From a plasmid, in sequence record NZ_CP143948.1: 64,000 nucleotides of DNA; one strand, 5' to 3'. Both the position numbers and the translations under genes were made by a program. The notes beneath the pieces were generated by a model. That model did not search any database. It saw nothing but the letters and a program-made list of their open reading frames with translations, and was not told the DNA's origin. This document shows positions 1 to 64,000 of the stretch, one piece after another. How positions within the stretch are numbered: the stretch's first letter is position 1; every line of letters starts with the position of its first letter.

Positions 1-20
1 TCTACGTATCTATTCAGAAT

Positions 21-824
21 CTACAATTCAAAATAAAACAAATATTGTTGGATAATTCCCGCCACACCCTTGTAGCGCTCAAAATCAAAGCCGTCACTAT
101 AATATTTGTCCAAAAGCTGCTTTACATGCGTATCTATCGGAAACGCATCCACATGATGCAAACCGAAAAGGCATATGCAGTTTGCCACCTTTTTGCCAAT
201 TCCTTTGCGAGTAAGCAGGCTTTCCATCGCCTCATCATAGCTCATTTTGCGCAGATTATCAAGCCAGTCAGGATTATTAGCACCATACTCATATATTTCC
301 TTCAGATACGGTGCCCTGTAGCCAAAGCCCATGCTCCTGTCATCAAATACCTCATCCGGTACCTCAAGAGGCTTGGGAAATGTATACAGTTCTTCCCCCT
401 CTGCACTGCCGTCTATTTTATGTCCGCACCGCCTGCAAAGTAAATCCACACTATTTGTGATTCGCTTTATGTTATTATTCTGGGAAATCATAAAAGTAAC
501 AATCATCTCCCACAAATCCTGCCTTAAAATGCGCACACCACTGCCATATGCATATGCCTCTTTCAGATGCGCGTCATCTCCGTCTGCTATAAGTTTTGCA
601 ATCCCCGCATAATCCGTATCCATATCCAGATAGCTTTTCCATATATTGTTCCAGTCTGCCTCATCACAGTCCAGCTCAAACTCATTCCCATCCTGCTTAA
701 TCCGAAGCGCCCTGTCAAATGCCACTACTGTGTATTCATCTTCTCCTGTATTCTTCCATCTGAAGCACTGACCACTGTCAGCAATCTGTTTTAAATCCAG
801 ATTATCTATTTTCGTCTTGTACAT
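21..824 (-). CDS. 8-oxoguanine DNA glycosylase / N-glycosylase-DNA lyase (HhH-GPD superfamily, OGG-like)
   Basis: 267-aa ORF with a HhH-GPD-like C-terminal half (GIGKKVANCICLFGL...FPIDTHV) and an N-terminal OGG-type domain; family call from motif recall only. Confidence 0.55.
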   Translation of the reverse strand: MYKTKIDNLDLKQIADSGQCFRWKNTGEDEYTVVAFDRALRIKQDGNEFELDCDEADWNNIWKSYLDMDTDYAGIAKLIADGDDAHLKEAYAYGSGVRILRQDLWEMIVTFMISQNNNIKRITNSVDLLCRRCGHKIDGSAEGEELYTFPKPLEVPDEVFDDRSMGFGYRAPYLKEIYEYGANNPDWLDNLRKMSYDEAMESLLTRKGIGKKVANCICLFGLHHVDAFPIDTHVKQLLDKYYSDGFDFERYKGVAGIIQQYLFYFEL

Positions 825-930
825 ATCGTTTGTCTATCCTCTTTTATTGTAGCTATACTCTAAAAAGCCGGTCTTTCTGTGGCTTATTGTACCACGGATA
901 GACCGGTTTGTGTGAAATATATTTAGATTA

Positions 931-1899
931 TTATATCAGCTCAGGAATTTTATATCCTGCTTTGCTCATCGCTTTTTCAAATTCATCGAGCGACATCTCT
1001 GCCTTCTCGGCACCTCTTTTTGCAGAATAGTCTCCCTCCTGTACTGAAAGATAAATTTCAAAAAGACGGCCCTGCTGCATTCCTCTCTGCATGCCCTCCT
1101 GAATGCCGCGTTTTTTATGATCATCCCATGCCTTACACATATTTACCACCTCTTCCTTTTCATCATACTTAATGTCAGTTCCTACAAACAGATTGATAGC
1201 TGCTACTGTCTCAACGTCAACCCTTGTAAAGGTATCGTCATTTGTAATTAAATCATTCAGCTTTTCCTCATCTGACGCATTTTTCAATAGCTCAAACAAT
1301 GGCCTGAGCCCTGTCTCAAACTTGGAAAAGTCTGTAATTTCCAGTGGATTCAGCAAATTAATCCTGTAATCATTGATGAATGGGAGTATTCTTTCATCCA
1401 TCTGTGGCATCATCTCTGCAAGACTTCTTGCCCCATCCCACTGTGTAGTTCCAAGATACAGTGTGATTGTAATCACCGGTGTCAGCTTATCATCAAGTGT
1501 AAAGCCTGACAGAAACTCGTCCGAAGACCTGTAATCCTTATTTTTCCAGTGACGTTTCTTTGCCTCGTTGACCTGCTCTCCATAATTCAATGCATCATAA
1601 ATCATAGTTTTAACAGGCATCGCATAATGAATGTCTGTCTGCGCTTCTGCTCCAATTAAGATAACATACATTTGCCCTGTATGCTTCACGGAAACACTTT
1701 TTAGCAAATCTCTCCATTTCTGCTTAACAATCTGCTTCTTATCAATACCGAAAACTGATAACACCTCTGTGGTGTCACATTCCTTTAAATCCTCCGGTTT
1801 GATAACCTTCTCTCCGTCAAACAATACATAATTACAGATTTCACTAAACCTCGTATTGTCCGACAAATACTCCTTTGCCTTCGAGTCCTTTGTACCCAA
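931..1899 (-). CDS. Rpn-family recombination-promoting nuclease / putative transposase (PD-(D/E)XK, YhgA-like)
   Basis: 322-aa ORF; the N-terminal KDS.AKE.LSD...FSEICNY motif and overall layout match the Rpn/YhgA-like family that is multi-copy in Clostridia. Confidence 0.55.
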   Translation of the reverse strand: MGTKDSKAKEYLSDNTRFSEICNYVLFDGEKVIKPEDLKECDTTEVLSVFGIDKKQIVKQKWRDLLKSVSVKHTGQMYVILIGAEAQTDIHYAMPVKTMIYDALNYGEQVNEAKKRHWKNKDYRSSDEFLSGFTLDDKLTPVITITLYLGTTQWDGARSLAEMMPQMDERILPFINDYRINLLNPLEITDFSKFETGLRPLFELLKNASDEEKLNDLITNDDTFTRVDVETVAAINLFVGTDIKYDEKEEVVNMCKAWDDHKKRGIQEGMQRGMQQGRLFEIYLSVQEGDYSAKRGAEKAEMSLDEFEKAMSKAGYKIPELI

Positions 1900-2435
1900 A
1901 TTAACCTCCTCTTCTTGTGTGAGCAGGAAAATCTGAAGTCGAATAAAAATACTGTATACTTATGCTTTCCACGTATATAATGTGTACAATAATCCCTTAT
2001 ATAAAAGCCGGCAAAATCCCCACACCCCGCTTTTCTCGCAATTTTTTCACATCTGACATTTCAATTTTCCTGCTATTAACTGGTAACATAAAGCATTGAA
2101 AATTTCCATGTCTTTGTCGAAAAATGCGAAGTGGTCTGCCCTCTTCAAAGTGATACGCACCGATAAAAAATATGCTGTGGTGTCGTATTTACAGAAATAT
2201 AATGCTTTGAGTTGATTGTAGCACAGAGAGGACAGTTTGTCATCAAATTTCTCTCTAAAAGACAAGGGTAAAAGACGAGGGTCTAAAATGAATATATGCT
2301 TACTTTTTATTCTCTAATAAAACCCTTATTACACAAAAACCGCGCAAGCCAATCTCCTCCGATGCACTTGCGCGATTTCGTCTGATATACATATACCAAA
2401 ATTATTATTTACATTTGCTACAGCATTTGACTGTT

Positions 2436-2699
2436 TTATGCATTCTCAATCTCTGTCTTATACTTTTCAAGAATCATATTCTGGATATTCTCGCGTGTGG
2501 CAGAGTTAATCGGATGGGCTATATCCCTGTACTCGCCATCGTTTGCCTTGCGGCTTGGCATGGCGATGAAAAGTCCCTTTTCTCCTTCGATTACCTTGAT
2601 GTCATGTACCACGAATTCATCATCGATTGTGATTGACACAACCGCCTTCATCTTGCCCTCTTTTTCTACCTTACGAATTCTGATGTCTGTAATCTGCAT
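2436..2699 (-). CDS. spoVG: Septation protein SpoVG
   Basis: 87 aa beginning [39 protein letters not shown], the characteristic SpoVG sequence. Confidence 0.9.
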
Positions 2700-2722
2700 A
2701 TTTTTGTCCCCCTGGTCTGTTT

Positions 2723-3841
2723 TTAAATTACATATCTTACATTTTTTTCTTTTACTATCATGACTCCATCCTCACCACAATAGCAGGTGTTTGGATTGAT
2801 GGTTCCACGGCTCTCTACGATGCAATTTTCGAGGTGCACATTGTCGCCTATGTAGACGTCATTGAGTATCACGCAGTTCTTCACTGTGGTGTTTTTGCCC
2901 ACAAATACCTGCTTGAAAAGCACCGAATCCTCCACACTGCCGTTTATGATACAGCCACTTGATACGAGGCTGTTTGAAATGTCTGAGCCCGGATTAAACT
3001 TGGCCGGTGGCAGGTCGTCCACCTTTGAGCAGATGGTCGGCTCCTCCCTGAAGAAATAGCTTCTGACGTCAGGTCTTAAGAAATCCATATTGGTCTTGAA
3101 GTATGCATCAATATCGGCGATATTGTTCCAGTATGAATTTATCTTGTAGCCATATATTTTCTTTACATTTTTGTAGCGCACGAGGATATCATTTACGAAA
3201 TCGAATCTGTTTTCCTCAGCTGCCGCCTCCAAAAGCTCTATGAGCTGTCGTCTCCTGATGACATAGATACCTGTGGAAATGGTATTGGATGAGGCCTCGA
3301 TTGGCTTTTCATCAAACTCTGTGATTCTTGACTCATCATCCATGCGTACCACACCAAAACGGCTGACATCGTCGTTGTACATCATGTCCTTGCATACCAC
3401 TGTAATGTCTGATTTTTTCTCGATGTGAAAATCAAGCACTCTGTTGAAATCCAGCTTGTATACACAGTCACCGCTGCTGATGATGACATATGGCTCATGG
3501 CGTCTCTTGAGAAAATCAATGTTCTGATACATCGCATCTGCCGTGCCCCTGTACCAGTCACTGTTGTCCGCTGTGACTGTAGGTGTAAAGAGGAATAAGC
3601 CCCCCTGCTTTCTGCCAAAATTCCACCATTTTGATGAGCTTAAATGCTCATTCAGTGAGCGTGCATTGTACTGGGTCAGTACTGCGACAGTCTGTATATG
3701 TGAGTTTGACATGCTGCTGAGCGCAAAATCTATGCTTCTGAAGCTGCCTGCTACCGGCAGGGCCGGTACTGCTCGTTTTGCTGTCAGTTCCTTCATCCTA
3801 TTATTGTTGCCGCCGGCCAAAATTATTCCTATTGCCTTCAT
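2723..3841 (-). CDS. glgD: Glucose-1-phosphate adenylyltransferase subunit GlgD
   Basis: 372 aa; degenerate nucleotidyltransferase N-terminus ([16 protein letters not shown]) plus left-handed beta-helix C-terminus; 4-nt overlap with glgC upstream on the same strand. Confidence 0.8.
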
Positions 3842-5112
3842 TTTCCGTCACCTGCCTTGATAATAACTTCTCCGCCCTCAAGCACACCGTCTTTGTAATC
3901 CTCTTCGTATGTAACACCGGAGATTGCTGTATTTTTGCCTATCTTTACCCCGTCCGGTATCACAGAATCTTCTCCTATAGTGACCAGCCCAAATGAGTAT
4001 ATGCTCTCATTTAATACGTTCGGCTTCTCCTGTCCGAAGCCAAGTGTCACATTGTCGCCCACCTTGCAATTTTCGGCAATGATGGACTTGTCTATCGTGA
4101 CATTGGAGCCTATCTCCGTGTCACACATGATAATGGAATCACGTATTACTGCGCCTCTTCCAATCTTGACGTTGGCACCTATAACAGAATGCTCCACATG
4201 ACCATAGCATTCACAGCCCTCACCCATGATGCTTCGCTCCACATGACCTCCTTTGGCTATATAAAGTGGCTCGATTGCATCATTCTTTGTGTAAATCTTC
4301 CAATACTCCTCGTACAGATTGAACTCCGGAATGAGGTCCACAAGCTCCATATTGGCCTCCCAGTATGAGCCCAGTGTACCTACATCCTTCCAGTATCCGT
4401 TGAACTCGTATGCAAACATACGTCTGTCGTTTTCAAAGCAGTATGGTATGACATGCTTGCCAAAATCACAGTTTTCCTGATCCTTTAGTGCAAGTAATGC
4501 TTCCTTTAGCACCGGCCATGAGAATATGTAAATGCCCATTGATGCGAGATTGCTGCGCGGATGAACCGGCTTTTCCTCAAATGCATTGATGCGCTTATCA
4601 TCATCGGCTATGACGATACCAAATCGGCTGGCCTCCTCGATAGGCACCGGCATGGTTGCTATGGTCACATCTGCATTGTTTTCCTTGTGGAAATCAAGCA
4701 TCACCTCATAGTCCATCTTGTAAATATGGTCTCCTGACAGTATCAACACATAGTCCGGGTTGTAACTGTCTATATACCTCATATTCTGGTAGATTGCATT
4801 GGCTGTACCTGTGTACCACTCGCTGTTGCCGCTCTTCTCATAAGGAGGCAGTATTGCCACTCCTCCATTATTCCTGTCGAGGTCCCACGGAATACCTATT
4901 CCGATATGGCTGTTAAGTCTGAGTGGCTGATACTGTGTAAGTACACCCACTGTATCAATGCCTGAATTGATGCAGTTGCTAAGCGGAAAATCTATGATTC
5001 TGTACTTTCCACCAAACGAAACTGCCGGTTTTGCTACGTTCGCTGTCAGAACACCAAGTCTGCTGCCTTGACCGCCTGCTAAAAGCATGGCTATCATTTC
5101 TTTCTTAATCAC
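3838..5112 (-). CDS. glgC: Glucose-1-phosphate adenylyltransferase GlgC
   Basis: [18 protein letters not shown]...PAVSFGG motifs. The track ORF runs to 5358, but the start is more likely GTG at 5112 ([10 protein letters not shown]), which is preceded by GAGGAGTG; the 82-codon upstream extension is hydrophobic and non-homologous. Confidence 0.85.
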
Positions 5113-5482
5113 GTTATCACTCCTCGTCTGTCCTAATTTTTGTTGTGCCATCCGGTCCCAACCACTTGTTTCTGTAATAACCGTATCTGTAATGCTTCTA
5201 TAATAAATCACAATTGTTTCCATATAAATTATAGTTGCTGCTGCATAAATTGCAGTTACTGCTATATACTTTAACCCCATCAAATTCATATGGTCCGGAT
5301 GAATTATTTTTATAAAAAAATTATACCACAGCCGCATTACCACTTCAACATTTTTCACAAAATCAAATAATATTTTTCTTTTTTTTCGACATTTTGCACA
5401 AGTGCCATTTATCGTATATCTGTTTAACCTGCTATGGTTCTTATCATTTGAAAGTCATGCCTGCTTTCACCTTATTTTTCCT

Positions 5483-5510
5483 TTGCAAATACTATATTTA
5501 GTTGTATAAT
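5483..5510 (+). promoter_or_regulatory. Sigma-A-type promoter for murC (TTGCAA-N16-TATAAT)
   Basis: TTGCAA at 5483-5488 and TATAAT at 5505-5510, about 130 nt upstream of the murC ATG. Confidence 0.45.
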
Positions 5511-5639
5511 TAATATAAAGTAACTATTCAGAACAAGAAAATCTGTTGCTTACATGCAATCATGACGCATCGGCTTTTTGTTCTCAGCGATTCTTAATAG
5601 TTACAATATAAATTATAATAAATCAGGCAGGTAAAATTA

Positions 5640-7019
5640 ATGTATAAAATAGATTTCAGCAAACCAATACACATCCATTTCATAGGCATCGGCGGTATCA
5701 GCATGAGCGGTCTCGCAGAGATTCTGCATGAGGAGGGCTTTACAATTTCCGGCTCCGATTCAAAGGAATCAGACCTCACAAAAACTCTTGCTGCCAAGGG
5801 CATAAAAGTCATATATGGCCAGAGCGCAGACAATATCACATCCGGTATCGACCTGGTAGTTTACACTGCTGCTATCCACGAAAGCAATCCTGAGTTTGCC
5901 GCAGCAAAAGCAGCCGGTATTCCAATGCTTACCAGAGCCGAGCTTCTCGGACAGATTATGGACAATTACGATTATTCTATCGCTGTAGCCGGCACACACG
6001 GCAAGACTACCACCACATCCATGATCAGCGAGATTCTTCTCGCCGCCCAGACAGATCCTACCATTTCCGTAGGTGGTATTTTGTCATCTATCCACGGCAA
6101 TCTGCGTGTGGGCGATTCAGAGTACTTCATCTCTGAGGCGTGTGAGTACACAAACAGCTTTTTGAATTTCAGACCACGCTACAGCATTATTTTAAATATT
6201 GAGGCTGAGCATCTGGATTTCTTCAAGGATATCAACGACATCAGACATTCCTTCCGCGAGTATGCATCAAACACTCTCGCAGGCGGTGCTACCATCATCA
6301 ATGGTGAGATTGACAGCTATGAGGAGATTGTCGCAGGACTTCCTCAGAAGATTATCACCTATGGCTTTGATTCAAAATATGATTTCTATCCGGAAAATAT
6401 AACCTATGACGATAAAGCTTGTGCATCTTTTACAGCTATGAGACAGGGTAGTCCACTTTTCGACGTAAAACTCTCTGTTCCGGGCGCTCACAATGTAAGC
6501 AATGCGCTCGCTGCCATAGCTTTATCCACCACACTCGGTCTTGATGAAGAGTCTATCCTCACAGGCCTTGACAAATTTGGAGGTGCTGACAGACGTTTCC
6601 AGTACAAGGGCAAGGTAAACGGCGTCACAATCATTGATGACTACGCTCACCATCCAACCGAGATCCGCGCAACACTGACAGCTGCACAAAAATATCCACA
6701 TGACAGGCTTGTCCTTTGCTTCCAGCCACACACCTATTCCAGAACCAAGGCATTCTTAAATGATTTTGCCGATGTTCTTTCAATGGCAGATGTTGTGGTG
6801 CTTGCTGATATCTATGCTGCGCGTGAGCAGAACACATATGGTATCTCATCTAAGGATATCCTGGATTTATTGCTCGAAAAAGGTGTGAATGCGCACTATT
6901 TCCCATCATTTGAGGAAATCGAGAAATTTTTATCAGAAAATTGTGTAAACGGTGACCTGTTGATAACAATGGGTGCCGGAAATGTAGTAGAAATCGGCGA
7001 AGACCTGCTTAAGAAATAA
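5640..7019 (+). CDS. murC: UDP-N-acetylmuramate--L-alanine ligase
   Basis: 459 aa; HFIGIGGISMSGLAEIL N-terminus and GTHGKTTTTSMI P-loop, a typical MurC Mur-ligase architecture. Confidence 0.9.
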   Translation: MYKIDFSKPIHIHFIGIGGISMSGLAEILHEEGFTISGSDSKESDLTKTLAAKGIKVIYGQSADNITSGIDLVVYTAAIHESNPEFAAAKAAGIPMLTRAELLGQIMDNYDYSIAVAGTHGKTTTTSMISEILLAAQTDPTISVGGILSSIHGNLRVGDSEYFISEACEYTNSFLNFRPRYSIILNIEAEHLDFFKDINDIRHSFREYASNTLAGGATIINGEIDSYEEIVAGLPQKIITYGFDSKYDFYPENITYDDKACASFTAMRQGSPLFDVKLSVPGAHNVSNALAAIALSTTLGLDEESILTGLDKFGGADRRFQYKGKVNGVTIIDDYAHHPTEIRATLTAAQKYPHDRLVLCFQPHTYSRTKAFLNDFADVLSMADVVVLADIYAAREQNTYGISSKDILDLLLEKGVNAHYFPSFEEIEKFLSENCVNGDLLITMGAGNVVEIGEDLLKK

Positions 7020-7020
7020 G

Positions 7021-7158
7021 TTATCCACGTTATCCACATACAAAATGTTAACAACTCTCATTTTGTGTGTGGATTTTTTAAATAATTTTCAACAGCTTAT
7101 ATACCCTGTGATACATTGATTTCTCAATTATTTTACACAGTTATCCACGTTATCCACA
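7021..7158 (+). promoter_or_regulatory. Two pairs of tandem DnaA boxes (TTATCCACG-TTATCCACA) 120 bp apart
   Basis: Exact TTATCCAC(G/A) nonamers at 7021-7029, 7030-7038, 7141-7149 and 7150-7158, plus a weaker inverted TGTGGATTT near 7067. Confidence 0.6.
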
Positions 7159-7276
7159 TTTTTTTGTGGACTCGGAAAGCCCGAGTTTACAAGGCTTGTA
7201 GCACTTTTACCATCTTCACACGGTTAAAATATTGTGCTATAATTGCTCACAGGTTAAGCGAAAGAGAGTTTTTTAT

Positions 7277-8518
7277 ATGACAGCGATAAACATTAGCAGT
7301 GACATAGCAACATCATTCACTACTGTGTCAGATATTTTTATAGATCAATACATGCCAAAGGCAAACGGTGAGTTTGTCAAGGTATACCTTTATCTGCTCC
7401 GTGCGACAGGCTCCGGGGCAGGCATAGCAACTATTTCAGAGATTGCCGATCATTTCAGCAATACTGAAGCCGACATCATACGTGCCCTCAATTACTGGGC
7501 CTCTGAGGGCATTTTGCAGGTGCAAACCGGCGCTGATGGTCAGATTATTGGAATCAACCTCTGCAGTCTTTCTGTATCCGGTATGCAGGCTGCTCAGAGT
7601 AATATACAAAGCGCTGTGGCTGATAATGCCGCGCAGAATAATTTGCAAAACAGCGTAGTTAATAATGCTGCACAGAATATTTTGCAAAACAGCGTGGTTA
7701 ATAATGCTGCACAGAATATTTCTACCGTGAATACTCGGATGCATGATTCTGTTGTGGAAAAGCTTAAGAGCCAGACTCCTGACAAAGCTGCTTCTTCACA
7801 GAAGGAATACACACTTGATGAGATTAAGGAGTTTACAAAGAATCCTGACATTTCAGAGCTTTTCTTTATTATAGAGACATATCTGAAGCATACGCTCTCA
7901 TCCACAGACACCAATATGGTGCTCTACTGGCTGGACGAGCTTCATTTTTCTACCGACCTGGTAGAATATCTCGTAGAGTACTGCATTACCAAAGGACATT
8001 CAAGCCTTCGTTACATGAACAAGGTCGCTCTCGGCTGGGCCGATGCCGGCATAAAGACCGTAGACCAGGCAAAGGACGATGCAGCCGCTCACTCACAGAT
8101 TTACTATTCTGTAATGAAGGCTCTAGGCATCACAGGCCGCAATCTGGTTGACTCTGAGGTGTCACTAATAAACAAATGGGTCGGCGAATACGGTTTCGAT
8201 ATAGAGCTTGTAAAGGCCGCCTGCAGTAAAACCATTTCAGCTATCCAGAAGCCAAGCTTCGAGTACACAGACTCGATACTCGCGAACTGGAGGAAAAAGG
8301 ATGTACATACATTAAAGGATGTTGAAGTGCTTGATGCCAACTTTGCCAAGGCCAATAAAGCCTCTGCTACCGGCTCATCACAGAGTACAAATGCTGCAAA
8401 CGGTTCCTCAAAACCCAAAAGCAATAATTCAAGTTCCAAGAATAAATTTAACAACTTCAATCAGCGAAACAATGATTACGACAAGCTGGAGAAGCTGTTT
8501 CTGAATTCTACGGTATGA
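7277..8518 (+). CDS. DnaD-domain replication initiation / membrane attachment protein (B. subtilis DnaB/DnaD-like)
   Basis: N-terminal winged-helix-like region and C-terminal DnaD-like repeats (LVEYLVEYCITKG...). The start is probably ATG 7277 (MTAINISS) rather than the track start at 7232. Contains an in-frame 48-nt tandem repeat in the linker. Confidence 0.65.
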   Translation: MTAINISSDIATSFTTVSDIFIDQYMPKANGEFVKVYLYLLRATGSGAGIATISEIADHFSNTEADIIRALNYWASEGILQVQTGADGQIIGINLCSLSVSGMQAAQSNIQSAVADNAAQNNLQNSVVNNAAQNILQNSVVNNAAQNISTVNTRMHDSVVEKLKSQTPDKAASSQKEYTLDEIKEFTKNPDISELFFIIETYLKHTLSSTDTNMVLYWLDELHFSTDLVEYLVEYCITKGHSSLRYMNKVALGWADAGIKTVDQAKDDAAAHSQIYYSVMKALGITGRNLVDSEVSLINKWVGEYGFDIELVKAACSKTISAIQKPSFEYTDSILANWRKKDVHTLKDVEVLDANFAKANKASATGSSQSTNAANGSSKPKSNNSSSKNKFNNFNQRNNDYDKLEKLFLNSTV

Positions 8519-8555
8519 TTTTTCAAGTTAGATTTACACATCCCAAGGAGGATAT

Positions 8556-9539
8556 ATGGCACTTACCAATGCTCAATATGATGAGATAATGCGAGGCTAC
8601 GATAAACGCCAGCTTCAGAACAAATACATACATGACAAGCGTATTGAGGAAGCCTATCGCAAGGCGCCCCGCCTCAGGGAGATTGACTCAGAGATTGCAT
8701 CCGCATCTGTCAGGCAGGCGTACAGGCTCATGGATGGTGATGAGAATGCTCTCGCCGCTTTACGCCTTGCAATCGAGGACTATAAGGAGGAGCGTGCTGC
8801 ACTGCTATCCACACTCGGATATCCGCTTGATTATTTTGAGCCTATTTACACCTGTCCGGATTGCCATGATACCGGGTATATAGATGGTCAGAAATGTCAT
8901 TGCTTCAAGCAGGCTATTATCAATACCGTTTATTCGCAGTCCAATATCAGGGAGATTTTATCAAGAGAGAATTTTTCCACGCTCTCATTCGATTATTACT
9001 CAGATGAGCAGAAAAATCCTGCGACAGGGCTGTCTGCTCTTGCCACAGCAAAGCTTGCAGTGACGAACTGTCATGAATTTATAGACAATTTTGAAAACAA
9101 ACCTAAAAACATATTTTTCTACGGTAATACCGGTGTCGGAAAGACTTTTTTATCTAATTGCATTGCAAAAGAGCTTTTAGATGCAGGTTACTCCGTAATT
9201 TACTTTACAGCATTCCAATTATTTGATATATTAAGCAAAGGTGTGTTTGAAAAGGATGCAGATGCCATCGCAGCGCACCAGAATATATTCGACTGTGATT
9301 TACTTATCATAGACGATCTCGGAACCGAGCTTTCCAACTCATTTACCACATCACAGCTTTTCCTTTGTGTAAATGAGCGCATACTGCGACAGAAATCTAC
9401 TATTATTTCCACTAATCTGAATCTGGAGCAGATAGCAGATATTTACTCCGAGAGAACACTTTCAAGAATTTCAAGCAATTATAGTTTTATCAAGCTCTTT
9501 GGAGATGACATACGAATTAAAAAGCGTCTTTCCAAATAG
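8556..9539 (+). CDS. dnaI: DnaI/DnaC-like helicase loader ATPase (IstB-like AAA+)
   Basis: Zinc-binding CPDCHDTGY..CHC motif, Walker A GNTGVGKTFL and Walker B LLIIDDLG; paired with the upstream DnaD-domain gene as in the B. subtilis dnaB-dnaI operon. Confidence 0.75.
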   Translation: MALTNAQYDEIMRGYDKRQLQNKYIHDKRIEEAYRKAPRLREIDSEIASASVRQAYRLMDGDENALAALRLAIEDYKEERAALLSTLGYPLDYFEPIYTCPDCHDTGYIDGQKCHCFKQAIINTVYSQSNIREILSRENFSTLSFDYYSDEQKNPATGLSALATAKLAVTNCHEFIDNFENKPKNIFFYGNTGVGKTFLSNCIAKELLDAGYSVIYFTAFQLFDILSKGVFEKDADAIAAHQNIFDCDLLIIDDLGTELSNSFTTSQLFLCVNERILRQKSTIISTNLNLEQIADIYSERTLSRISSNYSFIKLFGDDIRIKKRLSK

Positions 9540-9596
9540 CGCTTTTTATATTATATATTTAGTTTATTTATTATATGGTTATATGGAGGAATAACA

Positions 9597-10790
9597 ATGC
9601 CAAACGATGAGAGAATTTTGGAGACTATGCCAACCGGTACACTTGGACTTGTTGCAACCGACAGTTGTATAGGTCTTGCCCAGAAGGTAGATGCATACTT
9701 ACAGGGCTGGAGAGAGCACAGAGAGCACCAGCATGCTAACGAGAGTGCTTTCAAGGACTACTACAAAAACAGCTATATTATCAAGCCTTCTACACCTAGA
9801 TTCGGTTCCGGCGAGGCTAAATGTGTTATCAACCAGTCAGTTCGTGGTTATGATCTGTACATCATGGTAGATGTAACAAACTACAGTCTTACCTACACAG
9901 TATGCGGTCAGACAAACCACATGTCACCTGATGACCACTACGCAGACTTAAAGCGTGTTATCGCTGCAGCCGGCGGAAAAGCAAGAAGAATCACAGTTAT
10001 CATGCCTTTCCTTTATGAGAGCCGTCAGCACAGACGTACAGGCCGTGAGTCTCTTGACTGTCCATTGGCTCTTCAGGAGCTTATCAACATGGGTGTAGAC
10101 AATATCATCACCTTCGATGCTCATGACCCTCGTGTGGTAAATGCTATTCCTCTGAACGGCTTTGAGAATGTAATGCCTTCTTACCAGTTCATCAAGGGTA
10201 TCTTAAAGAACGTAAAGGATATCACTATTGATGCTGACCATCTTATGATTATCTCTCCTGATGAGGGCGCTACAAACCGTGCTATCTACCTTGCAAACGT
10301 ACTCGGAGTAGACATGGGTATGTTCTACAAACGTCGTGATTACAGCCGTATCGTTGACGGACGTAACCCTATCGTAGCTCATGAGTTCCTCGGAACAAAT
10401 GTGGAGGGTAAGGATGTTCTTATCATCGATGATATGATTTCTTCCGGCGAGAGTATGATAGATACAGCAAGAGAGCTCAAGAAGCGTAAAGCTAACAGAA
10501 TCTTTGTTGTTTCTACATTCGGTCTCTTTACAAACGGCTTTGCTTCATTTGACAAGGCTTACGAGGAGGGTCTCATCTACAGAGTAGTTACAACAAACCT
10601 TATCTACCAGTCACCAGAGCTTCTCTCTAAGGAGTACTATATCAGCTGTGACATGAGCAAATACATCGCATACCTCATTGATACATTAAACCACGACTGT
10701 TCTATCAGTGATCTTCTCTCACCATATGACAGAATCAAGAAGTGTGTTCAGAAGTACAATGACGAGCAGGCTGCAGCAAAAAATAAATAA
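9597..10790 (+). CDS. prs: Ribose-phosphate pyrophosphokinase family protein (long class II-like form)
   Basis: PRPP-binding loop DVLIIDDMISSGESM and DAHD / ISPDEGA motifs; 397 aa. Confidence 0.75.
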   Translation: MPNDERILETMPTGTLGLVATDSCIGLAQKVDAYLQGWREHREHQHANESAFKDYYKNSYIIKPSTPRFGSGEAKCVINQSVRGYDLYIMVDVTNYSLTYTVCGQTNHMSPDDHYADLKRVIAAAGGKARRITVIMPFLYESRQHRRTGRESLDCPLALQELINMGVDNIITFDAHDPRVVNAIPLNGFENVMPSYQFIKGILKNVKDITIDADHLMIISPDEGATNRAIYLANVLGVDMGMFYKRRDYSRIVDGRNPIVAHEFLGTNVEGKDVLIIDDMISSGESMIDTARELKKRKANRIFVVSTFGLFTNGFASFDKAYEEGLIYRVVTTNLIYQSPELLSKEYYISCDMSKYIAYLIDTLNHDCSISDLLSPYDRIKKCVQKYNDEQAAAKNK

Positions 10791-10828
10791 TTAAGCGCAT
10801 TTATAAAAAGCCGTGTGAAATTAATATG

Positions 10829-10868
10829 TACCCCTTTTACTGGATATCCAGTGAAAGGGGTATTTTTA
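10829..10868 (+). terminator. Rho-independent terminator after prs
   Basis: ACCCCTTTT...GAAAGGGGT hairpin at 10830-10861 followed by ATTTTTAT. Confidence 0.6.
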
Positions 10869-10954
10869 TGCGTTACAGTTACGAATTCAAACCAAAGGCA
10901 GTCGAACTATACATGCAAGTAAAACGCATCAGTTTTTCTCAAAGTTTAGAATAA
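10868..10954 (+). mobile_element. Relic of an IS3-family transposase OrfA N-terminus (28-codon remnant)
   Basis: MRYSYEFKPKAVELYMQ... resembles the conserved YS.EFK..AV..Y start of IS3 OrfA HTH proteins; terminated after 28 codons with no transposase body. Confidence 0.3.
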
Positions 10955-10965
10955 TTATCTTAGTA

Positions 10966-11012
10966 ATATAAAAAACCAGAGAAGTGAGTGTCATCCACTC
11001 AAATCTCTGGTT
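10966..11012 (-). terminator. Rho-independent terminator of the alpha operon (after rplQ)
   Basis: Minus-sense hairpin AACCAGAGA...TCTCTGGTT followed by a U-tract, about 30 nt below the rplQ stop. Confidence 0.6.
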
Positions 11013-11044
11013 TAATTTAGTCTAAGATTTATACCGATTAAATA

Positions 11045-11569
11045 TTAAACTAACTCAAGGAGAACCTCTAAAGCTCCGTCACCTTTACGCTGTCCAATCT
11101 TAACGATTCTTGTGTAACCACCGTTACGATCAGCATACTTAGGAGCGATCTCATCGAATAACTTGTTTGTTACATCGATAGTCTTTGTTCCCTTCTTTGT
11201 GCCGTCAGACTCTTTAGCTGTGTAAAGAACCTTAAGCATCTGTCTTCTGGCATGAAGACGTGAAGCAGAATCCTTCTTGATCTTCTTCTCTACTTCGTCA
11301 TAAACAGTAACTTTCTTTCCGTCTACAACCTCTTTTACTCTCTTGCCATCTTTGTCCTTGCGGGCAACCTTAGCTGTTACAGTAACCTCTTCGAAGTTGT
11401 CTTTCTCTTTTACTGCTAATGCGATAAGACCCTCAGCGATCTTACGAACTTCTTTAGCCTTAGCCTCTGTAGTAACGATCTTTCCGTTAACAAGAAGCTG
11501 TGTAACCTGACCTCTGAGTAAAGCCTTTCTCTGGCTTGATGTTCTGCTTAACTTACGATATTTTGCCAT
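11045..11569 (-). CDS. rplQ: 50S ribosomal protein L17
   Basis: [20 protein letters not shown] start (track ORF begins 5 codons earlier); L17 with a lysine-rich insertion. Confidence 0.9.
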
Positions 11570-11835
11570 TTTAATTTCCTCCATTTGTGGGACATCCGGT
11601 CACGCTCTTCGGTCTTACTGCCAGACATCGTATCTTGTTGTGATAAAGCTTTGCCTTATTTCAAAAAGCAAATGCTCAAATCAGTTGCCACTCATGTATC
11701 AGACACGGTCACGCTCTTTGGTCTTACTGGCCCTGCCGCTATGAGTTTTGTCACACATAAACATAAATATGATATTTAAAATTTATATATGACCAATTTA
11801 TTTAGAAGAATCAGTGCAAGGATTATTCGAATGAA

Positions 11836-12795
11836 TTATTCCTCAGTCTGATTTAACTCTAAACCTAATTCTTTTAATTTTGCTAAAACTTCCTCTAAAG
11901 ACTTGCGACCAAGGTTACGAACCTTCATCATGTCCTCAGGTGTTCTATTGATAAGCTCTGCAACAGTGTTGATTCCTGCACGCTTTAAGCAGTTGTATGA
12001 ACGAACTGAAAGCTCAAGCTCATCGATGTTCATCTCAAGAACCTTCTCCTGAGCATCGTTTTCCTTCTCGACCATAACGTCAACCTGCTGTGCTGCCTCT
12101 GAAAGATCGATGAACAGATTTAAGTGCTCACTTAACACCTTAGCTGCAAGGCTGACTGCCTCGTCCGGCTCCAATGTACCATTTGTAAATACATCTAATG
12201 TAAGCTTATCGTAATCTGTAACCTGACCTACACGGGTATTCTCTACAGTAAGATTAACACGCTCAACAGGAGTGTAGATTGAATCTACAGCAAGAACTCC
12301 GATTGGTGTATCCTCGTTCTTGTTCTTCTCTGCTCCGACATAACCTCTGCCGTTAGTGATTGTAAGCTCCATGTAAAGCTTAGAATCTGCTCCACCATTC
12401 AAGTGTGCAATCTCTAACTCAGGATTCAAAATCTCGATATCTGAATCAACCTGAATATCGGCTGCTGTAACAACGCCTTCACCTTCGAATTCGATATATG
12501 CAACCTTTGGTTCATTTGTAGAACTATTATTGCGAATTGCAAGGTTCTTGATATTCATGATGATTTCTGTAACATCTTCCTTAACACCAGGAATAGAGCT
12601 GAATTCATGTAAAACACCATCAATCTTGACCTGGCTTACTGCAGCGCCCGGTAAAGAAGAAAGCATGATACGTCTTAAAGAGTTTCCAAGTGTTGTACCG
12701 TAACCTCTCTCTAATGGCTCTACAACAAATCTGCCATATGTCTTGTCTTCTGAAATTTCTGCGATTTCAATTTTTGGTTTTTCAAAATCGAACAC
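11836..12795 (-). CDS. rpoA: DNA-directed RNA polymerase alpha subunit
   Basis: 319 aa; [23 protein letters not shown]-terminal domain and C-terminal alpha-CTD. Confidence 0.95.
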
Positions 12796-12885
12796 TTCAA
12801 ATTCCCTCCTTCTCGGGTATCGTTGTTATATGTTATCAAAGAGTGGATAAGCCGGGAAATAAATCCCCGGCAAATCAACCTAATT

Positions 12886-13479
12886 TTACTTAGAATATAA
12901 CTCGACGATGAGCATCTCATCTACAGGAACATCAATCTGCTCACGTGTAGGTAAGTCTTTTACAGTTCCCTGTAATTTCTCAGCATCTACGTCTAACCAC
13001 TCCGGAACGATTCTTCCGCCAGCTACCTCGACGATATCTTTCATTCTCTGAGTATTCTTTTTGCTCTCTTTAATTTCGATAACATCGCCAGCCTTTACAA
13101 GGTATGAAGGGATGTTAACAACTTTTCCGTTTACTGTAACGAACTTGTGATCAACGATCTGTCTAGCTTCTTTTCTTGTTCTTGCGAAACCAAGACGGAA
13201 AATTACGTTGTCAATTCTTGACTCAAGGATTGTCATAAGGTTAAGACCTGTTAATCCTTTCATCTGATCTGCTTTCTTGTAGTAGTTACGGAAAGGCTTC
13301 TCTAAAACACCATAGATGAATTTAGCTTTCTGCTTTTCTCTTAACTGAAGTCCGTACTCAGACACCTTTCTGTTTGCTCTTGTAAGGTTTCTTCTAGACT
13401 TCTTATCATATCCTAAATAACTTGGCTCTAAACCAAGTGATCTGCATCTCTTAAGTACAGGTACTTTATTAACTGCCAT
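12886..13479 (-). CDS. rpsD: 30S ribosomal protein S4
   Basis: 197 aa S4 sequence; position in the alpha operon. Confidence 0.95.
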   Translation of the reverse strand: MAVNKVPVLKRCRSLGLEPSYLGYDKKSRRNLTRANRKVSEYGLQLREKQKAKFIYGVLEKPFRNYYKKADQMKGLTGLNLMTILESRIDNVIFRLGFARTRKEARQIVDHKFVTVNGKVVNIPSYLVKAGDVIEIKESKKNTQRMKDIVEVAGGRIVPEWLDVDAEKLQGTVKDLPTREQIDVPVDEMLIVELYSK

Positions 13480-13498
13480 TTTAATCTATACCTCCTGA

Positions 13499-13894
13499 TT
13501 AGACTCTTCTACGTTTTGGTGGACGACATCCATTGTGAGGTACCGGAGTAACGTCTCTGATTGATGTAACCTCAAGACCACATGCTGAAAGGGCACGGAT
13601 AGCTGCCTCTCTTCCTGAACCTGGTCCCTTAACGAATACGTCAACTGTCTTTAATCCATGGATTAAAGCTGCCTTTGTAGCTGTTTCTGCTGCCATCTGT
13701 GCAGCATATGGAGTAGATTTCTTTGAACCTCTAAATCCAAGACCACCGGCACTTGCCCATGATAAAGCATTTCCTTCAGCATCTGTTAAAGTAACGATTG
13801 TGTTATTGAAAGATGCCTGAATATGTGCCTGTCCGCGTTCAACGTTTTTCTTTACACGCTTTTTAGTTGTTTTCTTTGCAACATTCTTAGCCAT
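13499..13894 (-). CDS. rpsK: 30S ribosomal protein S11
   Basis: 131 aa S11 sequence. Confidence 0.95.
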
Positions 13895-14018
13895 ATTTAA
13901 ACTAACCTACTTTCTACTTTCTAAACTTTATTTAAGTTATAATGAAGCTCTGCTTCTTCGTCCGCAGAACTAAACGCGCACTACGTTCAAGTGGCGTTTT
14001 CACTTATTATCTAAGTGA

Positions 14019-14387
14019 TTATTTCTTCTTGTTTGCTACTGTTCTCTTAGGACCCTTGCGAGTTCTTGCATTAGTCTTTGTCTTCTGACCACGAACCGGA
14101 AGTCCTTTTCTATGACGGATACCACGATAGCATCCAATTTCCTGAAGTCTCTTGATATTTAAAGCGATTTCTCTTCTTAAATCACCTTCAACTGTCATTG
14201 TCTCGTCGATAACAGCGCTGATTCTCTTAACCTCGTCATCTGTAAGATCTCTAACACGAGTGCTTGGATCAACATTAGCTGCTTCAAGGATACGGTCTGC
14301 ACTTACTCTTCCGATTCCGTAGATGTAAGTTAAGCCGATTTCTACACGTTTTTCTCTTGGTAAATCTACACCTGCAATACGAGCCAT
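14019..14387 (-). CDS. rpsM: 30S ribosomal protein S13
   Basis: 122 aa beginning [26 protein letters not shown]. Confidence 0.95.
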
Positions 14388-14693
14388 GTGTGTTTACACC
14401 TCCATAATTTTTAGTTATTTACTATAGTAACGATACATCTGCAACTTGACGTATACTCTCCGAAACACATATGTATCTACAGCTACGGTTGCACGTCCTG
14501 AAATGTGTGTAGCCATATGCGCTCCCATATTTGCATTTTGTTCCATATCACTCGGTATTATAATATGAAACCAGAATGCCTCTGTTTATTATGAACAGCG
14601 ATGATAAATATCTCGCTGCAGCCGCACATAATGATGTGAAAAAAGGTTTAATAAACCAAACGCACAAATAACAGGGTCAAATATTTGTACTAA

Positions 14694-14807
14694 TTAACCC
14701 TGTCTCTGCTTATGCTTTGGATTCTCACAGATAATTCTGATGCTTCCTTTTCTCTTGATAACTTTGCACTTTTCGCAAATAGGTTTAACTGATGATCTTA
14801 CCTTCAC
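14694..14807 (-). CDS. rpmJ: 50S ribosomal protein L36
   Basis: 37 aa [37 protein letters not shown] with a GTG start preceded by AAAGGAGG; the track ORF is 26 codons too long. Confidence 0.9.
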
Positions 14808-14929
14808 AGCAAATCCTCCTTTCTCTATAAAAGTCCTTTTCAGGTACTTTTCCAAAAGTGTCCAGATAGCATTATACACGGACACTTAAGGGAAGTCAAT
14901 ATATTTTTTTAAAAAATCATCTGTAAAAA

Positions 14930-15148
14930 TTACTTATCTCTCCAGATAATTCTGCCCTTTGTCAAATCGTATGGTGACATCTCAATTGTTACCTTATCTC
15001 CCGGTAAAATTCTGATGAAATTCATACGAAGCTTTCCACTGATTGTAGCTAAAATCTGGTGTCCGTTCTCAAGCTCTACCTTAAAAAACGCATTTGGTAA
15101 CTTCTCAACTACAACACCTTCAACTTCGATAACGTCTGCTTTTGACAT
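14930..15148 (-). CDS. infA: Translation initiation factor IF-1
   Basis: 72-aa S1-like OB-fold protein. Confidence 0.95.
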
Positions 15149-15195
15149 TTTGATTCCTCCTGTAAATAAATCCTTGGGTTTCGTTATGATTATTA

Positions 15196-15990
15196 TTAGA
15201 TTAGCTCCAGAAATCCGGCTGCTTTTTCATCCTCTGTCAGAGAAAGTATCTCCGGCTTTCCTTTTGTAATAAGTATGGTATTTTCATAGTGTGCCGACAA
15301 CGATAAATCCCCAGTAACCACTGTCCATTCGTCATCCATCCACACCACATGCGGTGAACCTGCATTAATCATTGGCTCAACCGCCAGTGTCATGCCCGGC
15401 TTAAGTCTGAGCCCTTTTCTAAAGCCCTGTGGTCTGAAGTTCGGCACCTCAGGATCCTCATGTAAATGGCTTCCTATGCCATGACCAACAAGGTCATATA
15501 CAACTCCGTATCCAAAAGACTCGGCAAGCTGCTGTATGGCTCCTGAAATATCATACAGTCTGTTTCCCGCAACTGCATTCTTTATTCCTGCAAAAAAACT
15601 GAGACGTGTTCTTTCTATAAGAAGTCTTGCTTCCTCTGAAATCTCTCCTACGCCTACTGTTCTGGCTGCGTCTGAGTGGTATCCTTTGTAGATAACACCA
15701 GCATCAAGGCTCACGATATCGCCCTCCTGTAAGATACGCTCATCAGTCGGGATACCATGCACAACCTCCTCGTTTACTGAAACACATATGGAGGCCGGAT
15801 ATCCGCAATATCCTAAGAAAGACGGCTCGCATCCATAACTACGAATCATTTCTTCGCCCAGCCGGTCCACATCCTTAGTGGACATTCCCGGTTTGATTTC
15901 TTTACCGAGCTGCTGATGAACGGCCGCCAGAATCCTGCCAGCCTCCCTCATCAGCTCTATCTCATGCTCTGATTTGATAGTTACAGACAT
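15196..15990 (-). CDS. map: Type I methionine aminopeptidase
   Basis: 264 aa; metal-ligand D/H/E positions of the MetAP-I fold. Confidence 0.9.
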
Positions 15991-15992
15991 TA

Positions 15993-16652
<660 letters not shown>

Positions 16653-16713
16653 TTATACAAAACTTGTTGATAGCACGAATGGAGATACTGAATTCAGTAT
16701 CTCCAATGTACAA

Positions 16714-18033
16714 TTAATCATCTAAAAATCCTTTATAGTATCGAACTCTCATCTGTGATTCAATTTGCTTCAATGTCTCAATAATAACTCCGACAATGAT
16801 GATGATTGAAGTTCCACCAAAGGATACATCTGCGTTGAATACTCCATTGAAGAATATCGGAACAAATGCGATAAACGCAAGTCCAATAGCTCCAATAAAT
16901 ACAATGTAGTTTAATATCTGATTTAAGTAATCGCTGGTTGGCTTTCCAGGTCTGATACCGGGTATAAAGCCACCTGAACGCTTCATATTGTTTGCAATCT
17001 CAAGCGGATTGAATGTAATGTTTGTGTAGAAATAAGCAAATGCTATAATCAACACAATGTAAACAATAAGTCCGATTGAATATACCGGCTCCTTTGGATC
17101 ACACCAGTTAGACTGTGATAATCCTTTTAATATCTTAGAGCCTATTCCATTTCCATTGCCTTTTCCAAGGAAGCTGGCAATGATAACAGGTGTCTGCATA
17201 AGAGACTGTGCAAAGATCACCGGGATAACTCCACTGGTATTTACCTTTAGTGGAATGCATGTCTGCTGACCGCCCATCTGCTTGTTGCCTCTTATTTTGC
17301 TTGAGTACTGTACAGGAATCTTGCGCTGTGCATCCTGAAGCAATACTACAAATACTACCATTGCAGCAATTATTGCTACTATGATAAGACCTGCAACAAT
17401 CGCCTTTGGAACGTTCGCTGCTGAAGCAATGAACTGTGACCAAAGTGTACTTAAATCCTCTGGAATACGTGAAATAATATTGATTGTCAATACTATTGAT
17501 ATTCCGTTTCCAACACCCTTTTCTGTAATACGCTCTCCAATCCACATAAGTACAGCTGAACCTGCTGTAAGTGAAGTAACGACCATAATAACAGTCAATG
17601 GTGTCTTTTCTGTAAGGTAATTTTGTCTGTAAAAACCAATTACCATCATGACTGACTCAAGAAGGCCTAATGCTATTGTAAGATAACGTGTTATCTCAAC
17701 AATTTTCTTTCTGCCATCCTCGCCATCGCGTTGCATCTCTTCAAGCTTAGGTATAGCAATTGTAAGCAACTGCATAATGATTGAAGATGTAATGTATGGT
17801 GTAATATTCAGCGCAAATACTGACATCTGTGAGAATGATCCACCTGTTATAGCATCAACAAAGCCTAAACCATCTGTTGATTTACTGTTTAACCAACTCT
17901 GAAATACGGAGCCCTTGACACCAGGAATCGGAAGCTCGCTTCCGATTCTGATGACAATAAGCATCATGAATGTAAAAAGGATTCTATTACGGACATCCTT
18001 TATTTTAAACGCATTACGGAGTGTTTTAAGCAT
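16714..18033 (-). CDS. secY: Preprotein translocase subunit SecY
   Basis: 439-aa polytopic membrane protein in the canonical spc-operon position. Confidence 0.95.
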   Translation of the reverse strand: MLKTLRNAFKIKDVRNRILFTFMMLIVIRIGSELPIPGVKGSVFQSWLNSKSTDGLGFVDAITGGSFSQMSVFALNITPYITSSIIMQLLTIAIPKLEEMQRDGEDGRKKIVEITRYLTIALGLLESVMMVIGFYRQNYLTEKTPLTVIMVVTSLTAGSAVLMWIGERITEKGVGNGISIVLTINIISRIPEDLSTLWSQFIASAANVPKAIVAGLIIVAIIAAMVVFVVLLQDAQRKIPVQYSSKIRGNKQMGGQQTCIPLKVNTSGVIPVIFAQSLMQTPVIIASFLGKGNGNGIGSKILKGLSQSNWCDPKEPVYSIGLIVYIVLIIAFAYFYTNITFNPLEIANNMKRSGGFIPGIRPGKPTSDYLNQILNYIVFIGAIGLAFIAFVPIFFNGVFNADVSFGGTSIIIIVGVIIETLKQIESQMRVRYYKGFLDD

Positions 18034-18476
18034 TAGATCACCTCTGCTTTTCCACCAAGAGCTTCGATTTTCTCTTTTGCACTAGCACTGAAAGCGTTAG
18101 CCTGAACTGTAAGCTTCTTAGTAAGTTCTCCATTTCCAAGAATCTTTACGCCATCTCTAGGATTCTTAACGATTCCAGCCTCGATTAATGTCTCAACTGA
18201 AACTACTGCATCGTTATCGAATCTCTCAAGAGCTGAAAGATTTATAGGTACGATTGTAAGAGTGTTTCTATTCTTGAAACCTCTCTTAGGCAATCTTCTA
18301 TATAATGGCATCTGTCCACCTTCGAAACCAGGTCTTGGAGCTCCTGAACGAGCCTTCTGTCCCTTGTGTCCCTTACCAGCAGTCTTACCGTTTCCTGAGC
18401 CGTGTCCACGACCTCTTCTGAAATTATCACTATGAACTGAACCCTCAGCCGCTTTTAAATTAGATAAATCCATCAC
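18033..18476 (-). CDS. rplO: 50S ribosomal protein L15
   Basis: 147 aa, Gly/Arg-rich N-terminus. Confidence 0.95.
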
Positions 18477-18496
18477 GGTACCTCCTTATTTTATTC

Positions 18497-18679
18497 TTAA
18501 ACTTCTTCTACTTTTACGTATGGTGCTACTTTGCGAACAGCTCCCTGTGTAGCTGCATTGTTTGGTAACTCTACAGTTTTGCCTAACTTAGTAAGACCAA
18601 GAGCCTCAATAGTCTTCTTGTTCTTAGGAACAGCACCGATTGTAGATTTGATTAATGTAACTTTAACTCTATCTGCCAT
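18497..18679 (-). CDS. rpmD: 50S ribosomal protein L30
   Basis: 60 aa. Confidence 0.9.
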   Translation of the reverse strand: MADRVKVTLIKSTIGAVPKNKKTIEALGLTKLGKTVELPNNAATQGAVRKVAPYVKVEEV

Positions 18680-18692
18680 TTTAGCGTTCCTC

Positions 18693-19202
18693 CTAACCTA
18701 AGATTTCTTCTACAGATTTACCACGAAGCTTTGCAACATCCTCAGGGCTTCTTAACTGCTTAAGAGCCTCGATAGTAGCAAGTACTACGTTCTGCTTGTT
18801 GTTTGATCCTAAAGACTTTGTACGGATATTCTGGATACCAGCGATCTCGCATACTGAACGTGCAGGACCACCAGCGATGATACCAGTACCTTCAGGAGAC
18901 TTCTTTAATAATACGGAAGCACCTGTATATTTTCCTGTTACATCATGTGTAATAGAATTGTTCTCGTCTAACTTAACATTTACCATGCTCTTGATGGCGT
19001 CCTCTTTACCCTTACGGATAGCTTCAGGAATTTCTGCTGCTTTTCCAAGACCTGCACCTACATGGCCGTTCTTGTCACCAACAACAACGAGAGCTGTGAA
19101 TCGCATGTTACGTCCACCCTTAACAACCTTTGTTACACGCTTGATGTCAACTACCTGGTCAACTAATTCTAATTGACTAGCGTCAATGATTTCACGTTTC
19201 AT
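18693..19202 (-). CDS. rpsE: 30S ribosomal protein S5
   Basis: 169 aa. Confidence 0.95.
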
Positions 19203-19214
19203 GTTTGTCTCCTC

Positions 19215-19583
19215 CTAAAAATCTAAGCCAGCTTCTCTTGCTGCTTCAGCTAATGCTTTAACTTTTCCTGCGTAAATAAAACCGCCTCTATCGAAGACAA
19301 CAGTTGAAATACCTTTATCTAATGCTTTCTTTGCGATTACAGTACCAAGCTTTGCTGCTGCATCTACGTTATTAGTCTTCTCGAGCTCTGCCTTGATATC
19401 CTTGTCAAGTGTTGATGCAGAAACGAGTGTATTTCCAACTGTATCATCAATAATCTGAGCATACATATGGTTATTACTTCTGAATACAGCTAAACGAGGA
19501 CGCTGTGCTGTACCAGCAAGATGATTACGCATTCTGTTATGTTTCTTTACACGAACTTCTGTTCTTGATTTCTTACTAACCAT
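19215..19583 (-). CDS. rplR: 50S ribosomal protein L18
   Basis: 122 aa. Confidence 0.95.
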
Positions 19584-19602
19584 TACTTGTCCACTCCTTT
19601 AA

Positions 19603-20142
19603 TTATTTTTTACCAGTCTTACCAACTTTACGTCTAATAACCTCATCAGCATATTTGATTCCCTTGCCCTTATATGGCTCAGGTCTTCTCTTATCTCTGA
19701 TCTCAGCTGCGTACTGGCCAACTTTTTCTTTATCGATACCCTTAATGATGATCTTGTTATCCTGAACCTCTGACTCAAGTCCTTCCGGATCCTCCATCTC
19801 AACCGGATGAGAATATCCTAAGTTAAGAGTAAGTTTCTTTCCAGCCTTAGAAGCTCTGTAACCAACACCGTTAACCTCAAGAGTCTTTGTATAACCCTCA
19901 GTTACACCAACAACCATGTTGTGGATAAGTGTTCTTGTTAATCCATGTAAGGATTTCATTTTCTTCAAATCATTAGGTCTTGTAACTACTACTTCTTCAC
20001 CCTCTAATTTGATATCCATCTCTGATGGAAGAGTTCTCTCAAGAGTACCCTTTGGACCTTTTACAGTCACATGATTATTTTCTGCAATTTCAACTGTTAC
20101 TCCAGCAGGAACTGCGATTGGCATTCTTCCTATACGTGACAT
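19603..20142 (-). CDS. rplF: 50S ribosomal protein L6
   Basis: 179 aa; strong AGGAGGT RBS. Confidence 0.95.
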
Positions 20143-20313
20143 GCCCGTACCTCCTATATTTTGATATTAGGTTAATAGTTATTTAGTATTTCTGACCTTG
20201 TGGTCAGGTTATACTTTAAGATGTTACTTGCTGTATCCCTACTATACATCATGGATGCATCGAATATGGATACGTGATGAAATATACTTAATATAAATTA
20301 AGATCTTTAGGGG

Positions 20314-20718
20314 CTACCAAACGAATGCTAAAACTTCGCCACCAACCTGAAGCTTTCTAGCCTCTTTATCAGTTACGATACCCTGGTTAGTTGAAAGAAT
20401 AGCGATTCCAAGTCCACCAAGTACTGAAGGAATCTCATCCTTGCCTGCGTATACACGAAGACCTGGCTTAGAAATTCTCTTGATGCCTGTAATAACCTTC
20501 TCGTTCTTATCAGCACCATATTTTAATGTAACATGGATTGTCTTGATTTTTCCATCCTCAACGATGTCGTATTTCTCGATGAATCCCTCATCTACAAGGA
20601 TTCCAGCGATTGCTACTTTAATCTTAGAAGCTGGGATGTCTACTGTATCATGTTTTGCAGTATTTGCGTTACGAATTCTTGTAAGCATATCTGCGATTGG
20701 ATCACTTGTCATCATCAT
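20314..20718 (-). CDS. rpsH: 30S ribosomal protein S8
   Basis: 134 aa; the first of three tandem Met codons may not be the true start. Confidence 0.95.
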
Positions 20719-20852
20719 AATGAACGATATCCTCCTTAAATATGTTTGTTAATATAGTTATTTATAAAAACAGCTGTTGCTGAAAGGAAGTTCTCTTCGC
20801 ACTAAGCTCACACAGCGCATATGCGCTTGTGTTCACTAAGTTGCTTTCAGGC

Positions 20853-21038
20853 TTACCAGCTAGCTTTTTTAACGCCTGGGATCTGTCCCTTGTATGCTAA
20901 CTCACGGAAGCATACTCTGCAGATTCCGTATTTCTTTAAAACTGAATGTGGACGTCCACAAATTCTACAACGTGTATAAGCTCTTGTAGAGAACTTTGGT
21001 GCACGCTGCTGTTTGATTTTCATACTTGTCTTAGCCAT
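20853..21038 (-). CDS. rpsZ: 30S ribosomal protein S14 type Z (zinc-binding)
   Basis: 61 aa with a CRICGRP..C..C zinc ribbon. Confidence 0.95.
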
Positions 21039-21052
21039 TAGAATTCCTCCGA

Positions 21053-21592
21053 TTATTTAGCGAATGGCATATTGAACTGTGCCAGTAACTCACGTGCCTC
21101 TTCGTCTGTCTTAGCAGTAGTAACGAAGATAATGTCCATACCACGAACCTTATCTACCTTATCATACTCGATCTCAGGGAAGATGATCTGCTCTTTAATT
21201 CCAAGGGCATAGTTTCCACGGCCATCAAATGCGTTAGGGTTAACACCTCTGAAGTCACGTACACGAGGTAATGCTAAGTTGATGAGACGATCTGCAAACT
21301 CGTACATCTTCTCACCACGTAATGTAACCTTACATCCGATTGGCATTCCTTCTCTGATTTTAAAGTTAGCTATAGCATTCTTTGCTTTAGTTGTAACTGC
21401 TTTCTGTCCTGTGATGGCTTCCATATCCTTAACGGCTGCCTCAAGAACCTTAGCGTTTTCCTTAGCTTCACCAACACCCATGTTAACTACGATCTTGTCA
21501 AGCTTTGGAATTTCCATTGCGTTTTTGTATCCGAACTTTTTGATCATTGCGTCCTTGATCTCATTTTCGTACTGTTCTCTAAGTCTACTCAA
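21053..21592 (-). CDS. rplE: 50S ribosomal protein L5
   Basis: 179 aa. Confidence 0.95.
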
Positions 21593-21615
21593 TGTCTTAA
21601 TCCTCCTCTCTCCAA

Positions 21616-21927
21616 TTAGTCGATAACCTTGCCTGTTGATTTAGCAAAGCGAACTTTCTTGTCTCCATCCATCTTGAATCCTACACGAGTAGGCTTTCCG
21701 TCATGGATGAGCATTACGTTGGAAGCATCAATTGGAGCCTCCTGATGAACGATACCGCCCTGCTGATTTGACATACTTGGTTTTGTATGCTTAGTAACCA
21801 TGTTGATTCCCTCAACAAGAAGTGTATTGTTCTTTGCGTTTACGGCAATTACCTTGCCCTCATTGTTGATATCTTTTCCAGCGATAACCTTAACAAGGTC
21901 GCCTTTTTTGATTTTCATAGTTGCCAT
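21616..21927 (-). CDS. rplX: 50S ribosomal protein L24
   Basis: 103 aa, KOW motif. Confidence 0.95.
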
Positions 21928-21938
21928 TGACGTTCCTC

Positions 21939-22307
21939 CTATAATACTTCCGGAGCCAGAGAAACAATCTTCATGAACTGTTTCTCACGAAGCTCACGAG
22001 CTACTGGTCCAAATATACGTGTTCCTTTTGGAGTTTTGTCATCTTTGATGATTACTGCTGCGTTCTCATCAAACTTTATATAAGATCCGTCTTTACGACG
22101 AGCACCTTTTACTGAACGAACTACTACGGCTTTAACTACATCGCCTTTTTTAACAACACCGCCTGGTGTTGCATCTTTAACAGTAGCAACGATTACATCA
22201 CCGATGTTCGCATATCTTCTGGTAGATCCACCCATAACGCGGATAACAAGTAACTCTTTAGCGCCAGTGTTATCAGCAACCTTGAGTCTGCTTTCCTGCT
22301 GTACCAT
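21939..22307 (-). CDS. rplN: 50S ribosomal protein L14
   Basis: 122 aa. Confidence 0.95.
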
Positions 22308-22325
22308 GCTTGTAGCCTCCTTTTA

Positions 22326-22583
22326 TTATTTTGCTCTTTCCATGATTTCTACAAGTCTCCATCTCTTATCTTTAGATAAAGGTCTTGTTTCCATAACTCT
22401 GACTGTATCACCGATCTTTGCATCGTTTTTCTCGTCATGAGCTTTTAATTTATAAGTCTTCTTAACGATCTTGTTGTAAAGAGGATGTCTTACGTTATCT
22501 CTTACAGCTACAACGATTGTCTTATCCATCTTATCGCTTACAACAACACCAACACGTGTTTTTCTAAGATTTCTTTCTTCCAC
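22326..22583 (-). CDS. rpsQ: 30S ribosomal protein S17
   Basis: 85 aa. Confidence 0.95.
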
Positions 22584-22613
22584 GGTCTAAAATCTCCTTT
22601 CTGATAGGATAAA

Positions 22614-22826
22614 CTATTCTGCAGCCTTTGCAGTGATAACAGTCTGAATTCTAGCGATGTTCTTACGAACCTCTTTGATTCTTGCTGTGTTATCTAACTG
22701 GTTAGTTGCATTCTGGAATCTTAAATTGAAAAGTTCTTTTTTAGCATCAACGAGCTGTGCCTGTAACTGCTCTACGCTCTGTGCCTGTAACTCTTTAACG
22801 TATGCACTAGTTTTCATTTGACTCAC
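22614..22826 (-). CDS. rpmC: 50S ribosomal protein L29
   Basis: About 67-70 aa; the start may be the internal [10 protein letters not shown]; overlaps the end of rplP. Confidence 0.9.
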
Positions 22827-23244
22827 CGCCTTCTAAATCTGCACGAGAAACTACTTTACACTTGCAAGGTAATTTGTGTGTAGCAAGACGTAAAGCTTCT
22901 TTAGCTACGTCTTCCGGTACTCCGGAGATTTCAAATAATACTCTACCTGGTTTTACTACAGCTACCCAATACTCAAGGGCACCCTTTCCTTTACCCATTC
23001 GAACACCCATAGGCTTATGTGTTACAGGTTTCTCTGGGAAAATCTTTATCCAAACTTTACCACCACGCTTGATGTAACGAGTCATAGCTACACGGGCAGC
23101 CTCAATCTGATTTGCTTTGATCCAGCATGGCTCAAGTGCTACAATACCGTACTCACCATTTGTGATCTTGTTTCCTCTTGTAGCTTTTCCTGCCATGGAA
23201 CCACGGAACTGTTTACGATGTTTTACTCTCTTAGGCATTAACAT
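22807..23244 (-). CDS. rplP: 50S ribosomal protein L16
   Basis: 145 aa. Confidence 0.95.
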
Positions 23245-23246
23245 AA

Positions 23247-23903
23247 TTACTTAGCTCCTCCTTCCTTGTTTGCTTTTGTAGGAAGTACCTCGCCTTTGTA
23301 GATCCAAACCTTAACGCCAACCTTGCCGTAAGTTGTATCTGCCTCAGCGAATCCATAATCGATATCTGCTCTGATTGTCTGGAGTGGAGTAGTTCCATCA
23401 TTGTATGTCTCTGTACGAGCCATATCTGCTCCGCCAAGACGACCTGAACATGTTGTCTTAATTCCTTTAACGCCGGCCTTCATAGCTCTTCCCATGCAAG
23501 ACTTCATTGCTCTACGGAATGAAACACGGTTCTCAAGCTGTAAAGCGATGTTCTCAGCAACAAGCTGTGCATCCTTGTCCGGTCTCTTTACTTCTTTGAT
23601 ATCAACAACTAATTTCTTGTCTGTAAGCTTCTGAACCTCAGCCTTGATCTTCTCGATCTCAGCTCCGCCCTTACCGATTACAACACCCGGCTTAGCTGTA
23701 TAAATGATAACCTTAACGCGATCTGAAGCTCTCTCGATCTCAATCTTTGAAACACCAGCTGCGTATAATTTTTTCTTTAAAAATGTTCTGATATTATAAT
23801 CTTCTACTAAGTAATCAGCGAAATCACCCTCTGCATACCATTTGGAATCCCAGTCCTTGATAACGCCAACTCTTAAGCCATGAGGATTAACCTTCTGTCC
23901 CAT
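23247..23903 (-). CDS. rpsC: 30S ribosomal protein S3
   Basis: 218 aa, KH domain. Confidence 0.95.
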
Positions 23904-23912
23904 GATTGCCTC

Positions 23913-24308
23913 CTATCTTTCATCAAGCACGATTGTAATGTGGCTCATTCTCTTCTCGATTCTGTAAGCTCTACCCTGTGCTCTAGGATGAATTCTCTTC
24001 ATTGTTGGTCCTTTATTTGCAAAACACTCTGCAACGTAAAGGTTCTCTGCCTTATAGTTCTTTTCCGGATAATTATTTTCTGCGTTAGCGATTGCTGACT
24101 CTAATAATTTCTTTACTAAGCTTGAAGCATATCTAGGATTGTATGTTACGATTGCAAGTGCTTCGTTAACACTCTTTCCACGAATAGCATCTAAAACGAA
24201 ACAAGCTTTCTGTACAGACACTCTAGCATAAGATAACTTTGCTGAAGGTCTTGTATCTCTAACTTCATTTCTCTCTCTCTTGATTTTGGATCTATGTCCC
24301 TTTGCCAT
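23913..24308 (-). CDS. rplV: 50S ribosomal protein L22
   Basis: 131 aa. Confidence 0.95.
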   Translation of the reverse strand: MAKGHRSKIKRERNEVRDTRPSAKLSYARVSVQKACFVLDAIRGKSVNEALAIVTYNPRYASSLVKKLLESAIANAENNYPEKNYKAENLYVAECFANKGPTMKRIHPRAQGRAYRIEKRMSHITIVLDER

Positions 24309-24333
24309 GGATGAAACCTCCTTTCAATAAATC

Positions 24334-24615
24334 TTATCTTACGCCTGATTTCTTCTCGTCTTTTCCATGTCCTCTGTAAGTTCTTGTTGCAACGAACTCA
24401 CCAAGTTTATGTCCAACCATATCCTCTGTAACATATACAGGAACATGCTTTCTTCCATCATGAACAGCGATTGTGTGTCCAACGAATGAAGGGAAGATTG
24501 TTGAACGACGTGACCATGTCTTGATTACAGACTTGTCACCAGAAGCGTTCATAGCATCTACTTTTTTAAGTAAGCTTTCATCAGCAAATGGTCCTTTTTT
24601 TAATGAACGTGCCAT
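24334..24615 (-). CDS. rpsS: 30S ribosomal protein S19
   Basis: 93 aa. Confidence 0.95.
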
Positions 24616-24631
24616 TTATTCAACCTCCTAA

Positions 24632-25477
24632 TTATTTGATTGCACGACCGTCTCTTCTACGAACGATCATCTTGTTAGACTGTTTGTTCTTCTTTCTGGT
24701 CTTTAAGCCAAGTGCAGGTTTGCCCCATGGAGTACATGGTCCTGGACGTCCTACAGGTGCCTTACCTTCTCCACCACCGTGTGGATGGTCGTTAGGGTTC
24801 ATAACAGATCCACGAACTGTTGGACGAACACCCATGTGACGCTTACGTCCGGCTTTACCAATATTTACGAGGTTGTGATCTCCGTTTCCAATTACACCGA
24901 TTGTAGCACGGCACTGAATTGGAACCATTCTCATCTCTCCTGAAGGAAGACGAAGTGTTGCATATTTGCCTTCTTTAGCCATAAGCTGTGCGCTAAGTCC
25001 TGCTGAACGAACAAGCTGTCCGCCCTTTCCAGGAAGAAGCTCGATGTTGTGAATCTGTGTACCAACTGGGATATTCTCAAGTGGTAAGCAGTTTCCAACT
25101 CTGACCTCAGCCTGAGCACCGCTCATAACCTTCATTCCGTCTGTAAGTCCTGCTGGAGCAAGAATATATGATTTCTCACCATCTGCATAGCAGATAAGTG
25201 CGATGTTTGCTGTTCTGTTTGGATCGTACTCGATACCAATTACAGTTGCTGGAATACCGTCTTTCTTATTTCTCTTGAAATCGATAAGTCTGTATTTTCT
25301 TCTGTTTCCACCACCCTGGTGTCTAACTGTGATTTTACCCTGATTGTTACGACCAGCGTTCTTCTTTAAAGAAGTAACAAGTGACTTCTCAGGAGTTGTC
25401 TTTGTAATCTCTGAGAAATCTGAACCAGTCATATTTCTTCTGGAAGGTGTATATGGGTTATATGTCTTAATTCCCAT
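24632..25477 (-). CDS. rplB: 50S ribosomal protein L2
   Basis: 281 aa. Confidence 0.95.
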
Positions 25478-25556
25478 TTTGTTTCTCCTTTCGATATGTT
25501 TTCATTATCGCGTCTTTTCTGACGCATATCATTTTGAAGTTGCTTTCGACCTCGGT

Positions 25557-25856
25557 CTACAGTCCTGCGAAGATCTCTATATCTTTGCTGTCTGCTGTAA
25601 GCTGTACGATAGCCTTCTTTGTCTTAGCAGTCTTTCCTGTTACCATTCCACGACGCTTGTTCTTGCCTTCGCAGTTCATTGTGTTAACTTTGGCAACCTT
25701 TGTTCCTTCGAACATTCTCTCTACTGCTTCTTTGATCATAGTCTTGTTTGCATCCGGGTGAACAAGGAATGTGTATTTCTTCTCAGCCATTGCATTCATA
25801 CTCTTCTCAGTTACTACTGGTTTGAGGATTACATCATAGTACTGTACGTTTGCCAT
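25557..25856 (-). CDS. rplW: 50S ribosomal protein L23
   Basis: 99 aa. Confidence 0.95.
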
Positions 25857-26476
25857 TATGCATATACCTCCTCGATTGTTGCTACAGCAGCCTTTGTAAC
25901 TACTACTGTGTCATATTTTAATACATCGAATACGTTAAGCTCATTTGTCTGAGTTGTCTTAACTGTTGGGATGTTTGCTGCAGAAGCGATAACCTTCTCG
26001 TCCATATCATTTAATACAACGAGTGCCTTCTCAACATTGAGGTTCTTTAATACTTCTACGAATTTCTTTGTCTTAATCTCATCAAGCTTAAGCTCATCTA
26101 CTACAACGAACTTGTTCTCAACAACTCTTGATGTAAGTGCAGACTTAAGAGCTGCTCTCTTCTCTTTCTTGTTGAGCTTGAATGAGTAATCTCTAGGAGT
26201 AGGAGCGAATACAACTCCACCACCTGTCCACTGTGGAGATCTTGTAGAACCCTGACGTGCATGTCCTGTTCCCTTCTGTCTCCATGGTTTTCTTCCGCCA
26301 CCGCGAACTTCAGAACGTGTCTTAGCTTTCTGAGTTCCCTGACGTTTATTTGCAAGCTGCTGAAGAACAGCCATATGAACTAAATGCTCATTAATTTCTA
26401 CGCCGAAAATGGAATCATTTAACTCGATCTTGTCGACTTCTTTGCCTTCCATGTTATATACAGCTACGTTAGCCAT
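25856..26476 (-). CDS. rplD: 50S ribosomal protein L4
   Basis: 206 aa. Confidence 0.95.
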
Positions 26477-26504
26477 CGTAAAGTTCCTCCTTTCTTACTT
26501 TGCA

Positions 26505-27188
26505 CTATTTACCAGATTTTGTAGTCTCTTTTACTGTAATGAGAGCTTTCTTAGCTCCTGGAACTGCGCCCTTGATTAACAGTAAGTTCTTGTCTGCGTC
26601 AACTCTTACAACCTCAAGATTCTGAGTTGTAACCTTTACGCTACCCATGTGTCCAGGCATTCCTTTTCCCTTGAATACCTTACTTGGTGAAGAACAAGCA
26701 CCGTTAGAACCCTGATGACGATGGAATTTAGAACCATGAGCCATTGGTCCTCTGTGCTGACCTAATCTCTTGATAGCACCCTGGAAACCTTTACCTTTTG
26801 AAATAGCAGTTACATCAACCTTGTCACCCTCTGCGAAGATGTCAGCCTTGATCTCATCTGCTAAATTGTACTCATCTGCGTTTTCGAATTTGAACTCGCG
26901 AACGAATCTCTTTCCTGAAACACCTGCTTTTTTGAAGTGTCCCATCTGAGCCTTGTTAACACCATGTCTGTGTGCTACGCTCTTTTTACCGTTGGCATCC
27001 TTCTCAACGACTTTCTCTTTCTTGTCGCCGAAACCAACCTGAACTGCGCTGTAACCGTCATTCTCAACAGTTTTGATCTGTGTTACAACACATGGACCAG
27101 CCTCTAATACAGTTACAGGTACTAATACACCATCTGCATTAAAGATCTGTGTCATACCGATTTTTGTTGCTAAAATCGCTTTCTTCAT
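26505..27188 (-). CDS. rplC: 50S ribosomal protein L3
   Basis: 227 aa; GGAGGTAAAG RBS. Confidence 0.95.
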
Positions 27189-27366
27189 TTCTTTACCTCC
27201 TGTTTTCTACAGCGGAACGCCTCTTGCCTGTCAACCCAGCCCGCGAAGAATTAGCCGGAACAAGTAGCGGAACCGTTCATCCTAGAGCAGCCTACTAGAT
27301 CGTTATGCTTTCGCACTGTATCTTCTATATAAACCATTCGGGGATATACTAATTAATTGTTGAAGC

Positions 27367-27684
27367 TTATTTCTGCTTCATTTTGATATCAATGTAAACA
27401 CCAGCTGGCATTTCAATCCTTGATAAAGACTCTGTTGTCTTCTGTGTTGGATTGATGATATCGATAAGTCTCTTATGAGTTCTCTGCTCGAACTGTTCAC
27501 GAGAATCCTTGTACTTGTGAGTAGCTCTAAGAATTGTAACTACTTCCTTCTTTGTTGGAAGAGGTACCGGTCCGCTCACCTGTGATCCATTCTTCTTTAC
27601 AGTCTCGATGATTTTCTTTGCGCTTGAATCTACTAACTCGTGATCATACGCCTTGAGAGTAATTCTCATTACTTGACTTGCCAT
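27367..27684 (-). CDS. rpsJ: 30S ribosomal protein S10
   Basis: 105 aa; first gene of the S10 operon. Confidence 0.95.
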
Positions 27685-27917
27685 AAAAAAAGTCGCCTCC
27701 TTTTCGCACTTTTAACTTCAGTACGACAAGCGGTGACTGTACACATCTCCGTGTGTGTCCTGTGGACTTTCACACGTTGTTTCTACATTTTGTAGACCAT
27801 ATCTGTTCTGTACAGTGACTTGCCGTCAGTTTCCTAACTTGACATTCGCTCCGCCGAATTCTCTGTCTCATGGACAGTAACTTCAAACTTCATAGCTATC
27901 ATGCCACAGCAAGTGAT

Positions 27918-27946
27918 ATTATACATGACGTTTACAATAATTGCAA
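27918..27946 (-). promoter_or_regulatory. S10-operon promoter (TTGCAA-N17-TATAAT on minus strand), followed by a roughly 225-nt 5' leader
   Basis: Minus-sense TTGCAA at 27946-27941 and TATAAT at 27923-27918; a long structured leader runs down to the rpsJ ATG at 27684. Confidence 0.5.
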
Positions 27947-28099
27947 TACTTTTTTCAAAAAAAATTTATTTTTTTATTTCGGATAATATTCCATTGAAAA
28001 ATTACACTTTTGCACGTATATTATTATAGAAGAAACACGATTAAATGCAAGCAACGTGTAGTTTATTTTTACACGCAGATAAGAAAGGAATATAAACAT

Positions 28100-28987
28100 A
28101 TGTGGTTAGCAGATAGATGGAAAGATTATGAGGTTATTGACTGCTCATGCGGTGAAAAGCTTGAGCGCTGGTCTAAATATATTTTGCTGCGTCCCGATCC
28201 TCAGGTAATTTGGGACACTCCAAAGACTAATAAGAACTGGAAAAAGCTTAATGGTCACTATCACAGAAGCAAGAAAGGCGGTGGTGAGTGGGAGTTTTTT
28301 GATTTGCCGCAGGAGTGGACCATAAACTACTCTCTTCCTATTAATAAAGAGCTCACATTTCACTTAAAACCATTCAGCTTCAAGCACACCGGTCTGTTTC
28401 CTGAGCAGGCTGCCAACTGGGACTGGTTTTCAAAGAAGATTTACGATGCAAAAAAAAGCGGTCGTGATGTAAAGGTATTAAATCTCTTTGCATACACCGG
28501 AGGTGCCACTCTTGCTGCCGCTGCCGCAGGCGCCGCTGTCACACATGTGGATGCTTCAAAGGGCATGGTCACATGGGCTAAGGAAAACGCTGTAAGCAGC
28601 GGTCTTGGTGACGCACCTATCAGATGGCTTGTGGATGACTGTGTGAAGTTTGTTGAGCGTGAAATCCGCCGTGGCAATCATTACGATGCCATCATAATGG
28701 ATCCGCCGTCATACGGCAGAGGTCCTAAGGGTGAAATTTGGAAAATTGAGGAAAGCGTGTATCCGCTTGTGCAGCTTTGTGCAAAGCTCCTTACCGACAA
28801 GCCGCTTTTCTTCCTTATTAATTCCTATACGACAGGCTTGCAGCCTGCAGTGCTCACCTATATGATAAGCACTGCGCTTAAAAAGTTTGATGGTAAAGTA
28901 ACCGCAAGCGAAATCGGTCTCCCGGTTTCTTCAAACGGACTCGTGCTGCCTTGTGGTGCAAGCGGACGCTTTGAAAGTATCTGCTAA
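28100..28987 (+). CDS. Class I SAM-dependent (rRNA) methyltransferase, RlmI/YwbD-like
   Basis: AYTGGATLAAAAAGA SAM-binding loop and DAIIMDPPSYGRG motif IV. The start is probably ATG 28100 (MWLADRW, AAGGAA RBS) rather than the track start at 28010. Confidence 0.6.
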   Translation: MWLADRWKDYEVIDCSCGEKLERWSKYILLRPDPQVIWDTPKTNKNWKKLNGHYHRSKKGGGEWEFFDLPQEWTINYSLPINKELTFHLKPFSFKHTGLFPEQAANWDWFSKKIYDAKKSGRDVKVLNLFAYTGGATLAAAAAGAAVTHVDASKGMVTWAKENAVSSGLGDAPIRWLVDDCVKFVEREIRRGNHYDAIIMDPPSYGRGPKGEIWKIEESVYPLVQLCAKLLTDKPLFFLINSYTTGLQPAVLTYMISTALKKFDGKVTASEIGLPVSSNGLVLPCGASGRFESIC

Positions 28988-29067
28988 TCAGTTCTAAAAT
29001 AAAATCAGCCACAGTATTTCATTATTTTCTATGAAACACTGCGGCATTTTAATGAATATGCAATATA

Positions 29068-30009
29068 TTACAATATTCTCTTTTTCTTCAATAAAATCAG
29101 TATCAGCACACATATGACAACCATAACACCTATTATAATCATAAATCCATGTGCTGTCGTCGCAAGCGGTACCCACTTTGAGCTGACATTCATGCCATAG
29201 ATTCCTGAGATAACTGTCGGAATAGCCATGATAAGTGTGATGATTGTGAGCGACTTCATGACATTGTTAAGTCTGTTGTCAATGACCGTGCTCATAAGCT
29301 CTCTGGTACCATTTATGATGTCCCTGTAAATTCCCGTCATCTCAATAGCCTGTTTATTTTCGACAATCACGTCTCCGAGAAGCTCCTTATCCTCCGGATA
29401 CTGCTCAAGGCGCTTGTATCTGGTCAGTCTCTCTAACACAACTCCATTGGCACGAAGCGATGTGGCAAAGTATACGAGTGTGGATTCCAGCTCGTGAAGC
29501 GCGATCAAATCGTCCTCCTCTGTATCCTCTCCGACTCTCTCCTCAATCTCAGTACGCATCTTGTCTATGATGCGCAGATCATTCTGATACAGTACAGATA
29601 TCCTGTAAAGAATCTGGTATACAAAGCGCATCTTTTTCTTGGTGGAAAATTCCTTTACACGGTTATTTAAAAATACCTGAAGCACCGGTGTATCCTCTGT
29701 ACAGACTGTCACTATCTCATCATCTGTAAGTATGATGCCAAGCGGGATTGTGGTATATGACTCCTTGTCATGCCTAGTCTCTATCGAAGGTATATCCACA
29801 AGAATCAACGTATACCCATCCTGCAGCTCTATACGAGAGCTCTCCTCTTCATCGAGTGCTGCAAGTACGTCCTCAATATCAACATTCAGTTCATCCGCTA
29901 CCATCTGTCCCTCTGCTACAGAAGGGTTGACCATCTGTATCCAGGTGCCTCCCTGCAGCGTATCCAGCTCATGTATTAATTTGTCATCTGTCCTGTAAAA
30001 CTTGACCAT
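29068..30009 (-). CDS. corA: Magnesium/cobalt transporter CorA
   Basis: 313 aa; two C-terminal TM helices with the YGMN signature. Confidence 0.85.
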   Translation of the reverse strand: MVKFYRTDDKLIHELDTLQGGTWIQMVNPSVAEGQMVADELNVDIEDVLAALDEEESSRIELQDGYTLILVDIPSIETRHDKESYTTIPLGIILTDDEIVTVCTEDTPVLQVFLNNRVKEFSTKKKMRFVYQILYRISVLYQNDLRIIDKMRTEIEERVGEDTEEDDLIALHELESTLVYFATSLRANGVVLERLTRYKRLEQYPEDKELLGDVIVENKQAIEMTGIYRDIINGTRELMSTVIDNRLNNVMKSLTIITLIMAIPTVISGIYGMNVSSKWVPLATTAHGFMIIIGVMVVICVLILILLKKKRIL

Positions 30010-30094
30010 GGTGCCTCCCCGTGGCTTTTATGACACACATAATGCCACAAAATATTTTGACATCACTAACGTATTGTCTTTGAAATAAAAGATA

Positions 30095-31183
30095 TTACTT
30101 CTCAGCGTATTTCTGACTCTGGCTCTTTATAAGCTCTGCATCCTCAAAGTAATTTATCCTCATGGCGCGCTTGACCTCTGCCATTGTCTGTGCTGCAGCC
30201 TCTCTTGCTGTCTCGCTGCCCTTCCTTAGTATCTCATATACAGCCGGAATATCCTTCTCATACTCTGCTCTTCTTGCGCGGATAGGTGAAAGCTCCTCCT
30301 GCATGATGTTGTTGAGGAATTTCTTAATCTTCACATCACCAAGACCGCCCCTTGTATAGTGATCCTTAAGCTCCTGAAGGTTAGCATACTCCGGCAGATA
30401 CTCCTCAAAATGTCCCGGCTTAGAGAAAGCATCAAGATATGTGAATACTGTATTGCCCTCCACGTGTCCCGGATCTGAAATCTGGATATGTGTCGGATCT
30501 GTATACATGCTCATGATTTTCTTCTTTACATCTGCCTCTGTATCTGCCAGATAGATACAGTTGCCTAATGATTTGCTCATCTTCTGTCCACCGTCTGTAC
30601 CCGGAAGTCTGCAGCATGCCTCATTCTCAGGTAAAAGCACATCCGGCTCAACGAGCACCTCATCATAGATAGAATTAAACTTTCTGACAATCTCCCTGGT
30701 CTGCTCTATCATTGGGAGCTGGTCCTCTCCAACCGGAACAGTTGTAGCCTTGAAGGCAGTGATATCTGCTGCCTGGCTGATTGGATAATTGAAAAATCCA
30801 ACCGGTATACTTGCCTCGAAATTTCTTAGCTTAATCTCATTCTTTACTGTAGGGTTTCTCTGAAGTCTCGATACTGTAACGAGATTTGAGTAGAAAAATG
30901 TAAGCTCAGTAAGCTCCGGTATCTGTGACTGCACAAACAGTGTAGACTTGGCCGGATCGAGTCCTGCTGAGAGGTAATCAAGTGCTACCTCTATGATATT
31001 CTGTCTGATTTTCTCAGGGTTGTCAAAATTGTCTGTGAGTGCCTGTGCATCGGCAATCATGATAAATATTTTGTCATACTCTCCTGAATTCTGAAGCTCA
31101 ACTCTTCTGCGAAGTGAGCCCACGTAATGTCCTATATGGAGCCTTCCTGTTGGTCTGTCTCCTGTTAAAATAATTTTTTCCAT
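30095..31183 (-). CDS. trpS: Tryptophan--tRNA ligase
   Basis: Class I aaRS motifs (TGRLHIGH-type HIGH, and KMSKS) plus overall TrpRS-like sequence. Confidence 0.85.
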
Positions 31184-31326
31184 CTCTATTATTCCTCTGC
31201 TTTAGTTCTATTATTACGATTGCAATGTAGGTTTATTCGCCAAACCGTCTGTCTTAGCAATCGCCAGCTTTCTTTATTATAACACACTGACGTGTAAAAG
31301 CCTAGGAAAAAGAACTCTCATTTTAA

Positions 31327-31806
31327 TTATTTTATAATATCTACATACTCTGCCTTTGCCGCCCTGCACAAATCATCCGGTGACAGCGTAATCTGAAGCC
31401 CAAGCCTGCCTCCGCTGACCGTGATTTTGTCCTGCTCCTTAGCTGCCTCATGGATAAATGTAGGATACTGTTTTTTCATTCCGATTGATGTACAGCCGCC
31501 CCTTATATAGCCTGTAACCTTTGTCAAATCCTTGAGATGCAGCATCTCTATGGATTTCTCGCCTGCTGCCTTTGCGGCTTTTTTGAAATCAATTTCGTCA
31601 TCTATCGGTACCACAAACACATAGTATCCACCGCTTTTGCCGACTGTCGTGATAGTCTTGTACATGCCTGCGTGGTCAAGCCCCAGCTTGTCTGCTATCT
31701 GAGCTGCATCCACAAAGTCATCGCACTCGTATGTGCGTGCCTCATATGGAATCTTCATTGTTTCCAGTATTCTTATTGCATTTGTCTTTGCTTCTTTTTT
31801 TCCCAT
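31327..31806 (-). CDS. ybaK: Cys-tRNA(Pro)/Cys-tRNA(Cys) deacylase YbaK
   Basis: 159-aa YbaK/ProX editing-domain protein (GGC.SIGMKK motif region). Confidence 0.75.
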   Translation of the reverse strand: MGKKEAKTNAIRILETMKIPYEARTYECDDFVDAAQIADKLGLDHAGMYKTITTVGKSGGYYVFVVPIDDEIDFKKAAKAAGEKSIEMLHLKDLTKVTGYIRGGCTSIGMKKQYPTFIHEAAKEQDKITVSGGRLGLQITLSPDDLCRAAKAEYVDIIK

Positions 31807-31868
31807 TATACTATCTTTCCTCCAATAAGCTTAAGATATATTCCATATCTTTATGCAATTACCTCATT

Positions 31869-33950
31869 TTACTGATTGTCCGCACTCTTATCGGCATTTT
31901 TGTATGCTTCCTCAAAGAACTGCTCCTGCGAATCTATCGGTGTGCTGTTTATCTTTCTGTCCACATACTCACCATCGGCGCAAAGCTCCTTGCCCTTCTC
32001 GTCATCTGTCATGATTGTATCGAAGATATGGCGGATCTTGTCCTTAGCATGTGCATCGTATACCGGTGTTGCAACCTCCACACGTCTTACGGTATTTCTG
32101 GTCATAAAATCTGCTGACGCAATGTAAATCTTCTCATCATCGCCCACACCAAATCTGTATATACGTGAATGCTCAAGATATCTTCCTACAACACTTATTA
32201 CAGTGATGTTTTCTGTGGCTCCCTCAACCTGCGGCTTCACACAGCATATTCCTCTGACAATAAGCTCTACCTTCACGCCTGCCTGAGAAGCATCGATAAG
32301 CTTGTCTATAAGCACCTTATCAGTGAGAGAGTTAATCTTAACTCCGATGTATGCCGGTTTTCCTGCATTCTTATTGGCAATCTGCTCATCAATCATGTCA
32401 ACAATCTTATTCTGCAGGCATTTTGGGGCAACAAGCAGATGTTTTACATCTCCGTCCGAAACAGTCTCACCTCTCTGAAGCGCCATAAACACCCTTGATG
32501 CATCTGCTCCAATCTCCTGATTTGCAGTGATGAGGGATAAATCTGTATAAAGACGCGAGGTCTTCTCGTTGTAGTTTCCTGTACCAATCTGAGTGATGTA
32601 CTCAAAGCCATCGCCCTTTTTCTTTGTGATGAGGCAGAGCTTTGAGTGTACCTTGTAATCACCGAGTCCGTAAAGTATCTGACAGCCTGCGTCCTCAAGG
32701 CGGTGTGACATCTCTATGTTGTTAGCCTCATCAAACCTCGCTCTGAGCTCGACAAGCACGATAACTTCCTTGCCGTTTTCTGCAGCCTCTATAAGTGCAT
32801 CGATAATCTGGCTCTTGTCTGCCACTCTGTATAGTGTCATCTTGATAGAAACTACATCAGGATCCTCTGCTGCATCGTTAAGCATCTTGATAAACGGCTT
32901 CATGCTCTCAAACGGATATGAAAGAAGCACGTCCTTTTTCTCAACCTGTCCAAGTATACTCTCCTTGAGCGAAAGCTCAGGTGTGTCACGCGGTGTACGC
33001 TTCTCAAAGAAAAGCTCCTGCTTATCCCGCAGATAGTGCTGAAGCTGGAATACGAATGACATATCAAGCGGTGTTTTTACACTGATAAAATGCTTTTTGC
33101 CAATCTCAAGGAAGCTCGAGAGCTCGTCAATCGCCTTGCGGTTGATTTTTCTTGATAGCTCAACTCTTACAGGGTCAAGACGCACTCTCTTCTTGATGAG
33201 CTCCTCCATCATGTTACGATAATCCATATCCTCATCATACATGCTCTGCGCATCGATATCCGCATTACGTGTCACACGCATGATTGATTTCTCACGGATT
33301 ACATACTTTGGATAGAGCTTGGATACAAAGTGTAAAATAAGCTCCTCTGACAGCATAAATGTGCCCGGTCTTGTAGGTATCTCGATAAGACGTTTGAATA
33401 CGCTGTTTGAGCATGGCACGATACCTGTCTTTTTCTTACCCTTCTGCGTGGTTAAAAGCACTACCGCATAGAGCTGTTTATTGGCAAGGAATGGGAACGG
33501 CTGCTGCTTTCCTATAATCATCGGAGAGAGGAAAGGTGCAATGTGTGCATCAAAATATGCCTCCAGCAAATCTCCCTCATCCTTTGACAGCTTGTTGAAA
33601 TTGATTATGCGCACGCCCTTTGGCTCAAGCTCACCCATGAGCTGCTCGTAAATCCTTGCTTTTTTCTTCTCAAGCTCGCATACTCTGTCAAGGATTGCCG
33701 ATACCTGTTCCTCACTCGACATCTTTGTCTTGTTCTCGAAAATCTTTTCCTTTGAATTCATCTGCATCATGAGTGATCCTACTCTTACCATGAAAAACTC
33801 ATCCAGATTTGTCTGGTAGATTGATGCAAAGGTCAGTCTCTCTGCAAGCGGTACTCTTGGATTGCCCGCCTCATTTAATACTCGCTCATTGAACTGTAAC
33901 CATGACAGCTCCCTGTTTGTGTAAACTTCTTCCAGTTTTTTCATCTGCAT
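31869..33950 (-). CDS. ppk: Polyphosphate kinase 1
   Basis: NRELSWLQFNERVL N-terminus and PLD-like C-terminal domains. The start is likely ATG 33950 (MQMKKLEE, AGGAG RBS); the track ORF extends 68 codons further upstream. Confidence 0.9.
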   Translation of the reverse strand: MQMKKLEEVYTNRELSWLQFNERVLNEAGNPRVPLAERLTFASIYQTNLDEFFMVRVGSLMMQMNSKEKIFENKTKMSSEEQVSAILDRVCELEKKKARIYEQLMGELEPKGVRIINFNKLSKDEGDLLEAYFDAHIAPFLSPMIIGKQQPFPFLANKQLYAVVLLTTQKGKKKTGIVPCSNSVFKRLIEIPTRPGTFMLSEELILHFVSKLYPKYVIREKSIMRVTRNADIDAQSMYDEDMDYRNMMEELIKKRVRLDPVRVELSRKINRKAIDELSSFLEIGKKHFISVKTPLDMSFVFQLQHYLRDKQELFFEKRTPRDTPELSLKESILGQVEKKDVLLSYPFESMKPFIKMLNDAAEDPDVVSIKMTLYRVADKSQIIDALIEAAENGKEVIVLVELRARFDEANNIEMSHRLEDAGCQILYGLGDYKVHSKLCLITKKKGDGFEYITQIGTGNYNEKTSRLYTDLSLITANQEIGADASRVFMALQRGETVSDGDVKHLLVAPKCLQNKIVDMIDEQIANKNAGKPAYIGVKINSLTDKVLIDKLIDASQAGVKVELIVRGICCVKPQVEGATENITVISVVGRYLEHSRIYRFGVGDDEKIYIASADFMTRNTVRRVEVATPVYDAHAKDKIRHIFDTIMTDDEKGKELCADGEYVDRKINSTPIDSQEQFFEEAYKNADKSADNQ

Positions 33951-34146
33951 ATATGCTCCTATTCTATATGATATTTTTCCATTCGCATCCGCGTCTTTTA
34001 AGTTCGTTTTATTTTGTGCCCGCTGTATTTCAAGCAGCCTTGCCCGCTCTATCAGTTTATCCTCACGGCGTCTCCTTCTGTCTGCCAGATGAAGCTTTTT
34101 TTCCACCCCGACAAGCAGCCTCGCAAGTGCCTTCAAAACTCTTTCC

Positions 34147-34362
34147 CTATGCAATATTTACCTCTCCGTTGATATCATCTGATAATATTCCAATTCTCGC
34201 TATACCGCACAGCACATAATGCTTCTGCAATGTCCGTGCACTCTTAAGTTCATTTTCGATATTTTTGCCTTTTTTGTCAATACATTCATGCAAATTTACA
34301 AACATTTCTTCAACGATATCAGCACATCTGAGTGTTTCCTTTGCAGCAAGCTGCATTACCAC
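34147..34362 (-). CDS. Hypothetical small protein (71 aa) upstream of ppk
   Basis: ORF only; no recognisable motif. It may simply be ppk leader sequence. Confidence 0.2.
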   Translation of the reverse strand: MVMQLAAKETLRCADIVEEMFVNLHECIDKKGKNIENELKSARTLQKHYVLCGIARIGILSDDINGEVNIA

Positions 34363-34569
34363 CTCTTTGACGCATTTTTATATGAATTAAGGCCGTCCAC
34401 ATTGGTAGTTTGTACCTCTTGTGAACAGCCTGTTATCATCGTTGCCATCATTCCTATGACGACCGCTTTCTTTGGTAATTTCTTTTTCAACATAATTAAT
34501 CTCTCCATTAGCATGATAAATTATTAAAATTAATCAATAACTATTCAACAAGTTAATGGTATCAAGCTA

Positions 34570-34639
34570 ATGTAAAGTCCAAAACGCAGTTATGTAAAAT
34601 CATGGTAAAAACTTTACATTTCTTTATTCAGCTTTACAT
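34570..34639 (-). promoter_or_regulatory. Array of four ATGTAAAG/CTTTACAT octamers at 20-22-bp spacing (Pho-box-like TTTACA repeats) upstream of ppk
   Basis: ATGTAAAG at 34570, ATGTAAAA at 34592, CTTTACAT at 34612 and 34632; seen directly in the sequence. Confidence 0.35.
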
Positions 34640-34670
34640 AAATTAATTTTGTGTGCATTTTATATATCTT

Positions 34671-35414
34671 TTAGGCATTTTTAACTATTTCAACAGCAAT
34701 ATCCGGATAATTTGTGATAATTGCATCTGCTTCTGCCTTGACAAGTGCCTTCATCTCATGCTTTTCGTTTACAGTCCATACATGAGCTCTAAGTCCTCTT
34801 CCGTGCGCCTTGTCAATGTAGTTTTCATCCTGCATATGGTAGGTTGCCGGATGAAGCGCATCCACATGAAGCTCGCTTGCATACTCTGCCGGATTTACTA
34901 TAATGTCAGAAAAAAGCAGACCGCACCTCATATCGGGGCAAAGCTTTTTCATGCGCACAATCGACTCATGATTGAATGATGAGCACCAGATTCTGTCAAG
35001 CATATCATACTCTTCCACGAGCGCCAGTACCTTTTTCTCCAGATTTTTGTACTGTACGATACCGTTTTTAAGCTCGATATTTATGGTCATCTCTGTGTTT
35101 TTGAGCAGGTCAAACACCTCATCGAGTGTTGGAATGCGAGTCTTCTTGTCATAGGACGGCATGTGCTTTGACACATTGAGGCGCTTTAACTCCTTGAGTG
35201 TATAGTCCTTTACAAAGCCTTTCTCACCACTCACTCTGTCCACGGTCTCATCGTGTATGACCACAAGCTCTCCATCCTTTGTGAGCTGCACATCAAGCTC
35301 CACGCCGTCAGCCTTCATCTTTTCTGCCTTCTTGAATGCCTCAAGTGTGTTCTCCGGTGCATATCCGGATGCTCCTCTGTGTGCCCAGACCTTTGTTCCC
35401 TCTGTGTTTATCAT
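34671..35414 (-). CDS. Glycerophosphodiester phosphodiesterase (GlpQ/UgpQ family)
   Basis: HRG..G.APENT and E.D...T.DG..V..HD motifs of the GDPD TIM barrel. Confidence 0.85.
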   Translation of the reverse strand: MINTEGTKVWAHRGASGYAPENTLEAFKKAEKMKADGVELDVQLTKDGELVVIHDETVDRVSGEKGFVKDYTLKELKRLNVSKHMPSYDKKTRIPTLDEVFDLLKNTEMTINIELKNGIVQYKNLEKKVLALVEEYDMLDRIWCSSFNHESIVRMKKLCPDMRCGLLFSDIIVNPAEYASELHVDALHPATYHMQDENYIDKAHGRGLRAHVWTVNEKHEMKALVKAEADAIITNYPDIAVEIVKNA

Positions 35415-35444
35415 GCTTTAAGCCTTCTTTCGTTACTTTTTATT

Positions 35445-36839
35445 TTAGTTATTTTCATGCCTCGGTGCATCATATCTGTCTGCAAACCTTAAAAATACAA
35501 ATCCCACTGCAAAGAATATTGCCATAGTTGCAACCGCCACATTTATCGTGCCGCCCGCAAGCTTTACTGCTGCTATGACAAGCGAGCCTAAAAACGAAGC
35601 TCCCTTTGCAAAAATATCATAGATTCCGAAATACTCTCCCGAGTTCTCAGGAGGAATAATCTTTGAAAAATATGAGCGTGACAGCGCCTGCAATGAGCCC
35701 TGGAAGCAGCCCACACCAAATGCCATGATTCCAAAGCCAATCAGATCATGCAGTGTAAGTGCATATAGACAGACTGCAAAATATCCCGCAATGCAGACAT
35801 ACAAAAGCGTTGTAGTTTTGTATGTCTGTGACAGTCTTCCAAAAACAAGTGAACCGATGCATGCCACTATCTGTGTAAAAAGTAAAAACACTACCTGTCC
35901 CACTGAATCGAGCTTTAAATCAGTTCCTATGTTTATACAATTATCTATTATAGTACCTACACCATCTATGTAAAGGAAAAAAGCAACCAAAAACAGTCCT
36001 ACTTTTTTATCTTTTGTAGCTATTTTTTTGATTGTTCCAAAAATCTGTGCAAATGCGTCAGCTATAAGTCTTAGGACTCCCGGATTTTTGTTTGTTTTGT
36101 TTTTCTCTTTGATATTGTCTCTTATAAATGCATCATTTTCAAAATTCTTATGAATATCTTTGTCTGCTGCATCCGATACATAATTCACCTGTTTATAGCT
36201 CTTAAACAATGGAATTGTAACAACAAACCACCAGATTCCTGTAACCGCAAAGCCTATTATCATCGACAGGCGGTTTGATATATATCCAAGCATATCAGGT
36301 CCACAGATATACGCTGCAAGCGAAACGAGAAACGGCACACATGAGCCCAGATATCCCCAGGCATAGCCGTAGGAGGACACCTCGTCCATTCTATCCTTTG
36401 TCGTCACATCGACAAGCATCGAGTCATAAAACACCAGCGATGCATTGTAAAATATCTTTGTAAGCACATATATAACAAGAAACAGTACCCACGTAGGTGT
36501 AAAACCGTTAAGTATACATGCCGACACTCCTACAACTACTGTCGTTGAAAAAATGGCCTTTTTGATACGCATATGGTCAGCTATCGCGCCACATACAGGT
36601 CCGATAAGTGCTGATACAACCGTCATCACAGCTATCGCCACCGCATAATACGCAGTCGCCCTGTCAGATGAAATCTGCCCTACACCATCTCCCACGGCAA
36701 GGCTTTTGTACCATATCGGTATGAGTGCACACGCAAGCAGTGTGTATGCGGAATTTCCCACGTCATATAATACCCATGAGAGCTCCTTTGACGAGAGCTT
36801 TTTGCTTTTCTTTTGTGTATTGTCTTCTTTTGATTTCAT
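35445..36839 (-). CDS. MFS transporter, UMF1 (Atg22-like) family
   Basis: 464 aa; the W.LYD.GNSAY N-terminal signature and about 12 TM helices. Confidence 0.7.
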   Translation of the reverse strand: MKSKEDNTQKKSKKLSSKELSWVLYDVGNSAYTLLACALIPIWYKSLAVGDGVGQISSDRATAYYAVAIAVMTVVSALIGPVCGAIADHMRIKKAIFSTTVVVGVSACILNGFTPTWVLFLVIYVLTKIFYNASLVFYDSMLVDVTTKDRMDEVSSYGYAWGYLGSCVPFLVSLAAYICGPDMLGYISNRLSMIIGFAVTGIWWFVVTIPLFKSYKQVNYVSDAADKDIHKNFENDAFIRDNIKEKNKTNKNPGVLRLIADAFAQIFGTIKKIATKDKKVGLFLVAFFLYIDGVGTIIDNCINIGTDLKLDSVGQVVFLLFTQIVACIGSLVFGRLSQTYKTTTLLYVCIAGYFAVCLYALTLHDLIGFGIMAFGVGCFQGSLQALSRSYFSKIIPPENSGEYFGIYDIFAKGASFLGSLVIAAVKLAGGTINVAVATMAIFFAVGFVFLRFADRYDAPRHENN

Positions 36840-36945
36840 AAATTATACCTTCCCTGTTTATATGTCCCAGACTATGATTTTATTTTAAATATGTAAAAAC
36901 CGCTACCGTCCATTTGTAAAGTTTATGTAAGCAATCCGAACAATA

Positions 36946-37410
36946 TTATGCCAGCGACTTTCTCGCAATATCCACATAATGCATGGCGTTTCGATGATTC
37001 TCCTCTATCTCCTCAGCACTCAGTGACCTGACTACCTTTGCCGGAGAGCCAAATGCAAGGCTTCCGTCAGGAATCTCGGTGCCCTGAGTGACAAGAGCGC
37101 CCGCACCTATTATGCAGTTTTTACCAATCCTTGCTCCATTTAACACGATGGCACCCATGCCGATGAGTGTATTATCACCTATAGTACACCCGTGAACAAT
37201 TGCGCTGTGTCCTATTGTCACATTATCACCGATTCTGACACTGTGGCTTAAGTCCACATGTACCACTGCATTGTCCTGTATATTCGAATTTCTGCCTATT
37301 TCTATCGGTTCTGAATCGCCTCTTACAGTTGCATTATACCATACGCTTGCTCCGTCAGCCATTGTCACCTGACCCTTAACAACGGCACCTTCTGCTATAT
37401 AATATGCCAT
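36946..37410 (-). CDS. Gamma-carbonic-anhydrase-family hexapeptide-repeat protein (YrdA/PaaY/CaiE-like)
   Basis: 154 aa left-handed beta-helix with His ligands (HVD..H...IG.N...GH.AIVHG). Start ATG at 37410 with a GGAGGGA RBS embedded in the last codons of the upstream SMC-like gene (2-nt intergenic gap). Confidence 0.8.
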   Translation of the reverse strand: MAYYIAEGAVVKGQVTMADGASVWYNATVRGDSEPIEIGRNSNIQDNAVVHVDLSHSVRIGDNVTIGHSAIVHGCTIGDNTLIGMGAIVLNGARIGKNCIIGAGALVTQGTEIPDGSLAFGSPAKVVRSLSAEEIEENHRNAMHYVDIARKSLA

Positions 37411-37412
37411 AT

Positions 37413-40400
37413 CTATCCCTCCATCAATTTCAGATAATCGCCCTTGTCTATATGCATCATAGAAATCTGATTATTATGCCGCCTGAAGCCATAGACACAG
37501 TCCACATTTCGGATAAGCGACTGCAGACGTTCATCCGGTACACAGACAATCAGCTGCAAGTCCATCTTCCTTGCATACTTGAGACACACCGCACTTCGCT
37601 CCTGATCCATCTTGGAAAATGCCTCATCCAGAAGCACCAGCTTAATCTTTGAATCACGATTGCTCTGCTGCATATAAAGCATCGCAAAGCCCGCAAGAAG
37701 CGCAACGTACTTAGGGTTCTGTCCCTCGCCGCCCGAATCACGTCCTGCCATGTCATCTACAAAGTTTTCCCTGATGACACGGCCGTTTTCGTCCGTAACC
37801 TGCTCATACATGCTGAATGACAGATAATTGCGGTAATCCGCATACTGCTCCATTTCCTTGCGCTTCTGCATTCGCAGATGCTCATCCTCGTCCCTTGGCG
37901 GCATGAACTTGTCTGTCAAAAGTTTAATTTTCTGCTCATATTTCTTATAAAAATCATCCTCACCAAAGCTTATCTGTCCAGCTATTCCGCCATTATCCGG
38001 ATTTTTACTGTCCAGTTCTTCCGCCATAAGCATATCATAGAACTGACCGTTTTCGTTCTTTGCCGGCTCTATCTTAATCTGATAGGTACTGTCTGAGAAA
38101 TTAGTCTCCCTAAGAAGCCTGTTTATCTCATAGGCATGGCGCTTTGCAGCCTTGATATCACCATGAATTGTACCGATGACATTCTCTCTGAGACTTTTGT
38201 AAATCACCTTGCACTGCTCCTCAAACTCACTCTCATATTCCGGCTCATAATCCTTCTCGTACTTCTCCAGCAGCTCCTCATATGCCTTATTTGACTTCTC
38301 GGCTCCGCTGAACTGACCTGACGGAAACTCCTTTATATACCTGTAGCGGGCAGTCTGCAACGTCTCCACACACGACTGCTGCCTGCCACCATTTCCGTCT
38401 GCGCCTTGCAGCTCAATAAGCTTCTCACGCTGTTTGCTCTTGACCGATGCTCCTGAGCTATGCTGCAGCATATCCTGAACCTGCTTCTCAAGCTCCTCTC
38501 TGGCAACATAGCCCTGTAACATATCTTCCAGCTGTGCTCTTCGCTGTTCGTTTGCACCTATGATTTTCTCATGCTGGCTTATCTTTTCATTTATCTGCTG
38601 CTGATTCAGTGAAAAAGCGCTCTTAAGTGCATCGATGTTTTTCTCAAGAAGCCTCTTTTTCTCCTTTAGCTCCTTGTACTGCCCATTCTCCATTGTCCTA
38701 ATAATCTCTTCGAGCTCATTTTTCTGCGAATTAACTGCTTTAAGCTCATCTGACGCCTCAGAAAGGCCCACAAAATACTCCGGCTCCCCCTTTAAGCACT
38801 CAAAATCTCTCTGTGCCTTGAGACTTGAAATAATACCCATAAGCTGTATCTGGTCCTTCTCAAGCCTCTCCACATCTGCCTCATACTCAGCAAGTCTTGC
38901 CTTGGATACCCTGCCTCCGATGCAGGCATTTGTAGTATAATCGCGCTTCTTCAGATGTCTGAAAATAAAGTTGCTGTATGAGTAGCAGTCCGGTGTAACT
39001 CCATCTCGTACCTGCTCAAGCTCGTCAACACTCCGGCACTTTATAATATGTCCCAGATATCTTTTCAGGCAGACATCTACATACTTTTCCTTTGTATCCA
39101 CCGCCTCATAAAGCGAACCATCCATGGCCTTTGGTTCACTGTCCATGATAGCCTTGGAATTGATGAGGTCAACATCCTCAAACTGCTTCATATCCCTGAA
39201 AATAACAGCAGCAGTATGCGCATAACGCGGCTCTGTGATAAGTGAGAACTTGAGCCTGCCCATACGTCCTTCTATGGCATTCTTCCATTCCTCGTCCTGT
39301 ACGTCAAACATATCCGCAAATACCTGTACCTTCACAGGCTCGCCAAATCTATCACTTAAGTCTCTCTGCAGCGTAGCTCTTGCCGAACGCAGGCTCTCAC
39401 TGTATGACTTGCGGTTGTTCTTCATATCATCGACCAGACGTTTTTTCTCTTTAAGCTCTTTTGTTATCTCATTTTTCTGCGAATTATTGTCCTCGAGCTC
39501 ATCCTCGATATCCTTCTTTATAGACTCAAGCTTTAGATGAAGCTCCTGACATTTTGCCTCTGTGACGTCACCATCCACAATCTCTTCAATAAGGTTTAAA
39601 ACTGCATTGCTCACATAATCTGTGATGACCTCATCCTCATCCCAGGCCTTTAGTCCGTTTGTGATTTTAATCCACTGACGGCTGTTGTCGGTAAGCATGA
39701 GACTTCTCTTCTCAAGCTCCCTAAGCTGATCCTTTTTGCTTCCTAAGTCGCTCGATTTCAAATCTGCACATACCTGGATATACTCCTGCTGCAGATTCGC
39801 CTGCTGCCCGGCTATATCATCTGCCTTTTCTGAAAGCCTGCCCTGTTCTTCTTCGATACGCTTTTTATCATCCTCAGCTGCCTGAATCCTTGCACGCATA
39901 TCCTCGATATCTATGCACCTGATCATTGTCTCTGCCATGACAATATCGCTCTGGATATTTACCAGTTCCTGCCCTGACTCCTTTATTTCCTTAAGAAGCT
40001 CAATACGCTTGCGCATATCCTCTATTTTTTCCCTGATTTGTCTGTATGCATCAAGCTGCTCACTGATAGTCTCTATCGTGCCCGAGTCACTCTTTGGAAA
40101 CATATAATCGCGTATAAACTGGCCTGTTCCATTTGTCATTCTGAGTGCAATAGCACTTTTTTCCATTGTGATAAAACGATTCGGGTCAATATATCCTAAA
40201 ATCACATCATATAATGTGCCAAGGTATGCCTCCTTCGATGCGTAAATACGGTTTACATCCCCTCTGGCGCGTCTGTCAGCTGACTGTGAGCGAGTATTTA
40301 CAAGCTTTTTAATATCATTATTTGAATAGCAAAAGCCGTCCGCTGTCATATATGAAGGCTCCGGCATCCTGCCCGAATGACTGAAGTACACAAATCTCTT

Positions 40401-40817
40401 AATCTCAGAATCGTTTTTTCGTACCTCAAATGCTATTCCTATACATGTAAACGTATGACTGCCTGTATCCTCTATCTCAAGCGCTATGACCGAACAAAAA
40501 TCACAGTCGCCACGATTTGCGGAGCCATCCTTCTGCTCACCCCTCAAATAGCTCAGAACACTTCTCCTGTTTTTTGCATCATCTGCAGCCTTGTTCAAAA
40601 ACGTGGGGCTGAAGCTGCCGTAGAGGATTACCTGAATCGCATCCATGACGGTTGATTTTCCCGAGCCACTCTTACCACTGAACAAATTGACATACTCATT
40701 AAAATGCAAAACCTTGTGATTTATTCCGCCCCAGTTGTTTAGACACATTCTGGTAAATATCTTCTTAGACTGACTCAATTGGTAACTCCTCCATTTCACT
40801 GTTCTTGGCAAATTCAT
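37413..40817 (-). CDS. SMC-like ABC-type ATPase, JetC/MksB-like (Wadjet/condensin family)
   Basis: 1134 aa; N-terminal Walker A FSGKSGSGKST, a long E/K/Q-rich coiled-coil middle, DSGGEG signature-like motif and C-terminal Walker B LVLLDEAF. The real start may be TTG at 40778 (GGAGGAG RBS), which would give a 14-nt overlap with the upstream gene. Confidence 0.65.
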   Translation of the reverse strand: MNLPRTVKWRSYQLSQSKKIFTRMCLNNWGGINHKVLHFNEYVNLFSGKSGSGKSTVMDAIQVILYGSFSPTFLNKAADDAKNRRSVLSYLRGEQKDGSANRGDCDFCSVIALEIEDTGSHTFTCIGIAFEVRKNDSEIKRFVYFSHSGRMPEPSYMTADGFCYSNNDIKKLVNTRSQSADRRARGDVNRIYASKEAYLGTLYDVILGYIDPNRFITMEKSAIALRMTNGTGQFIRDYMFPKSDSGTIETISEQLDAYRQIREKIEDMRKRIELLKEIKESGQELVNIQSDIVMAETMIRCIDIEDMRARIQAAEDDKKRIEEEQGRLSEKADDIAGQQANLQQEYIQVCADLKSSDLGSKKDQLRELEKRSLMLTDNSRQWIKITNGLKAWDEDEVITDYVSNAVLNLIEEIVDGDVTEAKCQELHLKLESIKKDIEDELEDNNSQKNEITKELKEKKRLVDDMKNNRKSYSESLRSARATLQRDLSDRFGEPVKVQVFADMFDVQDEEWKNAIEGRMGRLKFSLITEPRYAHTAAVIFRDMKQFEDVDLINSKAIMDSEPKAMDGSLYEAVDTKEKYVDVCLKRYLGHIIKCRSVDELEQVRDGVTPDCYSYSNFIFRHLKKRDYTTNACIGGRVSKARLAEYEADVERLEKDQIQLMGIISSLKAQRDFECLKGEPEYFVGLSEASDELKAVNSQKNELEEIIRTMENGQYKELKEKKRLLEKNIDALKSAFSLNQQQINEKISQHEKIIGANEQRRAQLEDMLQGYVAREELEKQVQDMLQHSSGASVKSKQREKLIELQGADGNGGRQQSCVETLQTARYRYIKEFPSGQFSGAEKSNKAYEELLEKYEKDYEPEYESEFEEQCKVIYKSLRENVIGTIHGDIKAAKRHAYEINRLLRETNFSDSTYQIKIEPAKNENGQFYDMLMAEELDSKNPDNGGIAGQISFGEDDFYKKYEQKIKLLTDKFMPPRDEDEHLRMQKRKEMEQYADYRNYLSFSMYEQVTDENGRVIRENFVDDMAGRDSGGEGQNPKYVALLAGFAMLYMQQSNRDSKIKLVLLDEAFSKMDQERSAVCLKYARKMDLQLIVCVPDERLQSLIRNVDCVYGFRRHNNQISMMHIDKGDYLKLMEG

Positions 40818-41490
40818 GGGTATGGTTTACAGAACTGCCTTCTGTATTCAATCCGGCAGCTTCAAGTGTTGCAGCCGACTCGTTATCATACTTAATCAGC
40901 TCCACCTCATCACTGTACATGCGCACAAGCTCATTTATATCCATGGCTGAGCAGAATATATTTACTGTGCCATAAATATAAATCGGTGTGTTGTCCTCCA
41001 GGTTTGCAATAGCCCCCGGCAGTTCAATCATCTGATGTGTTTTCATAAGCAAAAGAGCGTCTGACCATTCCTGATTAGTGAGCTTTCTGGTAATCAGATT
41101 GGTATTTCTGCCATACTCACGAATCTCCGCCAGATTCGTTGTTGTCGCATTAAGCCCCTCGCCCATGATTTTATCCCTGTATATCATCTTCATTATAATG
41201 ACAATCCTTGCAGTAAGAAGAGTCATCTTCTCGAGCATGACACCATCACCCGTTATCCTGAAAAGATGCTCCTGCTGGTCATGAACCAGCTCACAGTCAA
41301 GCACAGCCAGATAATCAGAGATAAACTCTCTGTTTCTAAGACACACCTGATACCTTGGATTGTCTCTTTGAATCAATGTAACGGGGTCACACTTCATTTG
41401 CAAAATACAGGTCTGCCTCAACAGATCCTGAATAGTTTTTCTAATATTTTCTGCCTCATTTGGCGAAACATTCTCCATATATTCAAACAT
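40765..41490 (-). CDS. JetB/MksE-like subunit (DUF4194-type, inferred from size and position)
   Basis: 241 aa acidic protein sandwiched between the kleisin-like and SMC-like genes, matching the conserved mksF-mksE-mksB / jetA-jetB-jetC order. No independent motif. Confidence 0.45.
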   Translation of the reverse strand: MFEYMENVSPNEAENIRKTIQDLLRQTCILQMKCDPVTLIQRDNPRYQVCLRNREFISDYLAVLDCELVHDQQEHLFRITGDGVMLEKMTLLTARIVIIMKMIYRDKIMGEGLNATTTNLAEIREYGRNTNLITRKLTNQEWSDALLLMKTHQMIELPGAIANLEDNTPIYIYGTVNIFCSAMDINELVRMYSDEVELIKYDNESAATLEAAGLNTEGSSVNHTHEFAKNSEMEELPIESV

Positions 41491-41505
41491 ACATTGCTCT
41501 CTTTT

Positions 41506-43041
41506 CTATGCTTCTCGTTTAGAGTCCGATTTGGATATTACAAGCCTTGAGTAGCTTACACCATCACTCTTTGTTATCTCTCCATCCAGACTCACCGTAT
41601 CCTCACCCATGCGCTCATTGGTCTCCTCCTGCCATAAAAACAGAAGCTTTTCCAGATCCTCCATGGATTCTACAGTCTGTTCATCTGTCACAAACATGCC
41701 ATCACGCATATTTTTATCTCTGAAGCTTTGAAGCTCCTTTTTGGTATACAATGGCTTTGGCACAAAATCTGCCATATCATCTTCGCCTGCCGAAGCATCG
41801 TCAATAACAAACGGAACAAACTCACTTCTTCCTCTCTCTCTTCTTCCCGGAAAGCTGTCGTCCGTTACATTGTAAAACTGTCTGGTGAACTTCATTCTGT
41901 TTCGAAGAGCCCCAAGTATCTCATCTGTTTTATCACTCTTATCTATCAGGTTAATGAGCTTTACTATATTATCCTCGTCATCTGCGCCTTCCTGCAGGAT
42001 ATAGTGTATCCTTGCAAGCGCCCTCTTTGCAAAAATCGTCTTCTGCTCAATAAGCTTGTTGTACTTTCTCTCAATCAGGTCAAACTCATGCTCCACCTTA
42101 TAAACAAGCTCACTTGCCTTATCACAGTACTCCACGCTGTACTCATAGCGTTTTCTCTCAAACGTACCGGGTGTAGTCTGCGAAAGAATTCCCTCAAGCT
42201 CAGCCCTTCTGTCATCGTTCTGATTGAGGATTTTGCTTATAAGCTCCTTTACAGCCTCCTTATAACGATAAAAGCTATCCGTGGTTGTAAGGATGGCATA
42301 ACGTCTGCTATCACTGTTATTAATTTCCTTAATCAGTACCTTCTGTATACCGATAAAATCCTTCATACGTGACAGCTCATCAAAATATGCCCTCATGCCA
42401 TCCTGCATATTTGATAAAAGCTGACCAAGATTTTTTGACGTATACAACGCATTTTTCAGAATATCATTATTTTTTTCCGGGTCTGAAAAATATGTAAAAA
42501 GCGCACTGTAAACAGCCAAAATACTCTCACGCTCCCTGCTGTCATCATCCACAAGCAGCTTTTTAAATAGCTCAGCATACATCTGGCTGTACTGAGGAAA
42601 TGCAATCACATATGTGTTGAGCTTTTCATCAAAATCACTCCTGATCCAGCCCCAGTTTATAAGCCTGCCCAATATAGCTGATGGTGTCAGGGTGTATGCG
42701 AAGCTGGTCTGGTCATATACATCGACAATTTCCAGATCAGAATTATAATCATCATGATTATCCATGCTGTCACTATCTTTATTACTCTCATCTTCATTAT
42801 AATCAGTCTGCCATACAATGCCTGTTTTTGATATGGTATCCGCTATGATTATCTGACACTCCTCACGTGTCAGTCCCAGTGATGCATAGACCTCGTTATT
42901 CTCCTCATATAACGCAACAACTATCTGCATGTATGCATCCATATTTTTTGTGCGGAATAAGCTATAAAATTCTTTTGGTATTCTATCTTTTAATGTCATA
43001 CTCATATAATAACATATCCCCACGTTTTTCGCCATATACAT
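41506..43041 (-). CDS. JetA/MksF-like kleisin-type subunit (inferred)
   Basis: 511 aa acidic, largely helical protein directly upstream of the 241-aa and SMC-like genes. The start is uncertain (M1, M3 or M13; no strong RBS). Confidence 0.45.
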   Translation of the reverse strand: MYMAKNVGICYYMSMTLKDRIPKEFYSLFRTKNMDAYMQIVVALYEENNEVYASLGLTREECQIIIADTISKTGIVWQTDYNEDESNKDSDSMDNHDDYNSDLEIVDVYDQTSFAYTLTPSAILGRLINWGWIRSDFDEKLNTYVIAFPQYSQMYAELFKKLLVDDDSRERESILAVYSALFTYFSDPEKNNDILKNALYTSKNLGQLLSNMQDGMRAYFDELSRMKDFIGIQKVLIKEINNSDSRRYAILTTTDSFYRYKEAVKELISKILNQNDDRRAELEGILSQTTPGTFERKRYEYSVEYCDKASELVYKVEHEFDLIERKYNKLIEQKTIFAKRALARIHYILQEGADDEDNIVKLINLIDKSDKTDEILGALRNRMKFTRQFYNVTDDSFPGRRERGRSEFVPFVIDDASAGEDDMADFVPKPLYTKKELQSFRDKNMRDGMFVTDEQTVESMEDLEKLLFLWQEETNERMGEDTVSLDGEITKSDGVSYSRLVISKSDSKREA

Positions 43042-43161
43042 GGAAATAAACGTGGGGATATTAATATTGCTGCTTCACATCTCAGTCTTAACAATAACAT
43101 CCGGTTACCGTCAAATCACTCCTGATTGTGACCATCAATAATTCTATTCAATATAATATGC

Positions 43162-44505
43162 TTACTGCTCAGCAACTCTCAGATGACGTATAAGCTCATT
43201 TAAGCTCTCTGCCTCACTGCTCATCTCCTGACTTGCAGCTGCACACTCCTGTGAAGAAGCTGAGTTAGTCTGAACTACATCGTTAATCTGCTCTACGCCA
43301 TTATTAATCTGCTTGATAGCATCTGTCTGTGTCTCAAGTGTCTCTGCGATTCCATTAACCTCATCTGTAATAGTCTTGGAATTGCCTGCAACCTCCTCAA
43401 GCTGTGATGCTGTCTTGCCTGCAATAACCATTCCTTTTTCAACAGCCTTGACTGAAGACTCGATAAGAGCTGCTGACTCCTTAGCAGCATTTGCACTCTG
43501 CTCAGCAAGTACAGTAACCTGATCTGCTACAACTGCAAAGCCTTTTCCTGCCTCTCCTGCTCTGGCTGCCTCGATAGAAGCATTGAGTGCAAGAAGGTTT
43601 GTCTGTGATGCAATCTCATTGATTGTTGCGATGATTTTACCAATCTCCTGAGATGCCTCATTTATCTCATTCATGGATGTAACCATCTCATGCATCTGTC
43701 CGTTGCTATCCATAATCTCAGTTCCGAGTCCATCAACCTTCTGGCTGATTTCCTTTGCATGCTCGGCATTCTCAGCTACCTGATCCGCTACAGAAGCAAG
43801 TGTGGCTGTAAGCTCCTCCACAACGGCGGCCTGGTCTGTTGCGCCCTGCGCCAGATCACTTGAGCTGGCAGCTACCTGCCCAGCACCGTTTGAAACCTCA
43901 TTTGCCGCTCTCTGGATACCACTTACTGTATCTGACATGCTCTCCTCGAAAGCAACAATTGATTCTTTAATTCCTACAAAATCGCCTTTCCACTCCACCT
44001 GTGGCTTAAAGTTGAAATTGCCATCTGCAAACTGTCTCATAGTCTGGTCGATATCATCAATATATGTGCCAAGTGTCCTGATAGACTTTCTAAGGTCATG
44101 TGCAAGTTTGCCAACCTCATCATCTGAATGATACTCCAGATTGCTGTGAAGATTTCCATTAACAAGCTCTCCTGCCACTACCTCAATCTGCTGTAATGGC
44201 TCAAGCACAGAATCAATAACCTGGTCACTGATTTTTTTTGCAATCATTGTGGCTACAATTCCAACTATTATTACATTAGCCAGTCCTATAATCAGGAAAA
44301 ACGTAGCAACTGTTCCCGACTCGGCACCAAAGATATTAGCCTTTGCACCAAAATAAACCAATAAAACTGCAACAATTGATATGCCTCCCGATACAAGCAG
44401 CATATCCAATACTTTCTTATAGCCATATTTCAATCTCTGCTGAAGTGGCATTTCCATTATTTTGCTTTTAGCTTCCTCACCCATATGTAATTCTCCCTTT
44501 CTCAT
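43162..44505 (-). CDS. Methyl-accepting chemotaxis protein (TM sensor, HAMP, MCP signalling domain)
   Basis: Two TM helices, HAMP, and the highly conserved LLALNASIEAARAGEAGKGFAVVADQV signalling motif. The start may be an internal Met. Confidence 0.85.
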   Translation of the reverse strand: MRKGELHMGEEAKSKIMEMPLQQRLKYGYKKVLDMLLVSGGISIVAVLLVYFGAKANIFGAESGTVATFFLIIGLANVIIVGIVATMIAKKISDQVIDSVLEPLQQIEVVAGELVNGNLHSNLEYHSDDEVGKLAHDLRKSIRTLGTYIDDIDQTMRQFADGNFNFKPQVEWKGDFVGIKESIVAFEESMSDTVSGIQRAANEVSNGAGQVAASSSDLAQGATDQAAVVEELTATLASVADQVAENAEHAKEISQKVDGLGTEIMDSNGQMHEMVTSMNEINEASQEIGKIIATINEIASQTNLLALNASIEAARAGEAGKGFAVVADQVTVLAEQSANAAKESAALIESSVKAVEKGMVIAGKTASQLEEVAGNSKTITDEVNGIAETLETQTDAIKQINNGVEQINDVVQTNSASSQECAAASQEMSSEAESLNELIRHLRVAEQ

Positions 44506-44646
44506 TTAGGTTTCGTTCTATACAGTAAGATTATTATATCATTACCATAGTACTATTTCAATGATAATTTGACAATATTCGTCATTTTTGACATATCGCC
44601 TAATTTCGGAAATGATTTATAGTCAAATACACTAATTTCCCGCTTA

Positions 44647-44949
44647 TTACACCTCGAAATCCATACATGCCCTATTTGCAGTAAATGGTCTCACCTTGGT
44701 ATCCGCCACTGCAACATGCTTAGGATTCTTTGCATACGCTGCAAGTGCATCAGCATCCTCAAATGTAGTATCAAGCATCACATCTACGGTAGATGTCGGA
44801 AGATAATCTGTGCGAACTGAAATGTCGATCATTCCCGGAATCTGTCCCTTAAGTCCCTCTAAGCCTTCCTTTATGCCGGCACGTATTTCAGCCTTCTGTG
44901 CCTCTGTGTACTCATCCTTGAGTGTCCATAAAATAATGTGTTTAACCAT
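44647..44949 (-). CDS. Dabb-family stress-responsive dimeric alpha/beta-barrel protein
   Basis: 100 aa; MVKHIILWTLKDE-type Dabb signature. Confidence 0.65.
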   Translation of the reverse strand: MVKHIILWTLKDEYTEAQKAEIRAGIKEGLEGLKGQIPGMIDISVRTDYLPTSTVDVMLDTTFEDADALAAYAKNPKHVAVADTKVRPFTANRACMDFEV

Positions 44950-45205
44950 TGTGTTCCTCCTGAGTTTATCAGGTCTTTCGACCAGTCCAAACTATAACAT
45001 AATAATTTCTTTAATGTTCATCTCTTCTATAGTTCAAAACCATAAGGTGAATGGAGACCTTTGTATGAATAATATGCCATTCAGACCGCTATGTCAATTA
45101 CATATTCTACCCCATCGCTTCGTTTCCTACCCCATTTTGCACCTTTTGTGGCAGAAAACATATTAGGTACAGTTTAGAATACATTTATTATTCAAATCAT
45201 TTAAT

Positions 45206-45730
45206 TTACATTTCTCTTTTAGCTTCTACCTTTGTTGCATATTTCCACGTCTTTCCGCAATCTTTTGAATAGATACTTTCCCAACTAAATGTATCCTTCT
45301 CAATATTTTTGAAATTCCATTGCCATATAGTTGTATCATTCGCATCTTTATTAATCCCTGTTTGTATAATATCATTCTCCAATTCTTCGGCGATTAACCT
45401 ATCAACACTCCATTTGGAAACGTACACTATATTCCACTTTTTTGAATTATCTATCATTGGAACTCGTATTGTTGTTCCATAATCTCCGTATAAAGTATCT
45501 TCCTCTGTCCATTCTCCTCTTTTGGGACAAATGAAGACATCTTGAATTCCATACCCATCCATGACATATGAAAAAAGCCACTCACCTTCTTTTGTATCTT
45601 CAATCTTCCCCTCTTCATCATATGTAGTCATTGTAAACGACCAATTTCCAACAAATCTACTATACAATGATAAATCTGTGTTATTATTCGCATTATTGCT
45701 TCCTAATGCTTCTAAAAATTCATTTTTCAT
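45206..45730 (-). CDS. Hypothetical protein (AT-rich, Trp-rich, 174 aa)
   Basis: ORF with AT-rich codon usage; no motif recognised. Confidence 0.4.
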   Translation of the reverse strand: MKNEFLEALGSNNANNNTDLSLYSRFVGNWSFTMTTYDEEGKIEDTKEGEWLFSYVMDGYGIQDVFICPKRGEWTEEDTLYGDYGTTIRVPMIDNSKKWNIVYVSKWSVDRLIAEELENDIIQTGINKDANDTTIWQWNFKNIEKDTFSWESIYSKDCGKTWKYATKVEAKREM

Positions 45731-45763
45731 TAGCGTACACTCTCCTCCCGATAAACATGTTGC

Positions 45764-46285
45764 TTATTTATCATTTGTAGTAATTGAATAAACAACCAAA
45801 TCCCTATATTCCCCTGTGTTTTTATCAATTCTTCTTTTTCTTAAAACCCCATCCTTAATAAAACCTACCTTTTCAAGCAGATTAAGCGAAGGTTTATTAT
45901 CTATATTACATTTTGCCTCAATGAGATACAGTCTATCTTTTGACAAGTATTCTGAAATCATCTTTTTTACAGCTTCAGTGCCATAACCTTTACCATGCCA
46001 CTTTTCACCAATAACATAACCAATTTCACCAATCCTTAATTCTTGATATGGTATATCAAAAGATATATATCCTATACATGCACCACTTTCTTTTTCAACA
46101 ATTACCCATGCATTCGTATTTTTCACCATAGCATTTACAAAAGAATTCATCTGATCCATATTCATTGGATATCCCATTATAAAATCACCCAAATGCTCAT
46201 CTGTCCCCCATCCCTCGAAGCATATTGAAGCATCTTCATTCACAAAATGGCGGATGTATAATCGCTCTGTTTCTATTTTCATCAT
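45764..46285 (-). CDS. GNAT family N-acetyltransferase (RimJ/RimL-like)
   Basis: ERLYIRHF...WHGKGYGTEA acetyl-CoA binding motif. Confidence 0.8.
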   Translation of the reverse strand: MMKIETERLYIRHFVNEDASICFEGWGTDEHLGDFIMGYPMNMDQMNSFVNAMVKNTNAWVIVEKESGACIGYISFDIPYQELRIGEIGYVIGEKWHGKGYGTEAVKKMISEYLSKDRLYLIEAKCNIDNKPSLNLLEKVGFIKDGVLRKRRIDKNTGEYRDLVVYSITTNDK

Positions 46286-46429
46286 AAAAATCCTTTTCCA
46301 TCTACATTATGACTTGGCACCACTACATCAATTAATCCTACTATAACATACTTTTAAACTGTAAAAAAGGGTTTCCGAGAAATCTCGGAAACCCTTGAAT
46401 TTACTAGATATTTACACTACTAACAAGTA

Positions 46430-46484
46430 ATTACTCGATAACTGTAGCAACACGTCCAGAACCTACTGTACGTCCACCCTCACG
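46430..46484 (-). repeat. 55-bp copy of the tuf 3' end (last 17 codons plus stop), direct repeat of 50184-50238 with one synonymous mismatch
   Basis: ATTACTCGATAACTGTAGCAACACGTCCAGA(A/T)CCTACTGTACGTCCACCCTCACG is present at both sites. The relic copy forms a 22-codon mini-ORF (46431-46499) with its own GAGGT RBS. Confidence 0.85.
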
Positions 46485-46704
46485 ATACTTTAATATCATT
46501 TTACCTCATATTTTTTATGGTTTTCTCTCCAAAATACAGTGAAAAACGACTGATTTGTACTATTTATTTTTATTTGCCTGATTTCTTGGCACCGTTTTGG
46601 CACCGGAAGCCTCAGTCAAAAAGCTTCTCTTCTGCTGTTTATACTCTTCTCTATCAGCTTTAATTTATAGCCAAAAAGCAGCCAGTTTTTCATATAAATA
46701 ATTT

Positions 46705-47985
46705 CTAATAACTTTTATCGCCTTTCTTCAAAGGAGAAAACGTAATCTTATTTGCCAAAAGAAAAAGAATTATTATTACAATACCAAATCCCACAAAAAG
46801 TGAACTTGTATCAACAACAGTAACTTTGTATATAATACTAATCACAAAAGATACCACTGGCGCGCATGCGTATGTAAGTGAAAATCGAATTGCAGAAACA
46901 CGTCCTATATATTCTTTAGTAACTTCTTTTACAAATTTCACTTGTACATAAGTAATCATTAATCCCAATGCTGCACCAATTATTATCGAACCGATTAGCA
47001 ACAGTAATTTTTGAGTTATAGGATTTGCAATATATTTTGAAACAAATGCAATAAAAACATAGTATACACCTAAAACAATTCCACAAAATGTAACAAGTGT
47101 ATTATTTTTTTTCTCCTCTTTCATTTTTGCAAAAGTCAATGATCCCAAAATAGTACCAATAGTTACGCTTACACTTAGTAATGAAACAATTTTGGCATCT
47201 CCACTAAACATTTCTCTTGCAATCGGGGCGAGCAGTGCATCAAATGGAACCACTGCTGAATTAATTAGAATACATAAAAAACATAGTTTTAATAGCTTCT
47301 TATGGTCAAATACATAACTAAATCCATCTCTAAGCGAAATTAAATATTCTCTGCCAATTATTCGGTTTGTCTTCTTTTCTTCTTGAACAGAAAATTCTAT
47401 TTTTACTATAAGCAACGCTGATATTAAAAATATCAAAGCATCTATCGCTAAAGAAATACCTATTCCAAATGAACTAATCACTATGCCTGACAAGCCAGTT
47501 CCAACTAATACTGCTATTTTGGTACAAGACACATTGACACTTACACCTTTATCATAATGTTCATTAGGAAGTACATGCTGAATAACTGCTACCCCTGCTG
47601 GCATATGAAATGCTTCTATTAATGAAATGGATATTGTCATAAAAACCAATATTAATGGTGAAAGCATGTTTTGTGTATATACATATAATATATACAAAAC
47701 TAACAGAACTCGAGCTATATCTGAAAGTACTAACACTTTCTTTTTATTCATATTCTCGACTAATGGACCTATAAATGGTTGAATAATTACAGAAGTAGCT
47801 TGATTAATACCAAAAATAATCGCAGACCACCCTGCACTATTTGTAAGTAAATATACCAACCATGTAAAAAGTATTGTATCTAATGAATCACCACAGCGGT
47901 TAATAATATTAGAAGTCAGCAGATAAACATAATTGTGGTTATGATATAACTCATGTTTATTCATATTTGTTACCTCTCTAATCAT
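46705..47985 (-). CDS. MFS transporter (putative exporter of the adjacent RiPP-like product)
   Basis: 426 aa, about 12 TM; 4-nt ATGA overlap with the upstream radical-SAM gene. Confidence 0.7.
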   Translation of the reverse strand: MIREVTNMNKHELYHNHNYVYLLTSNIINRCGDSLDTILFTWLVYLLTNSAGWSAIIFGINQATSVIIQPFIGPLVENMNKKKVLVLSDIARVLLVLYILYVYTQNMLSPLILVFMTISISLIEAFHMPAGVAVIQHVLPNEHYDKGVSVNVSCTKIAVLVGTGLSGIVISSFGIGISLAIDALIFLISALLIVKIEFSVQEEKKTNRIIGREYLISLRDGFSYVFDHKKLLKLCFLCILINSAVVPFDALLAPIAREMFSGDAKIVSLLSVSVTIGTILGSLTFAKMKEEKKNNTLVTFCGIVLGVYYVFIAFVSKYIANPITQKLLLLIGSIIIGAALGLMITYVQVKFVKEVTKEYIGRVSAIRFSLTYACAPVVSFVISIIYKVTVVDTSSLFVGFGIVIIILFLLANKITFSPLKKGDKSY

Positions 47986-49136
47986 AATTTAGATTGTTTA
48001 ATTTCGCAAGCTATCTTATAAAGATCCTGATGTTTTAAAGCCGCTGCTTTTTCTATAACATTATCAATTTCTGATATATCATTAAGTGATTCCAAATATT
48101 TTTTCCATTTTTTCATTTCAACATTATATGCACAGTATCTATTTTCACTTTCAAATGAGCCGTTAATGCAATAACGACTATTACTACATCCTCCTAAGCA
48201 TCGTTCTGTATAACGACATTCTCTGCAAAATCCTTTTAACTTACTACTATCAAAATTTCTATTCCACTTAAAAGAGTCCGGACTTTCCCAAATCGACTTT
48301 AAAGATTTTTCACGAATATTTCCCGCTACTAATGTTTTATCTCTAATAGAAGTACAAGCAACAATATCTCCATTATGCAGAATACCAATTACATGCTTTC
48401 CTGCTCCACAACCTGTCCAAGACCAATTATCATTAAGAAAATTCTCATTTACTTTTATATCTTTATTGCTATAATAACCTATGCAATCTGCCAAAACAAT
48501 TAACAACTTACCTCCAATTTTATTATATGCAAAATCAATAATAGAAAGAATATCTTGAGGTTCTATAAGCCATTCTGGGCGTTTTGCAAAATTCCCCATT
48601 GGTAATGCAATCTGTAACTGCCAACTATTAACTCCCAAATCACTTAATAATTGATATAGTTCTTCCAATTCACATATATTTTCTTTATTTATTGAAGTTA
48701 TTACTGATGTCGAAATATTATTTTTTCTTAATTCTTTCAATGCTTTAATACTTTTATTGAATGATCCCGATCTCCGTATAAAATCGTGAGTTTTTTCAAG
48801 ACCATCAATACTTAAACAGACACTTCTAATTCCTGATGTTATCGCATTATGAATAAAGTTTTCATCAATCAACCAACCATTTGTAATAATACTTGTTATT
48901 ATGCCATTATCTACTAATCTTTTCGCAATAATATGCCAGTCACTACGTGTCGTAGGTTCCCCTCCAGATAATGTAATAACTTTTAATCCCAAATCTTTTA
49001 ATTGGTCACACACCTCAAGAGCTTCTGATGTATTCAACTCATCGGGTAGCGCTTCTGCACAACTTGAACCGCAATGTTTACAACGCATATTACAACCCAT
49101 TGTTATTTCCCATACAGCTGTAGTTAATTTATTCAT
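47982..49136 (-). CDS. Radical SAM / SPASM-domain peptide maturase
   Basis: CNMRCKHCG (C.3C.2C) radical-SAM cluster at residues 15-22 with no N-terminal RRE, and a C-terminal Cys-rich SPASM region (CRECRYTERCLGGCSNSRYC...CAYN). Confidence 0.85.
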   Translation of the reverse strand: MNKLTTAVWEITMGCNMRCKHCGSSCAEALPDELNTSEALEVCDQLKDLGLKVITLSGGEPTTRSDWHIIAKRLVDNGIITSIITNGWLIDENFIHNAITSGIRSVCLSIDGLEKTHDFIRRSGSFNKSIKALKELRKNNISTSVITSINKENICELEELYQLLSDLGVNSWQLQIALPMGNFAKRPEWLIEPQDILSIIDFAYNKIGGKLLIVLADCIGYYSNKDIKVNENFLNDNWSWTGCGAGKHVIGILHNGDIVACTSIRDKTLVAGNIREKSLKSIWESPDSFKWNRNFDSSKLKGFCRECRYTERCLGGCSNSRYCINGSFESENRYCAYNVEMKKWKKYLESLNDISEIDNVIEKAAALKHQDLYKIACEIKQSKL

Positions 49137-49217
49137 ATATTCTCTCCTATAATCCTTTTTAAATAAAAAAGACCTACTCTATATTTCTTTTTACATAGAG
49201 CAAGTCTTTTCTACAAA

Positions 49218-49325
49218 CTACATTCTCACACCTGTTCCGTACATAACTGGTCCAAATAAGTTCTTAGAGGTTTTTAATTCAGAAATCTTTACAAACTCCA
49301 AGCTCAATTCTTCAAGATTAAACAT
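49218..49325 (-). CDS. RiPP precursor peptide candidate (35 aa: MFNLEELSLEFVKISELKTSKNLFGPVMYGTGVRM)
   Basis: ATG at 49325 is preceded by GGGAGGTG; amphipathic leader-like N-terminus. It lies 81 nt upstream of the rSAM gene on the same strand. The track ORF (68 aa) reads through from an unlikely upstream start. Confidence 0.5.
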   Translation of the reverse strand: MFNLEELSLEFVKISELKTSKNLFGPVMYGTGVRM

Positions 49326-49482
49326 TTTTATCCACCTCCCGTTTATTGAATTTATCTTAAGAATACATCTCTTATTTTCAAATGTCAAGTTATTTTCATT
49401 ATTTTTCCCAAATTTCGAGTTCAAATTCTCGTTTTATTTGTAACATATTTTCCATTTTCTACGCATACATCAGATCTCTTAA

Positions 49483-49926
49483 CCACTTATAAATGTCCGT
49501 AAAATTGCAAAAGCAACTGGAATCAGTGCTACAACCTTATATTCAATCATTCAAAAAGATTCCAATATTCGATTTGATTTTGCTTTAAGACTTGCAAACG
49601 AATTGCAAATTGATGTGAATGAGATATGTTCTGCCAGTCCATTTTCTGACACAATTAAGGAAGAAGAGATTTATCCTACACTTCCAGACGGTTTGAACGG
49701 AGCCTTAGACGCAAGTCGTGTAAAGACTTACTTAAAAAATTCTATGTATCCGTTGATGTATCTTTTTGGCAAAAATAGTATGCCTGATGTAGATAATCTA
49801 CTTACATCATTCTATCAGCTTGATGATGAAGCCAGACAGGAAGTTGTAGAAACAATCCGTCTGAAACTGCAATATCATCGAGATCCGAAACGTGCTGAAC
49901 AGATCAAGCAGATTAAAGGTTGGTAA
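49483..49926 (+). pseudogene. XRE-family HTH regulator, apparently 5'-truncated (no in-frame start upstream of helix 2)
   Basis: In-frame translation from 49483 gives NVRKIAKATGISATTLYSIIQKDSNIRFDFALRLANELQIDVNEI (HTH helices 2-5). A TAA sits at 49480 and all three frames are closed just upstream; the first possible start is TTG 49603, downstream of the HTH. Confidence 0.45.
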
Positions 49927-49931
49927 AAAAT

Positions 49932-49972
49932 CACTCCTGTGAATGGCAAACATTCGCAGGAGTTTCTTTTTG
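49932..49972 (+). terminator. Rho-independent terminator after the XRE gene
   Basis: ACTCCTG...CAGGAGT stem followed by TTCTTTTT. Confidence 0.5.
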
Positions 49973-50092
49973 GGCACCGTTTTGGCACCACTGGTCTTAT
50001 TTTTCAATTTTAAATTTATCTGTATTTTATCTTGCTGATAAATATTTCGCTATTTCTCTACTTATAATTTTTCAAATCATTCTCTCTTTAAG

Positions 50093-50127
50093 ATACAGAA
50101 AAACCCGTAGAACCGAAGTTCTACGGG
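50093..50127 (-). terminator. tuf terminator
   Basis: Minus-sense CCCGUAGAAC-UUCG-GUUCUACGGG hairpin followed by UUUUUCU, about 60 nt below the tuf stop. Confidence 0.7.
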
Positions 50128-50184
50128 TATCTTACGTTTAGACACAACGTTATCTTACGATAACAAATCCATATTAAGATTGTA

Positions 50185-51372
50185 TTACTCGATAACTGTA
50201 GCAACACGTCCAGATCCTACTGTACGTCCACCCTCACGGATAGCGAATGTAAGACCCTGCTCCATAGCTACTGGATGGATGAGCTCGATTGTCATCTCTA
50301 CGTTATCACCAGGCATGCACATCTCTGTTCCTGCTGGAAGCTCGCAAACACCTGTTACGTCTGTTGTTCTGAAGTAGAACTGTGGACGATAGTTGTTGAA
50401 GAATGGAGTATGACGTCCACCCTCGTCCTTTGTAAGAACGTAAACCTGAGCCGTAAACTTATGGTGACATGTTACTGTACCAGGCTTAGCAAGAACCTGT
50501 CCACGAACGATCTGGTCACGGTTAATACCACGGAGAAGTGCTCCGATGTTATCACCAGCCTGAGCCTCGTCTAACTGCTTACGGAACATCTCGATTCCAG
50601 TAACAACAGTCTTCTGAACGTCCTCTTTAACACCAAGGATCTCTAACTCGTCGTTGAGGTGAAGTGTACCACGCTCTACTCTACCAGTTGCAACAGTACC
50701 ACGACCTGTGATTGTGAATACGTCCTCTACTGGCATAAGGAATGGCTTATCTGTATCACGCTGTGGATCTGGGATATAAGAATCAACAGTATCCATAAGC
50801 TCCATGATCTTGTCTCCCCAAGGTCCCATTGGATCCTCAAGAGCCTTAAGAGCTGATCCCTGGATGATTGGGCAATCATTGAATCCGTACTCCTCAAGCT
50901 GCTCTGTAACTTCCATCTCTACGAGCTCGATAAGCTCTGGGTCGTCAACCATATCACACTTGTTAAGGAATACGATGATGTAAGGAACACCTACCTGACG
51001 AGAAAGGAGGATGTGCTCCTTTGTCTGAGCCATAACACCATCAGTAGCAGCAACAACAAGGATAGCACCATCCATCTGAGCTGCACCAGTGATCATGTTC
51101 TTTACGTAGTCAGCATGTCCAGGACAGTCAACGTGTGCGTAATGTCTCTTTTCTGTCTCATACTCAACGTGAGCTGTAGAAATTGTGATTCCACGCTCTC
51201 TCTCCTCTGGAGCCTTATCAATGTTAGCGAAATCTGTAGCTGTGTTACCAGCGACACGAGCTGCTAATACTGCTGTAATAGCTGCTGTTAAAGTTGTTTT
51301 ACCATGATCTACGTGACCGATGGTACCAATATTACAATGTGGTTTTGTTCTTTCAAATTTAGCCTTTGCCAT
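50185..51372 (-). CDS. tuf: Elongation factor Tu
   Basis: 395 aa; [18 protein letters not shown] and NKCD GTPase motifs. Confidence 0.97.
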
Positions 51373-51437
51373 TTTGAAACGTCCTCCTTAAACTTTTATG
51401 CCCCATGGGCTATTTTTATAATCTACCGACTGCTTTG

Positions 51438-51466
51438 ATTATACGAAATAATCAAAGTTTTTTCAA
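51438..51466 (-). promoter_or_regulatory. tuf-proximal sigma-A promoter (TTGAAA-N17-TATAAT, minus strand)
   Basis: Minus-sense TTGAAA at 51466-51461 and TATAAT at 51443-51438. A CCCCUU-GAAA-AAGGGG hairpin lies just upstream between fusA and this promoter. Confidence 0.5.
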
Positions 51467-51582
51467 GTAAATTTTACGGCAAATCCCCCTTTTTCAAGGG
51501 GAAATGCCTTTATTTTTGATTTTTATACCATATATAGTATATATTTCATCATTTGTACTATAAATTGTTTGCTAATTTGCAA

Positions 51583-53700
51583 TTATTTTGCGTGGTTAGC
51601 AAGCACCTTGTCCTGTACATTCTTTGGAACCGGCTCATATCTGTCGAAGAACATTGAGTAGTTTCCACGTCCCTGTGTCTTAGAACGAAGGTCTGTAGAG
51701 TAACCGAACATCTCTGCAAGTGGTACATATGCATGTACAATCTTTCCACCGCCGAGATCGTCCATACCCTCGATACGTCCACGACGAGAGTTAACATCAC
51801 CGATAACGTCTCCCATGTACTCCTCAGGCATTGTAACCTCTACCTTCATGATAGGCTCAAGTAATACAGGTGCAGCCTTTGCCATAGCCTCTTTGAAACA
51901 CATAGATCCGGCAATGTGGAATGCCATCTCTGATGAATCGACCTCATGGTAAGATCCATCGTATACTGTTGCATGGATACCAACTACCGGGAATCCACCA
52001 AGAGAACCGGCCTTTGTAGCCTCCTCGATACCTTCGCCGATTGATGGGATGTACTCCTTTGGAATAGCACCACCGACAACCTCTGAATCGAACTTGAAAA
52101 GCTCTTCTCCATTGGCATCCATTGGCTCGAAGCGTACCTTACAGTGTCCGTACTGTCCACGTCCACCTGACTGCTTAGCATATTTGTATTCCTGATCAAC
52201 AGCCTTTGTAAATGTCTCCTTGTAAGCAACCTGAGGTGCACCAACGTTTGCCTCAACCTTGAACTCACGGAGAAGACGGTCAACGATGATCTCAAGGTGA
52301 AGCTCACCCATACCAGCGATGATTGTCTGACCTGTTTCCTGATCAGTATGAGCACGGAATGTAGGATCCTCCTCTGCAAGCTTTGCAAGAGCCTCACCTA
52401 ACTTGCCCTGTCCAGCTTTTGTCTTAGGCTCGATAGCGAGCTCGATAACTGGCTCTGGGAACTCCATAGACTCAAGGATAACCGGATGCTGCTCATCACA
52501 GATTGTATCACCTGTTGTTGTGAACTTAAATCCAACAGCAGCAGCGATATCACCTGAGTAAACCTCATCCAACTCCTGTCTCTTATTAGCATGCATCTGA
52601 AGAATACGTCCGATACGCTCTTTCTTATCCTTTGTTGCATTTAATACATATGATCCTGCCTTACATTTTCCTGAGTAAACACGGAAGAATGCAAGCTTTC
52701 CTACAAATGGATCTGCCATGATCTTGAATGCAAGTGCTGAGAATGGCTCATCATCTGATGAATGTCTCTCAATCTCATTTCCCTCAAGATCTGTTCCCTT
52801 GATTGAAGGGATATCTGTAGGAGCTGGCATGTACTCAACGATAGCGTCAAGTAACTTCTGTACACCCTTGTTACGGTATGCAGAACCACAACATACAGGT
52901 ACTGCTGTACACTCACATGTTGCTTTACGAAGAACCTTCTTCATATCCTCTACAGATGGCTCCTCACCCTCAAGATACTGCATCATGAGATCGTCATCTA
53001 ACTCACAGATTTTCTCAATAAGCTCTGTACGGTACTCTGCAGCCTGATCAGCCATATCTCCAAGATCATCAGTAACTGTGATATCGTCACCCTTCTCATC
53101 ATTGTAGATATATGCCTTCATCTCGAAAAGGTCGATAATTCCTTTGAAATCGTCCTCTTTACCGATTGGTAACTGAAGTACGATAGCATTTTTTCCTAAT
53201 CTTGTACGGATCTGGTCAACAGCTCCGTAGAAGTTTGCACCTAAGATATCCATCTTATTGATGAATGCCATACGAGGTACATTGTATGTGTCAGCCTGAC
53301 GCCAAACGTTCTCTGACTGAGGCTCAACACCACCCTTTGCACAGAACACACCAACTGCGCCATCAAGTACACGGAGTGAACGCTCAACTTCTACTGTGAA
53401 GTCAACGTGGCCCGGTGTATCGATGATGTTGATACGATGCTCAAGTGCTCCTGGCTTTGGTTTAGTGAACTCTTCAAGTGTCCAGTGACATGTTGTAGCG
53501 GCAGAAGTAATTGTAATACCTCTTTCCTGCTCCTGCTCCATCCAGTCCATGGTAGCAGTACCTTCATGAGTATCACCGATTTTATAGTTAATACCAGTAT
53601 AATAAAGAATACGCTCTGTCAGTGTTGTTTTACCAGCATCGATATGAGCCATGATTCCAATATTTCTGGTTCTCTCAAGTGGATATTCTCTTCCAGCCAA
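51583..53700 (-). CDS. fusA: Elongation factor G
   Basis: 705 aa; AHIDAGKTT and DTPGHVDF motifs. Confidence 0.97.
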
Positions 53701-53803
53701 GGTTTTTTCCTCCTATATTTAGTGTCCTATGCACAACCGGACTCTGTTACAAATCCGGTCCGCTGCATGAATCAAAAGCAAAGCTGTAAGCTTCTTACAG
53801 AAA

Positions 53804-54295
53804 CTAGAATCTGTAATGTGCGAATGCCTTGTTTGCCTCTGCCATCTTGTGCATATCTTCTTTTCTCTTAACAGATGCGCCTGTGTTGTTAGCTGCATCC
53901 ATGATCTCGTTAGCTAATCTCTCAGCCTGAGTTTTCTCTCCTCTGGCACGTGAGAATGCTGTTAACCAACGAAGGCCTAAAGCCTGACGACGATCAGGGC
54001 GAACCTCGATTGGTACCTGATATGTGGCACCACCGATACGTCTTGCTTTTACTTCGAGAGCTGGCATTACATTGTTCATAGCCTCTTCGAATACTTCAAG
54101 AGCTGGTCTTCCTGTCTTCTCTTCTACTGTAGCAAATGCTCCGTATACAATCTTCTGAGCTACGCCTTTCTTACCGTCTAACATAATGCTGTTAACAAGC
54201 TTTGTAACTACTTTGCTGTTGTACATTGGATCTGCTAATACGTCTCTTTTCTGAGTATGTCCTTTACGTGGCACGTTACTTCCCTCCTTAATCAT
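53804..54295 (-). CDS. rpsG: 30S ribosomal protein S7
   Basis: 163 aa (the track start may be a few codons long). Confidence 0.95.
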
Positions 54296-54445
54296 GATAT
54301 TTGTGGATTAATTCATCGGTACTCACATGTGTCTCTCTAATGTGTTCGTGCGGAATTGTATTCATAAAGTGAAATCCTGCATCTGCAGGTCTAATCCCAA
54401 CACTAACCTACTTTAGTTCTGTTTGTGATACACAATGTTGCTAAA

Positions 54446-54865
54446 TTATTTAGCAGCTTTTGGTCTCTTTGCGCCGTACTTAGAGCGGGCCTGTTTTCTG
54501 TTTGCAACACCTGCAGTATCTAATGTACCACGGATGATATGATAACGTGTACCTGGTAAATCCTTAACACGGCCACCACGAATCAGAACAACGCTATGCT
54601 CCTGTAAGTTGTGTCCCTCACCAGGAATGTATGAAGTTACTTCGATTCCGTTTGAAAGACGAACTCTGGCGATCTTTCTAAGAGCTGAGTTAGGCTTCTT
54701 AGGAGTAGCTGTCTTAACAGCTGTACATACACCACGCTTCTGTGGAGAAGAAGTGTTGATTGGCTTCTTCTGGAGAGAATTAAAGCTTCTCTGAAGAGCT
54801 GGTGCTGTAGACTTCTTTACAGATGTCTGACGTCCTTTTCTTACTAACTGGTTAAATGTTGGCAT
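54446..54865 (-). CDS. rpsL: 30S ribosomal protein S12
   Basis: [12 protein letters not shown] start at 54865 with a GGAGGTG RBS; the track ORF is 15 codons longer. Confidence 0.95.
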
Positions 54866-54964
54866 TATTTTCACCTCCTGTTTTATTTTAAGCAGTGCAA
54901 TCTTATGCACGCTAAAATATTATACAAATCCTTGTCTGTTTTGTCAAGGCCAATTTTGTTTTCA

Positions 54965-55004
54965 ATATAATACAAGAAAGAAGTCCGGTTTCCCGGACTT
55001 CTTT
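54965..55004 (-). terminator. Hairpin terminator after rpoC
   Basis: 12-bp stem AAAGAAGTCCGG/CCGGACTTCTTT (54977-54988 / 54993-55004) with a 4-nt loop. Confidence 0.5.
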
Positions 55005-55052
55005 GTTTTTGGTTTGTAACAGCTTCTGTAGCTTAAGTACAAACATCAGTAA

Positions 55053-58000
55053 TTATTCTTCATCAACTGATTCAGCATCTGTATCAATGACTCCGACTGC
55101 CTCTTTCTCTGCGAAATCCGCAAAATCATCATCATCAAAATCAAGTGTATCGTCATCGTTTACATCGCTGTCAAGCTTGATATTACGATAAATCTTCATA
55201 CCTGTTCCTGCCGGGATGAGCTTACCGATGATTACGTTCTCCTTCATACCGATAAGCGGATCAACCTTGCCCTTGATTGCTGCCTCAGTAAGAACCTTTG
55301 TGGTCTCCTGGAATGAAGCTGCTGACAGGAATGAGTTGGTTGCAAGAGATGCCTTTGTGATTCCAAGTAATACCTGTGAGCCAACTGCAAGCTCCTTGCC
55401 CTCTTCCTCGAGCTTCTCGTTGAGCTCTAAGAAGTCAAGGGCATCAACCATGCTGCCCGGAAGTAAATCTGAATCTCCCGGCTCCTCTACGCGGATCTTC
55501 TGTAAGCACTGACGAACTATAACCTCGACATGCTTATCGTTAATCTCAACACCCTGTAAACGGTAAACACGCTGTACCTCGCGGAGCATATAATCCTGAA
55601 CCGCACGAACGCCCTTAATCTTGAGGATATCGTGTGGATTTACAGAACCCTCTGTAAGCTCGTCGCCGGCCTCAAGCTCCTGTCCGTCTACAACCTTGAT
55701 ACGTGAGCCGTAAGGAATGAGGTAAGCCTTTGTCTCGCCTGTCTCGTTGTTTGTAACGATAACCTCACGTTTCTTCTTTGTATCCTTGATTGTGGCAGTT
55801 CCGCCGAACTCTGTGATAATAGCGAGTCCCTTAGGCTTACGTGCCTCGAAAATCTCCTCTACTCGAGGAAGACCCTGTGTGATATCTCCACCGGCAACAC
55901 CACCTGTATGGAAGGTTCTCATGGTAAGCTGTGTACCAGGCTCACCGATTGACTGTGCTGCGATGATACCGATTGCTTCACCAACCTGTACTGCCTGACC
56001 TGTTGCAAGGTTTGAACCGTAACACTTAGCACATACTCCCATGTGTGAACGGCAGGTAAGCACTGTACGGATCTTAACCTGTGTGATTGGATTACCATTC
56101 TCGTCAACACCCTCTGCCATAACCTTTGCTGCACGCTTTGGTGTAATCATATGGTTGGCCTTAACGATTACATTGCCATCCTTATCGCAGATTGTATTGC
56201 AAGAGAAACGACCTGTAATTCTCTCCTGAAGGCTCTCGATTTCCTCTCGACCCTCCATGAATGCCTTTACAACCATTCCCGGAATCTCACGTCCTGTGCC
56301 TGCACAGCAGTCTGTCTCACGAACGATCATATGCTGTGAAACATCTACGAGACGTCTTGTAAGGTATCCTGAATCGGCTGTACGAAGCGCTGTATCTGAA
56401 AGTCCCTTACGAGCTCCATGTGCTGACATGAAGTACTCGAGTACGTCAAGACCCTCACGGAAGCATGACTTGATAGGAAGCTCGATTGTACGACCTGTTG
56501 TATCAGCCATGAGTCCTCGCATACCTGCAAGCTGTTTGATCTGCTTATCAGATCCACGGGCTCCGGAATCTGCCATCATGAAGATGTTGTTGTACTTATC
56601 AAGACCTGTAAGAAGTGCCTTTGTAAGGGCATCATCTGTATCCTTCCATGTCTCGATAACCTCTTTGTAACGCTCCTCATCAGTGATAAGTCCACGCTTG
56701 TACTGTCTTGTAATCTTATCTACAGTGTCCTGTGCATCAGCGATCATCTGTGGCTTCTGTGGTGGCACTGTCATATCTGAAATTGAAACTGTCATGGCAG
56801 CCTGGGTTGAATACTTGTATCCCATAGCCTTGACATTATCAAGAACCTCTGCTGTTGTTGTAGCTCCGTGTGTGTTGATAACCTTCTCAAGGATCTGCTT
56901 GATCTGTTTCTTACCAACGTGGAACTCAACCTCAAACTTGAGTGCATTCTCAGCCTTTGATCTGTCTATAAAACCAAGATCCTGTGGAATGTTCTCATTG
57001 AATATCAAAAGTCCTACTGTTGTCTCTGTAAAACCTGAAACCTCTGTGCCGTCAGGAAGCTTTACTGTACGGTGTACAAAGATATTCTGGTGAAGAGTAA
57101 TCTCCTTGTTCTCGTAAGCGAGCATTGCAAGATTAACACTTCCATAGTAACGGCCGAGAAGATCTATCGGTCTGCAAAGCACACGACGGTTTCCGTCTGT
57201 AACATCCTCAAACCAGATGAGGTCATATAAGCCAAGCTCAGCCTTTCCTGTATTTTCATCAGGAGTTGTGAGCTTTCTAAGCTCCTCAATATCATTGTAT
57301 ACAGTGTCTGATGACACCTGTGCAACCATCTTTGGATCATCCTTGTAATCAGCGAGCTTTCTCATTGTGAGGTAGTAAACTCCAAGGATCATATCCTGTG
57401 AAGGAACGGCTACAAGTCCACCATCAGAAGGCTTAAGCAGGTTGTTAGGTGACAGAAGCATGAATCTGCACTCAGCCTGTGCCTCAGCAGTCAGTGGAAG
57501 ATGTACAGCCATCTGGTCTCCATCGAAGTCGGCGTTGAACGCTGTACATACGAGTGGATGAAGCTTGATTGCCTTACCCTCTACAAGGATTGGCTCGAAA
57601 GCCTGGATTCCAAGTCTGTGGAGTGTAGGAGCTCGGTTAAGCATAACCGGATGCTCTTTGATGACATCCTCAAGGACATCCCATACCTCCGGCTGAAGTC
57701 TCTCAACCATCTTCTTTGCACTCTTTATGTTGTGTGCGGTTCCGTTAGCGGCAAGCTCCTTCATAACGAATGGCTTGAAAAGCTCGATAGCCATCTCCTT
57801 TGGAAGACCACACTGATAAATCTTAAGCTTTGGCTCTACACAGATAACTGAACGTCCCGAGTAGTCAACTCGCTTTCCGAGAAGGTTCTGACGGAAACGT
57901 CCTCCCTTTCCCTTGAGCATGTCTGAAAGAGACTTAAGAGCTCTGTTTCCGGGACCGGTAACAGGACGGCCACGACGGCCATTGTCGATAAGTGCATCGA

Positions 58001-58901
58001 CAGCCTCCTGAAGCATACGTTTCTCGTTACGAACGATAATATCCGGAGCTCCAAGATCAAGAAGTCTTCTAAGACGGTTGTTACGGTTGATAATTCGTCT
58101 GTAAAGGTCGTTAAGATCACTTGTTGCAAAACGTCCTCCATCGAGCTGAACCATTGGACGAAGATCCGGCGGGATAACAGGAATAACTGTCATAATCATC
58201 CACTCAGGCTTGTTTCCTGACTCACGGAAAGCCTCTACAACCTCAAGTCTCTTGATGATACGTGCACGCTTCTGGCCTGTAGCATTCTCAAGCTCTGCCT
58301 TAAGCTCTGCCGAATCCTTCTCGAGATCGATTGCTGCTAAAAGCTCACGGATAGACTCAGCACCCATTCCTACACGGAATGCTGAGCGGCCATAAGTATC
58401 GCATGCCTCCTGGTACTCTGACTCATTGAGAATCTGCTTGTATGCAAGCTTTGTCTCGCCTGGGTCAAGCACAATATATGAAGCAAAGTACAGTACTCTC
58501 TCAAGTACACGTGGAGATAAGTCAAGGATGAGTCCCATACGTGATGGGATACCCTTGAAATACCAGATATGAGATACAGGAGCAGCAAGCTCGATGTGTC
58601 CCATACGCTCTCTACGAACGCTTGACTTTGTGATTTCTACGCCACATCGGTCGCAGACAACACCCTTATAACGTATCTTCTTGTATTTACCACAATGACA
58701 CTCCCAGTCCTTCGTTGGTCCGAAAATCTTCTCGCAGAAAAGACCGTCTTTTTCAGGCTTTAATGTTCTATAGTTAATAGTCTCAGGCTTTTTAACCTCG
58801 CCATGTGACCACTCTCTGATCTTTTCAGGAGATGCTAATCCAATCTGAATCGCATCAAACTGCATTGCCTGATTATTTTCTATATTATTTGTTTCTGGCA
58901 T
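55053..58901 (-). CDS. rpoC: DNA-directed RNA polymerase beta' subunit
   Basis: 1282 aa; NADFDGD catalytic motif and zinc-binding cysteines. Confidence 0.97.
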
Positions 58902-58919
58902 TTTGGCACTCCCTTCTAA

Positions 58920-61900
58920 TTATTCTTCGTCATCAAGAACTTCATCAGCAAAAATATCGTCATCCGCTGTCTCAGGAGACTCTTCCTCTTCTATGTCAAC
59001 AAGCTCTTCGTTGTCATCAAATTCTTTCTTTGAGAAACCATGCTCTGCGAATGACTCACTGTCCTCGAATGCATAGTCCTTATCGTTTCCGATAATTGAG
59101 TTGATATCTGTATTACCGTACTCACTTGTCTCGATAAGCTCAACCTCTTCTCTGTTCTCATCAAGTACCTTGACATCCAGACCAAGTGCCTGAAGCTCTT
59201 TGAGAAGTACCTTGAATGACTCTGGAATACCAGGCTCAGGGATATTCTCACCCTTGATGATAGCCTCGTAGGTCTTGACACGGCCAACAACATCATCGGA
59301 CTTCATTGTAAGGATCTCCTGGAGTGTATATGCAGCACCATATGCCTCAAGAGCCCAAACCTCCATCTCTCCGAAACGCTGTCCACCGAACTGTGCCTTA
59401 CCACCGAGTGGCTGCTGTGTAACTAATGAGTAAGGACCTGTTGAACGTGCATGAATCTTATCGTCAACAAGATGATGCAGCTTAAGGTAATGCATGTGTC
59501 CGATAGTTGTCTTTCCATCGAAGCACTCACCTGTTCTACCATCACGAAGCTGTACCTTTCCATCCTTTGAAATCGGAACGCCCTTCCATAAGCTTCTGTG
59601 AGCTCTGTTTGTTGAAAGGTATTCCATAACGTCCTCACGGAGTGTATCAACATATTTATCATAGAAGATTTCAGCATCTGCGCTCCAGTATGGATGCTCA
59701 GCCTGTAAATCCTTTTCAAGCTCTTCCTTATCGAACGGAAGATTTACGTAATCATTTGCAAGCTCAAGTGTATCCTCGATATCTACCTCGTTTGCTCCGT
59801 CAAATACAGGAGTTGAGATATTGAAGCCAAGTGCCTTTGCAGCGAGACTCAGGTGAATCTCAAGGACCTGACCGATGTTCATTCGTGAAGGAACACCGAG
59901 TGGGTTAAGTACGATATCCAGTGGACGTCCGTTTGGAAGGAATGGCATATCCTCAACAGGAAGCACACGGGAAACGACACCCTTGTTACCGTGACGTCCG
60001 GCCATCTTATCACCGACAGAAATCTTTCTCTTCTGTGCAATGTAGATACGTACTGACTGGTTTACTCCCGGAGAAAGCTCATCGCCGTTCTCTCTTGTAA
60101 ATACCTTGGCATCAACAATGATACCGTAAGCACCATGAGGTACCTTAAGTGATGTATCACGAACCTCTCTTGCCTTCTCACCAAAGATGGCACGAAGAAG
60201 TCTCTCCTCTGCTGTAAGCTCTGTCTCACCCTTTGGTGTAACCTTTCCTACAAGGATATCACCGGCACGAACCTCTGCACCTACACGGATGATACCTCTC
60301 TCATCAAGGTCCTTGAGTGCGTCGTCGCCGACACCAGGGACATCACGTGTAATCTCCTCAGGTCCGAGCTTTGTATCACGTGACTCTACCTCATACTCCT
60401 CGATATGAACTGATGTATACACATCATACTCTACGAGACGCTCTGAAAGAAGAACGGCATCCTCGTAGTTGTATCCTTCCCATGTCATGAATCCGATAAG
60501 CGGGTTCTTTCCAAGAGCAAGCTCTCCCTGACTTGTTGAAGGACCGTCTGCGATAACATCGCCTGCCTTAACCTTGTCACCCTTAAATACGATAGGTCTC
60601 TGGTTGTAGCAGTTTGACTGGTTAGAACGAGAGAACTTTGTAAGGATATACTCTCTCTTGTTTCCGTCAGTCTCTTTTATGATAATGCGGTTTGACTCTG
60701 AAGATAATACCTCTCCGTCTGCCTTTGCAACTACGCAGACACCTGAGTCAACTGCGGCCTTTGTCTCAATACCTGTACCAACTACAGGAGCCTCTGTGGT
60801 CAGAAGCGGAACGGCCTGACGCTGCATGTTTGATCCCATGAGGGCACGTGTAGGGTCATCGTTCTGCAAGAACGGAATCAGCGCTGTAGCTACTGAGAAT
60901 ACCATCTTTGGAGATACATCCATATAATCAAATGCTGACTTATCGTACTCCTGAGTTTCCTCTCTGTAACGACCTGAAACTGAGTTACGTATGAAATGTC
61001 CTTCGGCATCAAGCTTCTCATTAGCCTGTGCTACGTGGTAGTTGTCCTCCTCGTCGGCTGTCATGTATACAACCTCTTCTGTGACTACCGGGTTCTTAGG
61101 ATCAGTCTTGTCAATCTTACGGTATGGAGCCTCTACGAAGCCATACTCATTGATTCTCGCATAGCATGCAAGTGAGTTGATAAGACCGATGTTTGGTCCC
61201 TCAGGAGTCTCTACAGGACACATACGGCCGTAGTGAGTGTAATGTACATCTCGAACCTCGAATCCGGCACGGTCTCTTGAAAGACCACCAGGTCCAAGTG
61301 CTGATAAACGTCTCTTGTGAGTAAGCTCTCCAAGAGGGTTATTCTGATCCATGAACTGTGAAAGCTGTGAAGAACCGAAGAATTCTTTAACAGCGGCAGT
61401 TACAGGCTTTATATTGATAAGTGACTGAGGTGAAATTCCCTCTAAGTCCTGTGTAGTCATTCTTTCACGAACAACACGCTCCAGTCTTGAGAGACCGATA
61501 CGGTACTGGTTCTGTAACAGTTCTCCAACCGCACGAATACGTCTGTTTCCAAGATGATCGATATCGTCATCTGTTCCTGCGCCCCACTCTAAGTGCATAT
61601 TGTAGTTGATAGTTGCGAAGATATCCTCTTTAGTAATATGCTTTGGAATAAGGTCAGATATATCTCTCTTTATAGCCTCGATTCTGTCCTCAAGAGAATC
61701 ATACTCCTCGAGAATCTGAGCGAGTACCGGATAGTAAACAAGCTCAGTAACACCGATAGACTTAGGATCCTCAAGCTCAGGAATCCAGCTTCTGATGTCA
61801 ACCATCATAGAAGAAAGAATCTTGACATTTCTTGTCTCTGTCTGAATCCATAAAGCAGGAACGGCAGCGTTCTGGATCTGTGTGGCAAGCGCACGGTCAA

Positions 61901-62861
61901 CAACAGTACCTGCCTCAGCGATAACCTCACCTGTAGAAGGATCAACTACGTCCTCAGCTAAAACCTGTCCACTGATACGGTTCTTTAAAGCAAGCTTCTT
62001 ATTAAACTTATAACGTCCTACCTTGGCAAGGTCATATCTTCTAGGATCGAAGAACATTGCTGTGATAAGGCTCTCTGCACTCTCAACCGAAAGTGGCTCG
62101 CCCGGACGAATCTTCTTATATAACTCTAATAAACCAGCCTCATAGCTTCCCTGTGGCTCACGCTCTGTGATTGCAGGGTCCTTGCTGAATGATGCCTGGA
62201 TCTTTGGCTCATCTCCGAACATATCGAGAATAGCCTGGTTTGTACCTACTCCAAGTGCACGTAAAAGTACTGTGATAGGTACCTTACGTGTTCTGTCTAC
62301 TCTTACATAAAAAACGTCGTTAGAGTCTGTCTCATACTCAAGCCATGCACCACGGTTTGGAATAACAGTACAAGAATACAGGGTCTTTCCGAGCTTATCA
62401 TGAGCAATTCCGTAATAAATACCAGGAGAACGAACTAACTGACTGACAATAACTCGCTCTGCACCGTTGATTACGAATGTACCGGTCTCTGTCATTAAAG
62501 GCAGATCACCCATGAAAATTTCATGCTCATTAATCTCATCTGTCTCTTTGTTGTGAAGTCTGACTTTAACCTTTAAAGGAGCTGCGTATGTTGCATCTCT
62601 TTCCTTGCACTCAGGAATTGTATACTTTACATCATCTTCGCATAATGTAAAATCTACAAAATCAAGACTAAGCTTTCCGCTGTAATCTGTGATTGGAGAG
62701 ATATCCGCAAAAGCTTCCTTGAGACCTTCGTCTAAGAACCACTGATAAGAATCCTTCTGGACCTCAATCAGATTTGGCATCTGCAGAACCTCTTTTTGTC
62801 TTGAGTAACTCATACGCATGCTTTTTCCGGATGTGACCGGACGTATTCTGTTTTTCTCCAT
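58920..62861 (-). CDS. rpoB: DNA-directed RNA polymerase beta subunit
   Basis: 1313 aa; conserved beta-subunit regions. Confidence 0.97.
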
Positions 62862-63127
62862 TGACGTTTCACCTCTCGTTTTTATTTTAATCTAGCAAAT
62901 ATCTAGATAATGATTCAAAAACCACCCCAGTTACTATATCTTGTGGTTTTTCTCTTGTGCACATATTTGCGAATGCATTTTAGTGTAATTTACCTATTGA
63001 CAAATTTGCATCATTTAAAAAATTGCATAAAAATGCCACTGCACCACAATAGTGCAACGTATACTATACAACAAATCACCGACAATTGCAAGTACTTTTT
63101 TATTTTTTTCACTGTCGCGCAATAAAA

Positions 63128-63172
63128 ACATAAAAAAGAGCCGAGGCGCAAATAAAATTTGTCCTCGACTCT
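63128..63172 (-). terminator. rplL terminator
   Basis: Minus-sense AGAGUCGAGG...CCUCGGCUCU hairpin followed by UUUUUUAU. Confidence 0.65.
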
Positions 63173-63206
63173 TTTTATATTTTTAATTAGCTCGTAACCT
63201 ATCAGA

Positions 63207-63581
63207 CTACTTAAGAGTAACCTTAGCACCCTCTGCCTCAAGTTTAGCCTTAGCATCCTCTGCTGAAGCCTTGTCAAGCTGCTCTTTGATAACCTTTGGT
63301 GCGCCATCAACAGCGTCCTTAGCCTCTTTAAGTCCAAGACCTGTGATCTCACGAACAACCTTGATAACCTTAACCTTGTTTGGTCCAACTTCTGTAAGCT
63401 CTACGTCGAACTCAGTCTTCTCCTCAGCTGCTGCTCCGTCAGCTCCTGCTGCTGCAACTACAACACCTGCTGCTGCAGAAACACCGAACTCTTCTTCACA
63501 AGCTTTTACTAAATCATTTAACTCTAATACGCTTAACTCTTTGATAGCATCAATAAACTCTGCTGTTGTTAACTTTGCCAT
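63207..63581 (-). CDS. rplL: 50S ribosomal protein L7/L12
   Basis: [21 protein letters not shown]...; Ala-rich hinge; C-terminal domain. Confidence 0.95.
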
Positions 63582-63641
63582 TATAATTTCCTCCATTTAA
63601 AAATTTAATTATGATAATAAGGTTCAAATATAATATTTGAA

Positions 63642-64000
63642 TTATTCTGCTGCTGGAGCTTCCTCTGCAGCATCCTCTGCTGGTGCTGCCTCTACGGCTG
63701 CATCTGCAGCGCCACCCTGCTCTGCGATCTGATTGAGTACACGAGCAAGATTTGTGATAGGTGACTGAATGCTTCCAAGTAATTTTCCAAGAAGCTCATC
63801 TCTGCTAGGTACAGCGGCGATTGCCTTCATACCCTCAGCATCATAAAATGTTCCCTCAACTACGCCTGCTTTAATCTCTAAAGCCGGAGCTGTTTTAGCG
63901 AACTTAGCTAAGATTCTGGCTGGTGCTGTTGCATCCTCTGTTGATACAGCGAATGCGCTTGGTCCTTCAAGTACATCCTTTAATCCCTCGAACTCTGTTC
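63642..64000 (-). CDS. rplJ: 50S ribosomal protein L10 (3' part; gene continues beyond window end)
   Basis: C-terminal L10 sequence ending in an Ala/Glu-rich tail; the open frame continues to 64000. Confidence 0.85.
   Translation of the reverse strand, partial: TEFEGLKDVLEGPSAFAVSTEDATAPARILAKFAKTAPALEIKAGVVEGTFYDAEGMKAIAAVPSRDELLGKLLGSIQSPITNLARVLNQIAEQGGAADAAVEAAPAEDAAEEAPAAE

What the first reader, a model, noticed from the sequence alone, without database searches (positions are those of the whole stretch)
36946..43041. Wadjet/condensin-like jetABC (mksFEB) module without a JetD nuclease, translationally coupled to a hexapeptide-repeat protein
Three co-directional, tightly packed genes encode a 511-aa acidic protein, a 241-aa acidic protein and a 1134-aa SMC-like ATPase. 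The ATPase has a Walker A FSGKSGSGKST at its N-terminus, a long coiled-coil-like middle, an SGGE-like signature and a Walker B LVLLDEAF at its C-terminus. These sizes and this order are what is expected for JetA/MksF, JetB/MksE and JetC/MksB. No Toprim/DUF2220 (JetD/MksG) gene is present on either side of the cluster. Wadjet plasmid restriction, as established, needs JetD for DNA cleavage. Upstream of the module is an MCP chemoreceptor. Downstream, the SMC gene stop (37413-37415) is separated by only 2 nt from the start of a 154-aa gamma-carbonic-anhydrase-type left-handed beta-helix protein. That protein's GGAGGGA RBS lies inside the last codons of the SMC gene, so the two are almost certainly co-translated. 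An SMC loop-extruder paired with a hexapeptide-repeat (acyltransferase/gamma-CA fold) protein in place of the nuclease is not an arrangement I can place in described Wadjet types I-III or in MksBEFG. It could be a nuclease-less condensin, or a Wadjet variant with a different effector.
Basis: partly seen in the sequence, partly recalled or inferred. Interest (0 to 1): 0.85.

Follow-up and report, generated by a model that had tools for sequence, protein, structure and literature searches.

The report
Nuclease-less Wadjet JetABC in Agathobacter rectalis
This gut bacterium keeps the three motor genes of a plasmid-cutting Wadjet defence system under strong selection but has lost the cutting enzyme, as have many of its relatives, and the small enzyme-like gene right behind them looks like an ordinary neighbour, not a new weapon.

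Summary
On the minus strand, jetA, jetB and jetC match type I Wadjet models at 750, 378 and 1487 bits. A gamma-carbonic-anhydrase-family hexapeptide gene starts 2 nt after the jetC stop. No JetD or JetD remnant lies anywhere in the 64 kb window.

The organism is Agathobacter rectalis. The locus is chromosomal and lies between the tuf and S10 ribosomal operons.

JetD absence is not a strain oddity. Among species-level relatives (JetC 54-98% identical), 32 have an intact JetD (23 just after jetC, 9 before jetA), two have a decayed one, about 34 have none, and the rest are cut by contig ends. A JetC tree implies about 10 losses. The window sits in a 16-locus clade that lacks JetD in every locus with enough flank. 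Its sister is Roseburia faecis, which has jetDABC. JetD-less jetABC is under strong purifying selection (dN/dS 0.03-0.12) with all ATPase motifs intact.

The hexapeptide pairing is not supported as a replacement effector. Immediate adjacency occurs only in Agathobacter rectalis-group species and in one jetDABC locus that still has JetD. Orthologues exist without jet genes.

Best reading: a JetD-independent, MksBEF-like SMC complex, a new member of a known kind. JetD supplied in trans is not excluded.

The parts
41506..43005 (-). jetA (kleisin, MukF/MksF-like). 499 aa from the ATG at 43005; the open frame extends to 43041 (511 aa).
   Evidence: PADLOC JetA1 749.5 bits. Pfam PF18982 JetA 221.5 bits. 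pI 4.71. Gene callers on identical contigs use the 499 aa form.
40765..41490 (-). jetB (KITE, MukE/MksE-like), 241 aa. Carries a roughly 45 aa acidic C-terminal tail that most relatives lack.
   Evidence: PADLOC JetB1 378.1 bits. Pfam DUF4194 30.1 bits, below its 32.7 cut-off. Tail seen in the alignment.
37413..40778 (-). jetC (SMC-like ABC ATPase, MukB/MksB-like). 1121 aa from the TTG at 40778, overlapping jetB by 14 nt; the open frame extends to the ATG at 40817 (1134 aa).
   Evidence: PADLOC JetC1 1486.6 bits. Walker A, signature and Walker B motifs invariant across 22 relatives. GGAGGAG ribosome-binding site before the TTG. The 90% cluster is named Agathobacter rectalis, WP_173857805.1.
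36946..37410 (-). Gamma-carbonic-anhydrase-family left-handed beta-helix (hexapeptide) gene, 154 aa. It starts 2 nt after the jetC stop and its GGAGG lies inside jetC. It is a neighbour that is probably co-transcribed, and is not shown to be part of the system.
   Evidence: Pfam Hexapep 72.4 bits. NCBIfam gamma carbonic anhydrase 171.7 bits, below the 250 cut-off. PDB 4n27 172 bits and 9rmq 169 bits, with the three His ligand positions aligned. Junction sequence.
43162..44505 (-). Methyl-accepting chemotaxis protein gene upstream of jetA. Context only. A strong sigma-70-like site lies at 44561-44533.
   Evidence: Pfam MCPsignal 142 bits and HAMP 31.5 bits. Promoter scan, 11 of 12 matches.
34671..36839 (-). 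MFS/ATG22-type transporter (35445-36839) and glycerophosphodiester phosphodiesterase (34671-35414). This is the housekeeping pair with which the hexapeptide gene travels in related genomes.
   Evidence: Pfam ATG22 157 bits and GDPD 185.7 bits. GDPD and the hexapeptide gene are linked in L015 and L025.

Best explanation
The locus is a vertically inherited, chromosomal, type I Wadjet-derived jetABC operon of Agathobacter rectalis that lost its JetD Toprim nuclease in an ancestor of the Agathobacter/Roseburia clade.

Shown: the kleisin (JetA), KITE (JetB) and SMC ATPase (JetC) are intact, all catalytic motifs are conserved, and the genes are under strong purifying selection.

Inferred: the three proteins still assemble into an ATP-driven, DNA-loop-extruding SMC complex that cannot cleave DNA. 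That complex would serve a JetD-independent role of the MksBEF type, either chromosome or replisome organisation or non-destructive handling of small circular DNA.

The hexapeptide protein is a gamma-carbonic-anhydrase-family housekeeping gene of the same neighbourhood. A local rearrangement in the Agathobacter rectalis group placed it directly behind jetC, where it is probably co-transcribed and translationally coupled. It is not the system's effector.
For: Identity: PADLOC JetA1, JetB1 and JetC1 at 750, 378 and 1487 bits.

No JetD: none in the 64 kb window by tblastn or by unfiltered profile search. None in any locus of the window's clade that has enough flank.

Fixed in the species: every contig shown that reaches upstream of the hexapeptide gene has jetC (jetABC where the contig reaches far enough) immediately upstream; 24 contigs were read, 9 places shown and 16 similar ones not shown.

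Recurrent loss: in 80 species-level loci plus metagenome loci, JetD lies after jetC (23 intact), before jetA (9), or is absent with at least 1.5 kb of flank on both sides (about 34). The JetC tree gives an ancestral JetD-present state and 10 parsimony changes.

Direct traces of loss: L052 is jetABCD-mgsA, whereas L048, L050, L054, L055 and others are jetABC-mgsA. L081 has a frameshifted JetD and L097 a 40 aa remnant. R. faecis strains carry a JetD with an in-frame deletion of residues 315-381, which removes the Toprim HWGDMDYGG motif.

Selection after loss: dN/dS is 0.03-0.12 for jetA, jetB and jetC between JetD-less loci. Examples are window vs L024 (dS 1.1, ratio 0.10), L013 vs L053 (0.026) and L022 vs L023 (0.05). 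JetD-bearing pairs give 0.04-0.09.

Conserved sites: only 2 of 82 (JetB), 2 of 156 (JetA) and 3 of 443 (JetC) columns that are at least 90% conserved in JetD-bearing systems change in JetD-less ones.

JetD in trans is disfavoured: a JetD profile search of 5.8 billion proteins lists only one large cluster, R. faecis with 3142 members. The A. rectalis JetC cluster has 14875 members.

[quoted passage not shown] The M. smegmatis MksB operon contains only MksEF partners, and MksB tracks the replisome (PMC11329512).

Hexapeptide as neighbour.
Against: Only 64 kb of this genome could be read, so a JetD encoded elsewhere is not excluded. JetD position is variable in relatives; in L041 it lies 4.9 kb from jetA.

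The pattern of site conservation in JetA, JetB and JetC does not differ between JetD-less and JetD-bearing lineages (entropy profiles correlate at r 0.81-0.87). A long-unused JetD docking surface might have been expected to relax.

No functional data exist. In tested type I systems, plasmid restriction needs JetD (PMC10586767), so the cellular role proposed here rests on analogy only.

The 2-nt coupling of jetC to the hexapeptide gene is conserved across Agathobacter species that are 82% identical in JetC. A second, divergent hexapeptide gene follows jetC in L101.
Confidence: 0.6

Rival explanations
1. A complete Wadjet system with JetD supplied in trans. A jetD gene elsewhere in the A. rectalis chromosome joins JetABC, and the system still restricts circular plasmids by cleavage.
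For: JetD is not fixed in position in this family. It lies after jetC in 23 loci and before jetA in 9, and 4.9 kb away in L041. JetA, JetB and JetC show no relaxed constraint at any conserved site or region in JetD-less lineages. Only 64 kb of the genome was available.
Against: Apart from L041, every intact JetD found is within about 100 nt of jetABC. No JetD cluster approaches A. rectalis abundance in the listed top 120 of 1113 JetD hits. Precise deletions, a frameshifted copy, a 40 aa remnant and a motif-deleted allele show JetD decaying next to intact jetABC, not relocating.
Confidence: 0.15
2. A non-functional leftover. jetABC is a defence system disabled by JetD loss and is on its way to decay.
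For: JetD loss abolishes restriction in tested type I systems (PMC10586767). Some relatives have stop codons in jetC or jetA (L068, L073, L082), so decay of the motor genes does occur in the family.
Against: dN/dS is 0.03-0.12 across a clade that is JetD-less wherever flanks allow a call, with synonymous divergence above 1. All ATPase motifs are invariant. The open frames are intact in every contig of the species examined. Operon structure and translational overlaps are retained.
Confidence: 0.1
3. The gamma-carbonic-anhydrase-like hexapeptide protein is a new accessory subunit or effector of the SMC complex and replaces JetD.
For: The 2-nt gap, with the ribosome-binding site inside jetC, is conserved in Agathobacter species that are 82% identical in JetC. 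A second, divergent hexapeptide gene (56% identical) lies 21 nt after jetC in L101. The simple scan found no terminator-like site between jetC and the hexapeptide gene.
Against: L101 also has JetD, so the gene is not a replacement. At least 8 loci of the same JetD-less clade have no hexapeptide gene within 8-10 kb. In L015 and L025 it follows GDPD. Orthologues 67-68% identical sit in unrelated contexts. The family has more than 7000 homologues of normal length, and the nearest solved relatives are gamma carbonic anhydrases. There is no PADLOC hit.
Confidence: 0.06

Closest known systems
Type I Wadjet / JetABCD (MksBEFG, EptABCD), e.g. Bacillus cereus Q1, E. coli GF4-3, Corynebacterium glutamicum
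   Same: JetA, JetB and JetC are orthologous, with best PADLOC models JetA1, JetB1 and JetC1. Gene order is A-B-C with overlapping or near-abutting genes. SMC ATPase motifs are intact. Relatives 54-73% identical in JetC carry a canonical JetD1 with Toprim E and DxD motifs.
   Different: There is no JetD in the operon or within 64 kb, so the defining DNA-cleavage step cannot be carried out by this locus. The locus lies in a core ribosomal-operon region, not a defence island.
Nuclease-less MksBEF of Pseudomonas aeruginosa and Mycolicibacterium smegmatis
   Same: A three-gene kleisin-KITE-SMC operon without MksG/JetD. The literature regards it as derived from JetABCD by JetD loss, with a role in chromosome organisation or replisome positioning (PMC10586767, PMC11329512).
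   Different: It belongs to a different sequence lineage: Pfam MksE scores 18 bits against a cut-off of 27, and MukB_N scores 22.5 against 23. The loss is much more recent, because sister species still have JetD. No functional data exist.
MukBEF of Enterobacteria
   Same: Same architecture: kleisin MukF, KITE MukE and SMC MukB. It is a nuclease-free chromosomal condensin thought to descend from a Wadjet-like ancestor (PMC10586767).
   Different: Only remote sequence similarity. MukBEF replaces Smc-ScpAB, whereas Lachnospiraceae are expected to keep Smc-ScpAB (general knowledge, not checked here).
Gamma-class carbonic anhydrase family (CamH/YrdA/PaaY/CaiE-type hexapeptide proteins)
   Same: The 154 aa protein aligns over its full length with solved gamma carbonic anhydrases and 'hexapeptide transferase' proteins (4n27 at 172 bits, 9rmq at 169 bits). 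The His-x17-His-x4-His ligand pattern is present.
   Different: It is below the NCBIfam equivalog cut-offs (171.7 against 250). It lacks the first 15 or so residues of the solved proteins, as do its Lachnospiraceae orthologues. Enzymatic activity is unknown.

Membership tests
Wadjet type I (JetABCD) | JetA kleisin (PF18982/DUF3375-type) | tested here: met
   PADLOC JetA1 749.5 bits; Pfam JetA 221.5 bits against a cut-off of 26.2.
Wadjet type I (JetABCD) | JetB KITE subunit (DUF4194) | tested here: met
   PADLOC JetB1 378.1 bits over 208 of 212 model positions. Pfam DUF4194 is only 30.1 bits against a cut-off of 32.7.
Wadjet type I (JetABCD) | JetC SMC-like ATPase with Walker A, signature and Walker B motifs | tested here: met
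   PADLOC JetC1 1486.6 bits over the full length. The motifs are invariant in 22 relatives.
Wadjet type I (JetABCD) | JetD Toprim nuclease (DUF2220/DUF3322) encoded with jetABC | tested here: not met
   No hit in the window by tblastn or unfiltered profile search (best E 3.7). The positive control L029 scores 613 bits. The rest of the genome could not be searched.
Wadjet type I (JetABCD) | ATP-dependent cleavage or restriction of small circular DNA | not testable with these tools
   Needs a plasmid transformation or loss assay, or in vitro cleavage.
MksBEF-type nuclease-less condensin | Kleisin-KITE-SMC operon lacking MksG/JetD and maintained by selection | tested here: met
   Three intact genes and no JetD. 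dN/dS is 0.03-0.12 within the JetD-less clade.
MksBEF-type nuclease-less condensin | Sequence membership in the Pfam MksE and MukB families | tested here: not met
   MksE PF21980 scores 18 bits against 27. MukB_N PF04310 scores 22.5 against 23.
MksBEF-type nuclease-less condensin | Role in chromosome organisation or segregation | not testable with these tools
   Needs Hi-C, ChIP-seq or imaging of a jetC mutant.
Gamma-class carbonic anhydrase family (hexapeptide protein) | Left-handed beta-helix hexapeptide repeats with the three His metal ligands | tested here: met
   Hexapep 72.4 bits. Full-length alignment to 4n27 and 9rmq, with VHVD and IGHSAIVHG matching the ligand positions.
Gamma-class carbonic anhydrase family (hexapeptide protein) | Reaches an NCBIfam equivalog cut-off (gamma carbonic anhydrase, PaaY or CaiE) | tested here: not met
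   171.7 against 250, 120 against 319.6, and 94.1 against 305.

The most novel reading that the evidence does not exclude
JetABC without JetD is an active, nuclease-free SMC machine that gut Lachnospiraceae have repeatedly selected for a new cellular role. In Agathobacter it has acquired the co-translated gamma-carbonic-anhydrase-like protein as a genuine accessory subunit. The independent jetC-hexapeptide juxtaposition in L101 would then be a second sign of that partnership.
Probability: 0.06. Interest if true: 0.8.

Novelty: new member of a known kind. Interest (0 to 1): 0.4.

Why it matters
Reviews propose that chromosomal condensins such as MksBEF and MukBEF descend from plasmid-restricting Wadjet systems by loss of the nuclease. 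That proposal rests on ancient, highly diverged examples.

In this family the same transition is seen recently and repeatedly. Sister species differ only in whether JetD is present, deleted, frameshifted or deprived of its catalytic motif. The motor genes stay equally constrained throughout.

These are natural matched pairs. A. rectalis against R. faecis, or L052 against L050 and L054, could be used to ask what a Wadjet motor does once it can no longer cut. They could also test whether adding JetD back restores restriction.

There is a practical point too. A. rectalis and Roseburia are abundant butyrate producers that are hard to manipulate genetically. A 'Wadjet' call in these genomes should not be assumed to be a plasmid barrier.

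Tried and rejected
1. Truncation hypothesis. I asked whether the hexapeptide gene is a 5'-truncated gene fused to jetC by a deletion that also removed jetD, because it aligns to positions 16-162 of a 172-position model. Rejected: Lachnospiraceae orthologues far from any jet gene have the same short N-terminus and lengths of 154-160 aa.

2. Mapping the published JetD docking residue (E. coli JetC F919, preprint 10.1101/2023.11.03.565488) onto this JetC. This failed. Neither the protein, a 22-sequence profile, nor the C-terminal head alone finds any solved JetC by sequence. The hits were only Rad50 and ABC transporters.

3. Looking for relaxed constraint at a putative JetD interface. I compared conserved columns and sliding-window entropy. 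No region stands out, so the result is inconclusive.

4. Naming the organisms behind JetD clusters to see whether any is A. rectalis. The clusters carry no names.

5. P0001, a 1212 aa 'JetC' that is 99% identical. It is an internal duplication of residues 232-324 and probably an assembly artefact.

6. Literature searches for Wadjet in Agathobacter or Roseburia, or for JetD-less systems. They found only the remark about P. aeruginosa MksBEF.

7. A further scan of metagenome contigs with JetD was considered. I did not run it, because abundant R. faecis contigs would fill the 80-locus limit.

Full report
**Observation.**
- PADLOC models identify them as type I Wadjet JetA1 (749.5 bits), JetB1 (378.1 bits) and JetC1 (1486.6 bits, full length). 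The fourth protein hits no defence model.
- Pfam agrees: JetA 221.5 bits; SbcC_Walker_B and AAA_29 for JetC; DUF4194 just below its cut-off for JetB; Hexapep for the fourth protein.
- The junction reads GGAGGGA-TAG-AT-ATG.
- jetC most likely starts at the TTG at 40778, behind a GGAGGAG site, and overlaps jetB by 14 nt.
- JetA and JetB are acidic, with pI 4.7.
- The flanking genes are an MCP upstream and an MFS/ATG22 transporter plus GDPD downstream.
- No JetD exists anywhere in the 64 kb window. tblastn with three JetD queries found nothing. An unfiltered JetD profile search of the six-frame translation gave a best E of 3.7, while control loci scored 613 bits.

**Organism and setting.** The JetC 90% cluster has 14875 member sequences. 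It carries the NCBI name 'SbcC/MukB-like Walker B domain-containing protein [Agathobacter rectalis]', WP_173857805.1. The exact hexapeptide protein is listed in 184 blocks of public assemblies. Every contig shown that reaches upstream has jetC (jetABC where the contig reaches far enough) directly upstream.

The window reads rpoB-rpoC-rpsL-fusA-tuf, then a low-GC islet, then Dabb-MCP-jetABC-hexapeptide-MFS-GDPD-PPK-YbaK-TrpRS-CorA, and then the S10 operon. The locus therefore sits in the core ribosomal-operon region, not in a defence island.

**Relatives.** JetC homologues 76-77% identical in other gut Lachnospiraceae are also jetABC without jetD, in other contexts. A scan of one genome per GTDB species returned 80 loci with JetC 54-98% identical, from Agathobacter, Roseburia, Mediterraneibacter and others.

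I clustered the flanking ORFs, scored representatives, and ran tblastn over whole loci. Three states appear:
- canonical JetD1 immediately after jetC (23 intact copies, 22 of them in the ORF cluster);
- JetD1 before jetA, usually immediately (9 loci, including Roseburia faecis JCM 17581; in L041 it lies 4.9 kb away);
- no JetD, with at least 1.5 kb of sequence on both sides (about 34 loci).

The JetD proteins have the Toprim IENKANYE and HWGDMDYGG motifs.

A neighbour-joining JetC tree reconstructs JetD as ancestral, with 10 parsimony changes. The window lies in a 16-locus clade (JetC 75-100% identical) in which no locus has JetD; two of them have too little upstream flank for a firm call. Its sister is R. 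faecis, which has jetDABC.

Loss is directly visible in several places:
- L052 is jetABCD-mgsA, whereas its close relatives are jetABC-mgsA with only 4-13 nt between jetC and mgsA.
- L081 has a frameshifted JetD and L097 a 40 aa remnant.
- Many R. faecis contigs carry a JetD allele with an in-frame deletion of residues 315-381, which removes the DxD motif.

**Is JetD-less jetABC functional?** Pairwise Nei-Gojobori estimates give dN/dS of 0.03-0.12 for jetA, jetB and jetC between JetD-less loci. This includes comparisons inside the window's clade with dS near 1.1. JetD-bearing pairs give 0.04-0.09.

Walker A, signature, Walker B and hundreds of other columns are invariant across both groups. 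Only 7 of the 681 columns that are at least 90% conserved in JetD-bearing systems change in JetD-less ones. This rules out a decaying remnant for the Agathobacter clade.

It does not by itself rule out a JetD supplied in trans. Sliding-window entropy shows no region of relaxed constraint. The published docking residue could not be mapped, because no solved JetC is detectable by sequence.

Against a trans JetD, a JetD profile search of 5.8 billion proteins returned 1113 hits. Among the 120 listed, the only large cluster is R. faecis with 3142 members. Nothing comparable to the A. rectalis JetC cluster appears.

**The hexapeptide gene.** It belongs to the gamma-carbonic-anhydrase family.
- NCBIfam gives 171.7 bits, below the equivalog cut-off.
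- It aligns over its full length to solved gamma carbonic anhydrases, with the three His ligand positions present.
- It has more than 7000 homologues of similar length.

Its short N-terminus is shared by orthologues far from any jet gene, so it was not truncated by a deletion.

Direct adjacency to jetC with a 2-nt gap is confined to A. rectalis and sister Agathobacter species that are 82% identical in JetC.
- In L015 the order is jetC-GDPD-hexapeptide. In L025 it is jetC-MFS-GDPD-hexapeptide.
- In at least eight other loci of the same JetD-less clade there is no hexapeptide gene within 8-10 kb.
- Orthologues 67-68% identical sit next to unrelated genes.

One counter-observation deserves mention. 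In L101 (JetC 71% identical), a divergent hexapeptide gene (56% identical, long N-terminus) lies 21 nt after jetC. That operon also has JetD upstream, so the two proteins are not alternatives. The simple scan found no terminator-like site between jetC and the hexapeptide gene or the MFS gene. Co-transcription in Agathobacter is therefore plausible, but it says nothing about function.

**Interpretation.** The evidence favours a JetD-independent SMC complex of the MksBEF kind. [quoted passage not shown] It also reports that M. smegmatis has an MksB operon with only MksEF partners, and that MksB follows the replisome (PMC11329512).

Assembly and ATP-driven loop extrusion here are inferred from conservation. 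The cellular role is inferred by analogy only. Neither is shown.

Rivals and rough weights:
- JetD in trans: about 0.15.
- A dead remnant: about 0.1.
- The hexapeptide protein as partner or effector: about 0.06.

**Verdict.** This is a new member of a known kind, the nuclease-less Wadjet/Mks complex.

The added value is comparative. JetD has been lost about ten times within one family of gut Lachnospiraceae, while jetABC stays constrained. I found no description of this in the searchable literature. It provides matched natural pairs for testing how a defence SMC is repurposed. Interest is moderate, at 0.4.

Noticed in passing
window 44000-50000: A low-GC islet (GC 0.32-0.36 against about 0.42 around it) lies between tuf and the Dabb gene. 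It encodes a radical SAM/SPASM protein (47982-49136), an MFS_3 transporter (46705-47985), a GNAT (45764-46285) and a 174 aa protein with no Pfam hit. The sister-species locus L011 goes straight from tuf to Dabb, so this looks like a recent insertion, possibly a small peptide-modification cluster.
   Followed up: partly
window 27000-63000; L074, L076, L077, L080, L081, L083: In A. rectalis the jet locus is wedged between the str operon (rpsL-fusA-tuf) and the S10 operon, which are normally adjacent. In Mediterraneibacter relatives, jetABCD sits immediately before rplJ-rplL-rpoB. The family seems to be inherited inside the ribosomal and RNA-polymerase gene region.
   Followed up: partly
P0433, P0434 (R. 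faecis JetD cluster P0244); L029 6678-7880: Many Roseburia faecis contigs (22 and 19 contigs, up to 110 kb) carry a 333 aa JetD with an in-frame deletion of residues 315-381. This removes the invariant Toprim HWGDMDYGG motif, so it is a presumably nuclease-dead allele segregating in the sister species.
   Followed up: partly
L081 13335-14245; L097 13302-13538: JetD pseudogenes lie directly after intact jetC. L081 has JetD split over two frames, and L097 retains only the last 40 or so residues.
   Followed up: yes
L101 5000-17200: A jetD-jetA-jetB-jetC-hexapeptide array sits in a defence-island-like setting: AAA-ATPase/PDDEXK_9, MNT-HEPN pair and PDDEXK_2 upstream, Abi_2 downstream. Its hexapeptide gene is a divergent family member (56% identical, 167 aa). 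Whether this juxtaposition is independent or ancestral is unresolved.
   Followed up: partly
L048, L050, L052, L054, L055, L058, L060, L063-L065, L067: In one sub-clade the gene after the jet operon is always the housekeeping AAA+ gene mgsA/rarA. Only L052 keeps jetD between jetC and mgsA.
   Followed up: yes
window 40765-40900 (JetB residues 196-241): A. rectalis JetB has a roughly 45 aa acidic, low-complexity C-terminal tail. It is shared only with L021, L022 and L023, and most relatives end near residue 195-200.
   Followed up: no
L068, L073 (jetC); L082 (jetA): The tblastn-derived coding regions contain in-frame stop codons, which suggests that the motor genes themselves are pseudogenised in a few lineages. 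L082 still has JetD.
   Followed up: no
P0001: A 1212 aa JetC that is 99% identical to the window protein, with residues 232-324 duplicated in tandem. It occurs on two short contigs and is probably a misassembly.
   Followed up: yes
L022, L023: The JetC relatives closest to A. rectalis outside the species group (84-85% identical) come from MAGs labelled 'Acutalibacteraceae bacterium' or 'bacterium'. That family is not Lachnospiraceae, so this is either mis-binning or mislabelling, or a transfer.
   Followed up: no

Follow-up and report, generated by a model that had tools for sequence, protein, structure and literature searches.

The analysed window is a 64-kb (64,000-nt) stretch of plasmid DNA, in which two copies of the tuf 3' end (46430-46484 and 50184-50238) form a 55-nt direct repeat and bound a 3.7-kb segment, 46430-50238, referred to below as the cassette (Table 1). 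The two copies are identical at 54 of 55 positions, start with CGTGAG and end one base past the TAA stop codon; the sole mismatch, GGT versus GGA, leaves the Gly encoded in the tuf frame unchanged. The repeat, its single synonymous difference and the end of homology at the stop codon had all been described in the initial annotation, and were confirmed here. There was no third copy in the 64-kb window, and 0/100 shuffles gave two repeat matches. The 22-codon mini-ORF formerly read in the relic copy is present in the window; however, it is not conserved, the ATG being gone in contigs L020 and L029. Because of this loss, and because TAA immediately precedes the repeat in the homologous right end of an intact integrative mobilizable element (IME), the mini-ORF is regarded as a by-product and not as a conserved gene.

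Table 1. Features of the tuf locus in window coordinates (left and right of the element follow attL and attR).
Feature	Position	Strand	Basis or remark
tuf (EF-Tu, 395 aa), target gene	50185..51372	-	ORF; Pfam GTP_EFTU domains D2, D3 on identical protein
attL core, 55-nt tuf 3' end (CGTGAG...GAGTAAT)	50184..50238	-	Last 51 nt of tuf plus stop; also flanks intact IMEs in L004
Element-borne intrinsic terminator, now terminating tuf	50103..50128	-	Differs from terminators behind tuf in cassette-free contigs
Left paired motif GGCACC-GTTTT-GGCACC, candidate arm-type site	49973..49989		Same 17-mer 86 nt from core in intact IMEs L004, L008
Terminator hairpin of XRE remnant gene	49933..49963	+	Hairpin prediction
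XRE/Cro-type repressor remnant	about 49491..49926	+	Residues 17-160 of IME repressor; start codon and HTH helix 1 absent
Left breakpoint of deletion/replacement (XRE N-terminus, xis, int, rep, mob gone)	49490..49491		Three-way alignment of window, L047 and L004
Sigma-70-like promoter TTGACA-17-TATTCT upstream of precursor gene	49360..49388	-	Consensus match only
RiPP precursor, 35 aa, MFNLEELSLEFVKISELKTSKNLFGPVMYGTGVRM	49218..49325	-	ORF; orthologous peptides precede rSAM orthologs in four other loci
Radical SAM/SPASM peptide maturase, 384 aa, full length in studied strain	47982..49136	-	Pfam Radical_SAM and SPASM
MFS transporter (MFS_1/MFS_3), presumed exporter	46705..47985	-	Domain searches
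Right paired motif GGCACC-GTTTT-GGCACC, candidate arm-type site	46588..46604		103 nt from attR core
Element right end, P-arm-like, attR core included	46430..46605	-	80% identical to IME right end
attR core, relic tuf 3' end copy	46430..46484	-	54/55 identical
Terminator hairpin just outside element	46367..46396	-	82% similar to intact IME left end
Variable AT-rich segment outside cassette: GNAT acetyltransferase, 174-aa protein, single GGCACC at 46316	45168..46429	-	Other DNA instead in L001, L005, L033, L054, L055

Open reading frames and domain searches bore out the reported gene content of the cassette, namely an MFS exporter, a radical SAM (rSAM)/SPASM maturase, a precursor peptide and a truncated XRE gene. 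Folding likewise confirmed that each repeat copy is followed on the minus strand by a different hairpin terminator. The hairpin at 50103-50128 has a folding energy of -31.3 kcal/mol (z = -5.5), the other has fully complementary arms (46367-46380/46383-46396, 100%; -26.8 kcal/mol, z = -5.9), and T runs follow both on the minus strand. The cassette had also been described as AT-rich, and its GC content is indeed low; however, AT-richness does not mark the limits of the element, since low GC (0.30-0.34) extends left of the cassette to about 45000, over the GNAT and 174-aa protein genes.

Orthologous precursors of 30-35 aa with an invariant FGPVMYG...R core were found in four other loci, each upstream of an rSAM gene. 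Across the five orthologous modules, FGPVMYGxxxR including the conserved Arg is invariant, leaders are variable, and the gene order is always precursor, rSAM, MFS. With a short precursor of conserved core beside an rSAM/SPASM enzyme, co-conserved across taxa, the module has the make-up of a radical SAM RiPP cluster. As in systems of the SkfB-type sactipeptide maturases, PqqE and streptide type, a short precursor gene lies directly upstream of the rSAM/SPASM gene and an exporter is present, and the cassette enzyme shares with other rSAM/SPASM RiPP systems the CX3CX2C motif plus a SPASM domain. Among solved structures, even the nearest are distant (SkfB, E = 1e-15, SAM domain only), and every NCBIfam match was far below cut-off, the best being nif11-class and GDL-motif maturases. 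Sactipeptides and ranthipeptides require core-peptide Cys for thioether crosslinks; none of the five precursors contains Cys (0/5), and the peptide is therefore neither a sactipeptide nor a ranthipeptide. The FGPVMYG core had no match in the literature searched. In other Lachnospiraceae, the orthologous modules occupy unrelated chromosomal sites with no IME genes there.

The window is assigned to an Agathobacter rectalis genome, and related contigs of this species carry intact 7.6-kb IMEs flanked by these 55-nt repeats; their genes specify an XRE repressor, Xis-like protein, tyrosine integrase, AAA_25 Rep protein and MobV relaxase. The initial annotation had proposed a search for recombinases carrying the same 55-bp sequence; sister-strain elements with a tyrosine integrase are bounded by exactly this repeat. 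The IMEs occur alone or in tandem with the cassette, often in the order tuf-IME-repeat-cassette-repeat; L004 reads tuf, core, [XRE (160 aa), Xis-like protein (64 aa), integrase, AAA_25, Mob_Pre, TnpV, cargo], core, cassette. Other elements occupy the same position in L013, L014, L020, L053 and L057, and 55-nt repeats separate the elements of tandem arrays in the first four of these. L013 (CP001107.1, which we take to be A. rectalis ATCC 33656) shares the GNAT-to-Jet flank with the window. Besides XRE, an Xis-like HTH protein and an AAA_25 Rep-like protein, the elements of L004, L008 and L013 combine Phage_integrase and Arm-DNA-bind_4 domains with Mob_Pre/MobV, TnpV and variable cargo, and have no T4SS genes; the L008 integrase has the domains Arm-DNA-bind_4, Phage_int_SAM_3 and Phage_integrase. 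A TnpV/Mob_Pre module is known from Tn4451-type clostridial elements, although the Tn4451 recombinase is a large serine recombinase and not a tyrosine integrase.

Both ends of the cassette are homologous to ends of these IMEs. Window positions 49992-49488 are 77% identical in DNA to L004 11272-11777, and about 175 nt at the right end (46605-46430) are 80% identical to L004 18643-18819. By tblastn, the XRE remnant is 90% identical in amino acids to residues 17-160 of the L004 repressor, and its Pfam HTH_3 match begins only at profile position 13. In L047, an intact XRE gene 95.5% identical to the remnant runs on into xis and int, representing the undeleted state. The absence of an integrase from the cassette, noted earlier, was borne out, tblastn with the IME Int, Xis, Rep and Mob proteins yielding no homologs in the 64-kb window. 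Having neither integrase nor relaxase of its own, the cassette is not itself a tyrosine-recombinase IME; it lacks all IME genes except the truncated XRE, and is therefore classed as an IME derivative, not a member. Among the sister-strain contigs compared, four different element right ends all terminate precisely at CGTGAR.

GGCACC repeats had been annotated inside both ends as possible recombinase sites. The right-hand copy in window numbering stands at 49973-49989, whereas the left-hand copy lies at 46588-46604 and not at 46576-46594. The pattern GGCACC-N5-GGCACC occurs twice in the window versus 0.03 occurrences expected. Cassette and intact IME carry this 17-mer unchanged at either end, where surrounding DNA is about 80% identical, and the distance of the 17-mer to the attR core is 103-104 nt in cassette and L004 IME alike. 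This identity favors the recombination reading, and the paired motifs are candidate arm-type sites for the N-terminal arm-binding domain of the integrase. That they are instead sigma-54 promoters (consensus TGGCAC-N5-TTGC, with GG-N10-GC spacing) is most improbable: read by eye, TGGCAC does fit the -24 element and the GG-to-GC spacing equals that of the consensus, but the -12 element is TGGC, not TTGC, neither site has a downstream gene in that orientation, and the motif keeps its orientation at both ends of intact IMEs and cassette and its distance to the attR core.

We consider it highly probable (roughly 0.85) that 46430-50238 is a cis-mobilizable element (CIME), that is, a decayed tuf-targeting IME that kept both attachment sites and lost its recombination and mobilization genes. 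Support for the earlier proposal, in which an integrative element inserts at the tuf 3' end and supplies a substitute for it, comes from the intact IMEs at the same repeat and from the homology of the ends. An IME family in A. rectalis and related Lachnospiraceae would integrate via a tyrosine recombinase into the 55-nt core, consisting of the last 17 codons of tuf plus the stop codon; because each element brings its own core copy and terminator, tuf would remain intact after integration. Loss of xis, int, rep and mob would be due to a deletion or replacement extending between codon 17 of the IME XRE gene and a point about 120 nt short of the right-hand core, leaving between the ends the three-gene RiPP module (precursor, radical SAM/SPASM maturase, MFS exporter) in place of the IME core. 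The module would have been IME cargo, and a single deletion would have made the cassette; among relatives, no intact IME with the RiPP module as cargo was found. The cassette may still be excisable or co-transferable when a cognate IME integrates alongside (accretion-mobilization); tandem IME-CIME arrays, conserved arm motifs, cassette-free alleles and the high identity of the cassette in a lineage with a more diverged flank (L033) are indirect pointers to this. Neither a circular junction nor an excision product was detected, and the core was absent from IMG/VR. A virome scaffold (L046) merely begins within the core.

Origin from two tandem IMEs is unlikely but deserves consideration. Here, a deletion across the internal attachment site would have brought the left end of one element, with XRE remnant and arm, together with the RiPP cargo and right-end arm of the second, the outer repeats still being att sites. 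Tandem arrays are common at the tuf site, and internal deletions of the cassette are frequent (a 144-nt in-frame deletion; a 940-nt deletion in rSAM). In addition, the left end is closest to the L047-type IME (95.5% identical); the right end, for which only the L004 type could be compared, reaches just 80% identity to it. Two source elements are therefore possible. By contrast, that the two ends share an identical 17-nt paired motif favors one cognate system, and cargo adjoins the right arm in intact IMEs, so that one deletion is enough.

Very improbable, in our judgment, is an island formed by homologous recombination, with the RiPP segment arriving on donor DNA together with a donor tuf end and the repeat as a by-product. 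Highly conserved tuf is a good recombination anchor, a Roseburia MAG shares its last 90 nt exactly although the two tuf genes are only 87% identical overall, and the low-diversity tract runs past the repeat into the GNAT segment. Yet recombination in tuf would not yield a second truncated copy with sharp boundaries like those of integrase-bearing elements, and the cassette terminates on either side in IME end sequence, with arm motifs and an XRE remnant. The chance that a tandem tuf duplication left a second copy decayed to 55 nt is close to nil. Only the presence of a second tuf 3' end speaks for it, and it is contradicted by the sequence upstream of the relic, which is homologous to the IME right end and has nothing tuf-like in the window or any relative, and by the repeat boundary, identical across four unrelated element right ends. 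As for the other observation named beforehand as able to overturn an integrative origin, a cassette without the repeat, no relative with the cassette right end lacks it.

Cassette-free tuf alleles, which the initial annotation had suggested looking for, were found as single cores in L054 (222-kb contig) and L055 (1.09-Mb contig). In seven metagenome contigs, the tuf body is joined straight to relic-type flank, with a mosaic tuf in three of the seven; these could be assembly collapses. The default largest k-mer of metaSPAdes is 55, the same length as the repeat. The flank past the relic also resembles an IME left end, and 45168-46429 may be debris of an older element. Remodelling of the locus has taken place on more than one occasion, and the exact site as it was before insertion is uncertain. 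Among the long contigs examined, the cassette is nearly fixed and nearly invariant. Across strains it is 99.4-99.97% identical to the window, compared with 99.1-99.7% for rpoC-tuf and 97.2-98.4% for the Dabb-to-Jet region; in L033 it is 99.67% identical versus 96.1% for the flank, the drop falling at the repeat. As the cassette is less diverged than rpoC-tuf, its recent spread is suggested.

IMEs that combine a tyrosine integrase with a MobV (Mob_Pre) relaxase are on record from streptococci and Faecalibacterium (PMC5357655, PMC12084326); like them, the L004, L008 and L013 elements insert at a conserved gene's 3' end and restore it. CIMEs and "CIME-IME-target gene" tandems have also been described, and the closest known systems are the CIMEs of Firmicutes, such as those next to ICESt1/ICESt3-type ICEs and to IMEs located at the 3' end of fda, rpsI, rpmG, rplL or tRNA-Lys in streptococci (PMC5704250, PMC7563491). 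Like these Firmicutes CIMEs, the cassette is bounded by attL/attR direct repeats of an ICE/IME family that include a housekeeping gene 3' end; it has no functional integrase, excisionase, relaxase or conjugation and transfer genes, carries cargo genes, and stands in tandems of the same kind. Its derivation from an ICE/IME by deletion, a further shared trait, is indicated by both ends (77-80% DNA identity) and by the undeleted state in L047, and its size is within the 1.2-13 kb range of "classical CIMEs" (PMC5704250, PMC7563491). No paper describing tuf as an integration target was found in the literature searched. The cassette is a clear-cut but unexceptional case of an element type already known, with a small peptide-antibiotic-like gene set; it differs from the described Firmicutes CIMEs in its tuf target, its gut Lachnospiraceae host, its radical SAM RiPP cargo and its nearly fixed and invariant state, and in that its putative cis-mobilization is deduced from sequence.

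[quoted passage not shown] As the initial annotation had claimed, the end of tuf (51 nt, TAA and one further base) is present again as a direct repeat. The two 55-nt copies differ at one synonymous position (GGA to GGT), the identity beginning at CGTGAG and ending one base beyond the stop codon; no third copy was found within the 64-kb window, and not one repeat pair arose in shuffled sequences. Also confirmed were the different terminators, a separate strong hairpin with a T run lying 3' of each copy, and the four features between the copies, namely genes for an MFS transporter, a radical SAM (rSAM)/SPASM enzyme and a 35-aa peptide and, on the opposite strand, an N-terminally incomplete HTH gene. 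The description of the cassette as AT-rich held for its low GC but not for its limits, as a GC of 0.30-0.34 runs on to about 45000, past the left repeat. A 22-codon mini-ORF with its own RBS, proposed over the relic copy of the repeat, is present in the window but unconserved among relatives: its ATG is replaced in two related contigs (L020 and L029), the homologous region at the IME right end has a TAA immediately ahead of the core, and GAGGT sits just 3 nt from the ATG. It is therefore regarded as a by-product of the tuf relic.

Relatives were found by searching public assemblies for exact matches to the EF-Tu, GNAT and Dabb proteins encoded in the window (for EF-Tu, the index lists about 12,000 assembly blocks). 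The result was 30 long contigs from the same lineage or sister ones (related contigs bear L numbers here), most of which carry both repeats and the same cassette. The earlier reading of the segment as an integrative element was supported, with the 55-nt core bounding integrase-bearing elements in relatives and the cassette ends being homologous to IME ends. In L004, tuf is followed by a 7.6-kb element, a second 55-nt copy and then the cassette; the element encodes a 160-aa XRE repressor, a 64-aa Xis-like HTH protein, a tyrosine integrase, an AAA_25 Rep-like protein, a MobV/Mob_Pre relaxase, TnpV and cargo. The integrase of the sister locus L008 is 360 residues long and comprises Arm-DNA-bind_4, SAM-like and catalytic domains. 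CP001107.1, which from the accession alone we take to be Agathobacter (Eubacterium) rectalis ATCC 33656, is arranged like L004, its integrase being 63% identical. Other elements occupy the tuf slot in L014 (VapE-like protein, Mob_Pre, MarR and MatE) and L020 (CBASS, EcoRII and Vsr), and in isolate L036 a 404-aa integrase that shares 38-44% identity with the other two lies immediately next to tuf. The site receives different cargo from at least three lineages of tyrosine integrase (38-63% identical). Because the right ends of four unrelated elements stop exactly at CGTGAR, and given the variety of elements in the slot, the 55 nt are an attachment core common to several integrative elements, and the locus grows by their tandem accretion. 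The RiPP cassette is its nearly fixed innermost resident. Extra tuf relics, sought as a sign of a longer array, were not found further downstream in window 40000-46429, L001 or L008 (Hamming scan with up to 12 mismatches, and local alignment).

Positions of features at the tuf locus in the window and in related contigs
Feature	Sequence	Position	Strand or orientation	Remark
Tuf-side core copy (attL)	window	50184-50238		
Relic core copy (attR)	window	46430-46484		
Hairpin after tuf-side copy	window	50103-50128	minus	folding z = -5.5 for stretch
Hairpin after relic copy	window	46367-46380/46383-46396 (arms)	minus	folding z = -5.9 for stretch
17-mer, left copy	window	46588-46604		
17-mer, right copy	window	49973-49989		
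Similar to IME left end and XRE gene	window	49992-49488		77% DNA identity
Similar to IME right end	window	46605-46430		80% identity
MFS exporter	window	46705-47985	minus	
rSAM/SPASM enzyme	window	47982-49136	minus	
Precursor peptide	window	49218-49325	minus	
Precursor peptide	L038	7808-7915		
Precursor peptide	L043	4678-4785		
Precursor peptide	L045	282-374		
Precursor peptide	L044	about 6680-6780		
Second slot, content 1	window	45168-46429		GNAT + 174-aa protein
Second slot, content 2	L001	14944-17847		238-aa protein through SnoaL
Second slot, content 3	L033	3384-3760	tuf-sense	terminator only
Second slot, content 4	L054	6150-7781		SnoaL only
Second slot, content 5	L055	2571-7782		TnpV, IS66, GmrSD
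Defence/resistance-type cargo	L020	1-5921		
Defence/resistance-type cargo	L014	1-5928		
Defence/resistance-type cargo	L008	17043-21188		BlaI/BlaR-like proteins, VanZ
MGE debris with GmrSD gene	L055	3324-6863		at tuf locus
Group II intron	L003	15017-16921		also in L012
Wadjet-type locus	window	41506-43041 and below		
Wadjet-type locus	L011	13281-18873		

Several tuf-site elements bear defence- or resistance-type cargo; the CBASS of L020 comprises SMODS, E2/E1, JAB and a 2TM effector, and a methylase is also present.

Both ends of the cassette resemble those of the intact IME, and the protein of the XRE remnant matches residues 17-160 of the IME XRE at 90% identity. In the virome scaffold MT839806, an XRE gene 95.5% DNA-identical to the remnant runs on into the 16 missing codons, an Xis-like gene and an integrase, which places the left breakpoint at 49490/49491. 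The place of xis, int, rep and mob is taken in the cassette by 2.9 kb of 31% GC carrying the peptide, rSAM and MFS genes, and no homologs of the IME Int, Xis, Rep and Mob proteins were found in the window. Since cargo adjoins the right arm in intact IMEs, a single deletion in an IME bearing the RiPP module would be the simplest and most economical history, and we consider it improbable that the cassette arose instead by fusion of two tandem elements. An intact IME with the RiPP module as cargo was not found among the rSAM orthologs looked up (83% and 60-63% identical); these formed part of the three-gene module, which lay on short contigs or at unrelated positions in the chromosome, in no case accompanied by IME genes. 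With regard to spread, the cassette, rather than being a dead remnant, could be a now-circulating hitch-hiker that tuf-targeting IMEs excise or co-transfer and that recently swept through A. rectalis and neighbouring lineages by virtue of advantageous cargo; we hold this to be rather unlikely. If it were true, the cargo, a cysteine-free radical SAM RiPP with the invariant core FGPVMYG...R, might be of a new crosslink class, and traffic in elements with replacement ends would make the final 55-90 nt of tuf uniform among Lachnospiraceae genera.

Sequence diversity bears on the spread of the cassette. Identity to the window is 99.4-99.97% in the cassette, 99.1-99.7% in rpoC-tuf (the rpoC-fusA-tuf operon) and 97.2-98.4% from Dabb to Jet; in L033, which represents another GTDB species, the cassette is 99.67% and the flank 96.1% identical, identity falling at the repeat. 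The unusually low diversity of the cassette fits a recent spread, via site-specific mobilization or core-anchored recombination, and hints that spread is ongoing. Taken with the GNAT and 174-aa segment (45168-50183), it is 99.4-100% identical to the window across strains. Several rSAM alleles circulate: full length in the window (384 aa; protein cluster of 2132 members), 336 aa after a 48-codon in-frame deletion (the type strain ATCC 33656, L004, L016, L033 and L050; 464 members), and 70 aa after a 940-nt deletion (L009, L018, L032 and L053). No exact repeat with matching spacing was found as microhomology at the 144-nt deletion, and L015 retains the right half of the cassette alone. Among the protein clusters, truncated rSAM forms are well represented (464, 260 and 60 members versus 2132 full-length). 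In L031 (a Roseburia MAG), L030, L024 and L021, tuf is 87-88% identical overall to that of the window, the L024 full-length value being unreliable owing to indels, yet has the same 3' end, with an identical tract of the last 48 nt in L030, 90 nt in L031 and 148-237 nt in L024 and L021; the search pattern was biased toward tuf genes sharing this end. The sharing could stem from replacement ends brought by the elements, which would homogenise tuf, from recombination or from chimeric assembly. An Agathobacter-like tuf (96% identical) or the relic repeat also occurs in L028 and L029, binned in MAGs titled Bacteroidaceae and Senegalimassilia, probably through binning contamination.

For the empty site proposed earlier, with tuf running straight into the relic-side terminator and GNAT, a metagenome scan for the tuf body and core joined to a relic-type flank gave seven candidate contigs, six joining the terminator and GNAT flank of the window and one (L027) an L001-type flank. 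The default largest k-mer of metaSPAdes is 55. Because this equals the repeat length and tuf is mosaic in three of the seven, the contigs, which may be assembly collapses, were treated with caution and not taken as proof. On the firmer evidence of two long contigs, cassette-free alleles exist, though the exact pre-insertion site is not among them: in L054 (222 kb) a lone core at the end of tuf is followed by a terminator of its own, then SnoaL and Dabb, with no element, and in L055 (1.09 Mb) TnpV, IS66 and GmrSD come after a lone core. As for excised circular forms, the core was not found in IMG/VR viral contigs, and the cassette had no match in PLSDB plasmids. The virome scaffold MT839352 was rejected as an excised circle, since it merely starts inside the core and so holds no attP junction. 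MT839352.1 and MT839806.1, human faecal virome records labelled 'Bacteriophage sp.', are in fact fragments of tuf-targeting IMEs rather than phages; compared with L008, the integrase is 99% identical in the first and 81% in the second.

Of the GGCACC-GTTTT-GGCACC pair noted near the cassette ends, the motif stood while its left copy lies ten bases from the place first assigned. The window contains just two copies of the 17-mer GGCACCGTTTTGGCACC (0.03 expected), in one orientation, and the L004/L008 IME has it at each end without a base change, as does the cassette. Its distance from the right-hand core is 103-104 nt in both elements; from the left-hand core it is 86 nt away in the IME and 195 nt in the cassette. 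Its absence from L013- (CP001107.1), L014- and L020-type elements makes it appear specific to one integrase lineage, and it is a candidate site for binding by the integrase arm domain (candidate sequence GGTGCCAAAACGGTGCC). The GGCACC motif was also considered as a sigma-54 promoter, a reading that fails on the wrong -12 element, on the lack of a downstream gene and on the symmetrical placement of the motif at element ends.

Beyond the relic, the flank (terminator and a single GGCACC at 46316) is 82% similar to an IME left end, and other DNA replaces the GNAT and 174-aa segment in L001, L005, L033, L054 and L055; the tandem array at tuf has been remodelled repeatedly. Between the relic repeat and the Dabb gene is a second variable slot, for which at least five different contents were seen, L049 adding the immunity-like genes Imm70 and SMI1_KNR4; no repeat marks its right edge (about 45167). 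The group II intron of L003 (RVT_1 and GIIM ORF, with Rfam D1-D4 and domain V/VI matches) is inserted at the equivalent of window ~46357, about 10 nt downstream of the hairpin after the relic repeat, which is how terminator-targeting bacterial class C introns behave. About 3 kb past the cassette, after the Dabb-domain gene and a 447-aa protein that we interpret as a methyl-accepting chemotaxis protein (it had no Pfam match), lies a Wadjet-type defence locus (JetA, JetB and a 1121-aa JetC-like SMC ATPase), whose between-strain divergence is much above that of the ribosomal operon.

The same compact trio of precursor, rSAM/SPASM and MFS genes is also found in other Lachnospiraceae, at chromosomal sites that are unrelated; the rSAM enzymes there are 60-63% identical. 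The precursors (30-35 aa) have in common an invariant FGPVMYG core and, after it, a conserved Arg; their leaders vary, and no cysteine occurs in the precursors compared. Every NCBIfam maturase model scored the rSAM far under cut-off, its nearest solved structures are remote, and neither the motif nor the RiPP of the cassette was found in the literature searched. These peptides and their rSAM may represent an undescribed RiPP class, and an uncharacterised family is thereby flagged.

A. rectalis is among the most abundant human gut bacteria, and the tuf 3' end is now defined in it as an integration hot spot, apparently undescribed before: neither tuf as an integration target nor tuf-targeting integrative elements were found in the literature searched. 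For a gut anaerobe that is hard to engineer, the locus supplies genetic tools with a precise att site and candidate arm sites, and its elements explain strain variation beside a core operon often used as a phylogenetic marker. CIMEs are by definition decayed ICEs or IMEs that keep attL and attR without recombination or mobilization genes; they often form 'CIME-IME-target gene' tandems at the 3' ends of housekeeping genes and are moved by accretion-mobilization (PMC5704250, PMC7563491). The cassette is a textbook-quality CIME in a major gut species, an example that the CIME/accretion model gains while itself staying unchanged.

What the first reader, a model, noticed from the sequence alone, without database searches (positions are those of the whole stretch)
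46705..49926. RiPP-like locus: 35-aa Cys-free precursor, RRE-less radical-SAM/SPASM enzyme, MFS exporter, divergent XRE regulator
The gene order is precursor (MFNLEELSLEFVKISELKTSKN-LFGPVMYGTGVRM, strong GGGAGGTG RBS), then rSAM-SPASM maturase, then a translationally coupled MFS transporter, with a divergently transcribed XRE HTH gene. This is the architecture of streptide-like RaS-RiPP clusters controlled by an Rgg/XRE regulator. The putative core has no Cys, so sactipeptide, ranthipeptide and SCIFF chemistry are excluded. It also has no Lys/Trp pair, so a streptide-type K-W crosslink is excluded. It does contain aromatic-X-X triplets (MYG/YGT), which are compatible with a three-residue cyclophane-type (triceptide-like) C-C crosslink. 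The radical-SAM motif begins at residue 15, so the enzyme has no N-terminal RRE domain. Together with the unusual core sequence, this points to a possibly undescribed modification class. An 18-codon ORF (MENMLQIKREFELEIWEK, 49455-49399) sits upstream of the precursor but has no RBS, so I give it little weight.
Basis: partly seen in the sequence, partly recalled or inferred. Interest (0 to 1): 0.7.

Follow-up and report, generated by a model that had tools for sequence, protein, structure and literature searches.

The report
Spliceotide-like peptide cassette on mobile island
A real three-gene cassette in a gut Lachnospiraceae genome (35-residue peptide, radical-SAM enzyme, exporter) most likely makes a backbone-spliced "ketoamide" peptide of the known spliceotide class, and it sits on the decayed remnant of a mobile element inserted at the end of the EF-Tu gene.

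Summary
A 35-aa ORF, a 384-aa radical-SAM/SPASM gene and an MFS gene lie on the minus strand at the stated coordinates.

The short ORF is a genuine gene. Eight loci whose enzymes are only 58-63% identical all keep FGPVMYG, with 104 pairwise synonymous and 0 non-synonymous codon differences in that block.

The interpretation needs correcting in three places:
[quoted passage not shown] The enzyme's best family hit is the PlpX family (TIGR04103), and it is 34% identical to PlpX. Its ~500-aa TPR-fused relatives sit next to YG-repeat, GG-leader or NHLP-leader peptides. A known class fits better than a triceptide or an undescribed one.
- **Regulator.** The "divergent XRE regulator" is a 5'-truncated remnant.
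- **Context.** The 3.8-kb region is a deletion derivative of an integrative mobilizable element that targets the 3' end of tuf. It is flanked by 55-nt repeats and shared at 99% nucleotide identity across at least three genera.

Verdict: new member of a known kind. The chemistry is inferred, not shown.

The parts
50184..50238 (-). attL: last 55 nt of tuf (EF-Tu, 51372..50185), supplied by the element. Left border of the islet.
   Evidence: 55-nt direct repeat, 98% identical to 46430-46484. The same 55 nt flank the element in L014, L099 and L134.
50103..50128 (-). Intrinsic terminator after tuf, carried by the element.
   Evidence: Terminator-like hairpin plus T-run. It is part of the 99%-identical shared segment.
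49967..49989 (.). 23-nt repeat (GGCACC-TTTT-GGCACC core), left copy. Candidate arm-type integrase site (inference).
   Evidence: Direct repeat D4, 91% identical to 46582-46604. The integrase of intact elements has an Arm-DNA-binding domain.
49507..49926 (+). 5'-truncated XRE/HTH gene, a remnant of the mobile element's regulator.
   Evidence: HTH_3 is matched only from profile position 16, and a TAA lies just upstream. The full-length 166-aa gene in L016 matches HTH_3 positions 1-54.
49491..49496 (.). Deletion junction. 5.1 kb is missing here relative to intact elements: XRE N-terminus, tyrosine integrase, AAA_25 replication-type ATPase, DUF5348 and Mob_Pre relaxase.
   Evidence: blastn of the window against L016. 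ORFs and Pfam hits of L016 513-5639. The same junction spacing is seen in L134.
49360..49388 (-). Sigma-70-like promoter (TTGACA, 17 nt, TATTCT) about 35 nt upstream of the precursor ATG.
   Evidence: Best-scoring promoter-like site in the region, 10 of 12 matches. This is a consensus match only.
49333..49340 (-). Shine-Dalgarno sequence GGGAGGTG of the precursor gene.
   Evidence: Read directly from the sequence.
49218..49325 (-). Precursor peptide gene (35 aa). The leader is roughly residues 1-23. The conserved core FGPVMYGTGVRM spans 49256-49221. The predicted splice site Met-Tyr-Gly spans 49244-49236.
   Evidence: FGPVMYG is invariant in 8 divergent loci, with synonymous changes only.
49163..49214 (-). 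Strong hairpin followed by a U-run between the precursor and rSAM genes. Likely a partial terminator that gives excess precursor transcript.
   Evidence: Free energy -28.8 kcal/mol, z = -7.7 against shuffles.
47982..49136 (-). Radical-SAM/SPASM maturase (384 aa), predicted binary splicease. It has no RRE and no TPR domain.
   Evidence: Pfam Radical_SAM + SPASM. Best NCBIfam hit is TIGR04103, 235 bits against a cut-off of 725. It is 34% identical to PlpX over 327 aa, E = 9e-66. The Cys motifs are invariant.
46705..47985 (-). MFS transporter (DHA3/MFS_3 type), 4-nt overlap with the rSAM stop codon. Predicted exporter, possibly also immunity.
   Evidence: TIGR00900 at 167 bits, plus MFS_1 and MFS_3. 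An MFS gene follows the rSAM gene in every short-form locus.
46582..46604 (.). 23-nt repeat, right copy.
   Evidence: repeat D4.
46430..46484 (-). attR: displaced original 3' end of tuf. Right border of the islet.
   Evidence: repeat D1. Identity shared with L014, L015 and L016 stops at 46426-46430.
46367..46396 (-). Perfect 14-bp hairpin. Presumed native tuf terminator, now separated from tuf by the islet.
   Evidence: Inverted repeat I13.

Best explanation
The locus is a minimal, two-component ('binary') spliceotide-type RiPP cassette.

Shown:
- The 35-aa precursor has its own promoter-like site, a strong Shine-Dalgarno sequence and a hairpin/U-run after its stop codon.
- An rSAM/SPASM gene and an MFS gene follow it in every homologous locus.

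Inferred mechanism:
1. The N-terminal ~23 residues act as a helical leader that docks on the RRE-less enzyme.
2. The enzyme uses a 5'-deoxyadenosyl radical to excise a tyramine equivalent (C8H9NO, -135.06 Da) from Tyr29 of the invariant Met-Tyr-Gly. It rejoins the backbone as an alpha-keto-beta-methionine (ketoamide) residue, giving FGPV-(akbM)-GTGVRM.
3. The MFS pump exports the product. No dedicated leader protease is encoded.
4. The ketoamide would act as a warhead against serine or cysteine proteases, as in characterised spliceotides.

Shown for the genomic context:
- The cassette is cargo of an integrative mobilizable element (XRE, tyrosine integrase, AAA_25 ATPase, MobV-type relaxase) that inserts into the last 55 nt of tuf.
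- The window holds a 3.8-kb deletion derivative that lost the integration and mobilisation genes but kept both att repeats.
For: **Precursor**
- FGPVMYG is invariant in 8 loci with 58-63% identical enzymes. The block shows 104 pairwise synonymous and 0 non-synonymous codon differences.
- MYG is the native splice site of PlpA3 (AVAAMYGVV). MYG is spliced in RcsA and LYG in RasA, each with a -135.06 Da change.

**Enzyme**
- TIGR04103 is the top NCBIfam hit for the window enzyme and for relatives P0014, P0024 and P0049.
- PlpX itself, recovered next to PlpA3 in Pleurocapsa PCC 7319, scores 824 bits on TIGR04103.
- The window enzyme is 34% identical to PlpX across the rSAM core and SPASM domain, E = 9e-66. 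The best solved structures reach at most 61 bits.

**Wider family**
- Relatives at 43-57% identity, about 500 aa with C-terminal TPR, sit beside peptides with 2-7 YG motifs (PLYGI, KYGV, RPMYGIS repeats), double-glycine leaders and C39-ABC exporters. Others sit beside NHLP-leader peptides carrying xAYGV.
- A neighbouring small ORF has 3 or more YG motifs in 16 of 80 loci, against 2 of 80 in far flanks.
- This is the published splicease signature: YG-rich precursors next to PlpX-like rSAM-SPASM enzymes in 189 genera, with 27 confirmed pairs (PMC10849128).
- Published binary systems lack the Y/RRE protein and use a leader helix instead (PMC11414181).

**Mobile element**
- Searches support this.
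- 28 of 80 integrase loci read fusA-tuf-att-XRE-int.
- L099 is a complete element carrying the cassette.
- L134 is the same deletion derivative next to an intact element.
Against: - No chemistry was measured.
- The enzyme is well below the TIGR04103 cut-off (235 against 725 bits). It scores almost as well on other SPASM families: TIGR03913 at 225 and AhbD at 179, with AhbD reaching 202 for P0014. Enzyme similarity alone is therefore weak evidence.
- A few family members neighbour Tyr-Ala rather than Tyr-Gly peptides, such as AYAV in C. polysaccharolyticum and MMYAV in L061 and L076. Published spliceases are described as acting on XYG.
- The leader resembles neither Nif11 nor NHLP.
- I could not read Scott et al., Chem 2022, to see whether this clade was tested.
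- No leader protease is present, so the mature product is undefined.
Confidence: 0.6

Rival explanations
1. Triceptide-type three-residue cyclophane. The rSAM enzyme would link the Tyr29 ring to the beta-carbon of residue 31 (Y-G-T), giving -2 Da.
For: - The residue after Y-G is beta-branched (T, I or V) in most family precursors.
- An aromatic-X-X motif is formally present.
Against: - Residue 31 varies (T or I) while M-Y-G is invariant.
- No triceptide maturase family appears among the 25 best NCBIfam hits, all of which score at least 65 bits. The top hit is the splicease family.
- Known 3-CyFE enzymes carry an N-terminal RRE (my own knowledge). This enzyme starts its CxxxCxxC motif at residue 15.
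- Strict conservation of Gly after Tyr is the hallmark of splice sites.
Confidence: 0.1
2. A different, so far undescribed Tyr-directed radical reaction by a sister clade of the spliceases. Examples would be side-chain cleavage, a Tyr crosslink to Val/Pro, or epimerisation.
For: - The enzyme is only 34% identical to PlpX and fails the TIGR04103 cut-off.
- Tyr-Ala variants exist in the family.
- I could find no experimental work on this clade.
Against: The combination of a YG-rich substrate and a PlpX-like rSAM-SPASM enzyme has been validated as predictive of splicing in 27 pairs across phyla (PMC10849128).
Confidence: 0.17
3. The window copy is an inactive relic. The cassette is stranded on a degraded mobile element and is no longer expressed or functional.
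For: - The element lost its integrase, replication and relaxase genes and half of XRE.
- Related copies carry an in-frame ~126-bp deletion that removes the conserved WQLQxALPMGN region of the rSAM enzyme (L005, L006, L015; P0004 cluster, 464 members).
- Other copies are rSAM fragments (P0009, P0010) or have a frameshifted precursor (P0209).
Against: - In the window all three ORFs are full length and every invariant Cys and motif is present.
- The full-length allele is the commonest (P0001 cluster, 2132 members).
- The promoter-like site, Shine-Dalgarno sequence and hairpin are intact.
Confidence: 0.1
4. A streptide-like quorum-sensing RaS-RiPP operon controlled by the divergent XRE/Rgg-type regulator.
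For: An HTH ORF lies on the opposite strand upstream of the precursor.
Against: - The HTH gene is truncated at about codon 22.
- In intact elements it is separated from the precursor by 5 kb of integrase, replication and relaxase genes.
- It accompanies elements with unrelated cargo: 76 of 80 integrase loci lack the cassette.
- It is absent from the homologous cassettes elsewhere.
- It has no Rgg/TPR domain.
Confidence: 0.02

Closest known systems
Type I spliceotide system PlpA/PlpX/PlpY of Pleurocapsa sp. PCC 7319 (Morinaka et al. 2018; TIGR04103)
   Same: - rSAM/SPASM enzyme homologous over the whole catalytic region (34% identity).
- The substrate core carries Met-Tyr-Gly, the very tripeptide spliced in PlpA3.
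   Different: - No PlpY/RRE partner.
- No Nif11/NHLP leader; the leader here is about 23 aa.
- Single precursor, and an MFS exporter instead of a C39-ABC exporter.
- The enzyme is below the TIGR04103 cut-off.
- The host is an anaerobic gut Firmicute, and the cassette is mobile-element cargo.
Binary (type II and other Y-less) spliceotide systems, e.g. RhaX/RhaA (RasX/RasA) and RcsX/RcsA of Rheinheimera
   Same: - Two-component enzyme plus precursor with no Y protein.
- MYG or LYG is the splice site.
- The products are protease-inhibiting ketoamides.
   Different: - I could not obtain those enzyme sequences for comparison.
- Those precursors have two Cys (a disulfide), longer leaders and GG-type processing.
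Uncharacterised ~500-aa rSAM-SPASM-TPR enzymes of Clostridia, Syntrophomonas and Bacteroidales with YG-repeat, GG-leader or NHLP precursors (e.g. Pseudobacteroides cellulosolvens L011/L023)
   Same: - Nearest relatives, at 43-57% identity.
- Homologous leader motif (EEF..V.E.K).
- YG in the core.
   Different: - They carry a C-terminal TPR domain. The window enzyme keeps only the first ~45 residues of that extension.
- Their leaders are double-glycine type with C39-ABC exporters.
- Most have multiple YG sites.
Triceptides (3-CyFE rSAM cyclophane peptides: Xye, Grr, Fxs families)
   Same: rSAM/SPASM maturase acting on an aromatic residue in a short motif.
   Different: - Different enzyme families with N-terminal RRE domains.
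- The defining crosslink needs residue X3, which is not conserved here.
- Gly after Tyr is invariant here.
Integrative mobilizable elements (IMEs) and their deletion derivatives (CIMEs) of Firmicutes that integrate into the 3' ends of housekeeping genes
   Same: - Tyrosine integrase, MobV-type relaxase and replication-type ATPase.
- Direct repeats that restore the target gene's 3' end.
- Tandem accretion (L098, L101, L134).
- An att-flanked derivative that lacks the recombination module.
   Different: - The target is tuf. I know of no description of this, but I did not search the literature for it.
- The cargo is a RiPP cassette.

Membership tests
Spliceotides (splicease RiPPs) | Maturase is an rSAM/SPASM enzyme homologous to PlpX. 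| tested here: met
   34% identity over 327 aa to PlpX, E = 9e-66. TIGR04103 is the best of 75 NCBIfam hits.
Spliceotides (splicease RiPPs) | Maturase passes the PlpX equivalog model (TIGR04103 cut-off 725 bits). | tested here: not met
   235 bits. PlpX itself scores 824 bits. The window enzyme is therefore a relative of type I spliceases, not a member.
Spliceotides (splicease RiPPs) | Conserved X-Tyr-Gly motif in the precursor core. | tested here: met
   Met-Tyr-Gly is invariant in 8 divergent precursors, with synonymous changes only. YG-rich peptides lie next to relatives.
Spliceotides (splicease RiPPs) | [quoted passage not shown] | not testable with these tools
   Needs co-expression and HR-MS/MS.
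Spliceotides (splicease RiPPs) | Y/RRE accessory protein (type I only) or a leader helix that replaces it (binary types). | tested here: inconclusive
   No Y-like ORF lies in the islet, which holds only three intact genes. A leader helix is plausible but was not modelled.
Spliceotides (splicease RiPPs) | Nif11 or NHLP leader (classical types). | tested here: not met
   No family hit for the 35-aa peptide. Precursors of Syntrophomonas relatives do carry an NHLP leader (TIGR03793, 61.9 bits).
Triceptides (3-residue cyclophane RiPPs) | 3-CyFE-type rSAM enzyme with an N-terminal RRE. | tested here: not met
   The CxxxCxxC motif begins at residue 15. No triceptide maturase family is among the 25 best NCBIfam hits.
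Triceptides (3-residue cyclophane RiPPs) | Conserved aromatic-X-X motif whose third residue supplies the crosslinked beta-carbon. | tested here: inconclusive
   Y-G-T/I is present, but residue 3 varies while Gly is invariant.
Streptide-like RaS-RiPPs under shp/rgg control | Lys-Trp (or other defined) crosslink partners in the core, plus an Rgg-type regulator. | tested here: not met
   The core has no Trp. The HTH gene is a truncated element regulator without an Rgg/TPR domain.
Sactipeptides / ranthipeptides / SCIFF | Cys in the core as thioether donor. | tested here: not met
   The peptide has no Cys.
Integrative mobilizable element (IME) | Flanking direct repeats (att) at a specific target. 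| tested here: met
   55-nt repeats of the tuf 3' end. 28 of 80 related loci read fusA-tuf-att-XRE-int.
Integrative mobilizable element (IME) | Own integrase and relaxase. | tested here: not met
   Both are deleted in the window. They are present in L016 and L099. The window copy is therefore a CIME-like derivative.

The most novel reading that the evidence does not exclude
The short, TPR-less, MFS-coupled clade performs a Tyr-directed radical reaction other than tyramine excision. That would define a new minimal RiPP class now spreading among human-gut Lachnospiraceae on a tuf-targeting mobilizable element.
Probability: 0.15. Interest if true: 0.75.

Novelty: new member of a known kind. Interest (0 to 1): 0.45.

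Why it matters
If the prediction holds, this is one of the smallest natural splicease systems: a 35-aa substrate, a 384-aa enzyme and no accessory protein.

- **Abundance.** It comes from an abundant human-gut lineage. The enzyme's 90% cluster has 2132 sequences, and the carrier element's integrase has 501 metagenome matches.
- **Native products.** Mature spliceotide products from native hosts had not been isolated as of a 2022 review (PMC9811515). A cultivable gut carrier, Gallintestinimicrobium propionicum or Blautia caecimuris, would make isolation testable.
- **Biological role.** A secreted ketoamide protease inhibitor moving between gut genera on a mobile element would bear on microbe-microbe and microbe-host interactions.
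- **Engineering.** A compact splicease could be useful for introducing beta-amino acids into proteins.
- **Targeting of tuf.** The use of the 3' end of tuf by an IME family with swappable cargo is of separate interest.

Tried and rejected
- **Precursor homologue search.** The tool refuses queries under 40 aa. A concatenated query found only near-identical copies, called as artificially extended ORFs. Divergent precursors had to be collected locus by locus.
- **Scott et al., Chem 2022.** This paper defines the splicease types and is not held. The supplements of two Piel-lab papers are not held either. I therefore could not check whether this clade has been assigned a type or tested.
- **Literature searches.** Searches for TIGR04103, for rSAM-SPASM-TPR, for ketoamide with gut, and for the peptide strings GPVMYG and VMYGTG returned nothing relevant.
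- **PDB.** There is no close solved homologue. The best are SkfB at 61 bits and PqqE at 45 bits, so I did not pursue structure prediction or fold search. They would not discriminate between chemistries.
- **Rejected readings.**
  - The XRE gene as a RiPP regulator.
  - The 18-codon ORF as a gene.
  - Sactipeptide or streptide chemistry.
  - AhbD/NirJ-type cofactor chemistry, since a conserved peptide always accompanies the enzyme.
- **Source genome.** The window is not from G. propionicum Sanger_16. That genome matches only the islet, at 99.3%. Its flanks are unrelated.


Full report
**What is there**

On the minus strand lie three genes:
- a 35-codon ORF (49325..49218, MFNLEELSLEFVKISELKTSKNLFGPVMYGTGVRM), preceded by GGGAGGTG;
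- a 384-aa radical-SAM/SPASM gene (49136..47982; CxxxCxxC at residues 15-22; Pfam Radical_SAM 10-164 and SPASM 243-307);
- a 426-aa MFS gene (47985..46705), whose ATG overlaps the rSAM stop codon.

Further expression signals:
- A sigma-70-like site (TTGACA, 17 nt, TATTCT; 49388-49360) lies about 35 nt upstream of the short ORF.
- A very stable hairpin with a U-run follows the ORF's stop codon (-28.8 kcal/mol, z = -7.7). This is the usual arrangement for over-producing a precursor relative to its enzymes.

The region has 30% G+C, against 45-48% in the neighbouring tuf and fusA genes.

**The short ORF is a real gene**

The enzyme has close homologues at 80-99% identity and a second group at 58-63% identity and about 390 aa. 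I recovered the DNA around seven members of the second group. Their contexts are unrelated:
- between two PGA_cap genes near rplJ/rplL;
- next to a P-type ATPase;
- after an ABC importer;
- next to a PadR regulator.

Each locus has a 30-35-codon ORF just upstream of the enzyme and an MFS gene just downstream.

All the peptides read ...(E/D)(E/L)(L/F)V.(V/I/L).(E/D)LK.S...FGPVMYG(T/I)..R.. Across the eight sequences the FGPVMYG block shows 104 pairwise synonymous codon differences and no non-synonymous ones. Every degenerate codon position varies.

Among strains, indels shift its frame and fuse it to the precursor in automatic gene calls.

**What the enzyme is related to**

- No NCBIfam equivalog is reached.
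- The best hit is TIGR04103, "nif11-class peptide radical SAM maturase 3", at 235 bits against a cut-off of 725.
- Next come TIGR03913 (225), TIGR04133 (185) and heme b synthase AhbD (179).

I retrieved the founding splicease to test the link. The published PlpA3 sequence (supplementary Table S3 of PMC10533398) led to its gene in Pleurocapsa sp. PCC 7319 and to the adjacent PlpX and PlpY genes.

- PlpX scores 824 bits on TIGR04103, so that model is the PlpX family.
- The window enzyme is 34% identical to PlpX over 327 residues covering the rSAM core and the SPASM domain (E = 9e-66).
- The best solved structures are far more distant: SkfB at 61 bits, PqqE at 45 and SuiB at 35.

**What spliceases do (from the literature)**

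- PlpX-type enzymes excise all of a Tyr residue except C1 (a tyramine equivalent, C8H9NO, -135.06 Da) within an X-Tyr-Gly motif.
- Native X residues include Met and Leu. PlpA3 is spliced at AVAAMYGVV, RcsA at MYG and RasA at LYG.
- Later work found YG-rich precursors beside PlpX-like rSAM-SPASM enzymes in 189 genera, with 27 validated enzyme-substrate pairs (summarised in PMC10849128).
- Most of these systems are binary. They lack the Y/RRE protein, and a leader helix takes its place.
- The products tested are protease inhibitors.

**The wider family fits that signature**

A scan of one genome per species found 165 relatives. Beyond the short-form clade they are 43-57% identical. Most are about 500 aa because of a C-terminal TPR domain. 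They occur in Clostridia, Syntrophomonadaceae, Bacteroidales, Desulfoluna and others.

Their neighbouring small ORFs are strikingly rich in YG:
- five PLYGI repeats in Pseudobacteroides cellulosolvens;
- four RPMYGIS repeats in L071;
- KYGV/KYGI arrays in L051, L052, L055 and L083;
- single LYG peptides with a leader resembling the window's (LEEFIST...PLYGIPP in Tissierella, L020);
- Bacteroidales peptides with GG leaders (...KGG-LLLYGVKPP).

A Syntrophomonas-type precursor that I scanned has a bona fide NHLP leader (TIGR03793, 61.9 bits). This precursor type carries a core of ...(C/L/V)AYGV....

A neighbouring small ORF has three or more YG motifs in 16 of 80 loci, against 2 of 80 in distant flanks of the same loci.

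A minority have Tyr-Ala instead: C. polysaccharolyticum, L061 and L076.

The alignment shows that the window enzyme keeps all seven SPASM cysteines and about 45 residues of the extension that precedes the TPR repeats. It lacks the repeats themselves.

**Most likely mechanism**

1. The precursor is transcribed in excess.
2. Its roughly 23-residue acidic, amphipathic leader binds the RRE-less enzyme.
3. The enzyme splices Met28-Tyr29-Gly30 into an alpha-keto-beta-methionine ketoamide.
4. The MFS pump exports the product, FGPV-(akbM)-GTGVRM with or without leader.
5. The ketoamide acts as a protease-inhibiting warhead.

The shown parts are the gene set, the conservation pattern, the homology and the family-wide YG association. 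The reaction, export, leader removal and target are all inferred.

I put this at 0.6. The main weaknesses are:
- the enzyme's scores against PlpX-type and AhbD-type models are not far apart;
- Tyr-Ala variants exist in the family;
- I could not read Scott et al. 2022.

It is disfavoured for three reasons:
- residue 31 varies while Gly is invariant;
- no triceptide maturase family is among the 25 best hits;
- the enzyme has no RRE.

**The XRE gene and the genomic context**

The HTH match begins at profile position 16, directly after a stop codon. The cause became clear from the context.

- The last 55 nt of tuf (50184-50238) recur at 46430-46484 (98% identical).
- The 3.8 kb between and including these repeats is 99.3% identical to a segment of Gallintestinimicrobium propionicum (L014), whose flanks are unrelated.
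- It is also 99.3% identical to Blautia caecimuris (L016), and is present in a Lachnobacterium-labelled MAG (L015).
- L016 has 5.1 kb more at window position 49491/49496. This extra DNA holds the missing XRE N-terminus (full gene 166 aa, HTH_3 positions 1-54), a tyrosine integrase with an arm-binding domain, an AAA_25 ATPase, DUF5348 and a Mob_Pre relaxase.

A metagenome scan with the integrase gave 501 matches. Of the best 80:
- 28 show fusA-tuf-att-XRE-int-rep-mob in hosts whose tuf is only 80-87% identical to the window's;
- L099 is a complete 8.95-kb element with the RiPP cassette as cargo between two att copies;
- L134 is the same deletion derivative as the window, lying in tandem with an intact element;
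- L098 and L101 are further tandem arrays;
- 76 carry other cargo.

The cassette is therefore cargo of a tuf-targeting integrative mobilizable element, and the window holds an att-flanked, integrase-less derivative. The XRE gene belongs to the element, not to the RiPP.

The 23-nt repeats near both ends (49967-49989 and 46582-46604) are candidate arm-type integrase sites. This is inference.

**Source organism**

The window is not from G. propionicum Sanger_16, since only the islet matches that genome. Metagenome contig L005 matches the window across fusA, tuf and the islet at 99%. The MAG L015 matches its right flank at 96%.

**State of the cassette**

In the window all three genes are intact, and the full-length enzyme allele is the commonest (P0001 cluster, 2132 sequences). 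Decay is visible elsewhere:
- an in-frame ~126-bp deletion that removes the conserved WQLQxALPMGN segment (L005, L006, L015; P0004 cluster, 464 sequences);
- enzyme fragments (P0009, P0010);
- one frameshifted precursor (P0209).

**Verdict**

The proposed novelty is not. The best reading is a new, unusually compact member of the known spliceotide class, carried on a degraded mobile element. It is worth an expression and MS experiment because of its prevalence in the human gut and its simplicity.

Noticed in passing
window 46430-50246; L014 4891-8707; L016; L099 8757-17710; L134: A family of ~9-kb integrative mobilizable elements (XRE, tyrosine integrase, AAA_25, DUF5348, MobV relaxase) inserts into the last 55 nt of tuf in many gut Lachnospiraceae. 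There are 501 integrase matches in metagenomes. Tandem arrays occur, and an att-flanked deletion derivative is shared at 99% identity by at least three genera.
   Followed up: yes
L130 14675-17365; L157 15809-16600: Most elements of this family carry other cargo instead of the RiPP cassette. L130 has a PadR regulator, a membrane protein and a 351-aa XRE-HTH protein with a long helical C-terminus. L157 has a 263-aa RlmN/Cfr-family radical-SAM methyltransferase fragment (TIGR00048, 212 bits, below cut-off).
   Followed up: partly
window ~48507-48632 (absent from L005, L006, L015): A common allele of the rSAM gene has an in-frame ~126-bp deletion bounded by a 19-nt repeat. It removes the conserved WQLQxALPMGN region (P0004 cluster, 464 sequences). 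That allele is probably inactive.
   Followed up: partly
L014 1-4890 and 8797-13152: In G. propionicum the islet, with both tuf-end repeats, has no tuf gene beside it. An esterase gene after cysS-rlmB-sigH lies on the left, and an endonuclease/exonuclease/phosphatase-like gene (by eye, not scanned) and an ABC transporter lie on the right. A secondary site, a rearrangement or a misassembly could explain this. It remains unexplained.
   Followed up: no
window 45167-46430: The stretch just beyond attR is a strain-variable spot, with G+C of 32-34%. The window has a GNAT acetyltransferase (45764-46285) and a 174-aa protein with no family hit (45206-45730). L005, of the same species, has 2.9 kb of other genes including a SnoaL-like protein. 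L015 has almost nothing there.
   Followed up: partly
L007 3894-4181 (-): A Nif11-leader RiPP precursor gene (TIGR03798, 54 bits) lies divergently next to one homologous cassette. Its core after the GG site has no Tyr-Gly, so its relation to the rSAM enzyme is unclear.
   Followed up: no
window 49399-49455 and P0181-P0208: Indel polymorphism in the A-rich promoter region makes gene callers emit 78-89-aa 'proteins'. These fuse non-coding sequence, including the -35 box and the Shine-Dalgarno sequence, to the 35-aa precursor. Databases therefore hold the precursor mainly in this artefactual form.
   Followed up: yes
L009 4680-7157 (C. polysaccharolyticum); L061; L076: Some TPR-type relatives neighbour peptides with Tyr-Ala (V(I/M/V)AYA(V/I), MMYAV) rather than Tyr-Gly. 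This suggests either relaxed site specificity or different chemistry in part of the family.
   Followed up: no
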